Program-made: the position numbers and the translations under genes
IMG/VR virus record: IMGVR_UViG_2595698357_000001
Coordinates: 1 to 64,000 of that record
Length of the DNA stretch: 64,000 bases
Reading direction: 5' to 3' (one strand)
Source of the DNA: a virus
Taxonomy: Duplodnaviria > Caudoviricetes
Shown here: one piece after another, positions 1-64,000 of the stretch
How the letters are laid out: each line of letters begins with the position of its first letter
Position numbering within the stretch: position 1 is the stretch's first letter
The notes under the pieces: generated by a model
Told to the model about the DNA's origin: nothing
What the model saw: only the letters and a program-made list of their open reading frames with translations
Database searches by the model: none

Positions 1-2811
1 TTATTGGCCGGGCGTGATTTCGGCCAGCAAGGTTTTCATGAACTGGGATTTGCCCAGCAACTTATTGCCCATAGCAGGTTTATAACTCGCCGCCACGTAT
101 TGAGCTATCAAATGACGCTCGATCGCGGCTCTAACTTCTTCCTTCCGGTTGTTGCCAACCCGGCCGCGAGACTTGCGGTTTCCCCGAGTCGGAGGCTTCA
201 GGTAGTCGTCATCAATGCCCAGGTGATTAGCTAATCGTTCTGTGATGTTGTAGAACTGACTGCACAGGTCTTGATACGTCAGAGCACCATATGGGTCATC
301 TTCTTTACTCGGTTTGTACGCTTCAAATTTTTCATTGAAGTTGGTCATCGCCGACTTGTTGTTCTGGTAATAAACCTCACGACCTTCAATAAGTTGGGTT
401 CGAGCAGCACCACAGTTCTTGGCGGACACAACAGACGACATGAACTTCTGCTGCAGAGTGTTGTATTTTGAATACAGCTTGTCGTCCTTCAACTGCTGAG
501 CGATCCACTGGTAATATTCCAAACGTCCGATGGTGTTCTGGATGGAGCTACCTTGCTCAGCGAACCATTCCAGGGCAACAGCCTGGAACATATCGTTGAA
601 CTCCTTGCGGAATTCGTCGATGACTTCTGTGATAGACACGAAATATTCGCTGTTGCGCTTCAGGAACGGAACGGCTTTGCGGCGAACGAGGTACAGGCTT
701 TCGTCGAGGCCGATATCTTTGTACCAAGGTTGTGCGCGCCGCTCACCCTCAGGCACTGGAGAGCGCAGGGATTCCATCTGCTTCATATAGCCCCACATAT
801 AGTGGACGTCATCTGCGTCCATGACCTCACCGTTGTATTCGGAGATGACGTTGTGACCTGACAGCTCAACGTAGACCATACGCTTACCGGCATCGGCAAT
901 ACGGCTGATGGCATCAGATTTGAGTTCACAACCCTCAAAGGTCTTGCTGCCATAGCGGCCTTTGGTGAACTGAACCCGCATGATGCCCAGGTTGCCATCT
1001 ACCACCAGGCGGTCATATTCCAGCTCGCTTGTGAACTTGATAGATCCAGCATCGACGATTTGATCAAAGTGCTCAGCAAAGGCGTCGGCAAAGGCCATGT
1101 AGTCCATGTCCTTACTGGTGCCAGCCCACTTACGGATGCGCGCTCGCATCTCGTTGGCGTTGAGGTACAGCTTGCCCAGCTTGCTGTTACGATGCTTGAT
1201 CATATCCGCGTCAGGAATGATCAGGATAACATCGTTCAGGGTGCGGTTGGCCAGGGTCTTACACTTCTGGGTGAACGCCCGAGGATCATCCATGATAACA
1301 ATGTTCGGGGTCTTCTTATGGAAGTCCACGATATTCATGTTGTAATTCTCGTCGCGCTGCCATGTATTGAAGTGCTGGACACGGTAGAAGCTGTCCTTGT
1401 CGCCGATGAGGGTCGGGTATTTCTCCAGGCTCTCAACATACTTTCTGTTGACCTTCGGCTCATACCCTGGGCGATAGAATTGACCTTTGGCGTTGAAGCG
1501 CGGGTCAGCCGGTACACGCTCGTTGAGAATAGTCAAGAACGTATCGCCATAAGTGTCCTTGAAGCGCATCTTGGTGTAATACGCGAACAGAGGACCATTG
1601 CGGTTCGCTTCCATGACGTCATTGATGGCTTCACCCACAACACGGTCACGCAGCTCTTCCAGGGACTTCTCCAGCGCAGCGCGCGTGTATTCACCATAGT
1701 CCAAGTCTTCACGAGATGGAGGCACGTTCAGCTCACCGATACCAAAGAACGTGTACGTCGTCGGGAACCGGCTCAGGATGTTGGCCAGGTGAGGGGGTAA
1801 CTGGTTGGTGTCAATCGGATACGACACGCCGCCCATTACAGCGAAGTGAGTTCCGTTCTTGTCCGCCTGGATGTAGGTGTTGTTGATCCTGTTGCTGCGG
1901 TCAATACCAGTGAACCCACCGAAGTGACGATCGTTTTCAACTTCAGGCCACGCGGACTCTTCCATCACCATACCGATGCGCTTCAGTTCTGCTGCAAAGC
2001 GACCATATTCAGAGTTCTTGATAGGCACACGAACCGTCAGGCCGTTGTACTCATCGGTGGTGTCCGGCTTGGGATCGCGGGTCTCCAGGTCTTTGGTCAC
2101 CATATCACAGCACGGGATACGGTTGGAGTTCAGGTACATCAGGAAGCGGTGAACCTTACCCTCATAGCGAGACTCCACCGTGAACGTGTCGGTCACAGCG
2201 AAAGGAGATTTTGAACCCAGGCCGAACGAACCGATCATGTCGTCATCTTCGGATTTGGTACTGCGGAACAACGTGGTGTACAGCCCTGGCCCACGGATGA
2301 TCTCGTTGTTCTCCGGGCTGCGGAAGACCAGGTTGCCTTCGTAGTAGCCCGGCTCGCCAATGATGGTTGCCCCTTCTGGGATAGAGTCTTCTTTGACGAT
2401 CATGTTGCCCTGGATCAACACCTCATCGATGTCAGCCGGAATGGCTTCACCGACGATTTGTTCCAGGGACAGGCCGATGCCGTAATCTCGCATCTCTAAC
2501 CATGGCTCAAGATCATCAGGCAGGTGAACTACAGGTTTGGTTCCCTTTGGTGCCAGGTACTTGCTGACACGTGCCTGAGGGATGCTCAGTACTGAAGTAT
2601 AATAGCCAGGGATGGTGCGGTAGAAGCGGTCACGCATCTCATGGGCATCTATCATGTTGCACAACAGCTCACGGGTGACTGCAGCCTCTTTGTAGCGGTA
2701 CATGTTGCCGTAGACCGTTTCAAACAGTTTGGCGGACAGCTCAACGTTGTAAGCCTGACCGGATATGGATGACGATTGCTTTGTGAAATGTTCTTTCTGC
2801 TGCTGACGCAT
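1..2811 (-). CDS. rIIA: rIIA protein (GHKL/Hsp90-like N-terminal ATPase domain)
   Basis: 936 aa. GHKL motifs RELLCNMIDAH, DYGIGLS and IGSFGLGSKSPFA, plus ELNVPPSREDL typical of rIIA. Confidence 0.9.
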   Translation of the reverse strand: MRQQQKEHFTKQSSSISGQAYNVELSAKLFETVYGNMYRYKEAAVTRELLCNMIDAHEMRDRFYRTIPGYYTSVLSIPQARVSKYLAPKGTKPVVHLPDDLEPWLEMRDYGIGLSLEQIVGEAIPADIDEVLIQGNMIVKEDSIPEGATIIGEPGYYEGNLVFRSPENNEIIRGPGLYTTLFRSTKSEDDDMIGSFGLGSKSPFAVTDTFTVESRYEGKVHRFLMYLNSNRIPCCDMVTKDLETRDPKPDTTDEYNGLTVRVPIKNSEYGRFAAELKRIGMVMEESAWPEVENDRHFGGFTGIDRSNRINNTYIQADKNGTHFAVMGGVSYPIDTNQLPPHLANILSRFPTTYTFFGIGELNVPPSREDLDYGEYTRAALEKSLEELRDRVVGEAINDVMEANRNGPLFAYYTKMRFKDTYGDTFLTILNERVPADPRFNAKGQFYRPGYEPKVNRKYVESLEKYPTLIGDKDSFYRVQHFNTWQRDENYNMNIVDFHKKTPNIVIMDDPRAFTQKCKTLANRTLNDVILIIPDADMIKHRNSKLGKLYLNANEMRARIRKWAGTSKDMDYMAFADAFAEHFDQIVDAGSIKFTSELEYDRLVVDGNLGIMRVQFTKGRYGSKTFEGCELKSDAISRIADAGKRMVYVELSGHNVISEYNGEVMDADDVHYMWGYMKQMESLRSPVPEGERRAQPWYKDIGLDESLYLVRRKAVPFLKRNSEYFVSITEVIDEFRKEFNDMFQAVALEWFAEQGSSIQNTIGRLEYYQWIAQQLKDDKLYSKYNTLQQKFMSSVVSAKNCGAARTQLIEGREVYYQNNKSAMTNFNEKFEAYKPSKEDDPYGALTYQDLCSQFYNITERLANHLGIDDDYLKPPTRGNRKSRGRVGNNRKEEVRAAIERHLIAQYVAASYKPAMGNKLLGKSQFMKTLLAEITPGQ

Positions 2812-2846
2812 AATACAGTTCCTGTGGTTTATTGGGATACCAGGGT

Positions 2847-2874
2847 ATTATACGCGGAGAAGGGTTCTATTGAA
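2847..2874 (-). promoter_or_regulatory. TTCAAT-type promoter upstream of rIIA
   Basis: Minus strand TTCAAT-N16-TATAAT, a spacing variant of the ViI-like motif. Confidence 0.6.
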
Positions 2875-2894
2875 AAAGCCCCCGCAGGGGCTTT
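2875..2894. terminator. Intrinsic terminator hairpin
   Basis: AAAGCCCC-CGCA-GGGGCTTT. Confidence 0.75.
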
Positions 2895-2903
2895 GAGTTC
2901 AGA

Positions 2904-3269
2904 TTAGTAGTCAGTGACATCTTGGCCAGGGCGGTTTTTGTTGACAAACATGACCTCGAACTTGTTACGCTCAGGGTCATCCAGGTCGACATACTCACGC
3001 AGGAAACCTGAATACTCGTGCTTGTCGATTCGCGGCGCTTGCGGGCGAACGTGACCGAGGTCGAGAACAGACGACGTAGCCACGCCAGGGATCAGCACTT
3101 CATAATCGATTTCGAAGAAATACTTGGTGCCCAGGGCTTCGTATTCGATGTCGGTGATTTCCAGCTTTTTGAAGTCAGACGCCAGCACACCTTTCACTGC
3201 GATGTGGGAGCGGAACTCTTGAATGATCTTGGCCAGCAGAATAGGGCTTACCAGTTTCTCTACAGACAT
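2904..3269 (-). CDS. Hypothetical protein
   Basis: ORF with RBS GAGG-TGTGT-ATG (MSVEKL...). Confidence 0.75.
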   Translation of the reverse strand: MSVEKLVSPILLAKIIQEFRSHIAVKGVLASDFKKLEITDIEYEALGTKYFFEIDYEVLIPGVATSSVLDLGHVRPQAPRIDKHEYSGFLREYVDLDDPERNKFEVMFVNKNRPGQDVTDY

Positions 3270-3286
3270 ACACACCTCAATTCAAT

Positions 3287-3304
3287 AAGCCCCCGAGGGG
3301 GCTT
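3287..3304. terminator. Intrinsic terminator-like hairpin
   Basis: AAGCCCC-CGAG-GGGGCTT. Confidence 0.6.
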
Positions 3305-3307
3305 GGA

Positions 3308-3469
3308 TTATTTCTTCAGATCGTTGAGTTTGGTCTCAACTTTGTCCAGGATTTCCTGGCCTTTCTGAACATAGACTTCCAGGTCTTTCTGGTGCTTGCG
3401 GAACACCAGGGCGCCAGCGATGAAACCGATAATGACGCCACCCAGACCGTACACGAGGAACTCAGACAT
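3308..3469 (-). CDS. Small single-TM membrane protein (53 aa, absent from ORF track)
   Basis: Manual translation MSEFLVYGLGGVIIGFIAGALVFRKHQKDLEVYVQKGQEILDKVETKLNDLKK; RBS AGGAG. Confidence 0.8.
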   Translation of the reverse strand: MSEFLVYGLGGVIIGFIAGALVFRKHQKDLEVYVQKGQEILDKVETKLNDLKK

Positions 3470-3500
3470 GATAAAACTCCTATTGCTAGTGAGTTATTAT

Positions 3501-3758
3501 TTAGGGTGCCTTGTCCTCGTAGACGTTGAGCACCTCAATGCCACCCGCAGCTGTCCCCGGTTTGTCCACCAACACGTAGACTGTGTTGCGGGTTTCTACA
3601 AACCCCTGACTGTGGCGCAGGACTTCGGAGGTTTCCAGGACGTCGCCACTTTTGTAATGGCCATTGCTATTCTGGAAATCTTGCGCCAGCTCCACGAAGG
3701 ATTTGGTCTTCTTACCGACGATGACTGTTGCACCGCCGATGAACACTGCAGGTTTCAT
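3501..3758 (-). CDS. Hypothetical protein
   Basis: ATG start MKPAVFIGG immediately after the upstream stop codon. Confidence 0.7.
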   Translation of the reverse strand: MKPAVFIGGATVIVGKKTKSFVELAQDFQNSNGHYKSGDVLETSEVLRHSQGFVETRNTVYVLVDKPGTAAGGIEVLNVYEDKAP

Positions 3759-3759
3759 A

Positions 3760-4308
3760 TCAGCCCCCGATTTTGATCGCCGTCTGAGTACCGGCCGCAA
3801 ACGCAGCCTGGGTGTTGGCATCGCTCACGATACGACAGGTTGCTTCCAGGTCGATGTGAGGGTAGCCGCCAATATTTGCCACAAGATTGCCAGGGAACGC
3901 CCGCAGGTCACGCTTGTAGATCCGGCAAGCATCCAGCTTTTTGGTCTGGCTGATGCGGAATTCGTCACGGCCTGATTTGATGATCACCTGAATCTCTTTG
4001 TACAAGGAAGAGTCCAATGGGATGTTCTGCTCCTGGATCCACTGCATGACAGCCTTGGAACCGTCTGGACCATAGCGGCCTTCGAAGGTCTTAGTGATCA
4101 CGTCCTGCAGGTCTTTCTTGTACATCGCCGGAACCTGCGCCGCCTCTTGAACCTTCAGAGTGTAGTTGCTCAGGTGGTTCTCAGAGTCCTTGTTGAACGC
4201 CGATACCTGCTCTTCCGAGTTCACGAAGCCGTTGTTGATGCTGATGTACGCGCCAGCACACAGGATGATGATGGCGATTACAGCGGCTGGGATAAAGAAG
4301 TTCTTCAT
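3760..4308 (-). CDS. LemA-like membrane-anchored protein
   Basis: N-terminal TM, then helical body with NNGFVNSEEQV and C-terminal Y...LRAFPGNLVANIGGY resembling LemA (YN..I..FP.NLVA..FGF). Confidence 0.6.
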   Translation of the reverse strand: MKNFFIPAAVIAIIILCAGAYISINNGFVNSEEQVSAFNKDSENHLSNYTLKVQEAAQVPAMYKKDLQDVITKTFEGRYGPDGSKAVMQWIQEQNIPLDSSLYKEIQVIIKSGRDEFRISQTKKLDACRIYKRDLRAFPGNLVANIGGYPHIDLEATCRIVSDANTQAAFAAGTQTAIKIGG

Positions 4309-4357
4309 TTTGGTTCCTTACATGGTTGATAGTGAAAAGATTATAACGGTTTTGTTT

Positions 4358-5443
4358 TCAATAGCGGCGTGTGATGATAACGCCAGCAATCAGAGGCAAC
4401 AGCGCACCTATGAAGGCAACCCACACGGCTTCCCAGGTAGTCATCGGACGCCACTTCAGGTATTCCATTTTCTCCATGCTCACCCGGTTGAACCCGGCGG
4501 AAATGCCGTTGGTGATATCCTTGAGCACAGCGACACCCATACCTTGGCCGACCAGCTTATCTTCAATGCGGTGATGCAGCTCCATATTGTCCATGCCATC
4601 CGCGAATGATGTCGACCGAACCCAGGTTATGTTCTGAGCGTCATCAATATTGACGACCACGATGACGTCGTTCTTCTTGCCGCCAGCCCAGTTGTAGACG
4701 ATACCGTTGAACAACTCAGCAGGCTGGTCTTTGGACACCACCAATATGATGTTCACCTGGCGCGCTGGCCCAAGGGTCTTCAGCTCATCATTCAGGACTG
4801 AGTTCCAGTACACGGTTGGCAGGTAGCCCCCAGTAAGGTTCAGCACCCGGTTGTAACGGTAATAGTCATATACTTCAGGATACTCCGGGATGATATCCTT
4901 GAACTTCTCGCCGTATTCCTTGTTCTTGGCGAACAGAGAGTCACGGTTGCCCAATAGGTAGTTGTTGTATGAGTGAGAGCGTGACACAGGTTCACCCAGT
5001 ACGACATTGGTCCAGCGAGGAGGTTGTCCCAACCCCTGGCGGTCTATACGGTTGATTGTGATCGTACCAACACTGGTCTGAACATCCCAGTCTACGTCAT
5101 ATGAATGCTCATAGCAGGTTGAGCAGTGCCGGGTACGGGTGCAGGAGCGGCTTGTACCACTCCCTGAGCACGTTTCTATGTAATAGCAGTTGCATTCATA
5201 TGAGTGCTCACAGCTAACGCGCTCTCGGCTCTTAGAGAGCACTTTTCCGTTCAGGATTTCGACATCAGAAGATGAGGCATCAATGGCAACAACATATGAC
5301 AAGGCTTGAAGCCCCATCGCCACCACTACAGCTACGGCAAGAATACTGAACACAGTCCCACGCTCACGAGGATTTACCTTCAGAGCATAGGGTGACCAGC
5401 ATGCCGCCACGAGTACCGGGATTACAAAGAAAAACCAGATCAT
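4358..5443 (-). CDS. Membrane protein with Cys/His-rich insert and TPM-like domain
   Basis: Two N-terminal TMs and one C-terminal TM; CEHSYECNC...CTRTRHCSTCYEH; VNIILVV...NWAGGKKNDVIVVV resembles the TPM domain. Confidence 0.6.
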   Translation of the reverse strand: MIWFFFVIPVLVAACWSPYALKVNPRERGTVFSILAVAVVVAMGLQALSYVVAIDASSSDVEILNGKVLSKSRERVSCEHSYECNCYYIETCSGSGTSRSCTRTRHCSTCYEHSYDVDWDVQTSVGTITINRIDRQGLGQPPRWTNVVLGEPVSRSHSYNNYLLGNRDSLFAKNKEYGEKFKDIIPEYPEVYDYYRYNRVLNLTGGYLPTVYWNSVLNDELKTLGPARQVNIILVVSKDQPAELFNGIVYNWAGGKKNDVIVVVNIDDAQNITWVRSTSFADGMDNMELHHRIEDKLVGQGMGVAVLKDITNGISAGFNRVSMEKMEYLKWRPMTTWEAVWVAFIGALLPLIAGVIITRRY

Positions 5444-5700
5444 GATTCTGCCTTATTGAGGGGTTGTTGGGTGCGCTTGGCTCGCTGCTCTTTGCGCTCA
5501 TCTAAAACGAACTGCATCTGCTCCAGCAACTGAACATTGGACATTTCGTTGATTCTGTCCTTGGCTTCCTGTTCAATCTCGGATTCAGACGGCCAATCCC
5601 CGTCCTTGGTGTTCTTGCTGTGGAGGCGTTTAATCTGATAAACCTCACACTCAATCATCATTTCCAGGACGGTCATGTCATCGGTCAGTTCAAAGCTCAT
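5440..5700 (-). CDS. Hypothetical protein
   Basis: MSFELTDD start overlaps the upstream stop; coupled to the downstream gene. Confidence 0.7.
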   Translation of the reverse strand: MSFELTDDMTVLEMMIECEVYQIKRLHSKNTKDGDWPSESEIEQEAKDRINEMSNVQLLEQMQFVLDERKEQRAKRTQQPLNKAES

Positions 5701-6440
5701 CAGCGGCTCCTCCGGGACTTCTTGGCCGCGCGCCGGGCTTTGGCGAAGCCTGCATTGCGGTTGCGTTTCTCTTTCCATGGTTCACATGGCGCATCTACAA
5801 ACACAGGCTCAGGTTTGCGTAAAGACCGCCCGATGGCTTGCATATTAGACGTCAATTCATCAAAAACGATTTCTGATACTTTGCGGCCACAAACCCCAAC
5901 GGAACGCCCGGATGGTGTAGATTCGAACACCACACGGATTTCTTTATCACGCAGGCGCAGGCGTTCTTTGATAGCATCGAACACACCGGACGCATCCACC
6001 TCACTATAGATTTCATCACACCCAGTCAACGGCTCTAGTTCAGGGGTGCTGTCCCACTTCAGAGTCACCGGCATTTCGTCTTTGTCAGACACGAAGTTAT
6101 GGCAACGAAGGAAGTCTGCGAACCGTGCCTCTAACACACATTCCACTTCCAGGCCGACTTGGCGCATACGACATTCATGTTTGAGCGAGTCCAGCAGATA
6201 ACTGAAGATCCCCTGGCCTTGCTCAAACACAGTGATGTTGGCAATAACGAACCGTGGGCAATTTTGAACTATCTCACCATCGATCACGCTCCAGTTCATC
6301 CAGCGGATATAGATCTTCATGGTGCTCAGGCCGTCGACATAATAGCTGATGTTTGGTCGACCTCCTGCCAGTTCTGGTGCTTTGTGAACCTGAGACACCA
6401 CCGTACAGACGTCACGAATGATTTTTGATAGCTGTGCCAT
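5700..6440 (-). CDS. Hypothetical protein with possible GNAT-fold N-terminal domain
   Basis: ITVFEQGQGIFSYLL...VECVL...FLRCHNF resembles GNAT motifs A and B; basic C-terminal tail. Confidence 0.55.
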   Translation of the reverse strand: MAQLSKIIRDVCTVVSQVHKAPELAGGRPNISYYVDGLSTMKIYIRWMNWSVIDGEIVQNCPRFVIANITVFEQGQGIFSYLLDSLKHECRMRQVGLEVECVLEARFADFLRCHNFVSDKDEMPVTLKWDSTPELEPLTGCDEIYSEVDASGVFDAIKERLRLRDKEIRVVFESTPSGRSVGVCGRKVSEIVFDELTSNMQAIGRSLRKPEPVFVDAPCEPWKEKRNRNAGFAKARRAAKKSRRSR

Positions 6441-6472
6441 GACAAATCTCCAAAGAAAAAGGGTACAAACGA

Positions 6473-6498
6473 ATTATCGCCTGCACCCCTTTATTGAA
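6473..6498 (-). promoter_or_regulatory. TTCAAT-N14 promoter
   Basis: TTCAAT-N14-GATAAT. Confidence 0.65.
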
Positions 6499-6509
6499 AA
6501 AGACTTCAA

Positions 6510-6767
6510 TTATGGGCAGTCAATTATCTCTACAAAGCCCGGCAACCAGTAGTCCAGATCTACCCACATATGGCAGATGGGAACCCCACGAACGGTACAG
6601 CCGGTGAACACGTGCTCGTTCCATTGGTCAAGGGGGATATGGGATTCATAATCAATACCCAAATCCTCCATCACCTGGCGCGGGGTACGCTTGTCATTTG
6701 GATCACTGATGCGCTGGCGAATTACCCGCAGGCGCAGGCTGTTCTCGTCATACTCCCAGTGCCTCAT
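6510..6767 (-). CDS. Hypothetical protein
   Basis: 85 aa ORF, RBS GGAGG, overlaps the upstream stop. Confidence 0.7.
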   Translation of the reverse strand: MRHWEYDENSLRLRVIRQRISDPNDKRTPRQVMEDLGIDYESHIPLDQWNEHVFTGCTVRGVPICHMWVDLDYWLPGFVEIIDCP

Positions 6768-7978
6768 TTCTTACCTCCCAGCATGCTCAACAGGTTGACA
6801 GACTTCGGCTTGACGGCTGGCTCAGCTGCCTCGTTAGGCATCCAGCGTGTACCCTGTTGCAGGTGCCAGATATGGAGTGGCTGGCCGGTCTTAAAGAACA
6901 CATCCATCTTCCACTTCTGGACGCCTGGAACGTGCCCGGCGGGTGCCTTCTCACAAAGCAGGTGATCTGGTAGCCAAAGCGCGCGGGCTTCCCACAATGG
7001 CTTACAGGAGTACTGAGGCCACTCCCGCTCCATGTAGTCGATCTCATCCCAGGTACGTTCAGCATCCCACCCAATGTAACGGGTATTCTTCTCACGGAAG
7101 AACTTCTTGAGCCAGCATGCGCCGGATGTCTCAAAGTTCAGCCGGTTGATGAAGGTAATGTGCCCAAACTCGGCAACGCACTCCTGGAATGCCTGCTCCA
7201 GATTCACCTCAAGGATGTCGCACTCCTCGTCTGTGATAGGGCAACCGTTGATCTTTTTCTTGCCGTGCTTGGTCACCCAGTCATCACGGTTGGACAGGAA
7301 CGCAGCGCCGTTGCGGTTGGACTCACTGCCTTCGCGGTCACGCAGCATGAACCCCGGTACATCAACCCCAAACATGTTACCGAACACCATGTTCAAGGCT
7401 TCCAGGAAGTTCCAGGCGCTCAGGCGTCCGAAGTATTTCCAGGACATCGCTGTGTTCCATAGCGACTCAAACTGCGTTGCTTGGTCACCACATTCCAGCA
7501 TTTCACGGAATGCATCCATCTGGGTGCGACCTTTGAGCCAATCCAGATAGGACTGAACGCAAGGGATCATCTTAGACTTGCGATAACGACAATCGGTGTC
7601 GAAGCGCATGCGGTCGAAGTTCTTGTTGTACCAGTCACAGAAGCGCTGAAACTCTTCAGGCGACTGTGGTGGTACAGGGAACTCACTGTAGATCGTCCAT
7701 GGCCCAATCGCGTTGTAGCAGCAACCCCACAGGAACGACAGCCAGATCTTGCGCTCGATCTTCTGAAGCGCAGGCATGTCTTCTATCGCTTCCACCGCAT
7801 AGTCCATCAGGCGCATCTGCTGGTTGTGCTCTTCGGTATAGGACAGCGCCTCCACCCAAGCCTTGAGCAGATAGGCACGGTTCTCCGGTGCGCGATAGTC
7901 GATATTGAGGTCAATGGGGTACTTCCATTCACCCGGTTGTTGATAGCCCCCGGCTGGAGGCAGTTTTGATATTGTCAT
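6764..7978 (-). CDS. aGPT-PPlase2-type amino acid:DNA transferase (thymidine hypermodification, ViI gp247-like)
   Basis: 404 aa; FDTDCRYRK, HhH-like YFGRLSAWNFLEAL, SNRNGA, ETSGACWLKK; adjacent to the P-loop kinase. Confidence 0.8.
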   Translation of the reverse strand: MTISKLPPAGGYQQPGEWKYPIDLNIDYRAPENRAYLLKAWVEALSYTEEHNQQMRLMDYAVEAIEDMPALQKIERKIWLSFLWGCCYNAIGPWTIYSEFPVPPQSPEEFQRFCDWYNKNFDRMRFDTDCRYRKSKMIPCVQSYLDWLKGRTQMDAFREMLECGDQATQFESLWNTAMSWKYFGRLSAWNFLEALNMVFGNMFGVDVPGFMLRDREGSESNRNGAAFLSNRDDWVTKHGKKKINGCPITDEECDILEVNLEQAFQECVAEFGHITFINRLNFETSGACWLKKFFREKNTRYIGWDAERTWDEIDYMEREWPQYSCKPLWEARALWLPDHLLCEKAPAGHVPGVQKWKMDVFFKTGQPLHIWHLQQGTRWMPNEAAEPAVKPKSVNLLSMLGGKK

Positions 7979-8859
7979 TTCTTGTTCCTTAGCAGCATGG
8001 CCAGCAGGTTGGAACTCTTAGACGGCTGCACCTTCTGTTCAGGGGTGCGACGGGTAGGCTCAGGGCGCGGCTTCTTCTGCTCAACCCGGTGAGCCAGCGG
8101 GTCAGTACCATCAACCCCACGGCACATAGGATGTTGGTCACAGAAATCATAGAACTCCTCTACGAGTTCAGCACGTCGGCCGATGAATCCCAATATAACA
8201 TCACCCACAATTCCGATATTGTAGTCATGAGACAACAAATGTATCCCACCAACCAGCCTTTTTGTTTCACGGTTGGAATACAAAGACGACCGTTTTTCCC
8301 GAAGCAGTTCCTGCACACCAACAAGTTGGGACATCTCAACTCTGGATGCCTCAAATTCTTTAGGATAGGAAACGTTGCGTGCCCAGCCGCCGTCCCCAGC
8401 CTTCTTGCCGGAGCGACCGATGATGCGAGCATCGTACTGCTCGCGGTTGGCATAATGGAAATACAACATGGCCAAGTTGTCCAGTTTGTAGTTGTTGAAC
8501 ATCCATTCAGGACGCCATTTGTCGCTGAGCATCAGCGGTTCACCCTCACACACCAGCGTGTAGCCATCGCTCAGGTACTGGGAGATGAACTCACGGGCGA
8601 TCTCACCCTTACCAACAGCTGCATGGATGGCGTCCATGGAAGTCCAGGACGTCAGGCCGGATTTGTTCGAGCGAGTATACTGGCCGACGAACATTAGCTT
8701 CAACTCTTCAAAAACCAGGCCGAACGGGCGCGTTTTACCGCCATGGGTGTATTCGCGGACAACAGGTTCGTATTTGGTGCGCAGGAACTCTATCAGCTGA
8801 ACGACACGGGTGCCTTTACCCGTGCCACTGGTTCCTTTGATGACAATCATGTTTTTCAT
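7975..8859 (-). CDS. P-loop kinase, putative 5-hmdU DNA kinase (ViI gp243-like)
   Basis: Walker A IKGTSGTGKGT, GQY motif, VCEG, lid RIIGRSG; coupled to the transferase gene. Confidence 0.75.
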   Translation of the reverse strand: MKNMIVIKGTSGTGKGTRVVQLIEFLRTKYEPVVREYTHGGKTRPFGLVFEELKLMFVGQYTRSNKSGLTSWTSMDAIHAAVGKGEIAREFISQYLSDGYTLVCEGEPLMLSDKWRPEWMFNNYKLDNLAMLYFHYANREQYDARIIGRSGKKAGDGGWARNVSYPKEFEASRVEMSQLVGVQELLREKRSSLYSNRETKRLVGGIHLLSHDYNIGIVGDVILGFIGRRAELVEEFYDFCDQHPMCRGVDGTDPLAHRVEQKKPRPEPTRRTPEQKVQPSKSSNLLAMLLRNKK

Positions 8860-9161
8860 GCCACAGCCTCTTTATCAAATGCGATCTTCCAGTTAAGCGC
8901 ACCCTGCCAGGTACACCAGGTCTCGAAATAATAAGGCTGCTCGTCGTGTTGAAAACGGATGCGATACCGGGCGTCGAAGTCATAAACGATATCGACGCTA
9001 TCGTCTATGATGTTCAGGTCCACGAGACGGGCATGCATACGCGTGGCCAATGAGATAGGGTTGGTGGACGTCCGGGCAAACTCCAGGCACGTCTCGTGGA
9101 GTTTCTTGCCCAGCCCTTCATTGATGACATCGCCATCAGCACTCACAATAAACTTTTCCAT
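8856..9161 (-). CDS. Hypothetical protein
   Basis: 101 aa ORF within the operon, RBS AGGTG. Confidence 0.7.
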   Translation of the reverse strand: MEKFIVSADGDVINEGLGKKLHETCLEFARTSTNPISLATRMHARLVDLNIIDDSVDIVYDFDARYRIRFQHDEQPYYFETWCTWQGALNWKIAFDKEAVA

Positions 9162-9168
9162 TTTTCAC

Positions 9169-9915
9169 CTAATTGACGTAATCGTAATGACGCATCAGAA
9201 GTTCGACGATATCAGACATCATCGGGTTCAGGATGTCAAAGTGGTTCATGCCTGGGAACGGCTCGATGGTCAGGTGTTCCAGCACACCACTGGCGCAGCT
9301 CCGCAATGACAGACCTTCGAACTTCTCATAATTGCCCTGAGGGACATAGATCTGGAAGATGCCTTCGGCCGCGCAGTTGACGACATACTTAGGATTGTCA
9401 TCAATAAGCATGTCCAGGTTGACCAGGTGCTTGTCATCGGTGCTGATGAACCCATAGAACATATCACGGAATTCACGCTCAACGAACTGACGTTTGCTGC
9501 GCTCATGCTCCGGCTCACACTTGCTGACCGCGATGAAACGGATATCTGAAAATCGACCAGTGCCCATGAGGCCACGGTACAATTTGGTCAAGAATTCCAC
9601 AGCACCATTGATCGGGGACAGTTTGTCATACAGGCGAGGATCACGCCAGTACATCATCGGCTGGAAGCCGTAACCGGTAGGCGCGCGCTCCATCATCAGA
9701 GGGCACAGATCGCCCTTGAATTCCTTGTAGCAGGTGTCAGTGATAGGACGGAACGTGTACTCCAGCTCACGGGAGCGCGCATACGCCTCAAATGTCGAAC
9801 CCAGGGAGTTGAACTGCGCCAACCATGGGGTGAGGGTGTCAACAACGGTCAAATCAATATCTACACCAACGTGGTAGATCGGCAGGGAAATATCCCCGTT
9901 AACATAATCGCCCAT
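9169..9915 (-). CDS. HAD-superfamily 5'(3')-deoxyribonucleotidase
   Basis: Motif I VDIDLTVVD, PINGAVE, K..VNLDMLIDDNP (motif IV). Confidence 0.8.
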   Translation of the reverse strand: MGDYVNGDISLPIYHVGVDIDLTVVDTLTPWLAQFNSLGSTFEAYARSRELEYTFRPITDTCYKEFKGDLCPLMMERAPTGYGFQPMMYWRDPRLYDKLSPINGAVEFLTKLYRGLMGTGRFSDIRFIAVSKCEPEHERSKRQFVEREFRDMFYGFISTDDKHLVNLDMLIDDNPKYVVNCAAEGIFQIYVPQGNYEKFEGLSLRSCASGVLEHLTIEPFPGMNHFDILNPMMSDIVELLMRHYDYVN

Positions 9916-9919
9916 GGAG

Positions 9920-10219
9920 TTATTCCTTTGGTTGGGTGATGATTAAAAGACAGGCATATTGGCCTTGGCCAACTACCCCAGTGACGGTTCCAGGTTGTTC
10001 CCCGTCAACAATTACTTTCGTGCCGACCGTCATGTTGCCATGGAAGGTCAGCTCAGCTGGAAGCTCTTGGTAAAGATCGCTGTCGCCAGTCAGAGCTCGG
10101 ATACGGCTGATGATATCAGAGCAATAGTTCAGCCGGTTACAGCTGACCAGGCGGCGCTCCAACAGATCTACCAGCTCACGCAGGCGATGGCTGTTGGCGA
10201 TGCGATCATTACTTTCCAT
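9920..10219 (-). CDS. Hypothetical protein
   Basis: MESNDRIAN start with RBS GGAG, overlapping the upstream gene end. Confidence 0.65.
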   Translation of the reverse strand: MESNDRIANSHRLRELVDLLERRLVSCNRLNYCSDIISRIRALTGDSDLYQELPAELTFHGNMTVGTKVIVDGEQPGTVTGVVGQGQYACLLIITQPKE

Positions 10220-10544
10220 CGTCCATCTCCACGTTGTCAAAGCCTGCTTGGGTGCAGCCGTCTTCAGTGCATTCACCATGGAGGACGACCATGTGGTCTT
10301 TCAGGAAGGTGGAGCACGCATACGTCTCAGTCGGATCGGTGTCATCCGCCTGCTCCAGGGCACAGATCGTGCGCATGCTACCGGCGTTGGTGCCACTGAG
10401 AGCAGCATGGCCTTTGACCATAGACTCCATCATGGCTACAGCTTCTGGGTTGGTGAATGATTCGGTGCTGAGGGCAGAGTCAACAGCAGCGCAGGATGTG
10501 GTGGCCAGGCACAGGCCGAAGATTAAAGCGAGTTTCGTTTTCAT
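10209..10544 (-). CDS. Putative lipoprotein or secreted protein
   Basis: Signal peptide MKTKLALIFGLCLATTSC with lipobox-like Cys; four further Cys. Confidence 0.65.
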   Translation of the reverse strand: MKTKLALIFGLCLATTSCAAVDSALSTESFTNPEAVAMMESMVKGHAALSGTNAGSMRTICALEQADDTDPTETYACSTFLKDHMVVLHGECTEDGCTQAGFDNVEMDDGK

Positions 10545-10580
10545 GTGGATAACCTCAATGATTATTGGAGATAGGGGGCT

Positions 10581-10608
10581 AGTATACCGCCCCCGTCTTC
10601 ATATTGAA
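10581..10608 (-). promoter_or_regulatory. TTCAAT-type promoter
   Basis: TTCAAT-N16-TATACT. Confidence 0.55.
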
Positions 10609-10612
10609 AGAA

Positions 10613-13606
10613 TTATCGTTTACCCATCATAGACAACAGGTTAACACGCTTCTTCCAGTTCCAGCCAACGACAGTGAGCAGGGTCTGTATTGGGTCGATG
10701 AAGCTCGACGTGAACAGGCTCTGGTAGTCAACCCACTTCTCCATATCCAGCTCTGGTGCCAGGTAGTCAGGGAATGCCAGGTAACGCTGGCCGATTGGGT
10801 TGTTGTCCTTCAGCAAGACGATGAACACTTTGTCACCAGACTCTATCGGCATCAGGTTGAGGTCAGGCTTACTGTCGATCATGCGGTTGTAGCTGACACA
10901 TGCCTTAGCCGCATAGTGAGCACCGCTGACGAACGCGCCGGAGGAATCCACTGCCTTCTCAATATCAGACACCCCGGACGCACGGGCGATGTCGGCCACA
11001 CCCAACTCCATGTACTCCTTCTTGAACTCGGAGATCATGTCCTGGACTTGCGCTTCCGTACCCAACAGCATCGCCTCATAGCATTTGACAAGACGCTCAC
11101 GGCACCACTCAGGGGTTGTGGACTTACGCGCCTCAAGACCTTTGAATTTGATCTTCGGCTTCTCGTACTTCACGCCCTCGGAGTCGTATACCGCCATGCA
11201 ATACATCTTCTTGGCGCGCCATACCGCATCTGAGGCAATGACCTCACGCTCCCAGACCATGCGCTGCTCGTAGCCATTCATGGTATCGCACAAATCCTGA
11301 CACCATTGTTTGACCAGAGGGGCATAGACGGTCTTGGTCCATTCGTCGATATTCTCAACGATGCGATGTGGGTCTTTCTCTTCTGGCCAATCACGGTTGA
11401 CCAGGCGCTCCAAGGTGATGTAGTTGGAGTCAGTGTCACCGGCGATAACATAGTCCAGCCCGGCGGTTCCCAGCTCCTTGTTGAGGAATGCATCGGTGTG
11501 CTTCTTGTTCCACTTGTTGATCAGCTGACCAGCAGTGGTGATCGCCTCGGAGATACGCAGGTCGAAGTACTCTTTGAACCACACGTTGCCCGTTGCACCA
11601 TAACCGGCGTTCATCAAGATCTTCAGACCTTGCTGTAAAACATCCTGGATGACGGCCTTGCGTTCCCACTCTTCGGCAGCAGCTTCCAGCAGAGGCTTGG
11701 CCAATTCCATGGTTGTGGTATACCACTCCTCATCCCAGAAGCGGGACTTCTTCGCGCTCTCCAGGGAGAATTTTCCTTCCGCCAGCTCCTCACACCAGCC
11801 AGCATATTGCTCATAGCGCAGGCCGGTTGCCTTCTCAACTTTACGCTCGCTGTACACCCAACGCATGATCTCAGACAGGAACGACATCTTGCTGTTGTCA
11901 AAGAACTGTACGTTCGGAGTAAACGACACGTTGTACTCTTTGAGGCACTTGAATTCAAACTTGCCGACAGCGATCAGGTCGTCAACAACCTGGGTACGCT
12001 CGTCAACAGCCTGCATCAGGTGGTCAGCCAACTTGATATAGGCCGCGCGCTTGTTCATCGGCAACGTCATTTCGCGAGAAGCCGCTCTCAGCTCAGCGAC
12101 CATGGCTTCAATGATCTCACGACGTTTGTGCTTGTCGTTGATGATCGTTTCTGGGCCGAGGTTGTACTGCTGGATGATGTGTGGGTAAAGGCTGTTCAAG
12201 TCCTTACTGATCAACCAGCGATACCGGCCGGGCACCACATCCATCACATACGCACCTTCGAAGTCGGTTGGTCCATCCCAGACCTTCTTGATCATCGGCA
12301 CGATGCCCTTCTCATACAGCTTGTAATAGCACAGTGCCAACCAAGGAGCCACAGTCCCCAGGCCGTCACGATAGTTGGATTTGGACTTGTAGGCCAGTAC
12401 GAACATCAGCTGGATGAGACGCAGCTTCTGCTCCAGGCGGTACACCAGCTTGACGTCCTTGATACCATACCGGCAATACTTGGCATAGTCATCAAAGTAC
12501 AAGGTGTTGAGGCTCTTTGATTCGCTGTAGTCCAGCTTCTTCTCACCGAGCTCACAGTACGCGATCCAATCAAGGGAGTAACGCTCACGAGTGGTGTATG
12601 TGTGCTTCTTGTACACCTGCTGCATGTCCATCATCTCAAGGCCGACGAAGTCATAGCTCGTTACTGGGCCACGCTTGTCTTTGATGATACGCTGCTTGAC
12701 GATGCCCCACGGGCTGAGCATATCGACATAGGACTCACCCAGCACACGCATGATGCGCTCTACCAGGTAGGGGGAGTCAAACTGCTCGATGTTCCAGCCT
12801 GTCCAGCCGTCGTATTGACGCTCCGACCAGTGCGCCAGGAATGCCTTCAACAAGTCCTGCTCAGTCTGGAACTCATGATAGATGACTTCAAGGTTCTCAA
12901 TCTGCTCATCCGTCTTGTTGTAGACGAACTTGTTGCGGTCTTTAACGCAGGGCATACCAAAGATGTGATACACGTTGCGCTGCATATCCTGGCACTGGAT
13001 CAGTGAGATAGGGAAGGCAGCGTTCATGTTAACCGCCAGCTCACCACTGCCTGCGTTCCATAAAGCCTGTTCAGCCGTGATATCGCTGTTGATGTAAGAG
13101 CCAGGGAAGTGCTCGCGAATGAAGTCGTGGGATGCCAGCACCTGGCGATGATAACGCTCGGCCTGGGCGCGAGAGCCTTTGAAGGTCTGCTTTTCAATGG
13201 TCGGATGAGGGAATGGTCCTTTGGTCAGTTCCCCGTTCCAGCCTGCCGAGAACACCTCGATATCGACGTTGGCGACATGGATATTGTTGTAATCTGGGGT
13301 TATCGTTCCAGGGAAGTTGTGGGCGATGAATTGGTATTCCCAGGCCGACTGTCCGTACACTGCAGCCCCAACCACATCTTTGTATTCTTCAATGTAATTT
13401 TCTGCGTCACGGATGGAATCGAACTTGCGTTCTGCCAGGGCTTCACCCAGCAGGCCAATTTTATCAACATTGGCATAATCGTGGGTTGGTAAATATAGAG
13501 TCGGCTTGAGTTTTTGACGGATGTTGCGACGGTTCCCGTCGTGGTCAGCAATTCGAATCAACAAATCGTTGCCGCGCCGCGCGACGTTGGTATAGAAGAC
13601 GGACAT
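10613..13606 (-). CDS. 43: DNA polymerase, family B (T4 gp43-like)
   Basis: 997 aa; ExoI VDIEV, GWNIEQFD, YSLD; polymerase motifs DLNSLYPHII, KILMNAGYG, GDTDS, KKMY. Confidence 0.97.
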   Translation of the reverse strand: MSVFYTNVARRGNDLLIRIADHDGNRRNIRQKLKPTLYLPTHDYANVDKIGLLGEALAERKFDSIRDAENYIEEYKDVVGAAVYGQSAWEYQFIAHNFPGTITPDYNNIHVANVDIEVFSAGWNGELTKGPFPHPTIEKQTFKGSRAQAERYHRQVLASHDFIREHFPGSYINSDITAEQALWNAGSGELAVNMNAAFPISLIQCQDMQRNVYHIFGMPCVKDRNKFVYNKTDEQIENLEVIYHEFQTEQDLLKAFLAHWSERQYDGWTGWNIEQFDSPYLVERIMRVLGESYVDMLSPWGIVKQRIIKDKRGPVTSYDFVGLEMMDMQQVYKKHTYTTRERYSLDWIAYCELGEKKLDYSESKSLNTLYFDDYAKYCRYGIKDVKLVYRLEQKLRLIQLMFVLAYKSKSNYRDGLGTVAPWLALCYYKLYEKGIVPMIKKVWDGPTDFEGAYVMDVVPGRYRWLISKDLNSLYPHIIQQYNLGPETIINDKHKRREIIEAMVAELRAASREMTLPMNKRAAYIKLADHLMQAVDERTQVVDDLIAVGKFEFKCLKEYNVSFTPNVQFFDNSKMSFLSEIMRWVYSERKVEKATGLRYEQYAGWCEELAEGKFSLESAKKSRFWDEEWYTTTMELAKPLLEAAAEEWERKAVIQDVLQQGLKILMNAGYGATGNVWFKEYFDLRISEAITTAGQLINKWNKKHTDAFLNKELGTAGLDYVIAGDTDSNYITLERLVNRDWPEEKDPHRIVENIDEWTKTVYAPLVKQWCQDLCDTMNGYEQRMVWEREVIASDAVWRAKKMYCMAVYDSEGVKYEKPKIKFKGLEARKSTTPEWCRERLVKCYEAMLLGTEAQVQDMISEFKKEYMELGVADIARASGVSDIEKAVDSSGAFVSGAHYAAKACVSYNRMIDSKPDLNLMPIESGDKVFIVLLKDNNPIGQRYLAFPDYLAPELDMEKWVDYQSLFTSSFIDPIQTLLTVVGWNWKKRVNLLSMMGKR

Positions 13607-13689
13607 GTTTGGCTCCTGATTTTAACCGTGCCGTTAGCACGTGGCGATATTTAACCCTAAACGGGATCAATGACAAAGGAGTTACGGCC

Positions 13690-14277
13690 ATGGCCATACC
13701 TTTCTTAAACCTGATTCCCGGCGCTATCAAAGGAGTATGGAACTTGGGGTCTGACCTGTTGCAGTACCGCAGAGAGATATCCAAGGCCAAGCACGATATC
13801 AAGCTGGAGGCTATCAAGTCATCCAGTGACTGGGAGATCGCCAAGATCACCGAAGTTGGTGGTTCCTGGAAGGATGAGTTCTGGACTATCGTGCTGGCCG
13901 TTCCTGCTATCCTTATCATGATAGCGCCGGTCGTTGAGTTGATAATGTACCCAGGAGAATATCACAAGGGTGACTTCATCGCTGCAGTTCTCGGTGGTAT
14001 GGTTGCTCTGGACAAAGCCCCTGACTGGTACATAACTGCTCTGTTGACCGCGATCACCGCATCGTTCGGTATCAAAGGATACAACCATTATAAGGCCAAC
14101 GGTCGAAGGGATGCAGCGGCCGATGCCCTTACTGAGTTCGGTGTCAAGGTTGTCAAAAAGGCTACCAGCACCGATAGCAAGTCTCAGCCTGGGTCGCCTG
14201 GGGCGGCTGAAACCGGTAGTGGGAGTGCTGCTTCAAGTTCTGGCGCTGAGGCGTGGCCGGATCTGAGCAAGAAATAA
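13690..14277 (+). CDS. 3TM holin-like membrane protein
   Basis: RBS AAAGGAG; GSWKDEFWTIVLAVP...ALDKAPDWY...ASFG pattern of phage 3TM holin-like proteins. Confidence 0.6.
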   Translation: MAIPFLNLIPGAIKGVWNLGSDLLQYRREISKAKHDIKLEAIKSSSDWEIAKITEVGGSWKDEFWTIVLAVPAILIMIAPVVELIMYPGEYHKGDFIAAVLGGMVALDKAPDWYITALLTAITASFGIKGYNHYKANGRRDAAADALTEFGVKVVKKATSTDSKSQPGSPGAAETGSGSAASSSGAEAWPDLSKK

Positions 14278-14302
14278 TCCAGCGGGCACGGACGCCCTCT
14301 GT

Positions 14303-14328
14303 TTCAATAAACCGTTGGCGGTTATTAT
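14303..14328 (+). promoter_or_regulatory. TTCAAT-N14 promoter
   Basis: TTCAAT-N14-TATTAT. Confidence 0.65.
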
Positions 14329-14356
14329 AGACGCCTTTCATTCTACAGCATTGGTC

Positions 14357-14575
14357 ATGAACGTGTTAGGCAAGAGAATCGTAGTCCATTCCAATAAGAC
14401 GTCTACCCTGCGTGGGCGCATCACCAAATACCGTGAAATTGACAACAGGCACAGCAGAGTCACCCTCATAGACAATGAGTGGGGAATGTCATGGGACATC
14501 AGGGTTCCCAACAGCGCGGTGTCACAGATCGGCAAGGAAATTCAATATAAAGGGGAAAAATTTAAAATTTATTGA
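14357..14575 (+). CDS. Hypothetical protein
   Basis: ATG MNVLGKR downstream of the promoter. Confidence 0.6.
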   Translation: MNVLGKRIVVHSNKTSTLRGRITKYREIDNRHSRVTLIDNEWGMSWDIRVPNSAVSQIGKEIQYKGEKFKIY

Positions 14576-14612
14576 ATAATTGGTTTACTTCTTCAATAAG
14601 TGGGAGTATTAT
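14555..14612 (+). promoter_or_regulatory. Sigma70-type early promoter with AT-rich UP element
   Basis: (G)TTTACT-N17-TATTAT preceded by AAAAATTTAAAATTTATTGAATAAT; GTTTAC is the T4 early -35 consensus. Confidence 0.75.
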
Positions 14613-14653
14613 TGAAAACATAAAGCAGCCCACTTGAAACGAAGGAACTACAA

Positions 14654-14950
14654 ATGACCACACAAGTTATTACCTTGAAAGCGTTTATCCGGTACGGCAC
14701 AAAACGTTTTATGGCTGTAGTTGAGGACAAAGATCCTAACTCCACACAGGTATATGACGCCGTGGAAGGTTCCCGCGAAGCTGTAATTGAGTGGGCTGAA
14801 ATGCACTGGGGGCACCTGGAAGTGACGCCTGCCCAGAACGAAGCTGAGATTGACGCTGAAATTGAACGCCATTTTAGCCCGGCTGCGATTGCAACTGCAG
14901 TGCGCAATGACCGCAACCGCACCAACGCAAACCGCCCTTTCCGCCGTTAA
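14654..14950 (+). CDS. Hypothetical early protein
   Basis: RBS AAGGAA; first gene after the early promoter. Confidence 0.8.
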   Translation: MTTQVITLKAFIRYGTKRFMAVVEDKDPNSTQVYDAVEGSREAVIEWAEMHWGHLEVTPAQNEAEIDAEIERHFSPAAIATAVRNDRNRTNANRPFRR

Positions 14951-14971
14951 TTGAACTGAAGGAACTTTACC

Positions 14972-15319
14972 GTGAAAGCACCTAAACTGAAGTGGAGTGT
15001 TTGCCCCGCCCCAACCGGGCGTTTCCGCTCCTTTGAAAAGCGTGGTTTCCCGTTTGCTGATTATGAAAACGGGCGTCCAGCAGCTAAGATCGAATGTGAC
15101 AAGTCCTATATTCCAGACCACCGCACTGCCACTGACCTGAGCCTCACTGTGTACGTCGCTGAGTGGTATGTTCGTGAAGATGACGACGTCCTGACGTTCA
15201 AATGGCGCCGGGTCAAGAAAACCGCGTCTTCTATCGCCGAGGCTAAAGAAATTGCCGCCATTGTCCTGGAGCGAAACCCAAGCCTGGTCCACCCTGACGT
15301 TCGCAAATACGGAATTTGA
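14972..15319 (+). CDS. Hypothetical early protein
   Basis: GTG start, RBS AAGGAA. Confidence 0.8.
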   Translation: MKAPKLKWSVCPAPTGRFRSFEKRGFPFADYENGRPAAKIECDKSYIPDHRTATDLSLTVYVAEWYVREDDDVLTFKWRRVKKTASSIAEAKEIAAIVLERNPSLVHPDVRKYGI

Positions 15320-15804
15320 AAATGACCAAACAATATACTGAAAGCCGTTTCATGATGACCATCAAAGACGGTGTCCTGCGTAACAAGCCGGTGAACGGTG
15401 AGTTTGAAGTTGTGAACGCCCACCGCATTTATAGCGCATCTGAACACAAGAGTGGCTATGCCCGTGCCGACCGTGACGGTTATGTGCGTGTCAAGATGGA
15501 CGGCAAGCCCACGTATGTGCACTGTAATGCCGCTGACGTGTCCGTGAAGCAAGTCCACGTGCCTGTAGACGTAAGTGCCCCAGTTATCCTGGAAAACGGC
15601 GAGGAGTTGGAACCAGCGGGAAAGGGCACTCATTGGGGCGTCATCATCCAGGCAGACGGCAAGGAAACCCGTTGCAACTTCGTCAAGGACGGGGACTTCT
15701 TCAAAGAAGTGGTGTCAGGATTGTTCTACCACAAGGACGGTGATCCTCTGGTGTCTACCAAGGCCGGGCGGAAGGTCAAGAACGGGCAGTTCACATCGAA
15801 ATAA
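15316..15804 (+). CDS. Hypothetical early protein
   Basis: Coupled ORF (likely ATG at 15322); ends at a convergent hairpin. Confidence 0.75.
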   Translation: MKMTKQYTESRFMMTIKDGVLRNKPVNGEFEVVNAHRIYSASEHKSGYARADRDGYVRVKMDGKPTYVHCNAADVSVKQVHVPVDVSAPVILENGEELEPAGKGTHWGVIIQADGKETRCNFVKDGDFFKEVVSGLFYHKDGDPLVSTKAGRKVKNGQFTSK

Positions 15805-15830
15805 AACAGGGGGCTTTTGCCCCCTTAATC

Positions 15831-16286
15831 TTATTCGCCATCCCAGAAATCGTCATCGCCGTCCACATCACCCAAATCCATGTCGCCAAACTTCGGATCA
15901 GGCAGAACGCCATTGACCTGCAGGTAGTCCATCTCATCGTCATCAATCTGAAGGTCACCAACCACAACGCGGTCTTCACCCTCACCTTCAATGGCGAATG
16001 CGCTGTACGGCTTGCCGCCGATAGTGATGAGCATGATGCTTGGGTCATCTTCAGACACGTGCGCCTGATAGTCTTCAGGCTGTGCTGAGTCCAGGAATGC
16101 GGCCAGGTCAGCAGCGGCCTTTTCCAGGGTGACGCCGTCATCAACACCTGCATAGATTTCTTCAGCGCCGGTATCAGCGCGCTCATAGATCTCAATGGTG
16201 GTGCCGTTGAACGAGCCTACCCACACCAGGCTGTCTTCGCCGTCGGTGTCTTCGTCTTCTTTCAGGAACAATTTGGATTCTAACAT
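15831..16286 (-). CDS. Highly acidic late protein (candidate internal head protein)
   Basis: MLESKLFLKEDEDTDGED..., very D/E-rich; CTAAATA promoter upstream. Confidence 0.75.
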   Translation of the reverse strand: MLESKLFLKEDEDTDGEDSLVWVGSFNGTTIEIYERADTGAEEIYAGVDDGVTLEKAAADLAAFLDSAQPEDYQAHVSEDDPSIMLITIGGKPYSAFAIEGEGEDRVVVGDLQIDDDEMDYLQVNGVLPDPKFGDMDLGDVDGDDDFWDGE

Positions 16287-16321
16287 GATAATACCCCAAT
16301 GATGGTTGAGTCTCATTGGGG

Positions 16322-16328
16322 TATTTAG
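16322..16328 (-). promoter_or_regulatory. Late promoter CTAAATA
   Basis: CTAAATACCC on the minus strand. Confidence 0.7.
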
Positions 16329-16340
16329 CGAGGCTGGGTA

Positions 16341-17216
16341 TTAGTTGCGAGCTAACCAGAATTTGAAGCGAGACCACAAACCCATCTCCAGGAACTTCAC
16401 CTTGGTGGCGAACTCTTCCTTGCTGACACCGTGGTTTCGGTTCAGCACCTGGTAACAGTTCCAGGCCGCAAAGATGCCGCCTTCGTTAGCTTTGTTGATG
16501 GCCTCATAGATCATCAGGTCACGCTTGTCGGCTTCGAACACAGGATCATTCTCAGGAGCCAGCTGGCCGATAGCTTCAGGGTCAAATTTGACTTCAACCC
16601 GTTCAGGTTCCGGACAGTTGTATTCCTTGTTGATGAACTTCAGGCGCTCTGCCAGTTCATCCCGGTTCCCCATTGTACCGAAATACAGGGTGCTCTCGGG
16701 AACCTTGACCGTGACCTTCAGGGTGCCGTCAGTGTAGTCCTGGCCGTTCTTCTCCCACCATTCAGCGAAGATGGCGGACTCTTTCTCCGCATTTTCACTA
16801 TGGTGTGACGCCACGGTACTGGCTGTGTCAGTACTGGAGCGGGATTCAGGTGCCAGGTAGTTGTAACCCAGACCGAACAGAATCTCACGATAGTTGTCAA
16901 CAGAGCCACAAATGGCTGCGAACAATGTGTTGTCGTGATAGTTCAGGATCAGGATATCGCCTTTCTCTATGCCTATGCCGTGATCATTCAGGCTGTGTGC
17001 CTGCTGGACCAGGCCAAAGCGGCGGTGAGCCGGTGCATCCAACATTGCCTTGGTCATCTCGCCGCCAAGGGTAGTGCGGATCTTCAGCTCACCGTCGCGG
17101 ACGATGTAGTAGGGTGCCAGGAACTGGTTGATGGTGTTCACGTTCCCGGTGCAACGATACACGCGCAGCTTTTCGTGGCGTTGCGCTGCTCGTACCCAAT
17201 GCTCAACATTTCTCAT
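16341..17216 (-). CDS. Hypothetical protein
   Basis: 291 aa, RBS GAGG, own promoter. Confidence 0.8.
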   Translation of the reverse strand: MRNVEHWVRAAQRHEKLRVYRCTGNVNTINQFLAPYYIVRDGELKIRTTLGGEMTKAMLDAPAHRRFGLVQQAHSLNDHGIGIEKGDILILNYHDNTLFAAICGSVDNYREILFGLGYNYLAPESRSSTDTASTVASHHSENAEKESAIFAEWWEKNGQDYTDGTLKVTVKVPESTLYFGTMGNRDELAERLKFINKEYNCPEPERVEVKFDPEAIGQLAPENDPVFEADKRDLMIYEAINKANEGGIFAAWNCYQVLNRNHGVSKEEFATKVKFLEMGLWSRFKFWLARN

Positions 17217-17255
17217 GGTAAAGCCTCTTCAATTCAAGTGGATTATTCCAGGGTT

Positions 17256-17281
17256 ATTATCGCGCGAAAGTTAGTATTGAC
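17256..17281 (-). promoter_or_regulatory. TCAAT-N14 promoter
   Basis: GTCAAT-N14-GATAAT. Confidence 0.6.
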
Positions 17282-17541
17282 TAACTATCACCGAATTTCT
17301 CCAGCGTACTGCCCTCGACAAAGATCTTCTTATTACCATCGGCGAAGGCCAACATAATGCCATTGAGGTTCTCAGCGGCATTCTCCGGACTCCTCGCGAC
17401 CACATATGCGCTGTAACCCCCGAAGATAATGCAATACAGCTTGAGATTGGTCTTCTTTGGGTTCACAAACAAGCGAGGAAACGCCAGGGCACACCAGCCC
17501 CCGGCGATAAAGAAACAGATACACGATGCGATGAGCAGCAT
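17281..17541 (-). CDS. Small membrane protein
   Basis: MLLIASCICFFIAGGWCALAF..., two hydrophobic segments. Confidence 0.65.
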   Translation of the reverse strand: MLLIASCICFFIAGGWCALAFPRLFVNPKKTNLKLYCIIFGGYSAYVVARSPENAAENLNGIMLAFADGNKKIFVEGSTLEKFGDS

Positions 17542-17548
17542 GACAGAC

Positions 17549-18859
17549 TCACTTCCCGCGTTTGGCCGCAGGGATAAAATCGTTGACTTCGATGTTATCT
17601 GGAATCGACAGTTCAGGACAGTTGGCGCGCATCGGGTCGATGTACGGCTTGCTGCCCACAATCCAGAACAGAGAATTCTCATTCAGGAGCTCTGGCTTGT
17701 TCTGTTGAACCCAGGTCATCACCTTCCCTTCATAGCGAGGGTGCAGTTCAATTTCCCCCCACTGGTAATCCATCAGGTCATTGTACCGCACCCAGTTGGT
17801 GGTGTGCAGGTCAACATGGTGAACCGTGAAGCGGGGTTGTCCCTTGTCTTCTTTGTTCTCGGACTCAACCCGCAAGGTTTTGTCGCTGAACAGGAGATGC
17901 ATCACGTTGGTGTTCTTGGACTTGGTCTTTCCACCTTCACCGAACCCAGGGTTGTCACGATAATCACGAATCCAGTTGCGGATGTGCGGTAGCCCCAGCT
18001 CACGCCCGATGATATCCAGACGGTCTTCAATGAACTTCAGGCGGTTTGGGCCAATCCCGATGAGCCAGACGTTCTTCAGGTTTGGTTTAGGGAACATCGC
18101 CAGGCCAGTCATGATGCTGCAGGTGCTGTTACAGCTACCGGCCGGGATGATCAGGTCAGTGATATGGTCAGGGATGTTCTGTACCTGATGACCACCCAGC
18201 GCATGGAAGTCCGCTAAGCGACGAGCGGAGTGCTTTTCATGATCCAGGGTAATACCATACTCCAGATAGTATGCATCCGGCTTCGTCTCACTGAGGAGCG
18301 ATAAACAGCGGGGCTGGATGACGGTGTTGTAACCTGAGCCGACGAAGTTGAACTCACTACCGAACCAGGCGCTCATCTCAACCATCTCCGCTTTCATGCA
18401 GGTGGTTGGCTTCGTTGCCCCCAGTACCGTAGTGGTCTTGCCGCCGAAGTGACGAGAAACAGCTGTTGCCATCGGGGATTGAGGTGAACCCATGACCGTA
18501 CCGTGAACGATATCAGGACTGCCGCCCGCCAGGATGTGCTGTTGCATCAGCCAGATTGCCTGACGCAGTTTGGAGCCGTTGATGCCCTGCTTGCCGTCCG
18601 GATAATCAGACAGAGGGGCGAAGTAGTCTTCACGCTTGAACCACACACGTTGCCCCGTCGCTGGGTTCGTGTGCAATTCGTTGGGGGTGAGGGCGAACAG
18701 GTAATCGTCCCACTTGATCTTGGTGCGGTCAAGGCTAAGTACAGGGAAGATGGTCTTTCGGTTCTCCCGCTTGGCGTTCGCCTCAGCCAAAATCTCTGGA
18801 TCGATACCTGCCAAGGCTTCATCGATTTTAGAATCTAAGGCTTTTTCAAATTCGTTCAT
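17549..18859 (-). CDS. PLP-dependent (fold type II) enzyme, putative decarboxylase of thymidine hypermodification (ViI gp226-like)
   Basis: WFKREDY...GINGSKLRQ (PLP lysine), SPQ, IPAGSCNS, LHPRYEGK, LFWIVG. Confidence 0.8.
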   Translation of the reverse strand: MNEFEKALDSKIDEALAGIDPEILAEANAKRENRKTIFPVLSLDRTKIKWDDYLFALTPNELHTNPATGQRVWFKREDYFAPLSDYPDGKQGINGSKLRQAIWLMQQHILAGGSPDIVHGTVMGSPQSPMATAVSRHFGGKTTTVLGATKPTTCMKAEMVEMSAWFGSEFNFVGSGYNTVIQPRCLSLLSETKPDAYYLEYGITLDHEKHSARRLADFHALGGHQVQNIPDHITDLIIPAGSCNSTCSIMTGLAMFPKPNLKNVWLIGIGPNRLKFIEDRLDIIGRELGLPHIRNWIRDYRDNPGFGEGGKTKSKNTNVMHLLFSDKTLRVESENKEDKGQPRFTVHHVDLHTTNWVRYNDLMDYQWGEIELHPRYEGKVMTWVQQNKPELLNENSLFWIVGSKPYIDPMRANCPELSIPDNIEVNDFIPAAKRGK

Positions 18860-18923
18860 TGCAGTCTCCTTGAGTGATTGAGGTCATTGTATACTTACAG
18901 GACTCAATACCCAAGGAGAATTC

Positions 18924-19091
18924 TCAATCTTTGTGCTTGCTGATCTCGATAGCCTGGAGCTGGGCTTCGGCATCTTTCTCAGTGTCGTGTGTACCCAACA
19001 CCTTGGTGCCTGATTTGTTGGTGACTTCCCATTTGTCACCCACCTTGCGGATATGCTCACGGATGTTGAGGTAGTTCTGGAATGTGTTCAT
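18924..19091 (-). CDS. Small late protein with capsid-targeting-like N-terminus
   Basis: MNTFQNYLNIRE...; RBS GGAGG; CTAAATA at 19112-19118. Confidence 0.75.
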   Translation of the reverse strand: MNTFQNYLNIREHIRKVGDKWEVTNKSGTKVLGTHDTEKDAEAQLQAIEISKHKD

Positions 19092-19130
19092 GATAGCCTC
19101 CGGTTTCAACATATTTAGCCGAATCCAGGA

Positions 19131-19165
19131 TAAAAAGAAGCCCAGGTCAATCCCTACCTGGGCTG
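19131..19165 (-). terminator. Terminator closing the RNA cassette
   Basis: AGCCCAGGT-AGGGATTG-ACCTGGGCT followed by TCTTTTT on the minus strand. Confidence 0.8.
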
Positions 19166-19173
19166 TTGAAATT

Positions 19174-19250
19174 TGGCACCCCCGAAGGGGTGGGCTTCCG
19201 TCAATTTACTGTTAGACAAGCCACTGCCCGCAGACCAGCTGGCGACCGGT
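19174..19250 (-). ncRNA. Small CCA-ended structured RNA (putative)
   Basis: Ends CACCCC-TTCG-GGGGTG-CCA; 5' boundary uncertain. Confidence 0.35.
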
Positions 19251-19251
19251 T

Positions 19252-19325
19252 TGGCCGGGAGTCTAGGATTCGAACCTAGGACTCAAGCACCCTGTGCTTG
19301 CGTTTTACCGCTAAACTACTTCCCG
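19252..19325 (-). ncRNA. tRNA-Pro-like RNA with closed anticodon loop
   Basis: D arm GTTT/AAAC, T arm CTAGG-TTCGAAT-CCTAG, CCA end. Anticodon arm CAAGCAC-AGG-GTGCTTG lacks U33. Two acceptor mismatches. Confidence 0.7.
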
Positions 19326-19328
19326 ATT

Positions 19329-19404
19329 TGGTAGTCCCTGTTGGCTTTGAACCAACGACCAAGCGATTATGAGTCGCATGCTCTAACCACTGAGCTAAGG
19401 GACT
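19329..19404 (-). tRNA. tRNA with CAU anticodon, Ile2 (lysidine) type
   Basis: 76 nt canonical cloverleaf AGTCCCTTAGCTCAGTGGTTAGAGCATGCGACTCATAATCGCTTGGTCG...ACCA, very close to E. coli ileX as recalled. Confidence 0.92.
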
Positions 19405-19407
19405 GAA

Positions 19408-19612
19408 TGGTGTACTCAACCAAGGGATGCTAGACCTTATTTCCCGTTTGCGCATGATCAGTTCATGCGAGCCTCTTGAGCACCTTGCGGCAACTCTTCT
19501 GAAGGTCATCGGCCTGCTCTGGCCTCACTCCAGGAGTTTATTTTTCCAGGGCTTTCCATTCACATGTCTTAACCAGACCGGGATTCGGGCATGTGAAATT
19601 GGGTTGAGTACA
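19408..19612 (-). ncRNA. 205-nt CCA-ended structured RNA
   Basis: Perfect 11-bp terminal stem TGTACTCAACC/GGTTGAGTACA plus CCA; internal stems TTCACATG/CATGTGAA and CGCATGA/TCATGCG; GCAA tetraloop. Confidence 0.7.
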
Positions 19613-19616
19613 TTTT

Positions 19617-19784
19617 TGGCACCCGAGTGAGGATTCGAACCTCCTTATCCTTCTATCGTCTGGTCATACTCGCCCCGATTATCCTAGGTTCATCGGTTGC
19701 TTTCATCCCATATTGTCGTCGGACTACCCCGTTCCTCCTATCCCCGTCATTGGTGGCCTACCTCAGGGGGTGGGTAACTCGGAT
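19617..19784 (-). ncRNA. 168-nt RNA with tRNA-like acceptor and T arm, GGA-rich body
   Basis: ATCCGAGT/ACTCGGGT-G-CCA; T arm GAGG-TTCGAAT-CCTC. Confidence 0.7.
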
Positions 19785-19883
19785 TCAATTCTTGCTGGCT
19801 TACCATGCCAGCCGGGTCGCGATTTCAAAGTGTCCAACCACAGGATACTCAGAAGGTTTATCACAACGGTGAGGACACTGTTT

Positions 19884-19919
19884 CCAACGTTCTCAATGTT
19901 CTCAACGTTCTCAACGTTG
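19884..19919. repeat. Four 9-nt tandem repeats (TCAACGTTC)
   Basis: CCAACGTTC TCAATGTTC TCAACGTTC TCAACGTTG. Confidence 0.85.
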
Positions 19920-19924
19920 TGGTT

Positions 19925-19985
19925 TGGTGCACACAAGCAGGAGTCTAACCTGAAGTCCCTGCACTATGCCGGGCGTCTTGCATGC
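19925..19985 (-). ncRNA. D-armless tRNA-like mini RNA (about 61 nt)
   Basis: GCATGCAAG/CTTGTGTGC-A-CCA; T arm CAGG-TTAGACT-CCTG; one central hairpin. Confidence 0.6.
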
Positions 19986-19993
19986 ACCAAATT

Positions 19994-20167
19994 TGGCGCC
20001 ATGTCCTGGGGACGATCCAGGTGGGCTACCAGCTTTCAATCAAGGTCTCAGGTCCACGCAGTCCCGTCAACAACGATTTAGTTACTGGGTAGTCCTATGC
20101 CCAACCTCACCACTCATTTTAACGTTTCGCCTCCCTCTGCGTGGAGGAGGGAGCTAGAGCGTATGGC
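19994..20167 (-). ncRNA. About 174-nt CCA-ended RNA with T-like arm and probable pseudoknot
   Basis: GCCAT/ATGGC-G-CCA; CCTGG-ATCGTCC-CCAGG; loop of hairpin CTCCCTC/GAGGGAG is complementary to downstream CTGCGTGGA. Confidence 0.55.
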
Positions 20168-20191
20168 CGCAAACAAGGCAGTAATCTTTAT

Positions 20192-20265
20192 TGGTGTTGA
20201 GCACGGGTTTCAGTTATCCACAACTTCGACGCGCTCCCCATTGCTGGGAATATTATGTGCTCAAC
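20192..20265 (-). ncRNA. 74-nt CCA-ended RNA
   Basis: 9-bp stem GTTGAGCAC/GTGCTCAAC-A-CCA; internal TTCCCA-GCAA-TGGGGA. Confidence 0.6.
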
Positions 20266-20278
20266 CCAATAAAGACTT

Positions 20279-20785
20279 TGGAATCGCCCAGAGCAAGACT
20301 TCAGGCGGGCAGCGAGATCATCAGCAGGTTAGATGAGTGTCTCACTCCGGGCTATCCAAGGCCGGCCGATGGATTTCACAACCACTCATAAGAGCCTGAG
20401 CTGGCGCGGGTTGATAGCCCGGTTATGAAGCATCGAGTGATGCAAGTTACCTCACATCTCAGAGTTCGGTCAGTGGCTGCTTTGTCCTGGCTTCCGCCGT
20501 CGTACAACCGAACTCTGAGATGTGCGCCCCGAAGGGCGCCACGACCATTCTTTAACAGAGATGCCGAGTCTCTGGGCTTCTACCTTTTAGAGCTTCAGCC
20601 GTTTACAGGCACTGCCTGTGTTGGTATACAGCGAAAGCAACAGCGTAACAACACGTCATGCGGTGGCATAACTGAGAAGATTATCACCACGCCTGGTTAA
20701 CTGTGAATCCAGCGCCCCTGACAATAACCCTCTCAGTTATGTTCCCCCGTTTCTAATACACGGACGGGGGCACTCCATGGTCGTT
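20279..20785 (-). ncRNA. Large multi-helix structured RNA region (about 500 nt)
   Basis: 18-bp inverted repeat 20453-20470/20507-20524, 11-bp 20667-20677/20731-20741, CCGGGCTATC/GATAGCCCGG, UUCG hairpin, ends in CCA; no credible ORF. Confidence 0.55.
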
Positions 20786-20998
20786 TGGTAACGAGGGCGA
20801 CTCACCCCTCGCTGTGGGTTCGCGGTTAAGCGACCATCAGATACGCGTTATCGTTTGCATTTGATTTATGTGGTCAGTTTTCAAAAAGCCCGCATAATCG
20901 CTACGACGAGAACGAAAACCTGTTTGGGGTTAAGGGGGCGTTTCCGTGTGACTCGACCTCGACCCAGTCACCACTTAACCCCAAACAGCTTACCGCTC
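20786..20998 (-). ncRNA. Structured RNA containing a tmRNA-like tag frame
   Basis: 15-bp stem 20920-20934/20974-20988, then AAATCAAAT|GCA AAC GAT AAC GCG TAT CTG ATG GTC GCT TAA; 3' hairpin followed by TTACCA. Confidence 0.55.
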
Positions 20999-21008
20999 TA
21001 TGAATCTA

Positions 21009-21034
21009 ACTATACTCACCAACTTGTTATTGAC
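21009..21034 (-). promoter_or_regulatory. Promoter for the RNA cassette
   Basis: GTCAAT-N14-TATAGT; shares a 19-nt block with the promoter at 21599-21622. Confidence 0.7.
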
Positions 21035-21049
21035 AAAAACTTTATTTTA

Positions 21050-21140
21050 GGGTGGCCGGGGTGGTTCTCGAAGCCACAACATCGCGCTAATGTCGCCTCA
21101 GGCTGTACGCGCGCCACTCTACCAATTGAGCTACCCGGCC
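21050..21140 (-). ncRNA. tRNA-like RNA with expanded anticodon domain
   Basis: Acceptor GGCCGGG/CCCGGCC, D arm GCTC-AATTGGTA-GAGT, T loop TTCGAGA. Anticodon stem CGCGC/GCGCG encloses 21 nt with GCC-TGA-GGC. Ends ACCC. Confidence 0.7.
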
Positions 21141-21155
21141 AAAGTATGACATTCA

Positions 21156-21245
21156 ACATGGTTGGGAGATTAGCAGCCTCCGACCTCCCCTTACCGGGTC
21201 ATGACTCCGGCGGGGCGCTCTCGTTTTTCTGAGCTACAACCATGT
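21156..21245 (-). ncRNA. tRNA-like RNA with extended anticodon arm, no encoded CCA
   Basis: ACATGGTTG/CAACCATGT, D arm GCTC/GAGC, CCCC-G-CCGG-AGTCATGAC-CCGG-TAA-GGGG, degenerate T arm GGAG/CTCC. Confidence 0.6.
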
Positions 21246-21397
21246 CAAATGAAAGGATGTTTCGTATTCCTTACGGCTCCAGGCGTCCCCGGTGCGGCTG
21301 TTGGTGATTATTCTGCCTATTTACCTGCGCCCCTGGCTTTGGGATTACCACACTTGGATTCAGGTCCGCCGTGTGCAGGCTATTTCCCTCAATTTGT

Positions 21398-21574
21398 TTA
21401 CTTAGCCCCGGTCTCGTCTCTACACGACCCGAAGTCGTGTGTCCCGTGGGGGATCCCACAAAACTCAGAGAATTTGGCAACCCCACCATGTGTCGGATCA
21501 CCTTGTATAGTCGGCATCACCAGGGCAAGTAATGTTCCGACCGCGAGAAGTAACACCAGAAGAATCAGTTCCAT
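21398..21574 (-). CDS. Small membrane or secreted peptide (58 aa, absent from ORF track)
   Basis: RBS GAGGAGG; MELILLVLLLAVGTLLALVMPTIQGDPTHGGVAKFSEFCGIPHGTHDFGSCRDETGAK. Confidence 0.65.
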   Translation of the reverse strand: MELILLVLLLAVGTLLALVMPTIQGDPTHGGVAKFSEFCGIPHGTHDFGSCRDETGAK

Positions 21575-21598
21575 TTGTCCCTCCTCGCTATGAATCTA

Positions 21599-21622
21599 AC
21601 TATACTGCAACTCTTTATTGAT
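21599..21622 (-). promoter_or_regulatory. Promoter, paralog of 21009-21034
   Basis: ATCAAT-N12-TATAGT followed by TAGATTCATAG. Confidence 0.55.
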
Positions 21623-21633
21623 AAAAGCGCTTT

Positions 21634-22221
21634 TTACAAAAATTTATTCGCTACGTTGTTGAAAATAAACACATAATCAGAAGCACGCTCGGACGACATA
21701 TAATGAGTGCTTGGCTTGCTGTGCGGGTTCAGGGTTTGCTGCAGGCCGACACGCTCTGCCCAGCCATTGATGTTGGAACCGTAAAAGCCGATCACGCCGA
21801 CAGGCCAGATGCGACCACTGTCGCTGCGGATGTACTGAACTTCGAATTGCTTGTCACCACGGATCTCTACCAGGTGAATACGGAAGCGGGATTGTCTCCC
21901 TTCCGGCGTGGTCATGTGTGGCATCGGGTTGTAGATGTTGCCGAAGCGTTTACGGCGCGCCTGTGAGGATTGTTCCAATTCGGACTTCAGCATCTCACTA
22001 CACATGATGTTGATAGACATGGTCTTGCCAGTAGTCAACTCATATTGTGCCAGGCGCAGGGCTGTGACGGATATCTCACTGAACCCAACACCCTTGCCAG
22101 TACGTTCTTTCACATAGCCTGAGATGCGGTTCATGATTTCCATGTTGTTACTGCCTGCCCAGTTGTCGCACACAGGCTGGATATACTTCTGTACCACTGT
22201 TTTGATCTGCATGTTCTTCAT
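21634..22221 (-). CDS. Hypothetical protein
   Basis: 195 aa, RBS GAGGA, promoter ATCAAT-N14-TATTAT at 22257-22282. Confidence 0.8.
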   Translation of the reverse strand: MKNMQIKTVVQKYIQPVCDNWAGSNNMEIMNRISGYVKERTGKGVGFSEISVTALRLAQYELTTGKTMSINIMCSEMLKSELEQSSQARRKRFGNIYNPMPHMTTPEGRQSRFRIHLVEIRGDKQFEVQYIRSDSGRIWPVGVIGFYGSNINGWAERVGLQQTLNPHSKPSTHYMSSERASDYVFIFNNVANKFL

Positions 22222-22239
22222 TTACGGTGTCCTCACCAT

Positions 22240-22570
22240 GATAAATAGTCCTACATATAATAGTTGCTCCTCAGTTATTGATTATAAGTGGTTATAAGCG
22301 AATCTAATGAGCCATTAGAATGTTTAATAACCACTAATGTCCTAACAAAATTAAGGGAAGTAAGATACCATACCAAAGTGTAGGGTTAAAAACCATTTTT
22401 CATGGAACAAGATTCCAGGTACAGTTTTTGCTGTGCCTTTGAACGAGTAGTTCGAGCAAAGCGAGAACTGCGAGGTCACTTGTTTTGACCTTATCCGAGC
22501 GTAGCGAGTGATTAATATTATCTCAGTAATTGTAATACTGAAATATCGCGCGAGAGCAATTCCTCATTTC
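22240..22570. other. Non-coding strand-switch region, putative replication origin
   Basis: AT-rich tract plus CGAGCAAAGCGAG and CCGAGCGTAGCGAGT motifs. Confidence 0.4.
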
Positions 22571-22584
22571 GCAAAGCCCCCTGC

Positions 22585-22591
22585 CTAAATA
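22585..22591 (+). promoter_or_regulatory. Late promoter CTAAATA
   Basis: Upstream of gp6. The same motif occurs at 26508, 30063, 32682, 35159, 41916, 52500, 55639, 56250, 57934, 59149 and 60010, each before a structural gene. Confidence 0.8.
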
Positions 22592-22626
22592 GCTCTAACA
22601 CCATTATTGTGATTGGAGTTCTACCC

Positions 22627-24399
22627 ATGGCAAAGCAATCCATAACAGGTCTGGACGTCAGAGCGCTCGAGTACCTGATCAAACAGCGCATGAAAGCCGA
22701 TCCTACCTTCAAAGACTATGACTTCGAGGGCGCAGGTCTCAGTGCGATAATCCGTCTGCTGTCTATGGACACCAACACCAAGGCTTTCCTGTTGAACATG
22801 GTCAGCGGTGAAGGACATCTGCAGACAGCACAACAGCGGGTGAACGCAGCGCTCAGCTCCCAATTCCTGTCCTACACGCCAAGCAACTACAAGGCCGCGT
22901 ATCTGTATGCTGACATCAAGGTCACGCCATACGATTCCACGACCGCCCCGGCTCAGCTGGTGCTGGATCGCAAGGCCATGTTCATCGGCGTGAAGGACAA
23001 CAAATCCTACAACTTCACAGTTGACAACCCGGTACAGACCACACTGGTAGACGGCTCCTATCTGTTCAAGGACGTCATGCTGGTCCAGGGCAACTGGATG
23101 TACAAGACTTACACGGTTGAAGGTTCGGCGATTTCTCCTTATGTCGTCCCTTCGAAGGATGCTGACATCGACCGCATGCATGTGCAGGTACAGGCCAGCG
23201 AAACCTCGGATTCGTTCGTGACATTCAACCGTTACCAGACTGCGTTTGACCTCGGCCAGACATCCAACCTGTACTACGTTGAGTTGGGCATCGACGGCTA
23301 CTACAGCATAGAGTTTGGTGACGGCTTCATCTCGCGCCGGGTTGAAGACCGCAACGTTGTCTATCTCCAGTATCTAGTGAGCCAGGGTTCGCTGGGCAAC
23401 GACATCACGTCCATCACCTCAGCATCGTCCATCGGTGGCTTCAGCCAGATCGATGTTACCATCACTTCTGAGCGCTCCAAAGGCGGGTCTGATCCTGAGA
23501 CCATTGAGAGCATGCAGCGTATGGCTCCATTGGCGTACCAAGCCCAAGGGGCTGCAGTTGCTGAGACCGACTATGCCGTGCTGCTCAAACGTCTGTTCCC
23601 GAGCGTAGCCCAAGCGCGCGCCTATGGTGGTGAGACTCTTGAAATGCCAGCGCCGGGCTACGTGTACATCGCCGCCATTCCAACGGTGGGTGATGCGTTC
23701 ACTGCTGAAGAAAAGGCTGATATGGAAAAGGCGTTGGACAAATACAATGTGGGTTCCATTACTCCGAGGATCGTGGACGCAGACGTGTACCTCATCAACG
23801 TCAACACATTGGTGTTCTGGGATCCAACGACCACGGTCTACAGTGACGAGCAGATCAAGGAGCTGGTGTCTGAGAAGGTGAAAGCCTGGGGCAAATCCAA
23901 CCTGGAAGGGTTCAGTGAGATCTTCGACAAACAGATCCTGGAGAACGCGATCACCAACTTTGATCGCTCAATCATCTCCAACATCACTGATGTGCGCTAC
24001 GCCAAGGTCTTCTCACCAACGCCGGGTATCGCTGAGACGTTCTCTTTCAGCTTCTCCCGGACGCTCAAGGTAGGCTCAGTGTATATCAGTGGGTTCAAGC
24101 CGCTGCCTGCTGAGGTGGATTTCACCTACTACATCAAGGACGTGAACGGCAACCTGGCGATGTACAAAGTATCGAATGACAGCGGCAACTCATTCTTCGT
24201 GCAGAACGTGGGCGTCGTTGACTACGCCAAGGGTGTCATCACCCTGAACAACTTCGTGGTTTCCAAATTCGATGATGGCGGCGTGACTCTGTCTGTCGCT
24301 CCAGAAGGGGACAACCAGAACCTGGCCTCCGTGCAGAACCAAATCCTCAGGATTGGCTCAGTGCAAGTGAATACAGAGGTGCGCTATGTCGGGTCTTAA
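22627..24399 (+). CDS. 6: Baseplate wedge protein gp6
   Basis: FKDYDFEGAGLS, IEFGDG, GGSDPETIES...AP...Q..AV...DY motifs of T4 gp6. Confidence 0.92.
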   Translation: MAKQSITGLDVRALEYLIKQRMKADPTFKDYDFEGAGLSAIIRLLSMDTNTKAFLLNMVSGEGHLQTAQQRVNAALSSQFLSYTPSNYKAAYLYADIKVTPYDSTTAPAQLVLDRKAMFIGVKDNKSYNFTVDNPVQTTLVDGSYLFKDVMLVQGNWMYKTYTVEGSAISPYVVPSKDADIDRMHVQVQASETSDSFVTFNRYQTAFDLGQTSNLYYVELGIDGYYSIEFGDGFISRRVEDRNVVYLQYLVSQGSLGNDITSITSASSIGGFSQIDVTITSERSKGGSDPETIESMQRMAPLAYQAQGAAVAETDYAVLLKRLFPSVAQARAYGGETLEMPAPGYVYIAAIPTVGDAFTAEEKADMEKALDKYNVGSITPRIVDADVYLINVNTLVFWDPTTTVYSDEQIKELVSEKVKAWGKSNLEGFSEIFDKQILENAITNFDRSIISNITDVRYAKVFSPTPGIAETFSFSFSRTLKVGSVYISGFKPLPAEVDFTYYIKDVNGNLAMYKVSNDSGNSFFVQNVGVVDYAKGVITLNNFVVSKFDDGGVTLSVAPEGDNQNLASVQNQILRIGSVQVNTEVRYVGS

Positions 24400-25237
24400 T
24401 AACGGGATGAACGGGACAAAATATGACGTCCCGTTGTATTTCCTCAATGAGTACCCGCGATTCATCGAGTTCATGGACTTGTTCTATGACTGGTTGTATC
24501 GCCAACAGGGATTCACGGCTGAGGAGATCCAACGATATCTGGCAGATCCAAGCAGCTGGGTTGACCAGTTCTCTAATGAGTCGCCATTAGAACAACTAAT
24601 CGCGATAAAGGCGACCAAGACGGTGGGGACAGGCACTATTGATTATCTGTCTGATCACTTCCTGGTGCGTTCATTTGAGAACCTGCTCAGCATGGACTTC
24701 ACCCTTGAAGATGTCGAGGGGCGGCCTCTGTTCGCTGAGAATGACAAAGACGCCAACATCAACGCATGGTATGACGACTTTGGCTTCCAGCGCACTGCAG
24801 ACAAATCGTTCCCCGACTTCGGTGAGTTCGTGCCAGCCGGGTCTGATGGGCTGTTGACCAGCGATGGTGACACGTTCTCTGTGTTCGTGGACGACACCAA
24901 ACGTCGTACCCTGGATCACCCTCGCTGGCTGAAGCTGCTGAAACATATATACAGCATCAGGGGTACACGCAAGGCTATTGAATTGTTCTTCTGGATTTAC
25001 TTCGGTGTTCCTGTGAAGATCAAAGAGCCAAAGAACGAGATCGGCGGGCTGGATGACAACTTCGACCTCGATGGCTATGTTGGCCTCCGTGACGATTACT
25101 ACTATGACGAATTCAGCTATGTGATTATGGTTCCAGGCGACATCACTGAGATCCAGGGCGTGTTTGACAAGGTCTTCCGTCAGCACTTCCATCCGGCTGG
25201 CTTCACTGTATTCTTAGAAAATTCAAGAGGGCAATAA
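24386..25237 (+). CDS. Baseplate wedge protein (gp7-like)
   Basis: EYPRFIEFM..FY, IYSIRGT..AIELFF, DDYYYDEFSYVI, HPAGF; follows gp6. Confidence 0.8.
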   Translation: MSGLNNGMNGTKYDVPLYFLNEYPRFIEFMDLFYDWLYRQQGFTAEEIQRYLADPSSWVDQFSNESPLEQLIAIKATKTVGTGTIDYLSDHFLVRSFENLLSMDFTLEDVEGRPLFAENDKDANINAWYDDFGFQRTADKSFPDFGEFVPAGSDGLLTSDGDTFSVFVDDTKRRTLDHPRWLKLLKHIYSIRGTRKAIELFFWIYFGVPVKIKEPKNEIGGLDDNFDLDGYVGLRDDYYYDEFSYVIMVPGDITEIQGVFDKVFRQHFHPAGFTVFLENSRGQ

Positions 25238-25238
25238 A

Positions 25239-26501
25239 ATGGCTATCTACTCCAGCTCGTTTACAGGGCAGCAGATCGACCAACTGTTGGCGCAGGTCGA
25301 TAAGAAGATCAACATCGCCGATATCGTTGACGACGAGAAGGTGGGGAGTGCAACAACCCCCGCGTCGTCTCGTCTGATGCAAGGAGCCTATCAGGCTATC
25401 GCGTCACAGGCCGATGTACTGGACAACAAAGTCATGAGGATCGACGGTTCTGAGCAAATCGTCAACGGCAAGAAGAAATTTGCCACCCAGATTGAGGCCA
25501 ATGGTGGGATGAAAATCCCAACATCCAAGACCTTGGAAATTGCAGACATCGCGACGTTGGATACCAGTGCCGTCAACCTAAAGCAGTTGAAGCAGCATGG
25601 CCTCAGCCTGGATACCCCTGGCGCAGCGATCAGCATCAGTACCGGGGCGTCTGGCTATTTGCGTCTGGATCTCAACTTCAACACCCTGTCTGCGTTGCCA
25701 GAAGGCACTAAACCGGATACCCACGTGGTGATGGCGGGGGATACCCCGTACAAGGTTACTGACCAGTTGTTCCGTGACGCCATTTATGCTGATCAGCGCT
25801 TTACGAATTTGTCCAACAGCAATAGCGGCAAGGTGGACACCACCACATTCAACAATACGGTTACTCAGCTGAACAGCAGCATTAACCAGCGTGTTCTCAT
25901 CACCACGTACAACCAGGACTTGACCGCCACGAACAACGCCCTGGCTGCACGTGTATTGACTACCACCTATGATGCAAAGATGACTGCTCTGGATGCTGCT
26001 GACGCTGCACGTGTGCTGACGACCACTTATAACGCGGGTATGGCGACCAAGGTGGATGTCACCACTTACAATGCTGCTATCTCTGGCATCAACACCTCGT
26101 TGGCGGGTAAGGTAGACAACAGCACCTACAACACGAAGATGACTGCTCTGGACGGTCAGATCAGCACGATCAACACCAGCCTTGGCACCAAGATGGATTA
26201 CGCCAAGAGCGGTACTGGTACTGCTGCAGGTGGTGCATCGACCAACTTGGTGACGTTCGCCAAGAAGGAAGTTGCGATGTTCGTGGTGTCAGCGGTGTGG
26301 ACAGGTGTTGCTAAGCCCGCTGTGTTCGAGGTGTACATGACCAACGATGGCACGACTGCCTTTGTTGATTCACGTGCGATCTTCGCCGGTTCGCTGACGT
26401 TTACGGCAGCGTTGACAGGTGGTAACATGGTGCTTCAGGCCGTGAACGGTGACGCGACCAAGACTGTGACGTTGAGCTACAAAACTCTGGTTCAATACTA
26501 A
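25239..26501 (+). CDS. Tail or baseplate fibre-like protein with coiled-coil TTYN repeats
   Basis: Repeated V(L/D)xTT(Y/F)(N/D) units; lies between baseplate and tailspike genes. Confidence 0.7.
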   Translation: MAIYSSSFTGQQIDQLLAQVDKKINIADIVDDEKVGSATTPASSRLMQGAYQAIASQADVLDNKVMRIDGSEQIVNGKKKFATQIEANGGMKIPTSKTLEIADIATLDTSAVNLKQLKQHGLSLDTPGAAISISTGASGYLRLDLNFNTLSALPEGTKPDTHVVMAGDTPYKVTDQLFRDAIYADQRFTNLSNSNSGKVDTTTFNNTVTQLNSSINQRVLITTYNQDLTATNNALAARVLTTTYDAKMTALDAADAARVLTTTYNAGMATKVDVTTYNAAISGINTSLAGKVDNSTYNTKMTALDGQISTINTSLGTKMDYAKSGTGTAAGGASTNLVTFAKKEVAMFVVSAVWTGVAKPAVFEVYMTNDGTTAFVDSRAIFAGSLTFTAALTGGNMVLQAVNGDATKTVTLSYKTLVQY

Positions 26502-26549
26502 AGTCGACTAAATACCCCTAATGATCACATTTCCATTAGGGGTATCAAA

Positions 26550-29513
26550 ATGTCCACTAACCAGCTCAGACCAAAATATCCGTCTGGCATTGAGGCTCAA
26601 GAGCGCTCGAAGTTTGACAAAGGGATCGATACTGACGGTATATTGAACACCGGGCTGATTGAACATGCTCCTGGTGCTGAGATGACCGTCCCAGCTGACA
26701 ACACGGCCGGTGATGCCAACATCGCGGGCATTCGCTATAACCCAGACAACGATGAGTTCGAAGGTGGTTATGGTGATAACTCTTGGCGCCAACTCGGTGG
26801 CGGTGGCATTCGTTGGGAACAAGCTGACAAAAACTCCCCTGTGCATGTCGCCAAAGCAGCGCGTGGCTACCTGATCGATAACCGTCTGGGTCAATCACAG
26901 ATCATCTTCCCGGTTGTAACCCGTGTTGGCACGATCATCGCCATCGCTGACCAGTTTGGGAAATTCGCGACTCTGCCGCTGACAATCAAGGCCAGTGGTG
27001 GAAAAATCTATGGCCAAACCGACGACATGACAATTTCCACCAACAACGTGGCTGCAACATTCACGTGGACGGGGCAGGAGCAGGGCTGGATCATCACTTC
27101 TGGTGTTGGCCTGGGCCAAGGCCAGGTTTACAACAGAACCATCTTCTCTGAGGTGCTGACGGCACCCACGTCGTTCATCAACGTGAACCACGCAACCGAA
27201 ATGGTTGATGTCTACATCAACGGTGCGCGCCTGGCAGAGAAACGTTACAATCTGGCCGACACTGGCGTTGCTCTGAAAGAAGAGATCCCGGCCGGGGTAG
27301 AAGTGCAGGTCATCGAGTACAAACCTATCCAGCTGACCATCAGCGACGAAGACAGCCGACTGAAGGAACTGGAGAATCAGGTTCAGGCTCTGAAGGATGG
27401 CCCAATCATCTGGCGTTACACTGCGACTGGCGGTGAGACCGTGTTGAACCCAGGAACTGCGTTCACCCGCTGTAAGCTGGAAATCAATGGCATCGGCTGG
27501 GACATAGATGACTACTCCATCGTTGACAACAAGATCATCCTCCCAGAGCCGCTGGGTGTTGATCCTATCAGTGGTCAGGGCGACCGTGTCAAGGTCACTA
27601 TTGGCTTCGATAACGATGTCGGATTCGAAGGCTATGTCTCCAAGCAAGAGCTGGCTGATGAAGACGGTGCGAAGATGGTGGGCACTTCATTGGTGTCTAA
27701 CCTGGACGACGTCATCGCAGGTAAGGTCTTGCAATGGTCTGTTGGTGTCAAAGTGACCTCCCCTCACCAGATCATCCAGTACGCGGAAAAGAGCTACCAA
27801 TACATCGGTTATCTTCCGCGCGTAGTGGCCGGGGCTAACCCTATGGCGGACGGTGGTGTATGGTCAGTTGCCAACCCGGCTGGTGTTTGGGTTCCTGTGG
27901 GTGACCTCGGGTTTGCGACCACCATCGGGGCAACCGGCGGCGCAGCCATGGTTGGTATGAAGAACGGTGGGAACCTCCAGCAAGCGATTGGTTGGGTTAC
28001 TCCGGAGCAGTTCGGGGCTAAAGGTGACGGCGTCACTGATGATATTGCAGCCATCAACGCGGCAGTGGGAACTGGCCTTAACGTGATCTTTAACGCGTCT
28101 TCGACCTATCTGATCGGTGGCCCAATCATCCTCCCGTACACGGCAACCTGGCAGAACTTGTTCGGGAACGACGCGGTCATCAAAGCCAAGTCTCATTTCC
28201 TGATGTTCCAGCAGAAAGACTTTGACGGTAACGTCGGGATGAACACCGCGTACAAGAACTTCTACGGTATCCGTGGTGTCGGGACAGCCCATGCGAAGTC
28301 TGTCTACACCCAGGTGGTACAGTCTCAGTTCTTGCGAATGACCAACGGTACAGCCAGCGATTGTTCTGCGATCGGCTTCTGTAACGGTCTTTCTTTGATG
28401 GGCGGCGCGCGGGTGTTCAACTTTTACGCTGACGACATCCGAAATGCAGCCATCCGTGGCGAGGGGGAGAACAACTTCCTGGTGGGTATGAACGCCGGTT
28501 TCATCGCTGGTGACGTAGTCCTGATCAAGAGCAATTACTCGTACTACAGCAATCTGTTCTGTGAGTATGCCGGGGTGTCTCCAGAAGATACTGAAGAACC
28601 TGCTTCCTTGCGCGACCAGGGCGCTATGGTATCGTTCGCACAAGACGGCCAGAACGCCATCGGCAATGTGGTCGATACCTGTCACTGCCTGAACTATGGC
28701 GGCGCGTTCGCAGTGTTCTCTGGCTCCTACAACAAGATGACAGGTTCCCTGTACGGCGGTGCATTTGTTGAAGCCCGGCGCGCCAAGGGTGCTGGTAACG
28801 CCATCTACATGTCTGGATCTTACAATATGATCGCTGACGTCCAGCTTGACCTGGTGTATAGCGGTGTTGAGATGCATACTGGCTCCAGCCACTGCTCTAT
28901 GGGCTACATCACTATAGAGGCCAAGAGTGGGTATGGTACATATGCGATCTCTATCAACGGCACGACAACTGACTGTCATATCCGTGGCCTTCATGTTAAA
29001 CGTGGCCTAACTAAATCGGCTGATGCGTACTTGGGTACTGACGGGACCGACATCGGCGAGTTGAAGCTGGAGAACTTTACCCAACCATCCAGCGGGGCAT
29101 CACCTGTGCGGGTACTGGGGAGCAATATTATTGACCGCTTGTATGTGTCTCAGTCTCCAACTTCGACTTCTACGTTTATCAACGTGACGATACAAGGCAA
29201 TGCACAGATTCGTGATCTGCAAATTGATGGTTGCTTGGGCAACTCACTGTTAGTTACTGCAGGTGCTGTCCCTAATCTGGGTACAGTACAGATCACCCCG
29301 AACCAGAGTTCGACTGTTCCGCCTTGCATCTTCTCAGGAACTGACACCCGTGTTGTTGGTGGTTTGAATATCCGTGGCGGATCGGCGGTAGGACAACCCA
29401 GAGCTAATGGTACATTGTGGCTTGGCAGTTACCGGGGACCGACCTGGGCACGTGCGGATTCCGCTGTTGCAGGCACAGTGCATTATCCTGATCCTGTAGC
29501 ACACAGTTTGTAA
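26550..29513 (+). CDS. Tailspike, TSP4-like (baseplate anchor, XD domains, beta-helix)
   Basis: IRYNPDNDEFEG...GGGGIRWE...TFTWTGQEQGWIITSGVGLGQG matches the CBA120 TSP4 N-terminus as recalled; VTPEQFGAKGDGVTDD begins the beta-helix. Confidence 0.9.
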   Translation: MSTNQLRPKYPSGIEAQERSKFDKGIDTDGILNTGLIEHAPGAEMTVPADNTAGDANIAGIRYNPDNDEFEGGYGDNSWRQLGGGGIRWEQADKNSPVHVAKAARGYLIDNRLGQSQIIFPVVTRVGTIIAIADQFGKFATLPLTIKASGGKIYGQTDDMTISTNNVAATFTWTGQEQGWIITSGVGLGQGQVYNRTIFSEVLTAPTSFINVNHATEMVDVYINGARLAEKRYNLADTGVALKEEIPAGVEVQVIEYKPIQLTISDEDSRLKELENQVQALKDGPIIWRYTATGGETVLNPGTAFTRCKLEINGIGWDIDDYSIVDNKIILPEPLGVDPISGQGDRVKVTIGFDNDVGFEGYVSKQELADEDGAKMVGTSLVSNLDDVIAGKVLQWSVGVKVTSPHQIIQYAEKSYQYIGYLPRVVAGANPMADGGVWSVANPAGVWVPVGDLGFATTIGATGGAAMVGMKNGGNLQQAIGWVTPEQFGAKGDGVTDDIAAINAAVGTGLNVIFNASSTYLIGGPIILPYTATWQNLFGNDAVIKAKSHFLMFQQKDFDGNVGMNTAYKNFYGIRGVGTAHAKSVYTQVVQSQFLRMTNGTASDCSAIGFCNGLSLMGGARVFNFYADDIRNAAIRGEGENNFLVGMNAGFIAGDVVLIKSNYSYYSNLFCEYAGVSPEDTEEPASLRDQGAMVSFAQDGQNAIGNVVDTCHCLNYGGAFAVFSGSYNKMTGSLYGGAFVEARRAKGAGNAIYMSGSYNMIADVQLDLVYSGVEMHTGSSHCSMGYITIEAKSGYGTYAISINGTTTDCHIRGLHVKRGLTKSADAYLGTDGTDIGELKLENFTQPSSGASPVRVLGSNIIDRLYVSQSPTSTSTFINVTIQGNAQIRDLQIDGCLGNSLLVTAGAVPNLGTVQITPNQSSTVPPCIFSGTDTRVVGGLNIRGGSAVGQPRANGTLWLGSYRGPTWARADSAVAGTVHYPDPVAHSL

Positions 29514-29523
29514 GAGGTGAAAG

Positions 29524-29730
29524 ATGAGTGAAGAATTGGATGAAGTTATCGAAGTTCACAAAGTTGTCGGGGTTGAACCGGATGATGGGGGGCGTGTAGC
29601 CCTCCTGTTTGAAGGTGGCGGCTCCACAACGATATCTGTGAGCAAGCAAATCCAGATGGGTATCGATGGTCCTGGGGTGCTGCGGTATTACGGCAGCGGT
29701 CGTGAAGAATTTGACAAAATTGAGGGTTAA
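29524..29730 (+). CDS. Small hypothetical protein
   Basis: 68 aa, RBS GAGGT. Confidence 0.7.
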   Translation: MSEELDEVIEVHKVVGVEPDDGGRVALLFEGGGSTTISVSKQIQMGIDGPGVLRYYGSGREEFDKIEG

Positions 29731-29733
29731 ACC

Positions 29734-30030
29734 ATGTCTGTTAAGAAAACTAGATCTGTCTCATTTCAGAAATTCTTCAGTGAAACTGCAGTGTATCAGG
29801 ACGGCGGTACTGAGGCAGCAGAGTTTGAGTACACTGTGTCCTCTGTGACTGTCCTTCAGGATGGTTCGGCCAGCGCGCGCTGTGATGTGAAGGTGAACGG
29901 CTCTACATCTCAGTATCCGTACAGCTTCAGCTTCATGTACAAGGGTGGCAATCTGTTCAAAGAGGCCGAAGCAGCCCTCAAGATTGAACTGGAACCGCCT
30001 GCGGAACCAGACCCGGCTCCTGAAGCTTGA
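29734..30030 (+). CDS. Tailspike-associated small protein, paralog A
   Basis: Aligns by eye with 32237 and 37765 (Y(T/S)(V/I)xS...F...GxN...AExxL). Confidence 0.8.
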   Translation: MSVKKTRSVSFQKFFSETAVYQDGGTEAAEFEYTVSSVTVLQDGSASARCDVKVNGSTSQYPYSFSFMYKGGNLFKEAEAALKIELEPPAEPDPAPEA

Positions 30031-30035
30031 AAACG

Positions 30036-30060
30036 AACCCGCTCCGGCGGGTTTATTTTT
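30036..30060 (+). terminator. Intrinsic terminator
   Basis: AACCCGC-TCCG-GCGGGTTTATTTTT. Confidence 0.8.
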
Positions 30061-30101
30061 GACTAAATAATCGATAATACCCGATTATTGCGGAGACTAT
30101 C

Positions 30102-32225
30102 ATGTCAACTAGACGCCCCAATTTTAACAACGCCGATCTTGAGCAAGCGTATTATTACAAACGTCGCTCGTTTGGTAATGGATATACCATCAAATTCCAA
30201 CGAGAAGCACTGCTATGGGATTCTGCTGATGGTGGTGATGGCAACTATTACATTTGGGGAGGCGCACTCCCTAAATCTGTTCCATCTGGTTCCACTCCCG
30301 CCACCAGTGGTGGCCTGGGGAATACCGCATGGATTAATATCGGCACGGCGGCGTTGGCCAACGTGTTATATGACATGCTGACGCCGGAAATGTTCGGTGC
30401 TAAAGGTGATGGCGTGGCAGATGACACTGCTGCGGTAGTGGAATGCTGGAAGTCTGCAAAGGCCAAGGCCTCCGATCAGTTTAGAATCGAAGTTGTGATG
30501 CGCCACAAATATCTTATCCGCGCTCAGACCTTGATCGGTTCTAGCAATGTTCGATACAGCGGGGGCGGCACGATCACCACAGACAGTACTGCTTTGAACT
30601 ACACTATGATAACATTTGATGACTGTGCCAATTTCATATTCACAGATATCAAGGTAACGCGGTCAGCATTTCCTGATCCTTCTGTCATGTGGTCTAAAAC
30701 TAATCAGGCCATGGTGATGACCAACTGCACCGATTTCTTGGTGTCACAATGCGACGTTTCTTACCACACTGATGCGATATCTGTGTCATCTGGTGCACGA
30801 TACATAATCGAAGGGAACCGAACTCACGAACTCGGTGAAGAAGGCATTGCTATTCGCCGGTCGCGCAAATTCGTTTGCCGTAACAATTTTGTGTTCAACC
30901 ACCATGGCGACGGTATTTTGTTGAAGACCGCAAACGTGTTCTGTCATGACGGCCTGATCGAAGGGAACCACGTATTCGATGGTCTGAAGAAATCTGGTAT
31001 AGCAGGTGGCGCTCGTGGCGGTGGTATCACTCTGAATGATGAAGTCATCGGGACAGTATCTGGTATTAACTTCAGTTCTCTCGGCGTTGTCGGAAACTTG
31101 GTGCGTAACACATCCTATGGGTTGTCATTCGCTAACGTGGACGACCTCAGAATAGAGGCCAACTCTTGTATTGACATCGAAAGATTTGGGATAAACTGGG
31201 ACACCACAGTGTTTAACAACCCATCCCTCAACCCGATGTACAGGGGTGCCGTGGTAGGCAACAACGTGGTCAATTGCGGCCAGGTCGGGATTAGTGCAAC
31301 GTCCCTGAACGGAATCAACATATTCAACGTGTTGGTGACTGGTAACACTGTGGAAAGCGCGGGCACACAGACTGGGGCGGAATACCCTGGGATAACTGTC
31401 AGTGGTGGGGTTGTAACTTCCAACATCGTCACCAACTGTACTGTGGCGTACCAAGGATCGGATACTGTCGCAACAGGGAACCGCTTTATTGGTTCTACCA
31501 GGACGACTGATGGCGTGGGCGCGGTTTGGCTGAAGATCGGCGGCTCTGGAGTGTTCAGTGACAACGTGGTGGTTGATTCCAACAAGGGTTATATTCGGTT
31601 GTCCAGCGCCAATGACCTTTCTTTCAGTGGGAACGATATTGCTCTGCAGTCCTCGTTTGCAGGCTTGTATTTCACAGGGACATTTACCACTGGTGTCAAA
31701 GCCGGAGGGAACGTTTACTCGTGCCCGAATTTCCCCAGCGTTAGCAACTTTAACGTGGGACCGACCGTGATTCGTTCTATGGAGTTGACTCCAGCAGAGT
31801 TCGGGCGCAAGCGGCACGTTTACGACGGTGTTGCTGCCTCTGGTTTGACTCACCTTGTCGGGGATGTTGTGTCTAACCGCGCCCCTGCCGTCGGATTCCC
31901 AATGGATTATGTGGTTTCGGCAATAAACGGTGATGGAACTCCGGCCTTAACACCATTGAATTTCAACCGGCGCTTGGTGACCGTCACCCAAGATTTAGTT
32001 GTCACCAACGGCACGTTCATACAGATCAAAGTGACGGGGTTGGTGGGGGTGTTATCCAACTGGATGCCAGAAGGAGTGGCTACTAGTGTGCCAGCGCAAG
32101 GGTTGACTATCACGGCGCACGTGACCAATGCGCAGGAAGTAACATTCCTCGTCTGGAACCACTCAGGCAACGACAGAAATATCACGGGCGTAACGCTCAG
32201 CACATATGTTCACAGCGTGAACTGA
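30102..32225 (+). CDS. Tailspike (TD head plus beta-helix depolymerase)
   Basis: YIWGGALPKSVPSGSTPATSGG head motif; TPEMFGAKGDGVADD; parallel beta-helix repeats. Confidence 0.9.
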   Translation: MSTRRPNFNNADLEQAYYYKRRSFGNGYTIKFQREALLWDSADGGDGNYYIWGGALPKSVPSGSTPATSGGLGNTAWINIGTAALANVLYDMLTPEMFGAKGDGVADDTAAVVECWKSAKAKASDQFRIEVVMRHKYLIRAQTLIGSSNVRYSGGGTITTDSTALNYTMITFDDCANFIFTDIKVTRSAFPDPSVMWSKTNQAMVMTNCTDFLVSQCDVSYHTDAISVSSGARYIIEGNRTHELGEEGIAIRRSRKFVCRNNFVFNHHGDGILLKTANVFCHDGLIEGNHVFDGLKKSGIAGGARGGGITLNDEVIGTVSGINFSSLGVVGNLVRNTSYGLSFANVDDLRIEANSCIDIERFGINWDTTVFNNPSLNPMYRGAVVGNNVVNCGQVGISATSLNGINIFNVLVTGNTVESAGTQTGAEYPGITVSGGVVTSNIVTNCTVAYQGSDTVATGNRFIGSTRTTDGVGAVWLKIGGSGVFSDNVVVDSNKGYIRLSSANDLSFSGNDIALQSSFAGLYFTGTFTTGVKAGGNVYSCPNFPSVSNFNVGPTVIRSMELTPAEFGRKRHVYDGVAASGLTHLVGDVVSNRAPAVGFPMDYVVSAINGDGTPALTPLNFNRRLVTVTQDLVVTNGTFIQIKVTGLVGVLSNWMPEGVATSVPAQGLTITAHVTNAQEVTFLVWNHSGNDRNITGVTLSTYVHSVN

Positions 32226-32236
32226 GGAGATTTGTA

Positions 32237-32515
32237 ATGTCATTCGTTAAGAAAGAAACGTTGTCGGTTTCCAACTATTACCCTGGGCTGGGGCTGTATG
32301 AGCCAAAAGACTCAGTGGAAGAGGAAGTCACTTACAGCATAGAGTCTGTAGACAGCATCACTGGAGAACAAGCTGTCGCAAACTATTCTATGACTATAAG
32401 GGGTAAGAAAGCCCCTCAATGGTGGTCATTTGAATTCCCAGTAGGCAGTGGCACGAACTTGTTGCTGTCCGCAGAAGATGAGTTGAAGCGTCTCAAGGGA
32501 TATTCGGAAAATTAA
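32237..32515 (+). CDS. Tailspike-associated small protein, paralog B
   Basis: 92 aa paralog; RBS GAGGAG. Confidence 0.8.
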   Translation: MSFVKKETLSVSNYYPGLGLYEPKDSVEEEVTYSIESVDSITGEQAVANYSMTIRGKKAPQWWSFEFPVGSGTNLLLSAEDELKRLKGYSEN

Positions 32516-32522
32516 GTATTAT

Positions 32523-32544
32523 AAAGCCCCCATTTGGGGGCTTT
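32523..32544. terminator. Bidirectional terminator
   Basis: AAAGCCCC-CATTTG-GGGGCTTT between convergent genes. Confidence 0.8.
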
Positions 32545-32650
32545 ATTCTTCCACATCGAAAGGATTGTAATCCTTGTTGGAACCGCATTTGTACAACTCT
32601 TGCTCCAATCCTTCCAGGCTTTTTAGTGACGCCAATTCGCTATCAGTCAT
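32543..32650 (-). CDS. 35-aa peptide antisense to the tailspike cluster
   Basis: RBS GAGGAGG-TGTGT-ATG; MTDSELASLKSLEGLEQELYKCGSNKDYNPFDVEE; promoter TTCAGT-N14-TATAAT at 32668-32693. Confidence 0.6.
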   Translation of the reverse strand: MTDSELASLKSLEGLEQELYKCGSNKDYNPFDVEE

Positions 32651-32721
32651 ACACACCTCCTCATGTAATTATAGTCTAGCGCTAAATACTGAATAATACC
32701 CATTATCCATGGAGTTTCCAA

Positions 32722-35121
32722 ATGGTCACCAAAAATACTTCGTACCACCCGCTCATGGGTGACGTCGAACCAGCTACATACTACCGCCGGGGTTCGTTCC
32801 AGGATGGTGGTTTTGTTCAAATCCCAGATGACATAATCAAACACTCTGACGGAAACTGGTATCGCTACAAGAATGCTATCCCAGCTGGCGGTGTTCCGGT
32901 GCTTCCAGGGACTTCTCCGGACTCTAATTGGGAGTTGGTAGGGTTACGTGGGGATGTGGTAGATCGCCTCGGTACGACCAGCGGGTTCCGTTTTGTTGGA
33001 CAAGCTGCCAGTATCGCTGAAGTCCGTGCCATTGAGCCAACCAAACCCAACGAACGGATACTGATGAAGCAGTATGGTCCGATCAAAGGTGTGGGTGGTG
33101 GTGAATTCTGGTATGACGAACTGGATACCACCACTGCAGACAATGGTGGTACTATCCTCGTGACTGCTGGAGGCAAACGCTGGAAGAAGATCATGAAGGA
33201 TACCGGGTACTCGGCTGAAGACTTCGGAGCTGACCCAAATGGGGTGGCCGACTCCCGTGCTGCTATCCAAGCCGCAATTGACTTCGTCGGCACTCTGAAG
33301 AATAAGATCCTGTATCTGACTGGCACTTACCGGATTGAAGGCGACACGACCATCACCTTGGCCAATGGCGTACAATTGCTGGGTACTCGTCGTGGTATGA
33401 CCCAGGGACCACAGACTATTCTCGGTGATACGATGAAGGTGGTCAATGACACGACCTTCCATGTTGCCATGACTCCAGGCAAAACCACACCGCTATTCAC
33501 CGCCGGGCGTGATGCTGTGTTCTCTGGGTTTTCCGTCGTGTATATCAACCAGCCGAAAGAAGCCGCGACCATCAACGATATCTTGACTTATGGTCCGACG
33601 ATTTGGGCAAGTCACTCTTGCTCGGTTGTGAATGTTCGCTATGTCGCTGCCTGGGACTTCTTCAACGGTCGGGGTGAAGCACATTTCCTCAGTGATATCT
33701 ACGGCTACGCCTTCAACGTTGACTTCCATATTGAAATGTGTGCTGACGTCACGCGCCTGAAGAACATCCACATCAACTCAAACGTTTACCGTCCTGGCTG
33801 GTCTATCTTGGATGTGGCTGCACCGCGCGTTACCAGCCGAGCATTCGAAATGGTACAACATGACGGCATCATGTTCGAAGGGATTCACGTGTTCGCCAAG
33901 GGTACAGTCTGGCACAACCGCCAAAACAGCACTGCGCGTCTCTGTTCCCTGAACGGTACGGACTTCTTGTTTGATAAATGCGGTACAATGCTGGACTCTG
34001 ATGTCAACGGCGGCGTCTGCTGCTCCCTGTCCAACGGGGTGTTTATCCATGACTACCACACCAACGAAGGAGCTGCACTGAACCTGACCAACCCGGTAGG
34101 CACTCAGGTAACTTCTTACTATCTGACGGATTGGAAATGGCAGCTGGGTTCGGCTGGTACGTCCCCAGGACAAGGCTCTTGGGCGGCAAACTGGATGAAC
34201 TTCAACAGCGCAGCAGGTACTCGTGTGTGGCTGGATAATATCAACATCCTGGCCATGGGGACTCTTGCCCTTAACAACAATGCCCAATTCAACCGGGTCG
34301 AGGGTAGTGTCACCATCGGCACACGCAAAATTAATTTCAGACCTCAGAACGCCAACCTGGTAGAGAACCATCGACTGGTGTCCATAGATCCGTTCACCAA
34401 TATCCCATATGGCTTCACCAAACTGGGTACTGCTGTGACCGTGTCAGGGCGTAACGTGACCAGCACTGCCGCAACTTCACCAACTGGACTGGGAATCAGC
34501 ACTCGCGTTGCTCAGACTTTCCCTTCGTCTTGTGCAGTTTGGGTATACGCCAGCCAGAAAGGTGATAGCTCTGGTATTCTGGTGACAGCTTATCTTGCCG
34601 GGTTTACCAACCCGATAACGTTCTCAGCGCAATGGGAAGCCATGGGCAACTCATGGTTGGCGCGCCTGGAGGTTCCGAGTAGTGCCGGGCGTACTCATTG
34701 GGATATCACAGCAAACGCCCCTTCAGCCACTGGTGGTACGCTGACAATCCAAAGCGTCCATATGATCGCAGGCACGACTCTGGAATTCTCACCAGAATCC
34801 GATTCGGTGGCGATCCATACGAACCAAGTGGGCGCAATGCGTGGTAAAATGACCTTGGTGGCCAACGTTCCTCAGGAGCTACCATCGGCTCACTTCGGGG
34901 GTGATCGTGGAGTGATATCCCTTTATGTGAAGTCTGCAACCGTCGTTGGCTATTGGGTGTTGAACAAGCGACTGATCGGTGACACGGGTACAGTGACACA
35001 GATAGCCTATGCGGCAGGGGCTGAGACAATTACTGTGGATTGGCCTGCAGGTAGCGGGGCGAAGCCAAGGGTGATGTCTACTGCTGGCGGTGACGTGGAT
35101 GTCACGATAACCGGTGTCTGA
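32722..35121 (+). CDS. Tailspike (beta-helix depolymerase)
   Basis: GGGEFWYD...DNGGTILVTAGGKRWK head; SAEDFGADPNGVADSRAAIQAAID. Confidence 0.9.
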   Translation: MVTKNTSYHPLMGDVEPATYYRRGSFQDGGFVQIPDDIIKHSDGNWYRYKNAIPAGGVPVLPGTSPDSNWELVGLRGDVVDRLGTTSGFRFVGQAASIAEVRAIEPTKPNERILMKQYGPIKGVGGGEFWYDELDTTTADNGGTILVTAGGKRWKKIMKDTGYSAEDFGADPNGVADSRAAIQAAIDFVGTLKNKILYLTGTYRIEGDTTITLANGVQLLGTRRGMTQGPQTILGDTMKVVNDTTFHVAMTPGKTTPLFTAGRDAVFSGFSVVYINQPKEAATINDILTYGPTIWASHSCSVVNVRYVAAWDFFNGRGEAHFLSDIYGYAFNVDFHIEMCADVTRLKNIHINSNVYRPGWSILDVAAPRVTSRAFEMVQHDGIMFEGIHVFAKGTVWHNRQNSTARLCSLNGTDFLFDKCGTMLDSDVNGGVCCSLSNGVFIHDYHTNEGAALNLTNPVGTQVTSYYLTDWKWQLGSAGTSPGQGSWAANWMNFNSAAGTRVWLDNINILAMGTLALNNNAQFNRVEGSVTIGTRKINFRPQNANLVENHRLVSIDPFTNIPYGFTKLGTAVTVSGRNVTSTAATSPTGLGISTRVAQTFPSSCAVWVYASQKGDSSGILVTAYLAGFTNPITFSAQWEAMGNSWLARLEVPSSAGRTHWDITANAPSATGGTLTIQSVHMIAGTTLEFSPESDSVAIHTNQVGAMRGKMTLVANVPQELPSAHFGGDRGVISLYVKSATVVGYWVLNKRLIGDTGTVTQIAYAAGAETITVDWPAGSGAKPRVMSTAGGDVDVTITGV

Positions 35122-35125
35122 CTGC

Positions 35126-35148
35126 AAGCCCTCTACGGAGGGCTTTTT
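35126..35148 (+). terminator. Intrinsic terminator
   Basis: AAGCCCTC-TACG-GAGGGCTTTTT. Confidence 0.8.
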
Positions 35149-35197
35149 CACCCCTGGGCTAAATAAGTCATATTGGTATAGATATCGGAGAATTCCC

Positions 35198-37006
35198 ATG
35201 AACCCAAGATTCACGCAACCGAAGAGCGCGGTTTCGGAGATGACCAATCTGGCAGCAGTGTCCAGGATTTTTGGTTATGAAACCAAGAACTCTGAATACA
35301 TCCATGTCGGCCTGGACATCGGCAGCTACAAGGTTGTGTTTGATGACACGACTTCTACCTGCTGGCTCGTCAAGAACGCCACAGGCAACGTTGTGTCCTA
35401 CAGCCGATCTCAGGACACTCTTGTCGTTGTCACATCTGTCGGCACATTCAAGCTGAACCGCGCCAAGGCCGTGGATATGGAACTGCTGTTTAAATCAGAG
35501 CAGCACCTCCAGTATTATTACGATCTTCTGGGCAACTGGGACGACGCTTTCTTCATGGCACAGGTGAACGTGTTCCTCAAGGGTTACTCCCCAAGAATCA
35601 TCCTTCCTGTGGCCGAAATCACTATCACTCGCCCTATCCTGAATGGGGTTGCTCTCGGTGACAAAATTCATGCCACGTACCCAGAATTGAACTTCTACAA
35701 CTCCACCACTGGAAACTATCTCGCTGCTTGGCCTTTGGTCATCCATGGAACCTACCGCAAACAACAAGACGGTGGTCTGGGTGGTTACAGTGGCTCACAG
35801 ATCATATTCCGTGGTTGCAACAACCGTGACGACATGACTTGGACTCAATGGGCGATTATCCATTCTGGCCCGAACCCAACGGAAGTCGGCCAGCTGCGCC
35901 GCACGGACACTCTGTTGAAGAACTGGCCTGCATTCGCTGACCTGCGCGACTTCAACATCCGGGCGATCAACAAAGACGGCGTCCCGATTTCAAACGTCCA
36001 CGGCATGTATTTCCACTATGGGACTCAGGTCTCAGCGGTCAACATGTCTATCTACCAGTGCTATGGTGCTGGCGTCGCGGTGGACAACACCTGGGACTCC
36101 AAATTCGAGAACCTGAAAGTGCTGCAGTGTGGTCGCATGTCTCCTGTGTTCGGGCAATACGTGACTGACGGAAACTTCGGTCCCCAATACCAGACCTATG
36201 CTCCGATTCACGTGATGCGCTCGCCTCTGTCTGACAATAGCAACTTCATCCGTTTCCACAACTGTCACGTGGAAGACAACATGCATGCTGCTGTAGACGT
36301 GATCGTGTCCGGTAACTCTTCGCCGGTATGGTTGACAGACCTCCACGTGGAAGCGCAGACTGGATTGGGCGGTACGACCAACAACGGCCAACGAACCATC
36401 GTCGGCTTGGGTAACTTCGGTGTGACCTACTTCGGTCAAGATGCCCAGCCGGGTTATGATTACAAGGCGCGCCCGGATACCGGTACTGGCGGCAACGTTG
36501 TTTGGACTGGCGGTGGTATGTATTCAGACACGTACAGCCATATTGCCCGGCTGACTCGTTATTCTGCCTTCGTTCTGTCTGATATGGTGTTCCCAAACAG
36601 CGGCAACATCAACGTCGTCGGCGGCAACGCGGCTCCATACGTGTATCTGTCCAACTGCGTGGTCGGGGATATCAGCTTCACTGGCGGTAACGGTTCACTG
36701 TCTCCCCTGAAGGCAAGCAACTGCCGTATCAAATCCTTGACAATGGATTACACTTATGGTCCACAGCTGTCCAACTGTGAGATATCTGGCGCGTTCAACA
36801 TCACGAACATGTACAGCAACAAGCCGGAAGGTGGGGTACAGCTGACCAACTGTAACATCGGCTCAATGTCTGGTGTAATCCAGTTCGGCCAGGGTATCGT
36901 CACTCTTACTTCGACGACTGACCCTTCACCGTTCGTGGTCTACTATGGTCATATCGACGTTTCTCGCTATGCCTATTACAACACCAATAATCTGGTAGGT
37001 GGTTAA
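35198..37006 (+). CDS. Tailspike, TSP1/TSP3-type N-terminus
   Basis: MNPRFTQPKSAVSEMTNLAAVSRIFG resembles CBA120 TSP1/TSP3 N-termini as recalled; beta-helix NTWDSKFENL, NSNFIRFHNCHVE. Confidence 0.85.
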   Translation: MNPRFTQPKSAVSEMTNLAAVSRIFGYETKNSEYIHVGLDIGSYKVVFDDTTSTCWLVKNATGNVVSYSRSQDTLVVVTSVGTFKLNRAKAVDMELLFKSEQHLQYYYDLLGNWDDAFFMAQVNVFLKGYSPRIILPVAEITITRPILNGVALGDKIHATYPELNFYNSTTGNYLAAWPLVIHGTYRKQQDGGLGGYSGSQIIFRGCNNRDDMTWTQWAIIHSGPNPTEVGQLRRTDTLLKNWPAFADLRDFNIRAINKDGVPISNVHGMYFHYGTQVSAVNMSIYQCYGAGVAVDNTWDSKFENLKVLQCGRMSPVFGQYVTDGNFGPQYQTYAPIHVMRSPLSDNSNFIRFHNCHVEDNMHAAVDVIVSGNSSPVWLTDLHVEAQTGLGGTTNNGQRTIVGLGNFGVTYFGQDAQPGYDYKARPDTGTGGNVVWTGGGMYSDTYSHIARLTRYSAFVLSDMVFPNSGNINVVGGNAAPYVYLSNCVVGDISFTGGNGSLSPLKASNCRIKSLTMDYTYGPQLSNCEISGAFNITNMYSNKPEGGVQLTNCNIGSMSGVIQFGQGIVTLTSTTDPSPFVVYYGHIDVSRYAYYNTNNLVGG

Positions 37007-37007
37007 T

Positions 37008-37754
37008 ATGAGCCAGTCAATTAGCAGTATCATGCAACTCCCGGTCAACATGAACTTCAACAAGGTTGTGATGGTCGGGCGCTATGCGGGGATAGCCGGG
37101 ACGACAATCAATGGGCCAGACGTGGCCATCACCAACAACTATCGCCTGGTGGTTGAACAAGTCAGTGTAAACACACAGACGATCTATCAGCGCCTGGAGT
37201 ACAGGTTGTCCGGCACGGTCAGGGTGTTTGGTCGCTTCGGCACCAACTCCACTGGCTCTGATCCTCTTGGTGGGACTTGGACGTTCACTACCTGGGAAGA
37301 ATTTGCCACGCCAGCCAACGGCTTCACAACTACAGCAACAGTGAAAGCTGGGCGCTTGGAGTCTACGGGACAGGTGGTGGGGACGTATGTGGGTTCAACC
37401 GGGCGTGTGGTTGCAGCGACTTCTGTTGAAGGGGCGACGGCAACGTTCACTGGGGTGGTGACTTGTTCCTCAGTCAACCAGACTTCGGATCAGAACCTGA
37501 AGAAAGACATCACAGAGATACCACCAGAGCTGATTGCAGCGGCCAAATCCGTGTCTCCCAAGCAGTACCGTTTGAAGAGTGATGACACTGGCGCCCTGCA
37601 TGTCGGGTTCATGGCACAAGAAGTTTGGGACGCCATTGTTGCTGTGGGGCTTAATCCAGAAGATTACGCGCTGATTGGCCAGCATGAGGACGAAGACGGC
37701 GGCAAATTCTTCTCCATTAATTATACTGAATTGATGTTGCTGCGCAGCCTCTGA
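37008..37754 (+). CDS. Short fibre-like protein with C-terminal peptidase S74 intramolecular chaperone
   Basis: SDQNLKKDI...HVGFMAQEV...INYTEL; N-terminal knob-like QTIYQR...WTFTTW. Confidence 0.8.
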   Translation: MSQSISSIMQLPVNMNFNKVVMVGRYAGIAGTTINGPDVAITNNYRLVVEQVSVNTQTIYQRLEYRLSGTVRVFGRFGTNSTGSDPLGGTWTFTTWEEFATPANGFTTTATVKAGRLESTGQVVGTYVGSTGRVVAATSVEGATATFTGVVTCSSVNQTSDQNLKKDITEIPPELIAAAKSVSPKQYRLKSDDTGALHVGFMAQEVWDAIVAVGLNPEDYALIGQHEDEDGGKFFSINYTELMLLRSL

Positions 37755-37764
37755 GGAGCATGAA

Positions 37765-38052
37765 ATGTCTATCAAGATTTTGAAAGAAATTGCGGTGTCC
37801 AAGTCTTTCCCTGAACTTTCTCTGGAGATCTCCCAGGGCACTGAGAAGGTGGAAGTGACTTACACTGTGGAATCCATTGAGTCCATCACCAATGGCCAGG
37901 GCACCATCAACTACTCCATCAGCGTGGCTGGTGAGAAGTCCCCTGCTTGGCGCAAACTGTCATTCCCATACGATGGTGGCGCTAACCCATTTGAAGCTGC
38001 TGAGAGTGCCCTGGAGGCATATCTCGTGGGCACCACAGGGACTGGAGAATAA
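37765..38052 (+). CDS. Tailspike-associated small protein, paralog C
   Basis: 95 aa paralog; RBS GAGGAG. Confidence 0.8.
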   Translation: MSIKILKEIAVSKSFPELSLEISQGTEKVEVTYTVESIESITNGQGTINYSISVAGEKSPAWRKLSFPYDGGANPFEAAESALEAYLVGTTGTGE

Positions 38053-38053
38053 C

Positions 38054-40507
38054 ATGAGACGCGTAGAAGATATTTTCGGGAGCTACCAGGTGGCTCCCCG
38101 CCAGACCCCTTGGGTGTTCATATCCCAGGGTGGTGAGACGAAGGTCACTGTGCCTTTCGCTTTTCAATCGTGCTTGCTGACAATCGACGGTGTGGTGCAA
38201 ATCCCGACTTCCGCTGATGCGGTCAACGGGGCATACACTGTTGACGGCGCAGATATCTTGTTCAGTGATGACACTGTCCAGAAGTATCTCAAGCCAAACC
38301 AGCAGCTCTACTTCCTGTTCGACACGTCCTGGGGTGATATTGGCTCCGGGGGCGGGGGTGGCGGGGGCGGGAACAACGGCGTCATGGTTGAGCGCAAGTT
38401 CACCACGACCGGCGGTGAAACCATCCTGGATCCGAAGATCACTTTCTCCAGCGTCCTTCTGTTCGTAGACGGTGAGGCCAAATACCCTGGTGAGTACTTC
38501 ACTATCTCTGGGAACAAACTGGTCTACACTGACCCGATGACGGCCGGGCGTGATGTCTACGCTTTGTTCGGCATCCCGAGTTCCAGCATGTCTCTGTATG
38601 CCACCCAGGAAGAATTGTCTGGTGTGCAGGCTAACATCGACGGCCTGAAGACCCAGTTGGGTGCTCCTTGGAACGGGATAGTTTCCGACGTCTACACTTA
38701 CATTGATTCTGTGACATCGATAACGTCGCGCGCGGTTCCAGCGAATATCAATATCGTGTATACCAAGAAATACTCCACAGCTTCCTTGTCTCAGTCAGAT
38801 ATCCAGTTGGTTCGTGAACCATCAGAGGATAACGTCCTTCTCGCAACCAAGACCTGGGTGCAGAACGGGGCTATCAACGGCAAATTACTGGCGTTTGACA
38901 ACGCAGGTAAGGCGTTCCGACTGAACCCGGTCAACGGCCAGTACTCGATCGAATCTTTGGGTGGCGGCGACGGCGGGGATGATACTGTCCTCATCGAATT
39001 GGCTCAACAGTTGTCTGTGAAGCCGGTTCAGCTGGTTGAGAACAAGGTGTACAACTACACCCGTGCTGTAAAACACACTGGAGGCCGTGGCTGGATCGGG
39101 AAGAACACGACGTTCCGTTGTACCAATGCGACTGCATCTGTTCCGTTCGTAACCTCTCTGAAAACGGCGCAAGGCGCTGACAATGACTTGGTCAACGGTA
39201 CATCAGGCGTGGCCAACGCGATCTGGTCTGGTATTCTCATCGATACCAACTACAGTGACACCACCGGCGTTGTTGGGTTCCAGTTCGCTGAGAATACCCT
39301 GGACAACTGGGTCAAATGCCGCTTTGTTGATGTGGTATTCAAAAACAGCAAATTCGATAACCTCGCCATGCAGAACGGCTGCATTGAATTGCGGTTTGAG
39401 AACTGCCGTTTTGAGAACGCAGGGGAAGACAGTGTGACCGTTCGCAAGACCTGTGAGCGTGTGGTGTTCGAGAACTGTACTGTTGACAAGACCGCACTGG
39501 TCGCCCACGTCAGCAGCGGTAACGCAAAGTTTGGTGACGGGATTGTCGTCAAGGCCAAGTTTGTGACGATTAACAACTGCACCTTTAAGGATGTAGGCAA
39601 CAACATCAAGGGTGCGGGGATTGCCAACAACGCTGAAGACAACGACAACGTTGACCAGGCCAGCTACAACAAATACACCAACAACACGTTCATCAACTGC
39701 TACGGTGGTATGGGTATTGGTACTGTGAATGCGGGCTTCATTGCGGCCGGTCAACTGATCGGTGACCTGATTATTACTGGCAACGAGTTCATCAATACTC
39801 AGGCGAACGCAATCGGCATCCGCTACGTTAAGAACGTTCAGATCCGTGACTGCATAATCAACAAGCAGAACCTCCAGGGGTATCACGCTGTTGAGTTGAT
39901 CAACGTGGTAAACGTCGATGCTGCAGCCACTGTGTTGAACGCGTCTGGTGGTGCATGCACTGTAACCAACTGTAATGGCAAAGTTGATATCCACGCTAAC
40001 GATGTCAGCAAGGCGAACGCATTGAACTCCTTAGTCATCGGTAACTGTGATGGTCTCAAGTTCACGGCAGATCTGTACTTGTCAGGGCGTACTGCGATGA
40101 CGGTTGACAGCTTCTCCAACGGTAAAATCGATGTTCGACTGCGTGGCGTCGCCAAGGCCGGTCTTGTAGGTAACATTGTGTCTCGTAGTGAAATTAACGT
40201 GGCTGCAACGAGCTGTGGTAACAACGGGGTGACCATGACCGCCCTAAACAACAGTGTTCTACGAGCCGAGGTCTATGATGCCGGTACTGAAGCCGATGTG
40301 ACCTATGTGTCCGCGCGCCTGGTATCTGGTAGCCGTAACCGGGTCTTTGTGACGTCCACCTCTGGGCAGACAAACCGACCGTCGTACGATATCCTAGTTG
40401 AAGCCGGGGTATCCAACGGCGCACTGTACAGCGACTGCTCAGCAGGTAAGACTGGCAAGGTCAACATCGTGACTGGTGCTACCATAACACAATTTGAAAA
40501 TCTGTAG
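38054..40507 (+). CDS. Tailspike, TSP2-like (XD2/XD3 branching domains plus beta-helix)
   Basis: MRRVEDIFG...APRQTP...GGET...TIDGVVQIP resembles the CBA120 TSP2 N-terminus as recalled; poly-Gly linker; second GGET domain. Confidence 0.88.
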   Translation: MRRVEDIFGSYQVAPRQTPWVFISQGGETKVTVPFAFQSCLLTIDGVVQIPTSADAVNGAYTVDGADILFSDDTVQKYLKPNQQLYFLFDTSWGDIGSGGGGGGGGNNGVMVERKFTTTGGETILDPKITFSSVLLFVDGEAKYPGEYFTISGNKLVYTDPMTAGRDVYALFGIPSSSMSLYATQEELSGVQANIDGLKTQLGAPWNGIVSDVYTYIDSVTSITSRAVPANINIVYTKKYSTASLSQSDIQLVREPSEDNVLLATKTWVQNGAINGKLLAFDNAGKAFRLNPVNGQYSIESLGGGDGGDDTVLIELAQQLSVKPVQLVENKVYNYTRAVKHTGGRGWIGKNTTFRCTNATASVPFVTSLKTAQGADNDLVNGTSGVANAIWSGILIDTNYSDTTGVVGFQFAENTLDNWVKCRFVDVVFKNSKFDNLAMQNGCIELRFENCRFENAGEDSVTVRKTCERVVFENCTVDKTALVAHVSSGNAKFGDGIVVKAKFVTINNCTFKDVGNNIKGAGIANNAEDNDNVDQASYNKYTNNTFINCYGGMGIGTVNAGFIAAGQLIGDLIITGNEFINTQANAIGIRYVKNVQIRDCIINKQNLQGYHAVELINVVNVDAAATVLNASGGACTVTNCNGKVDIHANDVSKANALNSLVIGNCDGLKFTADLYLSGRTAMTVDSFSNGKIDVRLRGVAKAGLVGNIVSRSEINVAATSCGNNGVTMTALNNSVLRAEVYDAGTEADVTYVSARLVSGSRNRVFVTSTSGQTNRPSYDILVEAGVSNGALYSDCSAGKTGKVNIVTGATITQFENL

Positions 40508-40515
40508 GAGGCCAC

Positions 40516-40701
40516 ATGGCTAAGTTCGCACCAGGAGACAAAGTAAAGCAGACTAGCGACCGTTTTAAAGGTCTCCCGGATACTGCTGTCGTTCTGAACG
40601 TGATTGGTGAAGACAGCCCGACATACGAACTGGATTTTGGCGACACCCTGTATCCGTTCTACTTCAGGGAAGACGAGCTGACGAAGGTCAAATCGAAATA
40701 A
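40516..40701 (+). CDS. Small hypothetical protein (SH3-like)
   Basis: MAKFAPGDKVK...YELDF...FREDEL; RBS GGAGG. Confidence 0.75.
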   Translation: MAKFAPGDKVKQTSDRFKGLPDTAVVLNVIGEDSPTYELDFGDTLYPFYFREDELTKVKSK

Positions 40702-40703
40702 AC

Positions 40704-40723
40704 AAAGCCCCTTCGGGGGCTTT
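40704..40723. terminator. Bidirectional terminator
   Basis: AAAGCCCC-TTCG-GGGGCTTT. Confidence 0.85.
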
Positions 40724-41000
40724 ACTTTTTCTGCTTGAACCGGTAGAACACAGGCTCAATGTACTTGATGAAGAACCCCTCGACCTTTGGCTTCGGCTCG
40801 AACAATTTCAGCTTGACTTTCTTCACCGGTTCAACCCGCCAACCCGGACTCCACTTGAATTCTGACATTCGGCCGTGCTGAGGGCATACCTGCCACATCT
40901 TGTCTGGGATGTATGACGCAGTTTCCTCAAACTCCACGTCTTCGTCATCCACGAAGACATAGCCACAAATAGGGCATTTGTCAATCTTATAATTGAACAT
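40722..41000 (-). CDS. Zn-ribbon-like hypothetical protein
   Basis: CPICG...CPQH. Confidence 0.7.
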   Translation of the reverse strand: MFNYKIDKCPICGYVFVDDEDVEFEETASYIPDKMWQVCPQHGRMSEFKWSPGWRVEPVKKVKLKLFEPKPKVEGFFIKYIEPVFYRFKQKK

Positions 41001-41116
41001 AGAAGTGCTCCGAACAATTGCCGACTTGGTCTCCATCGAACTTCCTGAATTTCAACCCGTCGGCGCTGATGACATAAAGCGCGGTTTCCCGCGCCCTTAT
41101 TTTGTAGTGGTGATGA

Positions 41117-41827
41117 TCAATCTTCCTGACCACCAAAATCCTGAGGTTGAACACTACCTTCCGATTTGTTGGCACTTTTAGCCTCCAACATCATAATATG
41201 AGCCATGGTCGTCACGCTTTTGATAAGCTGGACTGAAGTCGAGTAACGGGTGTTATCATCTATTGGTTGCCAGCCACAATTTGTAAGAACTCTATCGTTC
41301 AACATGCCATGCACCATAGTGAATACCTGATTCATGATATTCTTTGCGCCAGGTGTCAAACAAGCCTTTCCGTTGCCAAGCAACAGGGTACGAGACAATT
41401 CGCGCATAAGGCCAATGGTGTTCTGGGTATCACCGGACATGACCATGAATGGACGCCTTTTGAGATAGACCATCCGTTCAGCATGGGACGATGGGGGAGT
41501 GCCAGCCATGTAGAAATTGAGTTCCTGGTCAGCGTGAACCAGAAGACGATCCTGGTTGAGGTCAATGAACAGGATATCCCCGTTGCGAGTCATGATATCG
41601 GCGGCGGTTTCAAACTGCTTCATGAAAGCCTGGTCCACAATGATGTGGTCTTTGTCAGACGGCGCCATGAAGATGAGGTAGAACGCCTTGGTATTATGAT
41701 CCTGGTGCCATTGCCAACCAGCAGGCGTCGGGTATACCGGGGCGATGAAATTGATATTGTTACTGTTAATCCAACTCACGATTTCGGTGATGCGTGCGTT
41801 GCGGTTTGCTTCTTTCGAGGTCTTCAT
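41117..41827 (-). CDS. Hypothetical protein
   Basis: RBS AGGAG; promoter TTCAAT-N14-TATGAT at 41865-41890. Confidence 0.75.
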   Translation of the reverse strand: MKTSKEANRNARITEIVSWINSNNINFIAPVYPTPAGWQWHQDHNTKAFYLIFMAPSDKDHIIVDQAFMKQFETAADIMTRNGDILFIDLNQDRLLVHADQELNFYMAGTPPSSHAERMVYLKRRPFMVMSGDTQNTIGLMRELSRTLLLGNGKACLTPGAKNIMNQVFTMVHGMLNDRVLTNCGWQPIDDNTRYSTSVQLIKSVTTMAHIMMLEAKSANKSEGSVQPQDFGGQED

Positions 41828-41956
41828 TGTGTATCTCCTGCCCTTCAACGTTTAAGATGGAGCTATCATATGCTGGTCGTGTTTATTGAAAAAGGATGGC
41901 CGAAAACCCATGAGACTAAATAATAGAAATCGCCCCCATATACTGGAGCAAGTAAA

Positions 41957-44900
41957 ATGCAATCAACCAATCTAAACGTCAAGCCGTATTTCGATGACTT
42001 CGATGAGGCCAAGGGGTTCCAACGTATCCTGTTCCGCCCTAGCCCAATCAAGGTGCAGACCAGGGAACTGAACCAAATCCAGTCCATTTTCGCGAACCAG
42101 ATCGAGAAGTTTGCCAACAACATCTTCAAAGATGGTTCCGTTGTCATCCCCGGCGGTCTGACCATTACCAACTCCCAAGTTTCCATGAAGTTCAAGTTGG
42201 CGGGTGGCAGCGAATTCACTGACCTGGAAGGCATCCAGGAGCTGTATGTTCAGTCGAAGGAAACCGGGGTGAACGGCCGCATTCTTAGCCTGTCACGTTA
42301 TGTATCCGAGCCTGACACGATGTTCGCCATCATTGAGATGATCGACTCCGGTACAGGTACGACCAACAGCTTCGTTCCAGATGAAGATCTGTATTTCAAC
42401 ACCTACGATGCCAACGATGTGTCTATCCGCGTCGGTTACGGCGTTGTCGGCACCCTGGGCGGCGCGATCGTAGCCCGCATGACCAAGGGCGTCTACTATG
42501 TCCGGGGTATGTTCATTGATGTTGAAGACCAGATGCTGGTTGTCGACGCCAACCACAACGATACTGACCACAAGGTCGGTTTCAACGTGGAAGAGCAGAT
42601 CATCACTGAGGCTGAAGACAATTCTCTGTACTCCAACGCGCAGGGCACCCCAAACAGCAAGGCTCCAGGCGCACACCGTCTGCGTGTTATGCTGACCCTG
42701 AAGCGCGCCGGGTATGCTGAGGCCATCGATAACTTCGTGGAGCTGGCTAAGATCAAAGGCGGTAAGATTCAGACCATGGTCACCCAGACCACTTACAACC
42801 TGATCGAAGACGCCATGGCGCAGCGCACCTATGAGCAGGCTGGTGACTACAACGTGTCCGCGCACCAAATCGACCTGCGTGAGCACCTGAAGACTGACAC
42901 CAACGGTGGGGTGTACACTCCTGAAGAAGGTGGTGACGCCAGCAAGATGGTTGCGGTCATGAAGCCGGGTATCTCCTATGTTCGCGGCTACCGTGTGCAA
43001 AACCAAGGCGAAATCAACGTCGTCATCGACAAGGCGCGCGACACTGCCAATGTCAACAACATCCCGGTTGCTGTTGCTACTGGTAACTTCCTGACGACCA
43101 AAGCGTCTAAAGGCGTACCGGTTATCAGCCGCTCTACGCGCTATCGTCTCCTCAACTCGTCTGGTGGCCAGATCGGTACAGCTTTGCTGATTTCGGCAGA
43201 GAGAAGTGGCGCTGAGTTCCGTCTCTTCCTGCGTGACATCGTATGGACTGGTGATCGCACTACCTTCGCCAAGATCTCCTACCAGGACAGTGGTGTGACG
43301 CGCTTCATTTCCGACCTGGAGTCCAAAGAGTTCAGCCAATCGTCCTCACTGGATCTCCTTTTCGACCTGCCTGTGTTCGGTGTCAAGTCGCTCATCGTTG
43401 GTGAGAACATCGACATCAACTACAGCGTGATGCGCTCGTACAAGATCGCACTGGACAGCACCGGCTCTGGTTCGGTTGCCGCTCCTGCTGGTTACAGCTT
43501 CTCCCCTGAGTTCGCTCTGTATGCTGGCGCGAAGTCCGACGGCTCGGCTGCACAGATCGATGTGAGCAACGCCTTGACCTTGTCTGGTACTCCGGTCGGT
43601 TCGGCGCTGACCATCCATCTGTCTTCTGGCTCTGCTAACCAAGAGATCATGCTGATGGCGCTGATGGTACGCACCACGGCTGTGATCAAGAGCAAGACCA
43701 TGTCTGAGATCACCGACACTGTGACGTTCACCAACGAAAGCAGCAAGGTGCTGACCCAGGCTGACGGCCAGAAGTTGGTGCAGGTACGCGATGCTACTGG
43801 TGCTGATGTGACCGGCAACTTCTCGTTCGACGGTGGCCAGCGTGACGCGGGGTATTACCCATCGACGTTGTCTTCTAACCTGGGCAACATCGCGGGCGTT
43901 TTCACTGTGAAATATCAATACTTCGCTCACAGCGCGGGTGATTTCTTCACGGCTGACTCCTACAACTCGATCCCGTATGAGACCATTCCGAACTACACAT
44001 CCCAGTCTTCTGGTACCGTGTATGGCCTGGCCGACTCCATCGACTTCCGTGGCAAGATCACCAACGGCGGCTCTGACACCGATATGGTTCGTCCGAACTC
44101 CGCTATCATCATGGATGTTCAATACTATCTGCCTCGTATCGATGCAGTGTATGTGTCTGCGGAAGGTAAATTCGGCGCGGCTCGTGGTATCAGTTCTGAC
44201 AAATTGGCCAGCCCGGCTATCCCGGACAACGCCATGCGTCTTTACGAGCTGATGATTCCTCCGTACACTCCAAATATCGACAACGTGAGCATCAACACGA
44301 TCGATAACCGTCGTTACACCATGCGTGATATCGGCAAGCTGGAGAAGCGTATTGAGAACGTCGAATACTACACCACTCTGTCTCAGCTGGAATCCTCGGC
44401 CGCGACTCAGCAGGTGTTCGACCCAATAACCGGCAACCCACGCTACAAGAACGGTATCGCAGCTGACCCATTCAAGGACTATCGTCTGATCGATGACCTG
44501 TCCTCCGACTGGCGTGGCTCCATCGATACTGACACTGGTCGCCTGCGTCCGTTCGTACAGCAGAACGTCATCGACATGGCTCCTGACTCTTCATGGACTG
44601 CCATCAAGGATGGTATGGTGTGCTGTGTGTCTACTCTGGACGTGTCTGTTGCCCAGGACTACGCGACGTCGACGATCAACGTCAACCCGTATGCCGTGTT
44701 CAACTGGAACGGTTACATCAAGCTGACCCCGACCACCGACTACTGGTTCGAGAACTACTATGTTGAGCCTCGCATCATCAACGAGACCATCAACACCCGT
44801 GGTACTGTCCAGCCGGGTAGCGTGTACGGCACCTGGAGAACCGTGTCTGTGTCTGAGCGCGTGTGGGAACCACATGGTGCGGGCGGCGTTTGGTGGGGCT

Positions 44901-46804
44901 ACCGTTACCGGACGACTGTGTCTACCCGTGACGTCACGACTTACACCTACACCGACCAGACCACCACGAACTTCGCCGGTGAGCAGATCGTCGAGACCCA
45001 GGTCATCCCGTACATGCGTGAGACCCAGGTTCGTTTCGAGGCTTCAGGTCTGCGCCCGTTCACCAACATGTATGCCTTCTTCTCCGGCCGCAACGTGAAC
45101 GCATACGTTCAGCAGGACGGTAAAGGTAAGGGCGCACAGATGGTGTCCGACGCTAACGGCAACGTGTTCGGTACGTTCTTCGTCCCGCGCAACGACGCCA
45201 TCAAGTTCAACACTGGTGACAACGTGTTCCGCCTGTCTGACAACGCGAATGATAGCCGTGATGAAGACGAGACCCGCACCAGCGCTGAGGCTGTTCACAA
45301 GTCCTTCGGTAAGAAGCAGGGCATCCAGAAGACGTTCGTCAACACGCGCGTCCTGGGTTACACTGCTCAGACCCGTCAGGAGAGCAGCACCAGTGAAGTG
45401 GTTGTCGACACCTGGCGTGACCCGATTGCTCAGTCCTTCATGGTGGCTACCACTCGTGGTGGTGAGTATATCGAGGCGATTGACGTGTACTTCTCCACCA
45501 AGTCTCGCGACGTTCCAATCACCATGGAAATCCGTGAGATGGAGAACGGCCTGCCTGCGTCTACGGTCATCACCCGCAAGACCCTGAACCCGACTCAGGT
45601 ATCGGTGTCTACCAACTCGTCTGTTGCTACCCGGTTCACGTTTGACTATCCAGTCTACCTGAACGCCAACACCGAGTTCGCTGTTGTTCTTCTGGCTAAC
45701 ACCCAGGACTACAACGCATTCATCGCTGAGATGGGCAAGAAAAACCTGCTGAGCAACGAGTACATCGCCAAACAGCCTTACACCGGCGTGTTCTTCACCT
45801 CGTCCAACGGTTCCACCTGGTCTCCAAACCAGATGGCAGACTTGAAGTTCCGTCTGTACCGTGGCCGCTATGCTCAGAACCCGAACGTTGTTCTGTTCAA
45901 CCCTAAAGCTGGCCCACAGTATCGCCCTCTGGGGCTGAACGTAGCCAAAGCGACCAAGTCCTCCGCCACTGTGGTGATATTTGCTCCAGGGCACGGCCTG
46001 ACCACGAACAACAATGTGGTTCTGAAAGGCATGACTGGTGGCTCTGGCATCACGGCTGAAATGCTGAACAAGACTCATGTCGTAACCGACGCGTCTTACA
46101 GCTCCTTCAGCATCAACGTGTCTGCCCCGGCTGACAGTGACGGTACTATAGGTGGCGCTGATGGCTCATTCCTGGGCAACTACCTGGTGAACATGTTCTA
46201 CGCCAGCGTGTCCAAGTCTGTAGTTGACGGCTGCTCTCTGCTGCTGGAGTACCGCTATCGTGATGCTGCCTCTAACTCCTTCTCCGACTGGATCGAGTTT
46301 GAGGCTGATACTGATGTGCCATTGCCTACCGAAGGCATCTATCGTGCCACCACGGACTTCCAGGTGCGCGCTACGATGACCCCAGGCAGTGCCAACCCGT
46401 TCATCGCTCCTCAGATTGACGGCGGGGACTTCAGCATCATTCTCAACAGCTACGGGGTTGACCCATTTGAGGACGTGTTCACCTACGTCACCAAAGACCT
46501 GGGCTTCGACAACCCGTGCACTACCGCCAAACTGTTCTTCGGGGCTATGTTGCCGTCCCAGAGCAGCATGGTTGTACAGGCGAAGGTCATCCGTGCCGGC
46601 CAGACCTCCAACGACGTTGAGTGGCAGAACCTGTCACCACAATCGCCGCTGGTGAATGACGGCTCGAACTTCTTTGAATATGAGTACGATCTGACTGTAG
46701 GCACCAACAACCCGTTTGTTGGCCTGAAGATCCGTGCTCTGGTGCGTGGCTCCCGTGTGGCTCCACCATCCTTCAAAGATTTCCGGATGATCGCATTGGC
46801 TTAA
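41957..46804 (+). CDS. VrlC-like (DUF4815) large virion/baseplate protein
   Basis: 1615 aa; NLNVKPYFDDFD, VQTRELNQIQS, APGAHRL, RRYTMRDIGKLEKRIENVEYYT, DPIAQSF. Confidence 0.9.
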   Translation: MQSTNLNVKPYFDDFDEAKGFQRILFRPSPIKVQTRELNQIQSIFANQIEKFANNIFKDGSVVIPGGLTITNSQVSMKFKLAGGSEFTDLEGIQELYVQSKETGVNGRILSLSRYVSEPDTMFAIIEMIDSGTGTTNSFVPDEDLYFNTYDANDVSIRVGYGVVGTLGGAIVARMTKGVYYVRGMFIDVEDQMLVVDANHNDTDHKVGFNVEEQIITEAEDNSLYSNAQGTPNSKAPGAHRLRVMLTLKRAGYAEAIDNFVELAKIKGGKIQTMVTQTTYNLIEDAMAQRTYEQAGDYNVSAHQIDLREHLKTDTNGGVYTPEEGGDASKMVAVMKPGISYVRGYRVQNQGEINVVIDKARDTANVNNIPVAVATGNFLTTKASKGVPVISRSTRYRLLNSSGGQIGTALLISAERSGAEFRLFLRDIVWTGDRTTFAKISYQDSGVTRFISDLESKEFSQSSSLDLLFDLPVFGVKSLIVGENIDINYSVMRSYKIALDSTGSGSVAAPAGYSFSPEFALYAGAKSDGSAAQIDVSNALTLSGTPVGSALTIHLSSGSANQEIMLMALMVRTTAVIKSKTMSEITDTVTFTNESSKVLTQADGQKLVQVRDATGADVTGNFSFDGGQRDAGYYPSTLSSNLGNIAGVFTVKYQYFAHSAGDFFTADSYNSIPYETIPNYTSQSSGTVYGLADSIDFRGKITNGGSDTDMVRPNSAIIMDVQYYLPRIDAVYVSAEGKFGAARGISSDKLASPAIPDNAMRLYELMIPPYTPNIDNVSINTIDNRRYTMRDIGKLEKRIENVEYYTTLSQLESSAATQQVFDPITGNPRYKNGIAADPFKDYRLIDDLSSDWRGSIDTDTGRLRPFVQQNVIDMAPDSSWTAIKDGMVCCVSTLDVSVAQDYATSTINVNPYAVFNWNGYIKLTPTTDYWFENYYVEPRIINETINTRGTVQPGSVYGTWRTVSVSERVWEPHGAGGVWWGYRYRTTVSTRDVTTYTYTDQTTTNFAGEQIVETQVIPYMRETQVRFEASGLRPFTNMYAFFSGRNVNAYVQQDGKGKGAQMVSDANGNVFGTFFVPRNDAIKFNTGDNVFRLSDNANDSRDEDETRTSAEAVHKSFGKKQGIQKTFVNTRVLGYTAQTRQESSTSEVVVDTWRDPIAQSFMVATTRGGEYIEAIDVYFSTKSRDVPITMEIREMENGLPASTVITRKTLNPTQVSVSTNSSVATRFTFDYPVYLNANTEFAVVLLANTQDYNAFIAEMGKKNLLSNEYIAKQPYTGVFFTSSNGSTWSPNQMADLKFRLYRGRYAQNPNVVLFNPKAGPQYRPLGLNVAKATKSSATVVIFAPGHGLTTNNNVVLKGMTGGSGITAEMLNKTHVVTDASYSSFSINVSAPADSDGTIGGADGSFLGNYLVNMFYASVSKSVVDGCSLLLEYRYRDAASNSFSDWIEFEADTDVPLPTEGIYRATTDFQVRATMTPGSANPFIAPQIDGGDFSIILNSYGVDPFEDVFTYVTKDLGFDNPCTTAKLFFGAMLPSQSSMVVQAKVIRAGQTSNDVEWQNLSPQSPLVNDGSNFFEYEYDLTVGTNNPFVGLKIRALVRGSRVAPPSFKDFRMIALA

Positions 46805-46861
46805 ATATGAGAGGGGTATAGAATTCTATACCCCAACTTCACACCAAATGAGGGATACATT

Positions 46862-47089
46862 ATGAGAGGCATCAAAGTTTTAGGCCATGCGTCCATGTTG
46901 AGAAGCTCTGCTTGTCCTGGCCTCATCGTGTCTACAAACCACGATGCTGCCAATGCGGCGTTTAAAGCCCGCGCGCACGGTGAGTTAAGAGAGCAAATGC
47001 TGGAGTTGCAAGGACGTCAAATCAGGGAACTACAAGACACCCTGCAGATGCTGCTCAAGGCTCAGTCTGGAGGTAAAACCGATGGCTAG
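46862..47089 (+). CDS. Hypothetical protein
   Basis: 75 aa, in the usual position between vrlC and gp13. Confidence 0.75.
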   Translation: MRGIKVLGHASMLRSSACPGLIVSTNHDAANAAFKARAHGELREQMLELQGRQIRELQDTLQMLLKAQSGGKTDG

Positions 47090-47414
47090 CTCAAACGAGA
47101 TCATCAAGCAAGTCATAATTGGAGTGGCGACTTCGGCCGTCATATCTGTGGCGTCCGTGGCATGGTTTCTTGGCAGCATCGAGAACCGAGTTAACGGACT
47201 GGAGAAGGACACATCCAAGGTCGATATGGTGTATGACAAATTAAACGTCATATCCCAACAGATGGCTGTCCTGTCGAATGACGTCAACTATGTGAAGGAG
47301 AACGTGAAAGACCTTCGCGCCAACTCCAACGTGTTGAATAGCGACGTCAGAAAGCTGCAGCAGGATGTCACCATCTTGCAGCGCGAAGACAAGGGGTTCC
47401 GAAATGGCAGCTAA
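47082..47414 (+). CDS. Single-TM coiled-coil protein
   Basis: N-terminal TM followed by heptad repeats. Confidence 0.75.
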   Translation: MASSNEIIKQVIIGVATSAVISVASVAWFLGSIENRVNGLEKDTSKVDMVYDKLNVISQQMAVLSNDVNYVKENVKDLRANSNVLNSDVRKLQQDVTILQREDKGFRNGS

Positions 47415-48156
47415 GAAGATCCTCAACCAAGATGACTTCCGGGCGTATATCCTGCGCAAACTCGGCGCGCCGGTTATCATGATCAACCTGGATAAAGAGC
47501 AGGTCGATGACGCCATCAACGATGCCCTACAGAAATTCTGGGAGTACCATCGTGACGGTAGTCAGCAGAGCGCCTATATCTACCAGGTGACTCAGGAAGA
47601 CGTGGATCGTGGATATATCAAAGTTCCCGAAAACATCGATGACGTGGTAACAGTCATCCCTGGCCCACCTATCGAATCCATCGGTAACTGGGCTACCCCC
47701 CAGTGGCAGATGGCCCAGTCAATGCTTGTACCCAAGGCAGCGCTGGTCTCGATACGCCTGGTCGACTATGTGTCCATGCAACAACGCCTATCTGATATCG
47801 GCAGCGTCCTGAACAACTTCAAAGAGTTCGTCTACAAGAAGTACCAGCGTCGCCTGTACCCGCGCTTCCGCATCGAGAAAGATTACATGTTGGCATTTGA
47901 ATGCTATGAAAACATCGATCCTACCGATGAAGAAAACCAGGAAGCCTGGAACGATATGTGGCTCAAAGCGTATGCGACCGCTCTGGTCAAACGGCGCTGG
48001 GCTGAGGTGCTCAAGAAGGCCAGGGGCATCAAACTCCCTGGTGGTATTGAACTCGACGGTGACACCATGTACAATGAGGCCATCGACGAGATCAAGGAAC
48101 TTGAGGATAACCTCCAGAACGGCCAGCAATACCCCATTGAATTCATGATGGGCTGA
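47404..48156 (+). CDS. 13: Neck protein gp13
   Basis: YILRKLGAPVI.IN, YHRDG, WLKAYATALVKRRW, LPGGIELDG. Confidence 0.93.
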   Translation: MAAKKILNQDDFRAYILRKLGAPVIMINLDKEQVDDAINDALQKFWEYHRDGSQQSAYIYQVTQEDVDRGYIKVPENIDDVVTVIPGPPIESIGNWATPQWQMAQSMLVPKAALVSIRLVDYVSMQQRLSDIGSVLNNFKEFVYKKYQRRLYPRFRIEKDYMLAFECYENIDPTDEENQEAWNDMWLKAYATALVKRRWAEVLKKARGIKLPGGIELDGDTMYNEAIDEIKELEDNLQNGQQYPIEFMMG

Positions 48157-48159
48157 CAC

Positions 48160-48182
48160 AGGGAGCTTCGGCTCCCTTTTTC
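48160..48182 (+). terminator. Intrinsic terminator
   Basis: AGGGAGC-TTCG-GCTCCCTTTTT. Confidence 0.85.
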
Positions 48183-48243
48183 ATAATCACTCCCCTTGAA
48201 TTCCCCGGACTAAGTATATTCATATTGTCTAGGAGAATTTCAC

Positions 48244-48888
48244 ATGGCCACCTCAAAATATTTCAACTACGGCAACCATGTCGGCACTCAGCGGTTGATT
48301 GAAGACCTGGTGGCCGAGATGATCCAACAGCGCGGTGTTGATGCCAAATACCTGCCTCGCTGCATCATCGACAAGAATCCGATTCTGAACGAATCTGACC
48401 ACCAGTTCAAGGAAGCCATCGACCTCGAGATTTACATCGAGGAGATTATGGGCTTCAACGATCTGATGTGGGAGAAGTTCGGCGGCTTGCAGATGCAGGA
48501 TGAGGTGACGTTCACCCTGAGCCAGAAGCGCTGGCGTGAAGTGGTGGCGACCAGTGATGCCCGTGACCAGACGCCCCAGGAGGGTGATATCATCTGGTTG
48601 CCCGTGGCCGGTAAGGCGTACAAGGTCAACAACATCAACAACGATGACGACTTCCTTCAATATGGTAAGTATTACACCTACCATCTGAAATGCACTCTGT
48701 TCCAGTTTGGCAACGAAGATATCGAAACTGGTGATGATGAAATCGACGATATCGATACCCGTCTACAGAAGCTGGATGACAATGATTACTTCGAGGATAC
48801 TCTCAAAGAGATGGATAACATGTTCAACAATGACATCGAAAAAGAGATATCCAACAACAAATCGAAACTGGATTTTGGAGATAAATGA
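48244..48888 (+). CDS. 14: Neck protein gp14
   Basis: QRLIEDLVAEMIQQRG, KFG, PQEGDII, FLQYGK, ETG..EID. Confidence 0.92.
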   Translation: MATSKYFNYGNHVGTQRLIEDLVAEMIQQRGVDAKYLPRCIIDKNPILNESDHQFKEAIDLEIYIEEIMGFNDLMWEKFGGLQMQDEVTFTLSQKRWREVVATSDARDQTPQEGDIIWLPVAGKAYKVNNINNDDDFLQYGKYYTYHLKCTLFQFGNEDIETGDDEIDDIDTRLQKLDDNDYFEDTLKEMDNMFNNDIEKEISNNKSKLDFGDK

Positions 48889-49610
48889 CCATGGCTGCTC
48901 CATTTGAAAAATACGTGTACCGTGGCTCCATCTTCCGTTACCTGGAGCTGTTCAGCGTCGTCATGAGCCGTCTCAAGATTGATACTGAGCGCGGGCTGAT
49001 GCAGGTGCCTATCACGGCTGCGGTCGGGCGTCGTAATGACCTCAACCGTAACCAGCCCGTGAACGCCTTGCCCGTGGCCACGTACATGCTTGGTGACAGC
49101 TTCGAGATTAACAAGGCGATCACGTCATCTTACAAGAATCGCCTGACCTCAGACCATGCTGTCAGCATCCAGCGCATCCCGATCATCTTGCCGGTTGAGT
49201 ACAACCTGAAGACCAAGAAGTACGGCGACGCTCTACAGGCAATCGAACAGATCTACACCACATTCACTCCAAGCCTGGACGTCACAATGGAAGACGCCAA
49301 GACGCTCAAGCAGGAACAGAATATCAAGATCCGGTTGCTGAGCCATAGTGTCATAGACAACTGGGAGAATGATGGCGTGACCCCAATCTGGTATGGCACG
49401 ACTTTCAACTTCGAGATTCATGGCTTTATATACGGTTATGACTTTTGGAATGATACTGATGGCGGTGAGGGTGGCGGCGATCCTAACAACCCACACGTCA
49501 TCAAAGAAGTTATCGTGAAATTGAGTACCGACATGAACACACCATGGCAAGACCTGGATGAGTGGTTCCGTGTCGATAAAGAAGGTGTACATCACCCAGG
49601 AGATGCCTGA
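48885..49610 (+). CDS. 15: Tail terminator / sheath stabilizer gp15
   Basis: VPI, QAIEQI...FTP, FEIHGFIYG; synteny. Confidence 0.85.
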   Translation: MTMAAPFEKYVYRGSIFRYLELFSVVMSRLKIDTERGLMQVPITAAVGRRNDLNRNQPVNALPVATYMLGDSFEINKAITSSYKNRLTSDHAVSIQRIPIILPVEYNLKTKKYGDALQAIEQIYTTFTPSLDVTMEDAKTLKQEQNIKIRLLSHSVIDNWENDGVTPIWYGTTFNFEIHGFIYGYDFWNDTDGGEGGGDPNNPHVIKEVIVKLSTDMNTPWQDLDEWFRVDKEGVHHPGDA

Positions 49611-50308
49611 TGAGCAGTTCAAAAATGTCCCAGAACCTTCTGAAGACGCTGGACGCCCTTGAAGCGAAGGACAATGTCATTCAGAGCACCCCACTCCCAG
49701 GGTTCGAGCCAGGTAAGGATTATGACCCAGATACCGGCGAGTGGACTGGTGATCCCCCGGCTGGCTATGAGCCTATGGTGGCTCCAGAGATCCGTGTGGA
49801 GACAAGGGAGTCCAAGGCTCCTGACTTCTCTAACAGTGATGCCCGTACTGACTATGTTCGCATCCGTGACACCACCTATGCGATGCAGGAAGCAACCCTG
49901 CATATGATGGGTGAGGCGGCTAAGCTGGCTGCTAATACCGAAGCCCCAAGGGCGTTCAGCGTGTTTCGCGAGCTGGGTGAACTGATGCGCGGTCTTAACA
50001 AGGATCTCATGGAGAACCTGAAGACTTACAAGACCGTCACTGTTGGGGATGACCCTTCAACCGACAATGAGACCAACGTCACAGTCAAGACCAATGAGGA
50101 CGGCAGCACCGAAGTTCGCGTCGGCCAGAAGCGGTCTTCCCGTGACCTGTTGAAAGCAATTCGTGAGGCCAAGCGCACTCTCAATGATCGTGAGGCTGAA
50201 GAAGCCACCGATGTTGAAGGCGAGGTGGTTGAGAAGGCTGAATCCCAACCAGAAGCTCAGCCTGAAACACCTGTAGAGGAAACTGCAGATGGCGTACCAG
50301 AAGCGTGA
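49610..50308 (+). CDS. 16: Terminase small subunit gp16
   Basis: DY..IR, EAPRAFSVF, SSRDLLK; precedes gp17. Confidence 0.85.
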   Translation: MSSSKMSQNLLKTLDALEAKDNVIQSTPLPGFEPGKDYDPDTGEWTGDPPAGYEPMVAPEIRVETRESKAPDFSNSDARTDYVRIRDTTYAMQEATLHMMGEAAKLAANTEAPRAFSVFRELGELMRGLNKDLMENLKTYKTVTVGDDPSTDNETNVTVKTNEDGSTEVRVGQKRSSRDLLKAIREAKRTLNDREAEEATDVEGEVVEKAESQPEAQPETPVEETADGVPEA

Positions 50309-52496
50309 TGTAGAATATGCCCCGTTGAAGACGGGGTTCAAGATACCTGACGTCAAATTGCGTATGGACCAAACGTTCATGCGCAAACCGTCCGTGCGCG
50401 CGCCTCGAGTGGAACTTGACCTCACGGTAGCCCAGGAAGATGAGTTCATCAAATGTTCTCTTGACGCCCTGTACTTCGCCAAGAACTACTACAAGATCAC
50501 CACCATTGACCACGGCTTCACCCTGTTCGATATGTTCGATTATCAGGAGCAGCTGTTCCGTGACTTCCAGGCTCACCGATTCAACGCGGTGGTACAGGCT
50601 CGTCAGTCCGGTAAGTGTGTCAAGGGTGACTCTTTGGTTGAGGTCTATGACACCTTCAGCCGGGAATCCTTTACATGCACCATCGAGGAGCTCCACGGGC
50701 GCTTCTCGGGATTTAACCATGCTACCCCTCTAAACCGTATTGGCAAACACGATAAGTTCGTAGACAGCCGTTTCGGCAAGCGATACATGGTACAGACAGA
50801 TACCGGCTGGATTCCTGTCATTGCTGCACACAAAACTCGCAAATATGCTGAGTACAAGGTGGTGACCGAAACCGGGCGGTGCATCCACGTAGCTGACAAA
50901 CATATGTTCTTCAACAAGCGTGACAAAGAAGTGTTTGCTGAAGAACTGCGTGCGGGCGACTTCATCATGACAGTGGACGGCCTGGAGCGTGTCCAGCTGG
51001 TTGCTGAAACCGGTGAAGAGCATCACATGTATGACCTCCAGGTTAAGTCTGACCGGCAGCGCTACTACACCAACGGCTTCCTGTCTCACAACACCACTGT
51101 TGTGGCCGCGTTTCTGTTGTGGTATGCGATGTTCAACGAGGATAAAGAGATCGCAGTTCTCGCCAACAAAGAGAAACAGGCGATCGAAATCCTTGACCGT
51201 ATCCGCAAAGCCTACCAGGATATGCCATTCTTCCTTCAGATGGGCTGTGAGAAGTTCGGCTCAACCCTGATTGAGTTTGAGAACGGCTCCAAGATCTATG
51301 CGTATGCAACGTCCTCTGACTCCATCCGTGGTCGATCTGTATCCCTGCTGTATGTGGATGAGGTGGCGTTCATCGAGAATGACTTCGAATTCTGGGAGTC
51401 TACCTTCCCGGCGATTGCATCTGCTGAGACCTCGAAGTGTATCCTCACCAGTACGCCAAAAGGCCAGCGTGGTTTGTTCTATGACATTGTGACCAAGGCT
51501 AACCCAGACCATGCTCAGTACAACGACTTCAACCTGACTGAGGTTCCATGGTTCAAGGTTCCAGCGTACACCAAGAATCCAGAGTGGGAAGCCAAGCAAC
51601 GTGCCAAGCTGGGCGACGCTCGTTTCGACCAGGAATTCGGTATCCGCTTCCGTGGTTCTGTCGGATCCCTTATCCCGAACAAATGCCTGGAAGCCATGTG
51701 CTCTGCTCTGTATCAGGAGCCAAACGAGTTCACCAAGGTGTACAAGCCATATGACCCGAATCGCAAGTATGTGGGTATCGCGGACACAGGCAAGGGCGTC
51801 GAGGGGGATTACTCTGTACTCCAGATCATCGACGTGACCGAATATCCGTATCGCCAGGCGGCTGTGTATCGCAACAACACGATACCTCCGATGATGTATG
51901 CGTACACGATTGCTGACATGTGTACTCAGTACGGTGAGTGCCCGGTACTGGTCGAGACCAACAACGACGTTGGTGGCCAGGTGATAACCATACTCTGGTA
52001 TGATATTGAATATGAGGGAACCATATTCACATCTGCCGACAACAAGGGTACTGGTAAGCGCATCGGCGGTCGTCGCTCTGAACCGGGTATAAATACAACG
52101 AGCAAGGTGCGCAATATCGGGTGTGCCAACCTCAAAGCTATTATCGAACGCGAGATGCTGGTCATTGAAGACCAAGACACCATCGATGAGCTGAGCACAT
52201 TCATCTTCACTGGCTCCCGTTATGAAGCTGATGACGGTTGTCATGATGACTGCGTGATGCCGCTGGTGTTGTTCTCATGGATGATTAAGCAGGAATTCTT
52301 TGCTGATCTGACTGACAGGAACGTCTCCACCGACATGAAGGAACGCGTATCTGCTAATGAACTGAGCCAGATGATTCCTTTCGGGGGGCGGGTGAGTGCA
52401 ACGCACACTCCTGCTACTCAAGTCACGACGTATGGCTCTGTTCCTGTCGTGGACGGTTCCAGTGGAGTGTCTATGGAAGATTGGTTCAAGGATTAA
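50289..52496 (+). CDS. 17: Terminase large subunit gp17, intein-containing
   Basis: RQSGK|T Walker A, LYVDEVAF Walker B, TSTPKG, DTGKGVEGDYS, HDDCVM. Confidence 0.97.
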   Translation: MAYQKRDVEYAPLKTGFKIPDVKLRMDQTFMRKPSVRAPRVELDLTVAQEDEFIKCSLDALYFAKNYYKITTIDHGFTLFDMFDYQEQLFRDFQAHRFNAVVQARQSGKCVKGDSLVEVYDTFSRESFTCTIEELHGRFSGFNHATPLNRIGKHDKFVDSRFGKRYMVQTDTGWIPVIAAHKTRKYAEYKVVTETGRCIHVADKHMFFNKRDKEVFAEELRAGDFIMTVDGLERVQLVAETGEEHHMYDLQVKSDRQRYYTNGFLSHNTTVVAAFLLWYAMFNEDKEIAVLANKEKQAIEILDRIRKAYQDMPFFLQMGCEKFGSTLIEFENGSKIYAYATSSDSIRGRSVSLLYVDEVAFIENDFEFWESTFPAIASAETSKCILTSTPKGQRGLFYDIVTKANPDHAQYNDFNLTEVPWFKVPAYTKNPEWEAKQRAKLGDARFDQEFGIRFRGSVGSLIPNKCLEAMCSALYQEPNEFTKVYKPYDPNRKYVGIADTGKGVEGDYSVLQIIDVTEYPYRQAAVYRNNTIPPMMYAYTIADMCTQYGECPVLVETNNDVGGQVITILWYDIEYEGTIFTSADNKGTGKRIGGRRSEPGINTTSKVRNIGCANLKAIIEREMLVIEDQDTIDELSTFIFTGSRYEADDGCHDDCVMPLVLFSWMIKQEFFADLTDRNVSTDMKERVSANELSQMIPFGGRVSATHTPATQVTTYGSVPVVDGSSGVSMEDWFKD
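50616..51092 (+). mobile_element. Mini-intein (159 aa) in the terminase Walker A motif
   Basis: Starts CVKGDSLV, block B ADKH, block F MYDLQV, ends GFLSHN followed by Thr; no homing endonuclease domain. Confidence 0.93.
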
Positions 52497-52538
52497 TCGC
52501 TAAATACATTAAATCGAAAACCCCGAGAGGAAAATTAA

Positions 52539-54449
52539 ATGACTACGAATACTTTCAGTGTTGCACCATCGGTCCAGTGGACTGAACGTGATGCAACGCT
52601 TCAAACCACACCAAGTGTTGAGGTTAACGGCGCGTCCGTTGGTACTTTCCAATGGGGTGAAGTCGAATTGCCTGTGCTGGTCACTGGTGGTCCAACTGGT
52701 CTGGTGAAGCGTTTCTTCAAACCTTCTAACGACAACTACATGGACTTCCTGGTTGTTGAAGACTTCCTGAAGTACAGCTCCACTGCGTGGGTTGTGCGTA
52801 TGGTTGGTCCTCTGGCCAAGAACGCCGTGACCAAAGGTCAAACCGCGATCACGATCAAGAACAAGCTGGACTTCGAAGGGGCTACCCCGTCGGCTTCCAT
52901 CACTTGGGCTGGCCGTTATCCAGGCGACCTGGCGAACGATATTGCCATCAACATCTGTGATGCCGCACACTTCGAAGCATGGGAGTACAACAGCCAATTC
53001 GCATATGCTCCTCAGGCTGGCGAGTTCCACGTTGTTGTTGTCGACAAAGTAGGCCGCATCACCGACAGTGCCGGTGCTGTGAGCCAGGTTCAGCGCTTCG
53101 AATTTGCTGGTCTGGCAACTGCCGCCGGTAAGATCGTGCTGGCTGGTGTTGACGTCGCCTATGTCAAAGATGATACCCCTGAAATCGTAGCCACCAAGGC
53201 CGCGACTGTTCTGGGCGCGCTGACTGGTGAAGATGCTGTTTTCGAGAACATCGTAGCCAAGTCCAACACCCTGACCGTCAGCTTCAAGGCCGTTGGCCCA
53301 CAGGCTGAGAGCACTGTTGTGGTCGACGACAAGGGCATCACTGGTACTGTCTCCACTCTGACTGTTGGTTCCTCTGGTACCATCATCAGCGGAGAGAAGT
53401 ATGAGCTGCTGCAGCTGACTCCAGGCGCCAAGCGTTCTGACAGTTCCAACGCCTACTACAAAGACGTGATCAACCAGACCTCCAACTGGGTGTATGTGTT
53501 CGCAGATACCCTGGCCAACGGTCTGATCGAACTGGACGGCGGCGTGAACGATAACACTATCACCCGCAACGCCGGTTTCGACCTGCTGCGTAACGCTGAG
53601 GCATATTCGGCCAAGCCAATCTTCGGGGCATGCAACACCATCTCCGAACAACAGGCTGCTATCGATGCCTCTGGCGCGCGTCGCGACTCCGTGACCTTTG
53701 TCAGCCCACTGCGTGACGCTGTTGTCAACAACCGTGGTCGTGAGACTGAGTCGGTTGTTGCATGGCGCCAGAGCCTGGTTCGTGACTCCAGCTATTTCTT
53801 CATGGACGACAACTGGGCGTATGTGTATGACAAGTACAACGGCGTGAACCGCTGGATCCCGGCCTGTGGCGGTACTGCTGGTGTGTGGGCGCGTACCATC
53901 CAGATCGCTGGTATCTACAAATCCCCAGCGTTCCACAACCGTGGCAAATACAGCAACTACATCCGCATGGCGTGGTCTGCTGACTCTGACCAGCGCGCTC
54001 AGCTGTACAAGAACCAGATCAACAGCATCGTTACCTTCAGCACTGAAGGCATCGTGTTGTACGGCGACAAGACTGGTCTGACCCGTCCAAGCGCATTCGA
54101 TCGCATCAACGTGCGTGGTACGTTTATCATGGCCGAGACCAACATCGCAGCCATTGCTAAATACTACCTGGGTGAGAACAACGACGCGTTCACGCGCCAG
54201 CTGTTCACCAACGCCGTTACCCCATACGTTCGCCAGCTGATCGGCATGGGCGCTGTGGTTGATGGTAAGGTCAAGTGCGACGACGATAACAACCCTGCGG
54301 CGGTTGTCGCAGCTAACCAGATGGTTGCCGGTATCTGGCTCAAACCAGAGTACAGCATCAACTGGGTGTATTTAGATTTTGCTGCCGTCCGCCCAGACAT
54401 TTCCTTCGAGGAAGTGGAAAACGGTGGTGGTATCGTGGCCGCTTCGTGA
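52539..54449 (+). CDS. 18: Tail sheath protein gp18
   Basis: FQWG, YDKYNGVNRWIP, SPAFHNRG, LYGDKT, SAFDRINVR. Confidence 0.96.
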   Translation: MTTNTFSVAPSVQWTERDATLQTTPSVEVNGASVGTFQWGEVELPVLVTGGPTGLVKRFFKPSNDNYMDFLVVEDFLKYSSTAWVVRMVGPLAKNAVTKGQTAITIKNKLDFEGATPSASITWAGRYPGDLANDIAINICDAAHFEAWEYNSQFAYAPQAGEFHVVVVDKVGRITDSAGAVSQVQRFEFAGLATAAGKIVLAGVDVAYVKDDTPEIVATKAATVLGALTGEDAVFENIVAKSNTLTVSFKAVGPQAESTVVVDDKGITGTVSTLTVGSSGTIISGEKYELLQLTPGAKRSDSSNAYYKDVINQTSNWVYVFADTLANGLIELDGGVNDNTITRNAGFDLLRNAEAYSAKPIFGACNTISEQQAAIDASGARRDSVTFVSPLRDAVVNNRGRETESVVAWRQSLVRDSSYFFMDDNWAYVYDKYNGVNRWIPACGGTAGVWARTIQIAGIYKSPAFHNRGKYSNYIRMAWSADSDQRAQLYKNQINSIVTFSTEGIVLYGDKTGLTRPSAFDRINVRGTFIMAETNIAAIAKYYLGENNDAFTRQLFTNAVTPYVRQLIGMGAVVDGKVKCDDDNNPAAVVAANQMVAGIWLKPEYSINWVYLDFAAVRPDISFEEVENGGGIVAAS

Positions 54450-54453
54450 TACA

Positions 54454-54475
54454 AATGCCCTCTTCGGGGGGCATT
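54454..54475 (+). terminator. Hairpin / terminator after gp18
   Basis: AATGCCCTC-TTCG-GGGGGCATT. Confidence 0.65.
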
Positions 54476-54506
54476 CCATTTCAATAAGTTCAGAGAGGTT
54501 ATTGCA

Positions 54507-55184
54507 ATGGGATGCGTGTATAAGATCACCAACAACGTGAATGGTAAGACATACATCGGGGTGACTACAAGGAATCCTGAGCACCGTTGGTGGGAACATT
54601 GCAACAGCGCTAGGAAGGGATCAGACTTTTTCATTCACCAAGCCATCAGGAAATATGGTGAAGACCAATTCTCTTTCCAGGTTATCTCTGAGAGCAATGA
54701 CGGAGAAGAACTGAAGCGACTGGAGATGGAAAACATCAAAATCTCCTGCTCACACATGACTCAGAATGGATACAACAAGACCTGGGGCGGTGACGGTGCC
54801 ACGTTCATCAACAAACACGGCGCTAAAGACCCCGTAACTGGTGAGAAGTTGGGGCTAACATCCTGTGATGATCCTCGCTGGGCCACTGGCGAAATAGTCA
54901 GTTGTGTCGCGGGCAATACCAGGGCTTTCTCCCAGAGGCTGTCTGACCACGCCAAAACTCGCACCGGGGCTAAGAACTCCAATGCCAAGAAGTTCAAGTT
55001 GATTTCCCCTGATGGAGTTGTACATGAAATCGAGGGGAATTGTCGTGAGTACGTTGAGAGACTTGGTCTGAAATATTCAGCCTTATACGATTACATCGAT
55101 AAGGGTAAACCTGTTCCATGTCCTGCCGGTAGATATACCCCGGAACGCATGGCAACTGTTGGTTGGTCTCTGGTGAGGTGCTGA
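54507..55184 (+). CDS. GIY-YIG (Seg-like) homing endonuclease
   Basis: CVYKITN..NGKTYIG, R...H, AIRKYG, E, GYN.T.GG; C-terminal GAKNS and SPDG DNA-binding modules. Confidence 0.9.
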   Translation: MGCVYKITNNVNGKTYIGVTTRNPEHRWWEHCNSARKGSDFFIHQAIRKYGEDQFSFQVISESNDGEELKRLEMENIKISCSHMTQNGYNKTWGGDGATFINKHGAKDPVTGEKLGLTSCDDPRWATGEIVSCVAGNTRAFSQRLSDHAKTRTGAKNSNAKKFKLISPDGVVHEIEGNCREYVERLGLKYSALYDYIDKGKPVPCPAGRYTPERMATVGWSLVRC

Positions 55185-55185
55185 A

Positions 55186-55656
55186 ATGATATATGCATAC
55201 AAGTTAGAGAATACGATCAACGGTCACGTCTACATCGGCATTACTGCTGACCCTCATGCGCGCCTGGAGAGTCATATTGCGTCCTGCCTCGGTGGTGATC
55301 AGCGTCTTCTGTACCAGGCTATGCGCCGCCACGGCATGAGCAACTTTGAGTTCGAAGTCATCGCTCAGACCATCAACGACGCAGACAAATGGGAACTGGA
55401 GAAGCAACTGGTTCGCCAATATGAATCAGATATCCTGGGCTACAACATGAACAAGGGCGGCAACGATGCTTCCCACCTCATGGGCACAGCCCCGGCGCGC
55501 TTGGTCAGTACAGGCGAGCACATAGGACAGGTATCTCTAACAGACCCTCGGTGGGAGCTGTTCGAAATTGAATCGGTGGCCAGCAATGTTGATCACCAAT
55601 TCTCCAGGACTGACATGGTTATCAAAAGAGTCAGTGAACTAAATAGAATTGTATAA
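55186..55656 (+). CDS. Second, shorter GIY-YIG endonuclease
   Basis: YAYKLENTINGHVYIG, AMRRHG, GYNMNKGG. Confidence 0.85.
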   Translation: MIYAYKLENTINGHVYIGITADPHARLESHIASCLGGDQRLLYQAMRRHGMSNFEFEVIAQTINDADKWELEKQLVRQYESDILGYNMNKGGNDASHLMGTAPARLVSTGEHIGQVSLTDPRWELFEIESVASNVDHQFSRTDMVIKRVSELNRIV

Positions 55657-55679
55657 ACCACAATTGGAGGCCAATAACC

Positions 55680-56213
55680 ATGGCTACAGTAAATGAATTC
55701 AGAGGTGCCATGTCTCGTGGCGGCGGTGTTCAGCGTCAGCACCGTTGGCGCGTGACCATCAGCTTCCCGTCGTTCGCGGCCTCTGCTGATCAAACCCGTG
55801 ACGTCTGCCTGTTGGCGGTCACAACTAACACCCCAACCGGCCAGCTGGGTGAAATCCTGGTTCCGTGGGGCGGTCGTGAACTGCCATTCCCAGGCGACCG
55901 TCGTTTCGAAGCACTGCCTATCACCTTCATCAACGTTGTGAACAATGGTCCGTACAACTCGATGGAAGTGTGGCAACAGTACATCAACGGTTCCGAGAGC
56001 AACCGCGCCTCGGCCAACCCTGATGAATACTTCCGTGATGTCGTCCTGGAACTGCTGGACGCCAATGACAATGTGACTAAGACCTGGACTCTCCAGGGCG
56101 CTTGGCCACAGAACCTTGGCCAGCTGGAACTGGATATGTCGGCTATGGACTCGTACACCCAGTTCACTTGCGATCTGCGCTACTTCCAAGCGGTATCAGA
56201 TCGGAGCCGTTAA
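55680..56213 (+). CDS. 19: Tail tube protein gp19
   Basis: VPWGGRELPFPGDRRF, GAWPQNLGQLELD. Confidence 0.95.
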   Translation: MATVNEFRGAMSRGGGVQRQHRWRVTISFPSFAASADQTRDVCLLAVTTNTPTGQLGEILVPWGGRELPFPGDRRFEALPITFINVVNNGPYNSMEVWQQYINGSESNRASANPDEYFRDVVLELLDANDNVTKTWTLQGAWPQNLGQLELDMSAMDSYTQFTCDLRYFQAVSDRSR

Positions 56214-56283
56214 TGGTCTATGGGGAGGGTTTCCTCCCCTTATTCCTCACTAAATAATTTGAGAATATATTGAGGAACATCCC

Positions 56284-57918
56284 ATGCTCGGTTTCTTTAA
56301 TCTGTACGGACAAGTCAAATCGACTGACACCAGCGTTAAGACCAACAAGCAGCAAGAGAAGCTGTTGGCGCGCTCGACTCAAGTAGCGACTGACGACGCA
56401 TACGAAGGCACTGTCGTTGTTGAAGGTGGCATGAACAATGCGACCATGAACGGCGTGCAAAGCGACCTGCAATCTGTTAAACAGATGGTCGAAGAATATC
56501 AGTCCATGGCTCAGCAACCAGAGGTTGAAGAGGCCGTGGACATCATTATCAACGATGTAATCACCTGCGATGAAGACGAGCAGCCCGTGTCTGTGAACCT
56601 GGAGCGCGTCGAAGGCATCAGCGAGCAGACCAAAGAGATCATCTCCGAAGAGTTCAAGACCATCATGCGTCTCATGGACTTTGAAAATACTGGCTACGAC
56701 AAGATCAAGAAGTGGTATGTCGACGGCCGCCAGTGCTACCAGGTTGTGGTCGATGACAAGAACGAAAAGGAAGGCATCAAGAAGATCATCATGCTGGACT
56801 CTCGTACCGTGCGCCCGGTCATGGTGATCGAAAAAGAGATGCGTAACAACATCGAGGTGATCACCAAGGTCACTAAGAAGTATTACTACAACCCGAACAA
56901 CGTCAAAAACGCATTCACCGGCCAGGTCACAACTTCCAACAACTTCCAGCCATCCTCTCAGGAGCTGACGTTTGAAGAAGACGCGATCGTCTATGTGGAC
57001 AGCGGTATAGAGCCTTTGGCCAACGGTATTGTCCCCGGCTTCCTCAACCCGGCTATCCGTCCGTTGAACAACCTGGTCACCACAGAAGACGCCACAGTCA
57101 TTTACGCCATCACTCGTGCTCCTGAGAAGCGCGCATTCTACCTTGACGTCGGTCAGCTGGGTAAGAAATCTGCTGAAGAGTACATGGCGATGATGATGGG
57201 CAAGTTCAAGAACAACCTGTCCTACAACCGTCAGACCGGCAAGGTGCAGGGCGACACTCATCTCATGGGTATCGCTGAGGACTACTGGATGCCACGCCGA
57301 GAAGGCCAGAACGCAACTGAGATCAGCACTATCGGTGGTGGCGACCAACTGGGCCAAATGGATCACGTGAACTACTTCCGTGGCAAGCTGTATGGTGCTC
57401 TGAAGATTCCTAAGAGCCGCCTGGACGACGGTGGTGGTAACATCAACATCGGTGGTAGCGACCTGGGCGAGATCACCCGTGAAGAAAACCGCTTCAAGAA
57501 ATTCTGTGCTCGACTGCGCCGCCGGTATGCCCTGATCTTTCTGGGTATGCTGCGCCGTCAACTGATCATGAAACGCATTGTTACCGAGGACGACTGGGAA
57601 GAGAAGATTCGCGGCAAGATTTCCTTCGACTTCGCCTCTGACAACTTTGTCACAGAGCAGCAGGACAACGAAATTCTGGCCAGCCGTATGTCAACCATGG
57701 CTATCATGGAACCATACGTCGGCAGCATGTTCTCACGCCAATATATACAGAAGAACATCCTTCGTATGTCTGAGGAAGAGATCAAAGAACAACAAGCCCA
57801 GATTGAGGAAGAGAAGAAAGCAGGTGTGTATCCGAAGGTTGATCCTGAGGCCAATATGGGCGATAACAGCCCACTGAAATACCGGCCTGAGTTCCTCCCT
57901 CGTCAATCGGAAGAATAG
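56284..57918 (+). CDS. 20: Portal protein gp20
   Basis: WYVDGR, IYAITRAPEKRAFYLDVG, EDYWMPRREG, LKIPKSRL. Confidence 0.97.
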   Translation: MLGFFNLYGQVKSTDTSVKTNKQQEKLLARSTQVATDDAYEGTVVVEGGMNNATMNGVQSDLQSVKQMVEEYQSMAQQPEVEEAVDIIINDVITCDEDEQPVSVNLERVEGISEQTKEIISEEFKTIMRLMDFENTGYDKIKKWYVDGRQCYQVVVDDKNEKEGIKKIIMLDSRTVRPVMVIEKEMRNNIEVITKVTKKYYYNPNNVKNAFTGQVTTSNNFQPSSQELTFEEDAIVYVDSGIEPLANGIVPGFLNPAIRPLNNLVTTEDATVIYAITRAPEKRAFYLDVGQLGKKSAEEYMAMMMGKFKNNLSYNRQTGKVQGDTHLMGIAEDYWMPRREGQNATEISTIGGGDQLGQMDHVNYFRGKLYGALKIPKSRLDDGGGNINIGGSDLGEITREENRFKKFCARLRRRYALIFLGMLRRQLIMKRIVTEDDWEEKIRGKISFDFASDNFVTEQQDNEILASRMSTMAIMEPYVGSMFSRQYIQKNILRMSEEEIKEQQAQIEEEKKAGVYPKVDPEANMGDNSPLKYRPEFLPRQSEE

Positions 57919-57965
57919 CTCAAAAATATTCGACTAAATACTGAAAACTGAATTGGAGGTTCACA

Positions 57966-58142
57966 ATGTCTATCAAAGCAATCGTCGAAGCTATCGAAGC
58001 TGGCGACACTGTAACTGCTGAAGCTGAATTGGTTAACCAACTCAACGTGCGCCGTGAAGCAATCGTCGAGGAAGGTCGTCAGTTCATCATGGCATCCATC
58101 GAAGAATCCGTTAACGGCGCGGCTGAGCCAGACGCTCAATAA
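57966..58142 (+). CDS. Prohead core protein (gp67-like, 58 aa)
   Basis: Manual translation MSIKAIVEAIEAGD...; RBS GGAGG; follows the portal gene. Confidence 0.8.
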   Translation: MSIKAIVEAIEAGDTVTAEAELVNQLNVRREAIVEEGRQFIMASIEESVNGAAEPDAQ

Positions 58143-58152
58143 GGGGTTCATC

Positions 58153-58461
58153 ATGGATCTGACCGTGGAAGTAGCGACATTCGGTGATTTCCTAGCCCAC
58201 CGCCTGGAAGAGCAAGGCATCATTGACAAGGTCAATGCGAAGGGCAAGCGTCGCCGTCGTCTCAAATGTGGTCCAGGGTTCAAACTGTCTCCTGACGGCT
58301 CCCGTTGCATGGTCATGAATGCTGGTGAAAAACGTGACCGCCGTATCGGGAACCGGAAGGCAATACGCAGCAAGAAACGCATGGGCTTGGGTTATAGCCG
58401 GAAGATCGAGCGCCGCAAGAAGAAAGCGATGCGGTTCCGTAAGATGATGGGTCTTTCGTAA
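58153..58461 (+). CDS. Prohead core protein (gp68-like)
   Basis: Very basic, ends KKAMRFRKMMGL. Confidence 0.85.
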   Translation: MDLTVEVATFGDFLAHRLEEQGIIDKVNAKGKRRRRLKCGPGFKLSPDGSRCMVMNAGEKRDRRIGNRKAIRSKKRMGLGYSRKIERRKKKAMRFRKMMGLS

Positions 58462-58468
58462 GGAGCAT

Positions 58469-59137
58469 ATGATGAAACTTATCGTTGATGTAACGGGCAA
58501 GCACGAGCAGCTGACGCTCGGCGAATCTGCGGATGCATCCGGTAGTCGGGCAATGTATATCGAAGGACCATTCGTGATGTGCAACGCTGTTAACCGCAAC
58601 GGCCGCAATTACGATATGGAACGAGTCGGCTTACCGTCCGTCAACCGATATGTTGAAGAGTATGTCAATGATCGTCGGGCGATCGGCGAGCTAAAACACC
58701 CTGACTACCCGTTCCCAGATATCGAACACGCTGCGATCAAAACTGAGTCATTGACGTGGTCTGGTACGAACGCCATTGGGCGTGCTCGTATCCTGAACAC
58801 CGCGAAAGGCCAGATCATCAAGGCGTTGGCAGAAGCTGACTTCAACCTGGCTGTGAGTACTCGTGGCCTGGGTGATGTCAAAGAAGTCGCCGGTCATAGT
58901 GAAGTCCTTCCAGGCTTCATGCTGACCGCAGTCGATGTTGTAGACCGCCCTTCTGGGCAAGTGTGTTATGTAAAGGCCATGTCCGAATCTGTGGAATGGC
59001 AACTGGATGAATCCACGGGGATTTGGTCTCCGAAGGACATCCGGGGGAGCGTCGTCGATCAGTTGGCAAAAACCAACGCTATGGTCGAAACTGACTTCCT
59101 TCGTCGTCTGGATATGGCGTTACAAAAACTGGGCTGA
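58469..59137 (+). CDS. 21: Prohead protease gp21
   Basis: NRNGRNY, GELKHP, VSTRGLG, DVVDRPS. Confidence 0.95.
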   Translation: MMKLIVDVTGKHEQLTLGESADASGSRAMYIEGPFVMCNAVNRNGRNYDMERVGLPSVNRYVEEYVNDRRAIGELKHPDYPFPDIEHAAIKTESLTWSGTNAIGRARILNTAKGQIIKALAEADFNLAVSTRGLGDVKEVAGHSEVLPGFMLTAVDVVDRPSGQVCYVKAMSESVEWQLDESTGIWSPKDIRGSVVDQLAKTNAMVETDFLRRLDMALQKLG

Positions 59138-59183
59138 TTTTTGCCCTACTAAATACTGAAAACTGCTCAGAAGGAAGTTTGTC

Positions 59184-59963
59184 ATGAACAAAGAATTGAA
59201 ACAACTGTTTGAGGGCGTAGACGGCCTCAACGAAGAATTCATGGGTAAGGTCGCGACGATCATCGAAGCTCGCTCCGAACAAGTTCGTCTGACCGCCATC
59301 CAAGAAACCGAAGATCGCATGAACGGCGAAATTCTGAAACTGACCGAGGCTCACCAAGTTGAGCTGGCGCAGGTTAAAGAATCCGCTGTTGATGTCCTGA
59401 CTGCTAAGGTTTCCTCCTACCTGGACGCCGCTGTCCTGGAGTGGGCTAACGAAAACGCAGTTGGCATCGATTCCACTATCAAGGCTGAAGCCGCAGAGAA
59501 GATCCTGTCTGGCGCTGCTCAGTGGTTCGGTGAAGCTGCTATCACTGTACGCGGCGACGCTGACGGTGTTATCAGCGGCCTGACTAAGCGTGTGGAAGAG
59601 GCGGAGAAACTCGCCGAAACCCTGAAAGCTGAAAAACAGGCTCTGGAAGAAGCAGAAACGAACCGCGTTCGTGAAGGTGTTCTGCTGAAGGTGTGTGAAG
59701 GCCTGGCGCTGAGCCAAATCGACACTATCCGTAATTGCCTGGAAGGTGTTCCGATGTCTGAGGGCTTTGAAGCCCGCGCCGCCCGCTTCCGCGCTCTGGT
59801 AGAGAAGAAAGATACTCCTCCAGAGGGTGACGATAAAGGCGACAAGGACAACAAGGGCAAAGAAAAGGATGACAAAGGTGATAAAGGCGATAAGGACGAC
59901 AAAGATCTGAACGAGATGGACAAGTCCATTAAATCTCAGATCTCCCAGTACCTGGCCAGCTAA
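59184..59963 (+). CDS. 22: Prohead scaffold protein gp22
   Basis: Acidic coiled coil, YLD..V.EW..EN; synteny. Confidence 0.9.
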   Translation: MNKELKQLFEGVDGLNEEFMGKVATIIEARSEQVRLTAIQETEDRMNGEILKLTEAHQVELAQVKESAVDVLTAKVSSYLDAAVLEWANENAVGIDSTIKAEAAEKILSGAAQWFGEAAITVRGDADGVISGLTKRVEEAEKLAETLKAEKQALEEAETNRVREGVLLKVCEGLALSQIDTIRNCLEGVPMSEGFEARAARFRALVEKKDTPPEGDDKGDKDNKGKEKDDKGDKGDKDDKDLNEMDKSIKSQISQYLAS

Positions 59964-60052
59964 CCACCGGTGCACTTCAGCCCTCGAAAGGGGGCTTGAA
60001 ATTGAAACACTAAATATTTTCAAATCAACAGAACATCCAAAAGGATACTATC

Positions 60053-61378
60053 ATGTCTAAGAAACTTGTTACTGAAGAAATGCGCACTCAGTGGTTGCCG
60101 GTTCTGGAAAAGAAATCCGAGCAGATCCAACCTCTGACTGCTGAGAACGTGTCTGTTCGCCTGCTGCAAAACCAGGCCGAGTGGAACGCCAAAAACCTGG
60201 GCGAATCTGAAGGTCCATCTTCGGTCAACGCCAACGTGGGTAAATGGCAGCCAGTTCTGATCGACATGGCTAAGCGTCTGGCTCCGAACAACATCGCGAT
60301 GGACTTCTTCGGCGTTCAGCCTCTGGCTGGTCCTGACGGTCAGATCTTCGCACTGCGTGCTCGTCAGGGCGTTGGCGATGCTTCTAACACCCAACAGTCT
60401 CGTAAAGAGCTGTTCATGGAAGAAGCGCAAACCAACTACTCCGGCGACCAGACTACCGTTCACAGCGGTGACCCATCTGGCTTCAGCCAGGCTGATATCG
60501 AAGGCAGCGGCACTGAAGTGTCCTCCTACGGTAAAGCGATGGACACCGTGAAGGCAGAACAACTGGGTTCCCCAACTCAGCCTTGGGCGCGTGTTGGTAT
60601 CACCATCCAGAAAGCGACCGTTACTGCGAAGTCTCGCGGCCTGTACGCTGACTACAGCCACGAACTGCGCCAGGACATGATGGCGATCCACGGCGAAGAC
60701 GTCGATGCGATCCTGTCTGATGTCATGGTAACTGAAATTCAGGCGGAAATGAACCGTGAGTTCATCCGTACCATGAACTTCACCGCAGTGCGCTTCAAAA
60801 AATTCGGTACCAACGGCGTTGTTGACGTTGCTGCTGACGTGTCCGGTCGTTGGGCGCTGGAAAAATGGAAATACCTGGTCTTCATGCTGGAAGTTGAAGC
60901 GAACGGCGTTGGTGTTGACACCCGTCGTGGTAAAGCGAACCGCGTTCTGTGTTCTCCAAACGTAGCGTCCGCTCTGGCCATGGCCGGCATGCTGGACTAC
61001 AGCCCGGCGCTGAACGTGCAGGCGCAGCTGGCGGTTGACCCTACCGGTCAGACCTTCGCTGGTGTTCTGTCGAACGGCATGCGTGTGTACATCGACCCGT
61101 ATGCGGTTGCTGAGTACATCACTCTGGCGTACAAAGGCGCAACTGCGCTGGATGCGGGTATCTACTTCGCTCCATATGTACCGCTGGAAATGTACCGTAC
61201 TCAGGGTGAGACCACCTTCGCTCCGCGTATGGCGTTCAAAACCCGTTACGGCATCGCAGCCAACCCGTTCGTGCAGATCCCTGCCAACCAGGATCCGCAG
61301 GTCTACGTGACCGAAGACGGCATCGCGAAAGACACCAACGTGTACTTCCGCAAAGGTCTGATCAAAAACCTGTACTAA
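60053..61378 (+). CDS. 23: Major capsid protein gp23
   Basis: GVQPLAGPDGQIFALR, TAKSRGL, EIQAEMNRE, FAPYVPL, FKTRYG. Confidence 0.98.
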   Translation: MSKKLVTEEMRTQWLPVLEKKSEQIQPLTAENVSVRLLQNQAEWNAKNLGESEGPSSVNANVGKWQPVLIDMAKRLAPNNIAMDFFGVQPLAGPDGQIFALRARQGVGDASNTQQSRKELFMEEAQTNYSGDQTTVHSGDPSGFSQADIEGSGTEVSSYGKAMDTVKAEQLGSPTQPWARVGITIQKATVTAKSRGLYADYSHELRQDMMAIHGEDVDAILSDVMVTEIQAEMNREFIRTMNFTAVRFKKFGTNGVVDVAADVSGRWALEKWKYLVFMLEVEANGVGVDTRRGKANRVLCSPNVASALAMAGMLDYSPALNVQAQLAVDPTGQTFAGVLSNGMRVYIDPYAVAEYITLAYKGATALDAGIYFAPYVPLEMYRTQGETTFAPRMAFKTRYGIAANPFVQIPANQDPQVYVTEDGIAKDTNVYFRKGLIKNLY

Positions 61379-61398
61379 TCTACAGGCGGTCAGTCAAA

Positions 61399-61425
61399 CA
61401 AAACCCCGCTCCGGCGGGGTTTTTT
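61399..61425 (+). terminator. Intrinsic terminator after gp23
   Basis: AAACCCCGC-TCCG-GCGGGGTTTTTT. Confidence 0.9.
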
Positions 61426-61436
61426 ATTGCCCTTCT

Positions 61437-61461
61437 TTCAATAACAAAACCGCACTATAAT
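61437..61461 (+). promoter_or_regulatory. TTCAAT-type promoter
   Basis: TTCAAT-N13-TATAAT. Confidence 0.7.
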
Positions 61462-61493
61462 GGCCTCACCTTAATCCACAAAGAGGCTTGACC

Positions 61494-61694
61494 ATGTTTT
61501 ACAAAATCGTTGAGACCGACAACTTCGATGGGGATTATCCCGATGAAAAGTTCGTCAGTCTTCCGCCAATGTCAAAGGAAAAGGCTGAGGCCATCGCTGA
61601 CGTTATCAACCAACACCTGTCAGGCAACCACTGCCGCCGCTATTGGAAGGTTGTGGACAGTGATTACACTCTATCGCCGGGGTTTGAGCCATGA
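61494..61694 (+). CDS. Hypothetical protein
   Basis: MFYKIVETDNFDGDYPDE...; RBS GAGG. Confidence 0.75.
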   Translation: MFYKIVETDNFDGDYPDEKFVSLPPMSKEKAEAIADVINQHLSGNHCRRYWKVVDSDYTLSPGFEP

Positions 61695-62119
61695 AAACTA
61701 TTGAACAAGTTGTCGCTGGATACAAAAGTGAAACTCTGGATGGTCGTGATATTGGCCGTCTGGCTGATTTCTTGACAGTTGAGCAGCTGAAGACGTTTGA
61801 CTTAGAACTCTGTGACGACTCGGCTGCAGCCCATGTGGCGTTGCCGCTTACTCGTGAAGCTGTTATGGAGCGGCTGGAACGTGACCTGGCATTCGCATTT
61901 GAGAAGGCATTGAGCCGCCGGGGCATCAGTGCCGGCATGATGTTCTACGTCATCAAGATGTGGAACTACATCCTGGAAGACGGCCTCGAAGACTTCGACG
62001 ATAACAACTATGCCCAGTATGGCCTGCCGTTGTTCAAAGCCACTGCTGTCCACTACGGCCTGGACAACCCTATCGGCGATGACAGCGGTTCAGAACACAA
62101 ATACTCTTCGGAGGGCTAA
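61691..62119 (+). CDS. Hypothetical protein
   Basis: 142 aa, ATGA-coupled to the upstream gene. Confidence 0.8.
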   Translation: MKTIEQVVAGYKSETLDGRDIGRLADFLTVEQLKTFDLELCDDSAAAHVALPLTREAVMERLERDLAFAFEKALSRRGISAGMMFYVIKMWNYILEDGLEDFDDNNYAQYGLPLFKATAVHYGLDNPIGDDSGSEHKYSSEG

Positions 62120-62121
62120 AC

Positions 62122-62667
62122 ATGTTGGAAGCTGACGTAGAGATTGGTCAATTGTATGTCTTGGCTGGGTCACCGCGCGGCCAGGTCTACAAGAAGGTCA
62201 AGGACGGTGTCCTCTGTGTTGATTCCGAAGGTGTCAACAAGACTTATGACCGTCTGATGTACCCACGTCCACACTTTGAGGTGTTACCACATTACACCTT
62301 CAAGCAGCGCCTGGAGATCACTCACCGTCTTCTGGTTGCCCTGGAAGCTGGTGACGGTCGGGATTCTGAGAACCCTGACCCAGCGGCCACAGAAGAGTAC
62401 GAAGCTGCGATCAAGGCGTACTGCGTGATGGCCAACATGATCTATTGTGTGGTGTCCCATCAACCGCCAACGCTGTGGCGCAACCAGTACTTCCAGACAG
62501 AGGAAGAGAAACAGCGCGTGATGGAAAGACGGGCGGCTCATCAGTGGGTACTGGAGTGTTATCACCCCGACGGAAGGGTGAAGACAACACGTCGCGGAAC
62601 CAAAGAAGCTCTCACCCCATTCATTGAAGTTTGTGATGAATGGAACGTCAAACATGCCCGCGTCTAG
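62122..62667 (+). CDS. Hypothetical protein
   Basis: 181 aa, RBS GGAG/GAGG. Confidence 0.75.
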   Translation: MLEADVEIGQLYVLAGSPRGQVYKKVKDGVLCVDSEGVNKTYDRLMYPRPHFEVLPHYTFKQRLEITHRLLVALEAGDGRDSENPDPAATEEYEAAIKAYCVMANMIYCVVSHQPPTLWRNQYFQTEEEKQRVMERRAAHQWVLECYHPDGRVKTTRRGTKEALTPFIEVCDEWNVKHARV

Positions 62668-62669
62668 TT

Positions 62670-62695
62670 TTCAATAATCCCTTCTAAGCTATATT
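62670..62695 (+). promoter_or_regulatory. TTCAAT-N14 promoter
   Basis: TTCAAT-N14-TATATT. Confidence 0.6.
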
Positions 62696-62751
62696 GATTT
62701 CACCGGGGCGAAAGCCCCTTTGAACCTAACCATCTTCACAGGAGTCAACCC

Positions 62752-63417
62752 ATGTTAAACAGTATCATCCAACAACGCGGTCAGGTTGCTTTCCCTGCCT
62801 TCATGGCCGAGCGCGTGTATATGCGTGAGTTCCGCAAAGAAACTGGCCTACCGGCTGATCTCTCCCGTTGGCAACCTACTGTTGATGCCATGCTGGATGG
62901 TGTTGACACCGACCTTCCTATCTTCATCATGGTTGACCAGGGCATTATCCAACCGGGTAATACCCATCGCCGCCCTGGCCTGCATATCGACGGTTACTGG
63001 CATCCGCAGGTGATGTCACATCGTGGACAAGGTGGTCACCGTGGTCAACCTTCTCCTTGGCCTCAAGAAGACCACAAAGGTCGCCACGGTAACTCACCCG
63101 CGCGACATTCTTCCAGCCGAAGTGGCTGGGATGTAGGTAACGGCTGGGCACACGGAGACTTCTCTGAACCGGAAGCCCTGATTCTGGCATCAGATATCGC
63201 TGCCTCCCGTGCCCTCTCCGGCGTTTATCATGAAATGCCTGGCGAAGGTGGTGATTGTACTCATGTGAACGTTGAGGGGATGTCTGAAGTCATTCTCCAG
63301 GCAAACACTGTGTATGCCGGCAACGTGACCATGCTCCATGAATCACTCCCTGTAACCGCAGCATGTCAGCGCACTCTGGTTCGTCTGAGCGTTCCTGGCT
63401 GGACTCCGGAGGTCTAA
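62752..63417 (+). CDS. 2OG-Fe(II) dioxygenase-like protein
   Basis: HxD (GLHIDG), distal His (MLHESLP), RTLVRL strand. Confidence 0.7.
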   Translation: MLNSIIQQRGQVAFPAFMAERVYMREFRKETGLPADLSRWQPTVDAMLDGVDTDLPIFIMVDQGIIQPGNTHRRPGLHIDGYWHPQVMSHRGQGGHRGQPSPWPQEDHKGRHGNSPARHSSSRSGWDVGNGWAHGDFSEPEALILASDIAASRALSGVYHEMPGEGGDCTHVNVEGMSEVILQANTVYAGNVTMLHESLPVTAACQRTLVRLSVPGWTPEV

Positions 63418-63418
63418 C

Positions 63419-63880
63419 ATGGGACAAGGAACTGAAAGCTGTGGTGGCTACGAAGTCGACTATGATGAGTATGATGGCGACAACTTGGCCGACGGCATCT
63501 GGATGCAACAGAACGGGGTTCCAATCTCTGTTGAGCACATGAGTGTTGGCCACCTTCGCAACGCCATGCGTCATTGTCAAAAGCTGGCGCGCCATTCCAC
63601 GTTCTCTTGCGATCAGGACAAGTGGGAGGAGTGGGTAAATATCTTCAGCCGCGAATTGGACAGACGTGAGTCTTTGAACCCAACCAAGGCTCTAGCCAAA
63701 GTCTCACCCCCAGCGATTGTTCGTGGGGCTAAGGTGTGGATGGTGTGTCACTGCGGTACTGAGTATCCAGCCCGCAAAGCAGATCTGAAGCGCGGCTATG
63801 GGTATTCATGCAGTAAATCATGTGCTGCTATCCGGCGTGATCATGGTCGCCCTGCAGCCAAACCGAGAGATGGGGTATAA
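63419..63880 (+). CDS. Hypothetical protein with C-terminal Zn finger
   Basis: CHCG...CSKSC. Confidence 0.75.
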   Translation: MGQGTESCGGYEVDYDEYDGDNLADGIWMQQNGVPISVEHMSVGHLRNAMRHCQKLARHSTFSCDQDKWEEWVNIFSRELDRRESLNPTKALAKVSPPAIVRGAKVWMVCHCGTEYPARKADLKRGYGYSCSKSCAAIRRDHGRPAAKPRDGV

Positions 63881-63883
63881 CAT

Positions 63884-64000
63884 ATGTCTATCACATTGGT
63901 AAAGATCACCACAGACCGCCGGGGCAATACCATAGAGCAAGTATACCGCAAGGTTGAACGAAAGGTTGAGAAGGGAGAAGAGCGGCTCTACATCAGCGCC
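63884..64000 (+). CDS. Hypothetical protein, truncated at the window end
   Basis: MSITLVKITTDRRG... open to the end of the window. Confidence 0.55.
   Translation, partial: MSITLVKITTDRRGNTIEQVYRKVERKVEKGEERLYISA

Follow-up and report, generated by a model that had tools for sequence, protein, structure and literature searches.

The window, a stretch of 64,000 nucleotides within the 157,834-base genome of a ViI-like phage, encoded a DNA polymerase and three homologues of the thymidine-hypermodification enzymes of phage ViI. A sliding clamp and a further enzyme homologue were encoded elsewhere in the genome. The features were as follows, with the stop codon counted in all tail coordinates:

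6764..7978, minus strand: amino-acid:DNA transferase (ADDT, or aGPT-Pplase2; ViI gp247 type), 404 aa (PF18724, 2.8e-57)
6764..6811, minus strand: transferase tail KPKSVNLLSMLGGKK and stop, from the translation
7975..8859, minus strand: 5-hmdU DNA kinase 2 (HMUD2; ViI gp243 type), 294 aa (PF18747, 6.2e-163, full length)
7975..8022, minus strand: kinase tail SKSSNLLAMLLRNKK and stop, from the translation, beyond a variable Pro/Lys-rich linker of low identity and with gaps
10613..13606, minus strand: family-B DNA polymerase, gp43 homologue, 997 aa (PF00136, PF03104; phrog_262, 1.5e-297)
10613..10654, minus strand: polymerase C-terminal tail KKRVNLLSMMGKR and stop, a putative sliding-clamp-binding motif
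17549..18859, minus strand: PLP-dependent decarboxylase homologue (ViI gp226 type), 436 aa (phrog_3650, 3.3e-214)
17888..17923, minus strand: internal motif copy KSKNTNVMHLLF in a hypervariable loop of the PLP enzyme (residues 313–324; coordinates by arithmetic)
70527–71195 of the genome: gp45-type sliding clamp (phrog_223, 2.4e-58)
73851–75053 of the genome, outside the window: aGPT-Pplase1 homologue with an NLLxM tail (PF18723)

As in the ViI pathway, the genome encoded Kinase (HMUD1; PF18748), Kinase2 (HMUD2; PF18747), aGPT-Pplase1 (PF18723), aGPT-Pplase2/ADDT (PF18724) and a PLP decarboxylase (phrog_3650). A thymidylate-synthase-like protein was likewise encoded. According to the available parts of the ViI literature, gp243 is Kinase2, which phosphorylates 5-hmdU DNA (Lee 2018, PMC5889632; Lee 2021, PMC8989533), and gp247 is the serine:DNA transferase (Lee 2021, PMC8989533). 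The decarboxylase role of the PLP enzyme was assigned from ViI gp226, again from the available text of Lee 2021 (PMC8989533). For this protein the Pfam search gave no match, and phrog_3650 was the sole family match.

The C-terminal 195 aa of the polymerase matched RB69 gp43 chains at ~1e-24. The HMMER alignment paired ...KKRVNLLSM of the polymerase with ...EKKASLFDM of RB69 gp43 and ended at residue 900 of 903; judged by this alignment, the polymerase tail is homologous in position to the RB69 gp43 C-terminus. The available part of PMC2988020 describes the extreme C-terminus of RB69 gp43 as the clamp-binding epitope, reports its last 11 residues co-crystallised with the RB69 clamp, and names gp43, gp33 and gp55 as clamp ligands for T4.

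The initial annotation had reported one tail shared by the polymerase, the PF18724 transferase and the PF18747 kinase, with a weaker copy inside the PLP enzyme. The ORF list and the translations confirmed the coordinates of the three tails, and also the internal copy (KSKNTNVMHLLF, residues 313–324, that is 17888–17923). A six-frame scan of the whole genome for ORFs of at least 40 aa gave 1182 ORFs, among which NLLxM occurred six times. Four of these occurrences lay within six residues of the C-terminus, and they belonged exactly to the polymerase and to three hypermodification-family proteins (HMUD2, ADDT and the aGPT-Pplase1 homologue). A DNA-level repeat as the source of the four tails was rejected, because their codons differ at synonymous sites. 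In the alignments, the tails formed a conserved motif island beyond a low-identity, gap-rich linker. For ADDT, for example, the identity among 12 aligned sequences was 0.9–1.0 in the core, 0.1–0.5 in the linker (residues 380–391) and 0.9 at SVN. The AlphaFold2 single-chain models of ADDT (mean pLDDT 48.2, 266/404 residues <50) and of the PLP enzyme (mean pLDDT 50.2, 272/436 residues <50) were too poor to judge disorder of the tail and of the loop, respectively.

A regular expression for the tail matched five of the 197 called genes in this genome, versus 0.09 expected from shuffles. This expression, those for the tail counts in other phage genomes and those behind the IMG/VR breadth counts were composed post hoc with the data already seen, and the ORF sets were made with a crude greedy caller, some of whose picks were antisense. 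The fifth match was a tail-tube-like protein ending NLLSLL. We rejected it as a clamp client, its tail being constant where the enzyme tails switch class. With such an ending also on a protein that does not co-vary, the motif by itself falls short of full specificity.

Conservation in orthologues, on which the earlier claim depended, was found by regular expression in the IMG/VR loci. Tails of class A, B or C were present on 25/25 polymerases and, following the lineage, on 26/26 ADDT orthologues and in 26/28 HMUD2 loci; one of the two HMUD2 misses (L071) was an evident tail variant. By eye, the tail fell into one of these three classes in all 23 Pplase1 homologues among 80 clamp loci. The PLP-enzyme loop, flanked by conserved blocks, carried the motif class of its own lineage in six of six lineages (by eye), and the motif was present in 12/12 alignment rows. 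Across lineages the loop motifs read NLLDIM, VSLAGLL, KTRKLF, TNKLW and ADIANFF. The HMUD1 kinase had no such tail in 6/6 lineages, and inspection of its N-terminus for a hidden motif gave nothing convincing; thus not every pathway enzyme would be tethered. The three enzymes proposed as tethered in the initial annotation were retained, but the set was incomplete, as a fourth (aGPT-Pplase1) has the tail and a fifth (HMUD1) is without it.

The clamp was missed by Pfam PF09116 alone and was found by PHROGs and a PDB profile search. A 25-row clamp profile matched RB69 gp45 (1b77, 1e-41) and T4 gp45 (1czd, 4e-38) over the full length. The clamp loader adjoins the clamp gene, the PHROGs for clamp and loader being phrog_223, phrog_168 and phrog_225.

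Across lineages, the enzyme tails switched class together with the tails of the polymerase, gp33 or gp55, through at least four motif classes. Enteric phages had NLLxM-like tails, contig G002 had RRLF-type tails, and contig G001 had T4-like acidic S-x-x-D-F-F tails. K-x-x-N-L-L-x-M, which had been put forward as the peptide of the whole family, therefore describes the enteric clade but not the family, since the enzymes of Vibrio and Aeromonas phages have [KR][KR]LW. In G001, S/N-x-x-D-[FL]-F was found on the polymerase, gp33, gp55, HMUD2, ADDT, Pplase1 and a zinc-ribbon protein (7/219 ORFs, versus 0.07 from shuffles). Six of the 217 ORFs of Vibrio phage K452 ended in [KR][KR]L[WF], namely the polymerase, a gp33-like protein, the zinc-ribbon protein and three enzymes. 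RRLF or NRLF ended 4/193 ORFs in G002 (polymerase, gp33, zinc-ribbon protein and HMUD2). Aeromonas phage phiA8-29 had class B on three enzymes and gp33, and V-L-[KR]-F on the polymerase and gp55. The phages Ralstonia RP13 and Mycobacterium Bane2 served as negative controls. Both had homologous enzymes without a shared tail, and at an E-value limit of 0.01 no gp45-type clamp was found in either.

Matches had also been expected in gp55, gp33, ligase and RNase H, and in this genome they were found in part. A related motif, KGLAQYL, was present in gp55, placed 35–40 residues before the end; the gp55 lineage motif fell in one aligned column block in 7/7 lineages. The gp33 protein (PF16805) ended in SKKLI, which is class B, unlike the class A tails on the polymerase and the enzymes. 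The ligase was matched by way of a small zinc-ribbon protein, which had the motif and was fused to the ligase in this genome, and in RNase H no convincing motif was seen. With phmmer, neither gp33 nor gp55 matched any PDB chain, and the tails of T4 gp33 and gp55 rest on PMC2988020.

We consider it likely that the tails of the polymerase, HMUD2, ADDT and aGPT-Pplase1, together with the PLP loop copy, are the sliding-clamp-binding motif of the lineage and recruit the enzymes to the clamp. The enzyme peptide matches the polymerase tail and changes with known clamp-binding tails, so the enzymes most likely ride the clamp. The position of the polymerase tail, the encoded gp45-type clamp and the tail co-variation thus lend support to the central proposal of the initial annotation, that the shared tail is a clamp-binding peptide docking thymidine-modifying enzymes. 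Both the clamp binding of the tails and any effect on modification are what we infer from sequence. Classes A and B coexist in one genome (here, and in phiA8-29, where the enzymes differ from the polymerase), so that one pocket common to both classes is assumed.

The two classes within one genome would also fit a different partner. The tails could bind another common hub of replication or late transcription (polymerase body, clamp loader, helicase or single-strand-binding protein), or classes A and B could bind two partners, and clamp binding rests on sequence comparison. We regard this as unlikely, as the tail of the polymerase corresponds by positional homology to the clamp-binding tail of RB69, and the polymerase, gp33 and gp55 of G001, three T4 clamp ligands, have one motif class. 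Less probable still is that the tails are a variant bacterial motif binding the host beta clamp, which would draw the enzymes to host-type clamps. As short hydrophobic C-terminal peptides that start with an amide residue, they loosely resemble bacterial beta-binding penta- and hexapeptides. The bacterial consensus is Q-L-[SD]-L-F-like, but none of the tails inspected starts with Q or fits its spacing. Further, the motif changes radically among gamma-proteobacterial phages (NLLxM, KKLW, RRLF, S-x-x-D-F-F), the phage clamps diverge to 31–57% identity, which fits a fast-evolving phage partner, and the phage encodes its own clamp and loader. We give as little credence to amphipathic membrane-targeting signals, degradation signals or chance resemblance: class A tails resemble membrane-targeting helices in being hydrophobic and flanked by basic residues, but the acidic G001 class and the four-residue KKLW class are unlike a membrane helix, and the sharing of the tails with gp33 and gp55, the co-variation and the motif excess (4 to 7 observed, versus 0.05 to 0.09 from shuffles) argue against chance.

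If the enzymes dock on the clamp, each peptide, on its variable linker, would insert into the hydrophobic patch of the gp45-type trimeric clamp, where gp43, gp33 and gp55 bind in T4 and RB69. Through clamps loaded as the DNA replicates, kinase, transferase and decarboxylase would accumulate on fresh 5-hmdU DNA, and the conversion of 5-hmdU to 5-PmdU, O-serinyl-T and 5-NeOmdU would be coupled to replication in place and time. Such docking would account for the targeting of post-replicative thymidine hypermodification to phage DNA and for its timing with replication, might help to explain why the thymidines are modified only in part, and would add a whole enzyme pathway to the clamp clients. A more elaborate version is speculative, and we think it rather doubtful. 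Here the trimeric clamp would act as a tool-belt assembly line, with kinase, transferase and decarboxylase in its three pockets passing the base on stepwise and competing with the polymerase, gp33 and gp55. Occupancy would set the amount, place and time of hypermodification, and docking would extend to the zinc-ribbon ligase adaptor and others.

Like the clients in T4 and RB69, the proposed ones carry a short hydrophobic motif at the C-terminus or close to it, behind a divergent linker and common to unrelated proteins of one phage. The tail of the polymerase here can be aligned with that of RB69, and the gp33 and gp55 homologues bear lineage motifs. Unlike in T4 and RB69, the clients are DNA base-modifying enzymes, the flanks of the enteric motif are basic and not acidic, two motif classes occur in one genome, and the motif of the PLP enzyme is internal. 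In eukaryotes, DNMT1 is tethered to PCNA via a PIP-box, an example of a clamp-binding peptide that links a DNA-modifying enzyme to replication; clamp, motif and chemistry differ from those here, and there is no homology.

We found no paper describing clamp docking of thymidine-hypermodifying enzymes. The word "clamp" is absent from the main text of Lee 2018 (PMC5889632) and Lee 2021 (PMC8989533), and the available portions of both leave the tails of the ViI-type enzymes undiscussed. The initial annotation likewise knew of no such description, but the concept has a precedent, as one phage DNA-modifying enzyme, the T4 alpha-glucosyltransferase, binds gp45. According to the available text of PMC13216743, citing Sommer 2004, this enzyme co-purifies with gp45. 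Like it, the enzymes studied here are post-replicative, DNA-hypermodifying phage enzymes that would be tied to the phage clamp. The T4 case consists of pull-downs and one enzyme acting on hmC, with no common linear motif named in that part of PMC13216743; here, a multi-enzyme thymidine pathway is concerned. The same text explains the share of alpha-glucosylation in T4 by promoter strength rather than clamp binding, so the effect of tethering may be modest.

If the proposal holds, the shared tails provide a simple sequence rule for new clamp clients, by which the tail of the polymerase or of gp33 is sought in phage genomes. Applied here, the rule already picks out the ligase-linked zinc-ribbon protein. 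This rule also points to a SLOG-like protein.

The window covered the first 64 kb of a phage genome of 157,834 bases. The core region of the finding (6764-13606) matched Serratia phage KNP4 along its entire length at 98.5% identity; weaker matches covered 251 more phage records, for the most part from phages of Salmonella, Klebsiella, Escherichia and Dickeya. All relatives whose record was inspected were classified as Ackermannviridae. The tail sequences and coordinates reported in the initial annotation for the polymerase, ADDT, HMUD2 and the PLP enzyme were all confirmed from ORF translations. They are given here with the Pplase1 homologue and the clamp:

10613-13606, minus strand: family-B polymerase (Pol), C-terminal end KKRVNLLSMMGKR
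6764-7978, minus strand: PF18724 amino-acid:DNA transferase (ADDT), C-terminal end KPKSVNLLSMLGGKK
7975-8859, minus strand: PF18747 5-hmdU DNA kinase 2 (HMUD2), C-terminal end SKSSNLLAMLLRNKK, behind a Pro/Lys-rich stretch
17549-18859, minus strand: PLP-enzyme homologue, internal KSKNTNVMHLLF at residues 313-324 (17888-17923)
Genome 73851-75053, outside the window: PF18723 protein (Pplase1 homologue; PF18723, 1.4e-82), end SANLLNMMRK
Genome 70527-71195: processivity factor (clamp; phrog_223, 2.4e-58)

Both clamp-loader subunit genes came after the clamp gene; 3 kb further downstream was the gene of the Pplase1 homologue. The enzymatic roles of HMUD2, ADDT and the PLP enzyme were taken from the ViI orthologues gp243, gp247 and gp226, as described in sections of Lee 2018 (PMC5889632) and Lee 2021 (PMC8989533). 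The PF18723 family is the aG/PT-PPlase1 of the 2018 sections (ViI gp160).

Among 1182 ORFs of at least 40 aa (six frames, whole genome), NLLxM occurred six times. Four of these copies were at most six residues from the C-terminus, in Pol, ADDT, HMUD2 and the Pplase1 homologue. The codons of the four tails differed at synonymous sites, which argues for selection at the peptide level and rules out a DNA repeat as their source.

When the last 195 Pol residues were compared with PDB chains by phmmer, ...WNWKKRVNLLSM paired with ...LDYEKKASLFDM of RB69 gp43, the alignment reaching gp43 residue 900 of 903. By this alignment, the Pol tail is a homologue of a known clamp-binding tail. Excerpts of PMC2988020 report a co-crystal in which the C-terminal 11 residues of RB69 gp43 sit on the hydrophobic patch of the RB69 clamp, and state that the clamp motifs of gp43, gp33 and gp55 are freely interchangeable. 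To gp55 and gp33 the motif is joined via a linker (excerpt of PMC7892883). A 25-sequence profile headed by the clamp of our phage matched RB69 gp45 (1b77/1b8h, 1.2e-41) and T4 gp45 (1czd, 3.9e-38), both at full length. Homologues of gp33 (PF16805, 1.2e-18) and gp55 (phrog_234) were also encoded in the genome.

Tails were compared between named phages, four complete named genomes, 28 IMG/VR loci and two complete IMG/VR contigs (G001 and G002), and fell into four motif classes. The NLLxM tail, proposed in the initial annotation as common to Pol and the enzymes, held for the enteric phages (this genome, CBA120, Ag3, Klebsiella phage May, phiEa2809 and Dickeya phage Kamild), but in other lineages the tails switched to other classes. 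Enteric Pol ended in [KR]RVNL[LM]xM (class A), and the three enzymes in variants such as SVNLM, SSNVLAMM, VSLLGLL and NNLLSLF. In Vibrio phage K452, [KR][KR]LW (class B) ended Pol, HMUD2, ADDT and Pplase1, as well as a 107-aa zinc-ribbon protein and an 82-aa protein, assigned as gp33 only by the resemblance of its tail to that of phiA8-29 gp33. The K452 Pol retained a class-A-like NLFALGG ahead of a Lys-rich linker. RRLF or NRLF ended Pol, gp33, HMUD2 and the zinc-ribbon protein of G002. G001 had an acidic, T4-like [SN]-x-x-D-[FL]-F on Pol, gp33, gp55, HMUD2, ADDT, Pplase1 and the zinc-ribbon protein, a single class spanning the enzymes as well as the three T4-defined clamp ligands. Motif tails were found on 6 of 217 called ORFs in K452 (0.065 from shuffles), 4 of 193 in G002 (0.055) and 7 of 219 in G001 (0.07); the shuffle figures are illustrative, the regexes having been composed after data inspection, and the denominators approximate, because the gene sets came from a greedy ORF picker that, at the clamp genes of G001 and phiA8-29, preferred antisense ORFs.

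Aeromonas phage phiA8-29 and two IMG/VR loci (L072 and L073) showed a mixed pattern, with KKLW, KRLW or RKLW ending the three enzymes and class-A-like VNVLKFF or VNVFSFI ending the polymerases. In phiA8-29, gp33 ended in ARLF and gp55 in GVLRFI. Thus, every enzyme tail matched the Pol or the gp33 tail of its own genome. Over the IMG/VR loci, regexes detected a class A or B tail in 25/25 Pol, and tails in 26/28 HMUD2, 26/26 ADDT and 4/4 Pplase1. One missed HMUD2 had an evident NVLAIM variant (L071), the other was a distant homologue, 31% identical, without the motif (L078). A Pplase1 homologue was present in 23 of 80 clamp-centred loci, each time with a motif ending (by eye).

The motif had also been expected on gp33 and gp55 of relatives. 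The gp55 proteins carried the lineage motif in one aligned block in 7/7 lineages (here KGLAQYL, followed by a C-terminal extension), but gp33 of this genome ended in SKKLI, a class unlike that of the Pol tail, so that one pocket for both classes is an assumption. BLAST found no gp33 match in phiEa2809. The orthologous positions, in the gp55 block and the G001 ligands, connect both class A and class B with the T4-like class.

The weaker internal copy noted in the PLP enzyme was located in a hypervariable, gap-rich loop flanked by conserved blocks. By eye, this loop carried the local motif class across six lineages, for example NLLDIM in phiEa2809, VSLAGLL in CBA120, KTRKLF in K452, TNKLW in phiA8-29 and ADIANFF in G001. 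Single-chain structure predictions for ADDT and the PLP enzyme were of too poor quality for judging disorder.

From the anatomy and co-variation of the tails we infer that the motif-bearing hypermodifying enzymes probably dock on the phage clamp. Clamps loaded at replication forks, and those remaining on new DNA, would present three hydrophobic patches to which the enzymes (kinase, transferase, Pplase1 and decarboxylase) could dock by their tails, modifying nearby 5-hmdU in competition with Pol, gp33 and gp55. Clamp pI in six lineages was lowest in K452 (4.36) and G002 (4.45), which have the most basic tails, and highest in G001 (5.12), which has acidic ones; this inverse tracking is only suggestive (n=6).

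Homologues of the enzymes in Ralstonia phage RP13 and Mycobacterium phage Bane2, where no gp45-type clamp was found (E 0.01 or better), shared no common tail. Caulobacter phage Cr30 (T4-like; loci L182 and L183) had such a clamp, and its Pol ended in DLSSLFD, a neighbouring glycosyltransferase-like protein in DLSKLF and a TET/JBP oxygenase in GATLF; the tail of its ADDT homologue showed no clear likeness. That the tails bind another replisome hub seems unlikely to us. Binding to the host beta clamp is highly improbable, given that phages of related hosts differ radically in the motif and that phage clamp identity falls to 31–57%. Membrane targeting, degradation or chance we consider equally improbable. 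Two further proteins limit the docking reading or speak against it:

Genome 121706-122365, plus strand: HMUD1 kinase (PF18748, 1.4e-116)
Genome 117708-118655, minus strand: tail-tube-like protein (phrog_3629), end EKTNLLSLLKGVTK (NLLSLL)

HMUD1, labeled small terminase subunit in PHROGs, a label rejected on the PF18748 5-hmdU DNA kinase match, lacked the lineage tail in 6/6 genomes examined. The tail-tube-like protein was rejected as a clamp client, as its NLLSLL-like ending persisted in lineages with switched enzyme tails; this ending is probably structural and unrelated.

In full-text literature searches, no account of clamp docking by thymidine-hypermodifying enzymes turned up, in line with the initial annotation. 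Neither Lee 2018 nor Lee 2021 uses the word "clamp" in its main text; in the excerpt of PMC13229309 the word refers only to ParB/KorB. The concept of a clamp-associated DNA-modifying enzyme is nevertheless preceded by the T4 alpha-glucosyltransferase, which, according to parts of PMC13216743, co-purifies with gp45, although the share of alpha-glucosylation was explained there by promoter strength, not clamp binding.

Further candidates and neighbouring ORFs were:

Genome 132759-134456, plus strand: zinc-ribbon-ligase in-frame fusion, internal GLLSLL
Genome 64429-64872, plus strand, just past the window end: SLOG/YspA-like protein, 147 aa (PF10686, 5.5e-05, under the family cut-off)
Genome 122365-123579, plus strand: thymidylate-synthase-like protein, end SKLADLLRKKM
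Window 10209-10544, minus strand: ORF of 111 aa immediately following the polymerase gene, with a signal sequence resembling that of lipoproteins

The gene of the zinc-ribbon protein (70–107 aa) directly preceded that of the DNA ligase in K452, G002, phiEa2809 and phiA8-29, and was close to it in CBA120; the protein terminated in the clamp-type motif of its own lineage. G001 had a weak homologue of 85 aa (BLAST E 0.27 and 1.9e-4) with the lineage motif at its end, and no ligase was found there. The initial annotation had expected the motif on the ligase; the zinc-ribbon protein may be a ligase-to-clamp adaptor. The SLOG/YspA-like protein, a candidate further client, ended in KPKSKRLI, almost identical to the gp33 tail KPRSKKLI; its CBA120 and phiEa2809 orthologues ended in KPKTKRLL. 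The thymidylate-synthase-like protein is a candidate dUMP hydroxymethylase, whose relatives in K452, phiA8-29, G001 and G002 had no such tail. In Dickeya phage Kamild (L015) and three other loci (L070, L071 and L074), HMUD2 formed the C-terminal part of a ~530-aa ORF annotated as homing endonuclease, and homing-endonuclease genes interrupted the Kamild polymerase gene. Klebsiella phage May had a putative lipoprotein annotated at the position equivalent to the 111-aa ORF.

Follow-up and report, generated by a model that had tools for sequence, protein, structure and literature searches.

Positions 19131-21250, read on the minus strand of a phage genome window (the whole 64,000-nucleotide stretch of DNA that was analyzed), are a non-coding RNA locus that runs from promoter-like sites to a predicted terminator. 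Within it lies a tmRNA-derived, tag-coding RNA (20731..20922) that is headless, no tRNA-like domain (TLD) having been found, and this tmRNA-like RNA is probably undescribed before now. The preliminary description of this DNA had placed a unit ending at 20786 here and overlooked the tag-coding RNA, the most informative part of the region. The phage is a Serratia phage of the Ackermannviridae (Miltonvirus) with a full genome of 157,834 bp. The explanation that we judge best for the locus as a whole, and that we hold with slightly more belief than doubt, is a non-coding RNA operon in which the headless tmRNA-derived RNA is accompanied by modules acting as punctuation and in which the tag would be read during ribosome rescue.

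The tmRNA-like core and its tag reading frame

The core was recognized from weak Rfam matches (tmRNA_permuted and beta_tmRNA) and from an alignment of 20 diverse sequences. It scores 19.3 bits (RF04321) and 13.8 bits (RF01850), below the gathering cut-offs of 47 and 84, and the best-scoring relative, at 29.5 bits, is still below the Rfam cut-off. The core is made up of a GUUUUCG hairpin (the PK1-like region), the tag frame, helix 5 (20813-20790), and an H-type pseudoknot, PK2 (20779-20744). This layout resembles that of tmRNA (SsrA; RF00023 for the standard form, RF04321 and RF01850 for the permuted forms) in having a resume motif before a GCA codon, a 10-codon ssrA-type tag, a hairpin after the stop codon followed by an H-type pseudoknot with an A-rich loop, and a position beside tRNA genes. 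It differs from tmRNA in that phage cores stay at 19-30 bits, short of the gathering score (47), and hold a single conserved pseudoknot 3' of the tag.

The tag reading frame (20826..20858, minus strand; GCA...TAA) reads ANDNAYLMVA plus a stop, compared with ANDENYALAA in E. coli, and was delimited by frame conservation and by the resume motif. The motif before GCA is common to phage cores and canonical tmRNAs; a scan for it gave 83 candidates, 31 of them ARAGORN tmRNAs, and the tag starts at the same GCA in those checked. Ten codons and a stop are kept in 19/19 distinct 33-nt versions of the tag (TAA in 17, TAG in 1, and TGA in 1), with 4, 5, and 9 variable sites at the three successive codon positions. 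Synonymous codon differences amount to 260/907 in the tag frame compared with 10/976 and 165/933 in the other two frames, although the 19 tags come from related, horizontally spread elements and are not a large independent sample. As judged from these sequence comparisons, the tag frame shows coding-type conservation across phage families.

Helix 5, the hairpin found at or after the stop codon as in tmRNA, has six pairs that are 96.7% paired, three of which are altered on both sides. Across the alignment, 17 cells are changed on both sides compared with 5.6 ± 2.0 in shuffles, and slid controls were 45-57% paired as opposed to 98%. Downstream of the tag, where tmRNA also carries a pseudoknot, both PK2 stems are fully paired in 18/20 sequences and occur in several compensatory versions; stem A has 5/5 pairs in 12/13 type I and 7/7 type II sequences (19/20 in total), one sequence being without stem B. 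These stems were fitted by script, so the counts lean towards the model. The helices of the PK1-like hairpin are present, and since four of their seven pairs are invariant and none is changed on both sides, covariation neither supports nor rejects them. By eye, the hairpin loop can be paired with upstream sequence (CTTT:AAAG or TTAT:ATAA), in a register that shifts between groups. Ahead of the core stands a 5' hairpin with a 15-bp stem (20920..20993, minus strand; minimum free energy [MFE] of -32.7 kcal/mol, z of -4.0, 0/200 shuffles as stable), whose sequence varies between genera while the pairing, as read from the alignment, is kept.

The core is widely distributed, occurring in 406/50,697 phage records that include lambdoid, T1-like, N4-like, and Vi1-like phages and in 411/5426 complete E. 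coli genomes. None of the records examined carries an RNA annotation for it. In T1-like phages and a phage-plasmid, a promoter-like site lies immediately 5' of GTTTTCG and tRNAs lie 3' of the element; the PK1-like hairpin seems to form the 5' end of the RNA in some phages. Several lineages have tRNA-like modules immediately 3' of PK2; at two loci (L014 and L017) the module is reduced to an 11-nt scar.

Structured modules and tRNA-like elements

All of the modules that surround the core lie on the minus strand. Directly 3' of PK2 is a long-stem module (20664..20741; MFE of -33.6 kcal/mol, z of -4.5) closed by CATAACTGAGAG/CTTCTCAGTTATG into a near-continuous helix of about 23 pairs and followed by CCACC, a candidate processing hairpin or tRNA-like handle; at the same place, other Ackermannviridae and SE131 have modules with an acceptor stem, a T arm, and NCCA. 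Two hairpins follow (20454..20539; MFE of -48.6 kcal/mol, z of -4.9, 0/200 shuffles as stable), one GC-rich with a UUCG loop and the other a perfect 18-bp stem. A tRNA-sized unit (20190..20268; z of -3.0) is closed over 74 nt by GTTGAGC/GCTCAAC plus A and CCA, has no T loop, and can have its helix extended into the CCA. The mini tRNA-like unit at 19920..19994 (z of -3.75) combines a 15-bp closing stem, with the CCA inside it, and two hairpins, one small and one resembling a T arm (CAGG TTAGACT CCTG); in Kevin and 3M, its upstream border holds an insertion of a true tRNA of class II (Ser or Tyr) and about 330 nt. The 168-nt unit at 19617..19784, which is kept in Kevin, 3M, and 2050H1, has an acceptor-like 7-bp stem (ATCCGAG/CTCGGGT), a T arm close to the canonical form (GGAGG TTCGAAT CCTCA), a discriminator G, and CCA, and encloses about 125 nt of other sequence, with an interior (19700-19789) that is not unusually stable (z of +1.4).

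Block C, a 204-nt structured RNA with an 11-bp closing stem (19408..19611), shows compensatory change in 15 of its 54 predicted pairs among 13 sequences. It was found in 268 phage records, nearly all named for enterobacterial hosts and every listed one between 118 and 162 kb, and has no Rfam match; the annotation under these matches is "none" or hypothetical proteins. All 14 of the copies that were read are from Ackermannviridae, and on this sequence evidence block C is specific to that family.

Two further tRNA-shaped elements reported in the preliminary description are indeed present, upstream of the core. U1 (21148..21246; MFE of -37.3 kcal/mol, z of -3.0) is a cloverleaf of tRNA origin with a long closing stem. 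Its arms resemble a D arm (TAGCTCAG...GAGC), an anticodon arm (extended, its loop palindromic), and a T arm (loop of 9 nt). A free CCA is lacking, and neither ARAGORN nor Rfam calls the element. Seven distinct Ackermannviridae sequences keep it, with two-sided changes in its closing stem and its CCCC/GGGG stem. U2 (21050..21141; fold z of -1.2) is called by ARAGORN as a tRNA-like "Cys ACA" and reaches 43.9 bits against the Rfam tRNA model in E-value mode only; it has about 22 extra anticodon-loop bases and CCC instead of CCA after the discriminator. U2 is missing in 3M and May, and a shorter element without an anticodon arm takes its place in Kuttervirus and Agtrevirus.

At the other end of the locus, a canonical tRNA-Ile2 (lysidine) type gene with anticodon CAT (19329..19404; ARAGORN; Rfam, 65.8 bits) is 95.9% identical to E. 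coli genes annotated tRNA-Ile. Next to it, a "Pro(AGG)" element (19252..19325; ARAGORN; Rfam, 44.8 bits) is a degenerate tRNA-like sequence in which two acceptor positions are unpaired and position 33 is C, and it is missing in three close relatives (Kevin, 3M, and 2050H1). That the array holds only one real tRNA was therefore roughly right: only 19329-19404 reaches the RF00005 gathering score and also has a paired acceptor stem and an anticodon loop of 7 nt, but the degenerate element also passes the score threshold. The Rfam scan proposed at that time gave only these two tRNAs in gathering mode over the whole window, whereas E-value mode over 18800-21700 added a third tRNA-like match, the weak hits to tmRNA models, and an artefact on the strand opposite the tRNA.

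The ten minus-strand CCAs listed in the preliminary description are all present in the sequence, but they are not enriched as a signal: CCA plus an A/T-rich hexamer was observed 10 times compared with 12.3 ± 3.0 in 200 dinucleotide-like shuffles, and their periodicity is likewise at chance level. Strict closure by a 7-bp stem, discriminator, and CCA was seen at 5 of the 10 sites of our own scan compared with 2.45 ± 1.55 in shuffles. The claim that most CCAs close an acceptor-like stem around cargo was not supported, most cargo units being without a conserved acceptor stem and CCA. The CCA at 19925 is buried within the 15-bp helix, that at 21159 lies within the long closing helix of U1, and that at 20192 is partly paired; the CCA at 20786, 3' of helix 5, is not conserved (CGA in SKML-39), and the ACCA at 19408, the end of block C, is restricted to Miltonvirus, with ACAA or AACT in other genera.

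Such CCA counts would suit a collection of tRNA and tmRNA genes in decay that, one good tRNA excepted, have no present function, as would the gain and loss of modules between close relatives, the 11-nt scars, and the unstructured stretches (no fold stability above shuffles in 20556-20654, 19995-20189, 19700-19789, or 19172-19251). We nevertheless regard decay as very unlikely, given the compensatory changes in U1, block C, helix 5, and PK2, the coding signature of the tag, and the retention of the core in unrelated phage families and E. coli genomes.

Searches for a tRNA-like domain

Unlike tmRNA, the phage core has no acceptor stem, G3:U70 pair, or T arm and does not end in a discriminator A plus CCA (ACCA). 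In the window, ARAGORN called no tmRNA, and it called none on the conserved frame of 46 phage-type candidates; its one tmRNA call among the 46 was built from a downstream tRNA-Met and a different frame. The complete genome of the phage (157,834 bp) had 0 RF00023 matches at an E value of ≤10, and no TLD was found in 9 of 10 other carrier phage genomes scanned. The exception is SE131, which has a separate 59-nt TLD-only gene besides its headless core. Script scans found no consistent acceptor pairing, and isolated acceptor matches in 5/96 loci examined fell mostly in unrelated genome-scan loci. With no TLD found, the known route for translation of a tmRNA tag is missing.

A complete tmRNA, standard or two-piece, could still be encoded here if its TLD had diverged, or lay away, too far to be recognized by ARAGORN and Rfam, with U1, U2, and block C as the candidates. 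The many nearby acceptor-like stems with NCCA and T arms are consistent with this, as are the position of U2 just upstream of the core, where permuted genes have their acceptor piece, the shorter element at that place in Kuttervirus and Agtrevirus, and the stem plus ACCA that ends block C in Miltonvirus. However, G3:U70 occurs in none of the candidate modules, 3M and May have no U2, and the matches to block C and U1 all came from Ackermannviridae-type records while many phage families have the core. The 5' end of the core has no acceptor partner in the carrier loci, 13/45 of which are without a T-loop-like motif from -700 to +1200, and in T1-like phages and the phage-plasmid the core directly adjoins promoter-like sites. 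We consider a complete tmRNA unlikely.

The missing TLD would also be expected of an untranslated decoy that titrates a binder of the message part or pseudoknots of host tmRNA (ribosomal protein S1, RNase R, or the ribosome) and so damps or redirects host trans-translation during infection. A published precedent from the opposite half of the molecule is mycobacteriophage DS6A, whose near TLD-only mini-tmRNA, according to PMC4131195 and PMC11915505, keeps the TLD and lacks the tag, and a similar molecule is described there as strongly inhibiting tmRNA. DS6A resembles the present phage in bearing a partial tmRNA, with the SE131 TLD-only gene as a comparable case, but carries the complementary half, since the core here keeps the tag and lacks the TLD. 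In SE131, the TLD-only gene and the headless core are both present as separate genes. A decoy would leave unexplained the constant length of 10 codons, the kept stop (TAA, TAG, or TGA), and the excess of third-position and synonymous changes, and we find it doubtful.

Coding-type selection on the tag frame suggests, with low confidence, that the headless RNA is read by ribosomes under rescue, which would yield a phage-specified ssrA-like tag; entry might be supplied by the host Ala-tmRNA/SmpB system or by an acceptor piece not yet recognized. Against this, the core is not specially complementary to E. coli tmRNA, their duplex energies being within the shuffle range. A more specific version, which we regard as doubtful, is that of a self-contained headless tmRNA of enterobacterial phages, prophages, and phage-plasmids that is loaded on rescue ribosomes without a TLD of its own, either via host Ala-tmRNA/SmpB or with its GCA codon placed directly in the empty A site. 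If true, the phage rather than the host would choose the C-terminal tag on stalled proteins, and trans-translation would take its template in trans, which no tmRNA is known to do. A tmRNA is defined by a tRNA-like head joined to a message; a widespread headless phage RNA with a selected tag frame represents either a new use or subversion of ribosome rescue or a new class of partial-tmRNA inhibitor. Being without RNA annotation in every record examined, the core lends itself to a simple genetic test in laboratory E. coli.

Borders of the locus and the proposed RNA operon

The locus lies between a baseplate wedge gene and the tRNA cluster in every genus compared. Its bounds agree with the promoters and terminator described earlier, with a sigma-70-like site (TTGTCA-16-TATAGT) at 21036-21009 and an intrinsic-terminator-like site at 19164-19139. 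The promoter-like block (20998..21036, minus strand), presumed to be the start of the main RNA operon, is kept in 7/7 aligned Ackermannviridae. The last unit (19139..19251, minus strand) consists of a GC hairpin with a TTCG loop, CCA, and the terminator-like hairpin with its T run; its fold is not special (z of +0.2), and the tested stretch 19172-19251 is no better than shuffles. RNA-library contigs cover 20697-20966 and 20765-20974 (two studies) as well as 19424-19597; they are no proof of transcription, cannot show RNA ends, and may break at inverted repeats, and we take them as a weak hint of expression.

The reported lack of credible ORFs over about 2.1 kb was borne out, as no family-supported ORF was found in 19131-21250. 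Small protein genes missed by annotation might be sought in the short hypothetical proteins that some records annotate over the region and in the minus-strand ORF 19276-19509, which matches phrog_23857, the one minus-strand PHROGs match. This ORF, however, overlies the tRNA-Ile2 gene and block C and looks like a translated RNA gene. The five largest plus-strand ORFs gave 0 PHROGs matches, and conservation tracks base pairing rather than reading frames, so that hidden protein genes are hardly credible as an explanation.

Sequence organization suggests that a non-coding RNA operon probably heads the tRNA region of this Ackermannviridae phage, from one promoter-like site to one terminator. Its order would be the 5' hairpin, the tmRNA-derived RNA, the long-stem and tRNA-like modules, block C, tRNA-Ile2, and the degenerate tRNA-like element. 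The polycistronic unit of the preliminary description is retained, as an apparent one, in its mixture of tRNA, tRNA-shaped, and non-tRNA structured RNAs, several with covariation, but not in its "many different effector RNAs." The idea that tRNA-like ends act as processing handles fared similarly: modules sit at unit borders, where the indels between close relatives also sit, a pattern consistent with such handles, but most cargo units have no such conserved end. The tRNA-like and long-hairpin modules are probably processing punctuation, and together with the tRNA they may be cut by host RNase P, 3' trimming enzymes, and RNase III, which would free the structured RNAs.

The T4 tRNA cluster offers a parallel, with stable non-tRNA species 1 and 2 RNAs that are cotranscribed with tRNAs and released by tRNA-processing enzymes; the likeness is one of description, and the present locus differs in being larger and in having one unit of recognizable tmRNA origin. 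GOLLD and ROOL are large structured phage RNAs of unknown function found beside tRNA genes, but the locus here looks modular rather than a single fold. Only tRNA among the Rfam families reached its gathering score in the whole window, and the E-value scan of 18800-21700 had no GOLLD or ROOL match. A further parallel is tRNA punctuation in mitochondrial transcripts and mascRNA-type 3'-end handles: RNase P and RNase Z could likewise free neighboring RNAs here by cutting the tRNA-shaped elements that sit at unit borders, although several of these handles have no free CCA or T loop. With this locus, tRNA-like punctuation of a phage non-coding RNA operon has a concrete case that can be put to the test, and for annotation it accounts for a 1.5-2.5-kb "empty" gap in hundreds of therapeutic-candidate phage genomes.

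U1 and U2 would lie upstream of the operon, behind an identical copy of the 18-mer that surrounds its -10 element. This 18-mer occurs exactly twice in the 64-kb window (20998-21015, inside the promoter-like site, and 21588-21605) compared with 0.01 expected. The upstream copy (21588..21605, minus strand), outside the locus itself, precedes a small 58-aa ORF (21398-21574), then U1 and U2. A Shine-Dalgarno-like GAGGAGG can be read ahead of the ATG of this ORF.

A non-coding locus shared by Ackermannviridae phages

The 2.2-kb stretch that holds the locus (19131-21250, minus strand) is shared with Serratia phage KNP4 (98.4% identity), 2050H1 (98.2%), 3M (92%) and Kevin (88%), all of which belong to the genus Miltonvirus of the Ackermannviridae. 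The locus occupies the same position in every Ackermannviridae genome fetched, downstream of a baseplate wedge gene, the gene for an uncharacterised 190-aa protein (phrog_3788 in the window) and a small ORF, and ahead of tRNA genes, and the records for these genomes leave 1.4-2.5 kb unannotated or filled with short hypothetical proteins. The region had been described as lacking credible ORFs between a promoter and a terminator, and this held: no ORF has family support, a sigma-70-like site (TTGTCA-16-TATAGT) is found at 21036-21009, and a hairpin and T run resembling a terminator occupy 19164-19139. An 18-mer around the -10 element has two exact copies in the 64 kb (20998-21015 and 21588-21605; 0.01 expected). 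Behind the upstream copy is a 58-aa ORF at 21398-21574 (minus strand) whose N terminus is hydrophobic and which is preceded by GAGGAGG, a strong Shine-Dalgarno-like sequence; it had no match in Pfam or PHROG, and relatives have short ORFs annotated at this place. Comparison with four other genera revealed three conserved blocks, namely 21236-21165 within the tRNA-shaped element U1, the promoter together with 20926-20822, and 19606-19411 followed by the tRNA.

The preliminary description read the locus as an array of CCA-ended RNAs with only one real tRNA. All ten CCAs that it named are present in the sequence, but the motif is not enriched: an A/T-rich hexamer follows CCA at 10 places, compared with 12.3 +/- 3.0 in shuffled sequences, and closure of the CCA by a 7-bp stem was seen at 5 sites, against 2.45 +/- 1.55. 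CCA periodicity was likewise rejected as a signal, with counts at chance level. Several of the CCAs sit within helices, and others vary among relatives. The statement about tRNAs was roughly right. ARAGORN and Rfam make a single good call, at 19329-19404 (65.8 bits), which is of the tRNA-Ile2 type since it shares 95.9% identity with E. coli genes annotated as tRNA-Ile. They also call two tRNA-like elements, a flawed one at 19252-19325 (44.8 bits, anticodon AGG, two unpaired acceptor positions), a Pro-like unit that is missing from Kevin, 3M, and 2050H1, and another, U2, at 21050-21141, which lacks a CCA and has an anticodon loop enlarged by about 22 bases.

Contigs from two small RNA-seq runs, each from a different study, span 20697-20966 and 20765-20974 with zero mismatches and a one-base gap, a contig from one run that is only guessed to be RNA covers 19424-19597, and one metatranscriptome contains three read-sized pieces of the locus; contigs from RNA libraries prove neither RNA ends nor transcription. 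The RNAs of the locus would be co-transcribed and then processed at tRNA-like and hairpin modules.

Structure and tag frame of the tmRNA-like core

Within the locus, 20731-20922 (minus strand) forms a tmRNA-like core that is annotated neither by ARAGORN, nor by Rfam at gathering score, nor in the GenBank/RefSeq records seen. Rfam models of permuted tmRNA match 20779-21019 weakly (19.3 and 13.8 bits in the window and at most 29.5 bits in relatives) because of an unpaired stretch holding a tag-like frame. Helix 5 shows 96.7% pairing in an alignment of 20 sequences, and three of its pairs have changes on both sides; the cells changed on both sides number 17 as opposed to 5.6 +/- 2.0 in shuffles, and the whole structure is 98% paired versus 45-57% in slid controls. 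The hairpin that begins with GUUUUCG and resembles PK1 is invariant across the alignment and is therefore neither supported nor refuted. Downstream of helix 5 lies an H-type pseudoknot, PK2, of two sequence types. Stem A of type I pairs completely in 12/13 sequences, one of which lacks stem B, and in type II, which includes the window, 7/7 are fully paired, although these counts lean towards the model because the stems were fitted by script. Stem A of type I exists as CGCAC/GTGTG, CGCAT/ATGTG, CGCAG/CTGTG, and CACAC/GTGTG, and stem B has five versions; type II exists as CATGG/CCGTG, CGTGG/CCGTG, CGTGG/CCATG, and CGGAG/CTCTG.

The tag frame of the window (20826-20858) starts at a GCA codon (20858) and encodes ANDNAYLMVA followed by a stop; the tag of the E. 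coli K-12 gene, ANDENYALAA, likewise has 10 codons. The corresponding peptides are ANDNAFLMAA in Kevin and 3M, ANDNTFLAVA in Det7, May, and FEC14, ANDNAYLAVA in SKML-39, ANEEAYLMVA in phi G17, ANEEMYLAVA in HK633 and swi2, ANDNAFRVAA in SE131, and, in IMG/VR contigs, ANDDVVLMAA among others. Among 19 distinct 33-nt versions, drawn from sequence sets that are related and horizontally spread, the tag frame is open for exactly 10 codons in 19/19, while the other two frames are open in 1/19 and 6/19. The stop is TAA in 17, TAG in 1, and TGA in 1, and the variable sites number 4, 5, and 9 at the first, second, and third codon positions. Synonymous changes account for 260 of 907 codon differences in the tag frame, compared with 10/976 and 165/933 in the other frames, and ANDDVVLMAA alone has several synonymous spellings. 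This coding signature counts against the rival view that the locus is a product of decay. Conventional translation of the tag was rejected, as no in-frame start codon lies between the upstream in-frame stop and the GCA, and so was an overlapping ATG, which lies out of frame with the tag, is lacking from Kevin and 3M, and opens onto peptides that differ in length.

As a positive control, viral contigs were scanned for the resume motif, which yielded 83 candidates with an alanine-ended frame; ARAGORN called a tmRNA, standard or permuted, in 31 of them, and those checked begin the tag at that GCA. None of 46 phage-type candidates received an ARAGORN tmRNA call on the conserved frame, and the single tmRNA call among them (swi2) used a downstream tRNA-Met and another frame. 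Two IMG/VR contigs (L095 and L051) hold canonical phage-borne tmRNA genes, one standard with the tag ANDNAYAMAA beside four tRNA-Thr genes and one permuted with the tag ANDNVYMVRAAA; complete tmRNAs whose tags resemble those of the core are thus in circulation among viral contigs as well.

Absence of a detectable tRNA-like domain and distribution of the core

No tRNA-like domain (TLD) of tmRNA was detected by ARAGORN in the window or in the 46 phage-type candidates, and RF00023 matched nothing at E<=10 in the genome of the phage itself (157,834 bp, 99% complete). In ten other genomes carrying the core, SE131 excepted, RF00023 picked up nothing beyond the message part, T-loop fragments in isolation, and a match of 8 nt at 1.5 bits. 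A T-loop-like motif is absent within -700 to +1200 in 13/45 carrier loci. In T1-like phages and an SSU5-like phage-plasmid, GTTTTCG comes directly after a promoter-like site, and the RNA consequently appears to start at the PK1-like hairpin. Salmonella phage SE131 differs in having a separate 59-nt TLD-only gene 24 kb from its core, with G3:U70, a T arm, and ACCA (RF00023, 25.9 bits, E 4.7e-10). This mini-tmRNA gene (L141:1501-1559, record positions 33196-33254) is unannotated in the record and limited to SE131-like phages, with 3 phage records in total.

Alternatively, the TLD could be present as an unrecognised acceptor piece, and several such pieces were considered and rejected. The 5' end of the core (GCTGTTT, invariant in Ackermannviridae) could form an acceptor stem with downstream AAACGGC-T-CCA modules, but partner 7-mers of this kind, G-U allowed, number 10 in the window versus 7.7 +/- 2.8 in shuffles; the module pairs better with a nearby partner of its own, and two of the compared sequences (L014 and L017) retain only its 3' scar. 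Pairing of the bases preceding GTTTTCG with a downstream 7-mer plus NCCA gave isolated matches in only 5 of 96 loci, and most of the 96 were unrelated hits from a genome scan. A search of 42 carrier loci for a T arm, a 7-bp stem, and NCCA, with or without G3:U70, returned nothing but genuine tRNAs, tRNA-like modules complete in themselves, and partners that arise by chance.

By blastn, the core is present in 406/50,697 phage records. Carriers include the Schitoviridae phi G17, PhAPEC5, and KP8, SE131, an Aeromonas phage, siphophages of about 47 kb such as swi2, and the lambdoid phage HK633, in which the core lies between PR' and the holin gene; the features beneath the matches in phage records are none or hypothetical proteins. 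Of 5426 complete E. coli genomes, 411 contain the core, at 215 chromosomal and 208 plasmid places, and no RNA is annotated at any of these E. coli places. In one chromosomal example it sits between prophage antiterminator and holin genes, and in one plasmid example it precedes a tRNA cluster on a 113-kb plasmid. A loose-pattern scan of a genome collection was discarded as a distribution estimate, as most of those inspected among its 96 stretches came from unrelated bacteria or were ordinary tmRNA genes, and Enterobacterales were few (Pseudocitrobacter, Rouxiella, Erwinia, and Escherichia). The motif ATGTAGGGGTATGTA occurs about 60-70 nt upstream of the tRNA after the core in both swi2 and phi G17, which are unrelated (L021:1880-1905 and L019:1805-1830).

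The headless tmRNA-like RNA, that is, one lacking the TLD, may serve as a tag template for ribosomes under rescue. Tag-template use is the reading most consistent with the coding signature, and it would be mechanistically unprecedented because the TLD is missing. Against it, no pairing with host tmRNA was found: duplexes of the core with E. coli tmRNA (-79 to -104 kcal/mol) fall inside the shuffle range. Nor did the connector of the SE131 TLD pair with the core of that phage any better than shuffles did. A rival explanation is that the headless RNA acts as a decoy, a role that does not account for the coding signature.

No description of a headless core was found in the searchable literature, although the supplementary phage list of a database paper (PMC11915505), whose supplementary table counts 79 bacteriophage tmRNA sequences, may include some such elements. 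Six of the tag peptides are absent from searchable papers, and 'tmRNA' occurs in PMC6950046 only in the ARAGORN reference. Mycobacteriophages and Bacillus phage G are the only phages for which PMC4131195 lists ssrA.

Other structured units of the locus

U1 (21148-21246, minus strand) is a cloverleaf with a long closing stem and a D-arm-like sequence (fold z -3.0), and both its closing and inner stems show changes on both sides between genera. The loop of its long arm (window 21195-21210; L004:1252-1359; L005:1487-1595) is palindromic, reading GTCATGAC in Miltonvirus and GTCGAC in other genera, which suggests a kissing-loop dimer or a protein-binding site. Pairing of the U1 and U2 loops with the core or with block C was no better than in shuffles.

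Block C, a 204-nt structured RNA (19611-19408), is predicted to form 54 pairs, of which 15 show compensatory change among 13 sequences. It is found in 268 phage records, those listed being 118-162 kb and almost all with enterobacterial host names; the copies read were all from Ackermannviridae. Its ACCA tail occurs in Miltonvirus only, and it has no Rfam match. A 77-aa ORF at 19276-19509 (minus strand), which overlaps block C and the tRNA-Ile2 gene, matches phrog_23857 (E 1.6e-9), a family that may consist of RNA genes read as protein.

Strong folds mark the modules at 20920-20993 (z -4.0), 20655-20741 (z -4.5), 20445-20555 (z -4.9), 20190-20268 (z -3.0), and 19920-19994 (z -3.75), and four stretches of the locus fold no better than shuffles. 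The makeup of the locus varies among relatives. Kevin and 3M have a real class II tRNA (Ser or Tyr) and about 330 nt at window position 19995, and 3M lacks U2. Kevin (L001:1549-1812) has an extra 300 nt or so between U1 and U2 with an annotated 87-aa CDS, absent from the window. In several Ackermannviridae and SE131, a module with an acceptor stem, a T arm, and NCCA directly follows PK2, where the window has a long stem and then CCACC. These post-PK2 modules look as tRNA-like punctuation would be expected to look. In L014 and L017, just the last 11 bases (AAACGGCTCCA) of the post-PK2 tRNA-like module are left, about 256 nt after AAGCTGTTTG, and the deletion scar falls at the module border. By eye, about 3.5 tandem copies of a 9-10-nt unit resembling GTTGAGAAC stand between two modules at window positions 19880-19919 (minus strand).

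What the first reader, a model, noticed from the sequence alone, without database searches (positions are those of the whole stretch)
20786..20998. Orphan tmRNA-type tag reading frame ANDNAYLMVA*
Seen: minus strand AAATCAAAT|GCA AAC GAT AAC GCG TAT CTG ATG GTC GCT TAA (20858-20826). It has no adjacent in-frame start or RBS and directly follows a structured element (GTTTTC/GAAAAC) and a 15-bp stem, at the head of a promoter-driven RNA. Known: tmRNA tags resume at GCA after an A-rich tract and read ANDENYALAA in E. coli (also 10 codons) or ANDN... in many bacteria; the AND motif binds SspB. No GGGG.../...CCACCA alanine acceptor flanks it. Inference: a stand-alone mRNA-like domain that may act in trans with a tRNA-like piece or host tmRNA/SmpB, redirect ribosome rescue, or act as a decoy.
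Basis: partly seen in the sequence, partly recalled or inferred. Interest (0 to 1): 0.85.

Follow-up and report, generated by a model that had tools for sequence, protein, structure and literature searches.

The report
Phage tmRNA-like tag template without tRNA part
This phage, like hundreds of other enterobacterial phages including P1, carries a conserved small RNA that looks like the message half of the bacterial ribosome-rescue RNA (tmRNA) but has no recognisable tRNA half, which raises the question of how phages use or subvert ribosome rescue.

Summary
The frame GCA AAC GAT AAC GCG TAT CTG ATG GTC GCT TAA (20858-20826, minus strand) lies about 150 nt behind a sigma-70-type promoter in a 2.5-kb ORF-poor tRNA region of a 157.8-kb Serratia Ackermannviridae phage. 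The surrounding ~165 nt (20906-20744) recur in 433 of 50,697 phage records from unrelated lineages (Ackermannviridae, N4-like Schitoviridae, P1, 7-11 and several smaller phages) and in 597 of 5,426 complete E. coli genomes. All 29 loci examined keep a frame of exactly 10 codons, GCA to TAA. It encodes AN[DE][DEN]x[FYVM]x[AMVQ][AV]A. One peptide, ANDDVVLMAA, is spelled in at least seven synonymous ways. Upstream indels shift the frame and remove the overlapping ATG. The stop codon sits in the loop of a helix-5-like hairpin, followed by two H-type pseudoknots with compensatory changes. Rfam tmRNA models hit the tag region below threshold, and a model built from the phage elements finds genuine tmRNA tag regions as its next-best hits. 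No tRNA-like domain, G3:U70 acceptor or SmpB gene was found. RNA-library contigs cover only this element. Best reading: a tmRNA-derived, free-standing tag template. How it reaches the ribosome is unknown.

The parts
21009..21036 (-). sigma-70-type promoter TTGTCA-16 nt-TATAGT; the -10 region and start (TATAGTTAGATTCATAG) recur near 21600
   Evidence: 10 of 12 matches; for the repeat
20909..20999 (-). Leader: a long imperfect helix (about 25 bp including the 15-bp stem 20988-20974/20934-20920) with a 39-nt apical insert. It sits where permuted tmRNAs carry P2 plus the tRNA-like domain. In other lineages a long helix with GGUAAG/CUUUCC cores and a variable apex takes its place
   Evidence: fold; compensatory stems in S115, T765 and Bue1 leaders; Rfam alignment places it at the deleted TLD position
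20877..20906 (-). Nearly invariant 5' block UCGU-AGCGAUUAUGCGGG-CUUUUU-GAAAAC with a small hairpin CGUA/UGCG (20905-20891). It occupies the PK1 position, but a pseudoknot is not shown
   Evidence: invariant columns in A2 and A3; helix 1 never shows changes on both sides
20859..20876 (-). A-rich single-stranded linker UGACCACAUAAAUCAAAU before the resume codon (ACCA invariant). It aligns with the upstream region of permuted tmRNA consensus
20826..20858 (-). Tag frame: GCA resume codon, 10 codons ANDNAYLMVA, stop TAA (20828-20826)
20812..20840 (-). Helix-5-like bipartite hairpin that pairs the last tag codons and presents the UAA stop in its apical loop
   Evidence: helices 2 and 3 (7 of 9 pairs change on both sides)
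20780..20813 (-). Pseudoknot PK2: S1 AGCGAGG/CCUCGUU, S2 GUCG/CGAC
   Evidence: helices 4 and 5: 8 of 9 pairs change on both sides
20744..20779 (-). Pseudoknot PK3: S1 CAUGG/CCGUG, S2 CCCCCGU/ACGGGGG, conserved loop UAUUAGAA
   Evidence: found at the same offset in 21 of 23 sequences with seven different S1 and seven different S2 pairings
20667..20741 (-). 3' long hairpin (about 35 bp, CAUAACUGAGAGG.../...CUUCUCAGUUAUG) with apex CAGGGGCGCUGGAUUCACAGUUAACCAGGCGUG. It is the same module type that flanks the element in P1, Bue1 and N4-like phages, and in the window it has no T arm

Best explanation
The element (core 20906-20744, minus strand) is a phage-borne RNA module derived from tmRNA that has kept only the mRNA-like half. 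From 5' to 3' it has a P2-like long helix, a conserved 5' block, an A-rich linker, a start-codon-less 10-codon tag frame that begins at GCA, a stop codon displayed in a helix-5-like hairpin loop, and two H-type pseudoknots. It is transcribed from its own early-type promoter within the phage's tRNA and tRNA-like RNA array. It probably accumulates as a stable RNA. I infer that ribosomes read the frame from GCA, as they resume on tmRNA, so that an ssrA-like degron (AND...VA/AA) is added to nascent chains of stalled ribosomes during infection. Because the module has no tRNA-like domain, entry must depend on a partner. That partner could be host tmRNA-SmpB or one of the neighbouring phage tRNA-like modules. 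Shown here: conservation, frame behaviour, structure, reciprocal similarity to tmRNA, absence of a canonical tRNA-like domain, and presence in RNA libraries. Inferred: translation of the frame and the route of delivery.
For: Distribution:
- 433 of 50,697 phage records match, across unrelated families (taxonomy).
- 597 of 5,426 E. coli genomes match, with 491 places on plasmids and 149 on chromosomes.

Frame:
- 24 of 24 loci have exactly 10 codons to the stop in the AND frame, while the other two frames vary.
- 23 of 24 have no in-frame ATG, GTG or TTG after the preceding stop.
- Variable columns by codon position are 5, 5 and 9.
- ANDDVVLMAA is spelled by six different sequences and a seventh.
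- The 5 further N4-like loci keep the frame.

Structure:
- 88% of cells are paired, against 31-44% when the partners are slid.
- 15 of 21 pairs change on both sides, and 0 of 500 shuffles reach the covariation score.
- PK2 plus PK3 are found in 21 of 23 sequences, against 30 of 460 shuffles.

Kinship with tmRNA:
- Rfam tmRNA_permuted hits the tag region in 11 of 11 loci at 21.7-31.2 bits. In the window it scores 19.3 bits.
- Model R1, built from the phage elements, hits the E. coli ssrA tag region at 20.9 bits, E 0.018 (16 of the loci held were searched).
- In an Erwinia genome the second hit of R1 is the true tmRNA gene.

Expression:
- Contigs of four RNA libraries from three studies cover only 20697-20974 and 20897-21060 within 19000-21800.
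Against: - No tRNA-like domain with G3:U70, T arm and CCA is linked to the frame in the window, in P1 or in most lineages. ARAGORN at default gives 0 of 28 loci. The TLD part of the Rfam models is deleted in the alignments. Only 11 of 28 loci have any T-arm motif 100-320 nt downstream.
- No mechanism is known by which a template not tethered to a tRNA-like domain is loaded into a stalled ribosome.
- The phage encodes no SmpB and no canonical tmRNA.
- All Rfam tmRNA scores are below gathering (47 bits).
- PK1 is not supported by covariation, and PK4 is absent.
- The excess of third-position change is modest. Half of the tag lies in a hairpin, so RNA structure also constrains it.
- RNA contigs cannot show ends, strand or level, and DNA carry-over cannot be excluded.
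- Duplex formation with E. coli ssrA is no better than with shuffled sequence.
Confidence: 0.5

Rival explanations
1. It is a complete but non-canonical tmRNA. The tRNA-like domain exists in a form the detectors miss, for instance in the flanking long-helix modules whose apex begins ACAGG(U/G)G and in some lineages carries a T arm. It could also be the tRNA-like RNA with encoded ACCA that follows PK3 directly in ST4, KP8 and 7-11. Processing by RNase P, 3' nucleases and the CCA-adding enzyme would then give a one-piece or two-piece molecule with a chargeable end.
For: - In ST4 and KP8 a 125-nt tRNA-like RNA follows PK3 after about 8 nt. Its acceptor stem is UACCAGU/ACUGGUA in ST4 and UACUGGU/ACCAGUA in KP8, which are compensatory changes, and it has a T arm and ACCA.
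- 7-11, L009, S115, Carvaje and Mulvp2 have T-arm modules 140-305 nt after the resume codon.
- The upstream long helix sits where permuted tmRNAs carry P2 plus the TLD.
- Apex motifs such as CUGGAUUCAC resemble, by eye, the D-loop region of E. coli tmRNA.
Against: - The modules are not constant partners. 17 of 28 loci, including the window and P1, have no T-arm motif within 100-320 nt.
- phiG17 lacks the ST4-type tRNA-like RNA through a clean deletion between ACCAAT repeats.
- In P1 the upstream neighbour is a terminator-like hairpin.
- No candidate has G3:U70.
- A message attached to the 5' end of an acceptor stem has no precedent.
- ARAGORN calls at relaxed thresholds pair the tag with unrelated tRNA halves and also give many nonsense tags.
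Confidence: 0.2
2. It is a mimic or decoy that is not translated. It imitates the message and pseudoknot part of tmRNA to bind a host factor that recognises that part (ribosomal protein S1, the SmpB tail, RNase R), or to absorb a host defence nuclease that cuts tmRNA.
For: - There is no tRNA-like domain.
- The 5' block and the PK3 loop are strongly conserved in sequence, beyond what pairing alone needs.
- The element lies among tRNA and tRNA-like genes, a setting where phages are known (recalled, not from a call) to carry replacements or decoys for targeted host RNAs.
Against: A decoy need not keep a reading frame. Here length (10 codons), stop codon and amino-acid character are kept while the nucleotides change, including purely synonymous spellings of one peptide. 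Indels are tolerated immediately upstream but never inside the frame.
Confidence: 0.15
3. It is an inert relic of a captured tmRNA gene, or an ordinary short ORF, or a chance resemblance.
For: All tmRNA model scores are below the curated thresholds. No function is shown.
Against: - It is conserved in 433 phage records of unrelated families, with compensatory base-pair changes.
- There is no in-frame start codon in 23 of 24 loci.
- Reciprocal model hits land on genuine tmRNA tag regions.
- It has its own promoter and is present in RNA libraries.
Confidence: 0.05

Closest known systems
Bacterial tmRNA (ssrA), standard one-piece form, e.g. E. coli (fetched as L025)
   Same: A resume codon GCA without a start codon, preceded by an A-rich single strand. 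A 10-codon tag that begins AND and ends in small hydrophobic residues plus Ala (E. coli ANDENYALAA). The stop codon lies in the loop of helix 5. H-type pseudoknots follow the tag. Reciprocal model hits land on the tag region.
   Different: There is no tRNA-like domain: no G3:U70 acceptor stem, no T arm and CCA linked through P2. Only two downstream pseudoknots are present. PK1 is not demonstrable. There is no nucleotide-level match to host ssrA by blastn; only 597 of 5,426 E. coli genomes match at all, although all carry ssrA. The element is carried by phages and P1-type plasmids.
Permuted two-piece tmRNA of beta- and alphaproteobacteria and cyanobacteria (Rfam RF04321, RF01850)
   Same: These are the best-scoring Rfam relatives (up to 31.2 bits). 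The upstream linker and tag resemble the consensus ...CAGAGCAAAACCAUAAAUGCAAACGAUAAC.... A long helix directly upstream of the 5' block occupies the position of P2.
   Different: The apex of that helix holds a variable insert instead of the T arm, acceptor ends and CCA. In the Rfam alignments the 81-106-nt TLD part of the model is deleted or replaced by the leader insert: 106 to 4 nt in Bue1, 81 to 61 nt in the window. Scores are below gathering.
Phage-encoded tmRNAs and the TLD-only tmRNA of mycobacteriophage DS6A (Hudson et al. 2014, PMC4131195, passages read; 2025 tmRNA database paper, PMC11915505, passages read)
   Same: Phages carry parts of the trans-translation system. Incomplete forms exist and one of them, the TLD alone, is reported there to inhibit host tmRNA.
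   Different: DS6A keeps the tRNA half and lacks the tag. This element is the converse: it keeps the tag and lacks the tRNA half. The 2014 survey of 543 RefSeq bacterial viruses reported ssrA only in mycobacteriophages, and named Bacillus phage G and DS6A from outside that set. The forms listed in the passages of the 2025 paper that I read are standard, permuted, intron and two 'no CDS' forms; none is a message-only form. The supplementary lists could not be opened.

Membership tests
tmRNA (ssrA; Rfam RF00023 / RF04321 / RF01850) | tRNA-like domain: acceptor stem with G3:U70, T arm, 3' CCA, chargeable with alanine | tested here: not met
   ARAGORN at default gives 0 tmRNA calls in the window, in 8 loci and in 28 loci. 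RF00023 finds nothing in the whole phage record. The TLD part of the Rfam models is deleted in the alignments. The T-arm and acceptor scan finds no consistent partner and no G3:U70.
tmRNA (ssrA; Rfam RF00023 / RF04321 / RF01850) | Tag reading frame without a start codon, opening at a resume codon (usually GCN) and closed by a stop codon | tested here: met
   GCA...TAA of 10 codons in 24 of 24 loci, and no in-frame start in 23 of 24. 5 of 5 further loci keep it.
tmRNA (ssrA; Rfam RF00023 / RF04321 / RF01850) | Stop codon presented in the loop of helix 5, with the distal tag codons paired | tested here: met
   Helices 2 and 3: 7 of 9 pairs change on both sides. Also seen in the fold.
tmRNA (ssrA; Rfam RF00023 / RF04321 / RF01850) | Pseudoknots around the message (PK1 upstream, PK2-PK4 downstream) | tested here: inconclusive
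   PK2 and PK3 are supported. The PK1 position holds an invariant block with only a 3-4-bp hairpin and no compensatory change (helix 1). No PK4 is present.
tmRNA (ssrA; Rfam RF00023 / RF04321 / RF01850) | Score at or above the curated gathering threshold of a tmRNA covariance model | tested here: not met
   The window scores 19.3 bits (RF04321, gathering 47) and 13.8 bits (RF01850, gathering 84). Eleven further loci score 21.7-31.2 bits.
tmRNA (ssrA; Rfam RF00023 / RF04321 / RF01850) | Works with SmpB and tags nascent chains on stalled ribosomes | not testable with these tools
   No SmpB gene is found in the phage record. Whether host SmpB is used is unknown.
Permuted (two-piece) tmRNA | Acceptor piece (T arm, 3' acceptor strand, CCA) encoded upstream of the coding piece and paired to it through P2 and the acceptor stem | tested here: not met
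   The upstream long helix encloses a 39-nt hairpin in the window and variable inserts elsewhere. No CCA-ended acceptor strand is seen. In P1 the upstream neighbour is a terminator-like hairpin.

The most novel reading that the evidence does not exclude
This is a new class of trans-translation RNA: a free-standing tag template with no tRNA-like domain, spread by phages as different as P1, N4-like and Vi1-like viruses. It would be loaded onto stalled host ribosomes in trans, either handed over by host alanyl-tmRNA-SmpB or docked to one of the phage's own CCA-ended tRNA-like RNAs. The phage, and not the host, would then dictate which degron (AND...LMVA/LAVA/VAA) is put on unfinished proteins during infection. 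If true, template choice in ribosome rescue is not hard-wired to the covalent tRNA-mRNA design.
Probability: 0.3. Interest if true: 0.92.

Novelty: new variant of a known kind. Interest (0 to 1): 0.82.

Why it matters
tmRNA is defined by having tRNA and mRNA functions in one molecule, or in two tightly paired pieces. A conserved message-only relative is present in hundreds of well-studied coliphages, including P1, and in about one in nine complete E. coli genomes. Standard annotation (ARAGORN at default settings, Rfam at gathering thresholds) does not see it. It would mean one of two things: ribosome rescue can use a template supplied in trans, or phages have a previously unrecognised way to interfere with rescue and tagging. 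Either answer can be tested directly in E. coli K-12 with P1 or N4-like phages. The finding also draws attention to the ORF-free 'tRNA regions' of these phages, which are arrays of modular structured RNAs and not filler.

Tried and rejected
- **Canonical tmRNA.** ARAGORN at default gave none. Rfam at gathering gave only tRNAs. RF00023 and SmpB are not in the whole phage record.
- **ARAGORN at relaxed thresholds.** -ps90 gave 6 calls and -ps85 gave 34 calls in 28 loci. It does read the family tag in several loci, but it pairs it with unrelated neighbouring tRNA halves and gives many nonsense tags. I reject it as evidence for a tRNA-like domain.
- **Standard topology with a distant 5' acceptor strand.** A 7-of-7 partner search around every T-arm motif gave matches at about the rate expected by chance (my estimate is about 0.7 per 700 nt). 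The S115 hit (GCUGUUU with AAACGGC) is better explained by a local tRNA-like module, GCCGUU...AACGGC-U-CCA.
- **The invariant ACCA before the tag as an internal acceptor end.** Rejected, because it aligns with AGCA/ACCA in the linker of genuine permuted tmRNA consensus.
- **Pairing with host tmRNA.** Duplex energies with E. coli ssrA were within the range of mononucleotide shuffles for 4 phage elements. This is a crude whole-length test. One search timed out.
- **Recent capture of host ssrA.** blastn against E. coli genomes does not match ssrA itself, and by eye there is no alignment beyond GCAAACGA.
- **Conventional small ORF, or the MQTITRI frame.** Rejected.
- **Parts of 19000-21800 without RNA contig cover.** I draw no conclusion from these holes. 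The contig ends coincide with hairpin loops and are probably assembly breaks, so they say nothing about RNA ends.
- **Pattern scans.** They found few copies outside the phage collection: 6 and 7 IMG/VR stretches, 2 species-representative genomes, and 1 of 101 genomes of one family with model R1.
- **Literature searches.**
  - tmRNA, phage-encoded, tRNA-like domain, tag peptide
  - tmRNA-like, bacteriophage
  - tmRNA, Ackermannviridae
  - tmRNA, phage, mRNA-like domain, two-piece
  - six of the tag peptides as words: 0 papers
  - tmRNA, bacteriophage P1, ban operon
  - tmRNA, phage genomes, tRNA-like, pseudoknot, degradation tag
  - ssrA-like, phage

  None of the listings or passages I read describes this element. 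The P1 genome paper was not held. Supplementary lists of the 2025 tmRNA database (79 phage sequences) and of the 10,006 viral structured-RNA candidates (PMC10690425, passages read) were closed and could contain it.
Full report
**What is in the window.** About 150 nt upstream lies a promoter-like site, TTGTCA-16-TATAGT, at 21036-21009. An almost invariant block follows, which contains GTTTTC...GAAAAC, and then an A-rich linker and the frame. The 349 nt from 21003 to 20655 fold at -134.1 kcal/mol, against -107.2 +/- 5.7 for 100 dinucleotide shuffles (z = -4.7). In frame upstream there are only 5 sense codons after a stop and no ATG, GTG or TTG. The window belongs to a 157,834-bp virus record. 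The 2.6 kb around the finding are 98.7% identical to Serratia phage KNP4 and 88-96% identical to other Miltonvirus phages (Ackermannviridae). The frame sits in a stretch of roughly 2.5 kb (19112-21634) without convincing genes. That stretch holds two tRNAs and several tRNA-like structures.

**Standard detectors see nothing.** ARAGORN at default finds three tRNA-type genes and no tmRNA. Rfam at gathering thresholds finds only two tRNAs in the 64 kb. With relaxed E-values there are two weak hits exactly on the frame. One is tmRNA_permuted (RF04321) at 19.3 bits, where gathering is 47. The other is beta_tmRNA (RF01850) at 13.8 bits, where gathering is 84. In both alignments the score comes from the linker, the tag and the hairpin behind it. 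The part of the model that describes the tRNA-like domain is deleted or replaced by the leader insert.

**The element is widespread.** A blastn search with 311 nt or with 196 nt around the frame finds 433 of 50,697 phage records. They include:
- Ackermannviridae of five genera (Miltonvirus, Kuttervirus, Agtrevirus, Taipeivirus, Nezavisimistyvirus)
- N4-like Schitoviridae (Gamaleyavirus, Kaypoctavirus, Pylasvirus, Triduovirus)
- P1, P7, D6 and SJ46
- Salmonella phage 7-11 and its relatives
- several phages of about 46-58 kb of Klebsiella, Shigella, Escherichia and Enterobacter (for example Cedarrivervirus Sf11 and Carvajevirus)

Almost none of these records annotates anything under the match. 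In 5,426 complete E. coli genomes, 597 hold a copy, with 491 places on plasmids (P1-like) and 149 on chromosomes. The host's own ssrA is not among the blastn matches. Outside phages the element is rare. I found 2 of the species-representative genomes by pattern and 1 of 101 genomes of one family with a covariance model. In P1 the element lies in the leader of the C1-controlled ban operon, between the annotated 'dicF-like region' and tRNA-Asn.

**The frame behaves like a translated tag.** I extracted 24 loci (two of them from one contig) and later 5 more N4-like loci.
- In all 29, the distance from GCA to the first stop is exactly 10 codons and the stop is TAA. The other two frames stop after 4-8 or 1-23 codons.
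- The peptides are ANDNAYLMVA, ANDNAFLMAA, ANDDLMMVAA (P1), ANEEAYLMVA, ANDNAFRVAA, ANDNTFLAVA, ANEEMYLAVA, ANDNEFKVAA, ANDDAVLMAA, ANDDVVLMAA, ANDDLMLAAA, ANDDLMLQAA and ANDNAYLAVA.
- ANDDVVLMAA is written in six different ways and in a seventh in KP8 and Pylas. All the differences are synonymous.
- Variable columns fall 5, 5 and 9 on codon positions 1, 2 and 3.
- Just upstream, single-base indels shift the frame. The ATG of the overlapping MQT... frame is missing in Kevin, 3M and Bue1.
- 23 of 24 loci have no in-frame start between the preceding stop and GCA.

From general knowledge of tmRNA tags (recalled, not from a call), the pattern fits proteobacterial ssrA degrons: AND at the start and a small hydrophobic residue plus Ala at the end. 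The Erwinia host tag read by ARAGORN here is ANDENYALAA.

**The RNA around the frame has the architecture of a tmRNA message domain.**
- The last tag codons pair with the sequence behind the stop codon, so that UAA sits in the apical loop of a bipartite hairpin, as in tmRNA helix 5.
- Two H-type pseudoknots follow.
- On the 23-sequence alignment A2, the helices I could place in fixed columns are the small 5' hairpin, helix 5 (outer and inner), and PK2 stems 1 and 2.
  - 88.0% of cells in these helices are paired, against 31-44% when the 3' partners are slid by 1-3 columns.
  - 15 of 21 pairs change on both sides.
  - 0 of 500 shuffles reach the covariation score.
- PK3 is misaligned by MAFFT, so I searched each sequence with a fixed descriptor. 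PK2 and PK3 are found at the same offsets (+12 to +14 and +46 to +48 after the stop) in 21 of 23 sequences. Two pseudoknots of at least 9 bp each appear in 30 of 460 shuffles.
- The two misses are Bue1, where the descriptor chose a wrong PK2 although the stems are visible by eye, and L015, which has a deletion of PK2.
- Stems differ freely between lineages. PK2 S2 is GUCG/CGAC, CCGA/UCGG, CCAG/CUGG or CCAA/UUGG. PK3 S2 is CCCCCGU/ACGGGGG, GGCGGGAG/CUCCCGUC, GCCCUGA/UCAGGGC or GCCCG/UGGGC.
- The block in the PK1 position is almost invariant and shows no compensatory change, so I do not claim a PK1. There is no PK4.

**Kinship with tmRNA holds in both directions.** RF04321 hits the tag region in 11 of 11 further loci at 21.7-31.2 bits, and RF01850 hits it in 9 of the 11. 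All are below gathering. In Bue1 the alignment shows linker and tag matched to the consensus and the 106-nt TLD part reduced to 4 nt. In the other direction, I built a covariance model from 27 phage elements (138 positions, 17 pairs). It scores the family at 87-149 bits. Its best hit outside the family, in the 16 sources searched, is the tag region of E. coli ssrA at 20.9 bits, E 0.018. Two weaker matches had E above 0.7. In a 4.7-Mb Erwinia genome the model finds the prophage copy, and its second hit lies inside the gene that ARAGORN calls tmRNA (22.4 bits).

**There is no tRNA half.**
- The phage record has no RF00023 match and no SmpB.
- I scanned 28 loci for T-arm motifs followed by an acceptor strand. 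Eleven have such a motif 100-320 nt behind the resume codon. Seventeen do not, including the window (the nearest downstream motif is at +1214) and P1 (the first is the ordinary tRNA-Asn at +452).
- Where a tRNA-like RNA follows PK3 directly (ST4, KP8, Bp4, 7-11, L009), it is a self-contained module with its own 5' acceptor strand.
  - In ST4 versus KP8 the acceptor stem even shows compensatory changes, and the RNA ends in ACCA.
  - Its close relative phiG17 lacks the module through a clean deletion between ACCAAT repeats.
- None of these stems has G3:U70.
- In P1 and in the Erwinia prophage the upstream neighbour is a terminator-like hairpin.

Only the unit from the long upstream helix to PK3 is constant, so 'stand-alone message domain' is a fair description. 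I cannot exclude that lineage-specific flanking modules supply a tRNA-like function. I keep that as the main rival.

**The flanks are modular.**
- In most lineages the element is bracketed by long imperfect helices. Their strands share the cores ...AGGUAAGAGCAUU... and ...AGUGCUCUUUCC....
- The apices of these helices begin ACAGG(U/G)G. They carry either a plain hairpin (window, P1, one N4-like module) or a small hairpin plus a T arm placed directly against the 3' strand (Carvaje, Mulvp2, S115, Bue1).
- In the window the upstream helix has the same GGUAAG motif. It sits where permuted tmRNAs have P2 with the tRNA-like domain at its tip.
- One can read this as a tmRNA-type scaffold whose tip was replaced. 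I mark that as inference.

**Expression.** Of the public runs that hold the stretch, four RNA libraries from three studies were laid on 19000-21800. Each gave a single contig with no base substitutions and the same one-base deletion at 20926, so the source is a close relative. The contigs cover 20697-20966, 20765-20974 (in two runs) and 20897-21060. Nothing else in the 2.8 kb is covered. Contigs cannot give ends, strand or level. Their ends fall in hairpin loops, where assemblers break, and DNA carry-over is not excluded. Even so, finding only this element in small RNA libraries fits an abundant, stable RNA. The last contig runs through the promoter into the upstream tRNA-like gene, which suggests some read-through transcription.

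**How it most likely works.**
- Shown: a conserved, structured, promoter-driven RNA with the message-domain anatomy of tmRNA and a frame under protein-level constraint.
- Inferred: ribosomes read the frame from GCA as they resume on tmRNA and add an ssrA-like degron.
- Unknown: delivery. The candidates are hand-over from host alanyl-tmRNA-SmpB, docking to a phage tRNA-like RNA, or processing that creates a chargeable end in some lineages.

A crude duplex test with E. coli ssrA gave nothing above shuffles. A non-translated decoy remains possible, but it does not explain the frame behaviour. I put 0.5 on the tag-template reading, 0.2 on a hidden non-canonical tRNA-like domain, 0.15 on a decoy and 0.05 on a relic or chance. 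The rest is unassigned.

**Novelty.** None of the eight literature searches listed under Tried and rejected, nor the passages I read, describes this element. Six of the tag peptides searched as words occur in 0 papers.
- The 2014 survey of 543 RefSeq bacterial viruses found ssrA only in mycobacteriophages, and named Bacillus phage G and DS6A from outside that set (passages).
- In the passages I read, the 2025 database paper lists 79 phage sequences and forms without a tag. It lists no form without the tRNA part (passages).
- Supplementary tables of that paper and of the survey of viral structured RNAs (passages) were closed and could hold it.
- The P1 genome paper was not held.

I therefore rate it a new variant of a known kind, the converse of the TLD-only tmRNA of phage DS6A, with that caveat.

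Noticed in passing
window 21050-21141 (-): A tRNA-like gene just upstream of the element's promoter, with normal acceptor, D and T arms but about 22 extra nt in the anticodon loop. ARAGORN calls it tRNA-Cys(aca); Rfam tRNA scores 43.9 bits, found only in the relaxed search. The acceptor is GGCCGGG/CCCGGCC followed by ACC, with no G3:U70. A similar 'tRNA-Cys(aca)' is annotated directly after the element in phage Bp4.
   Followed up: partly
window about 19625-19784 (-): A giant tRNA-like RNA of about 160 nt: 5' AUCCGAG ... T arm GGAGGUUCGAAUCCUCA ... CUCGGGU-G-CCA. No detector calls it. The same T arm and acceptor end occur in Kevin and 3M. Analogous 125-nt RNAs with encoded NCCA occur in ST4/KP8 (compensatory acceptor changes) and in S115/T765.
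   Followed up: partly
window 19112-21634: About 2.5 kb without convincing genes, made of modular structured RNAs. It contains long hairpins (for example 20454-20523) and a module ...CAGAGACUCGGCAUCUCUGUUAAAGAA... near 20540-20575. That module is conserved in Bue1 and resembles a stretch in ChubbyThor. Elsewhere in the ChubbyThor locus Rfam gives a sub-threshold STnc100 hit (32.9 bits, gathering 47).
   Followed up: no
window 21590-21625 (-) and 21398-21574 (-): A second copy of the promoter and start motif (GCAGTATAGTTAGATTCATAG) drives a 58-aa hydrophobic ORF, MELILLVLLLAVGTLLALV....
   Followed up: no
window about 19885-19920 (-): Short tandem repeat (GTTGAGAAC-type units, about four copies) inside the non-coding stretch.
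   Followed up: no
L003 (phage P1) 2501-2675: In P1 the element fills the unannotated gap between the 'dicF-like region' and tRNA-Asn in the leader of the C1-controlled ban operon.
   Followed up: partly
L026-L030 (N4-like phages), e.g. L027 after the tRNA-like gene: Another recurrent non-coding module, GUCCAGACGAUAUCUGAGUGACUAUAAAAACAGAUGG...CCAGGUGGAAUCCCUGGCA, appears at different places in phiG17, Bp4, KP8 and phi1_146050.
   Followed up: no
L007, L013, L017, L018, L019, L021 downstream of PK3: A conserved downstream RNA in which two hairpin loops are complementary to each other...GUUGUGGUGAAUGCGCAGGCUGAUGCGC...CCGGAGAUCAGCACCGGCCACCACAAC. GCUGAU pairs with AUCAGC, and a long-range helix GUUGUGGUG/CACCACAAC closes it. 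It is not in Rfam at gathering.
   Followed up: no
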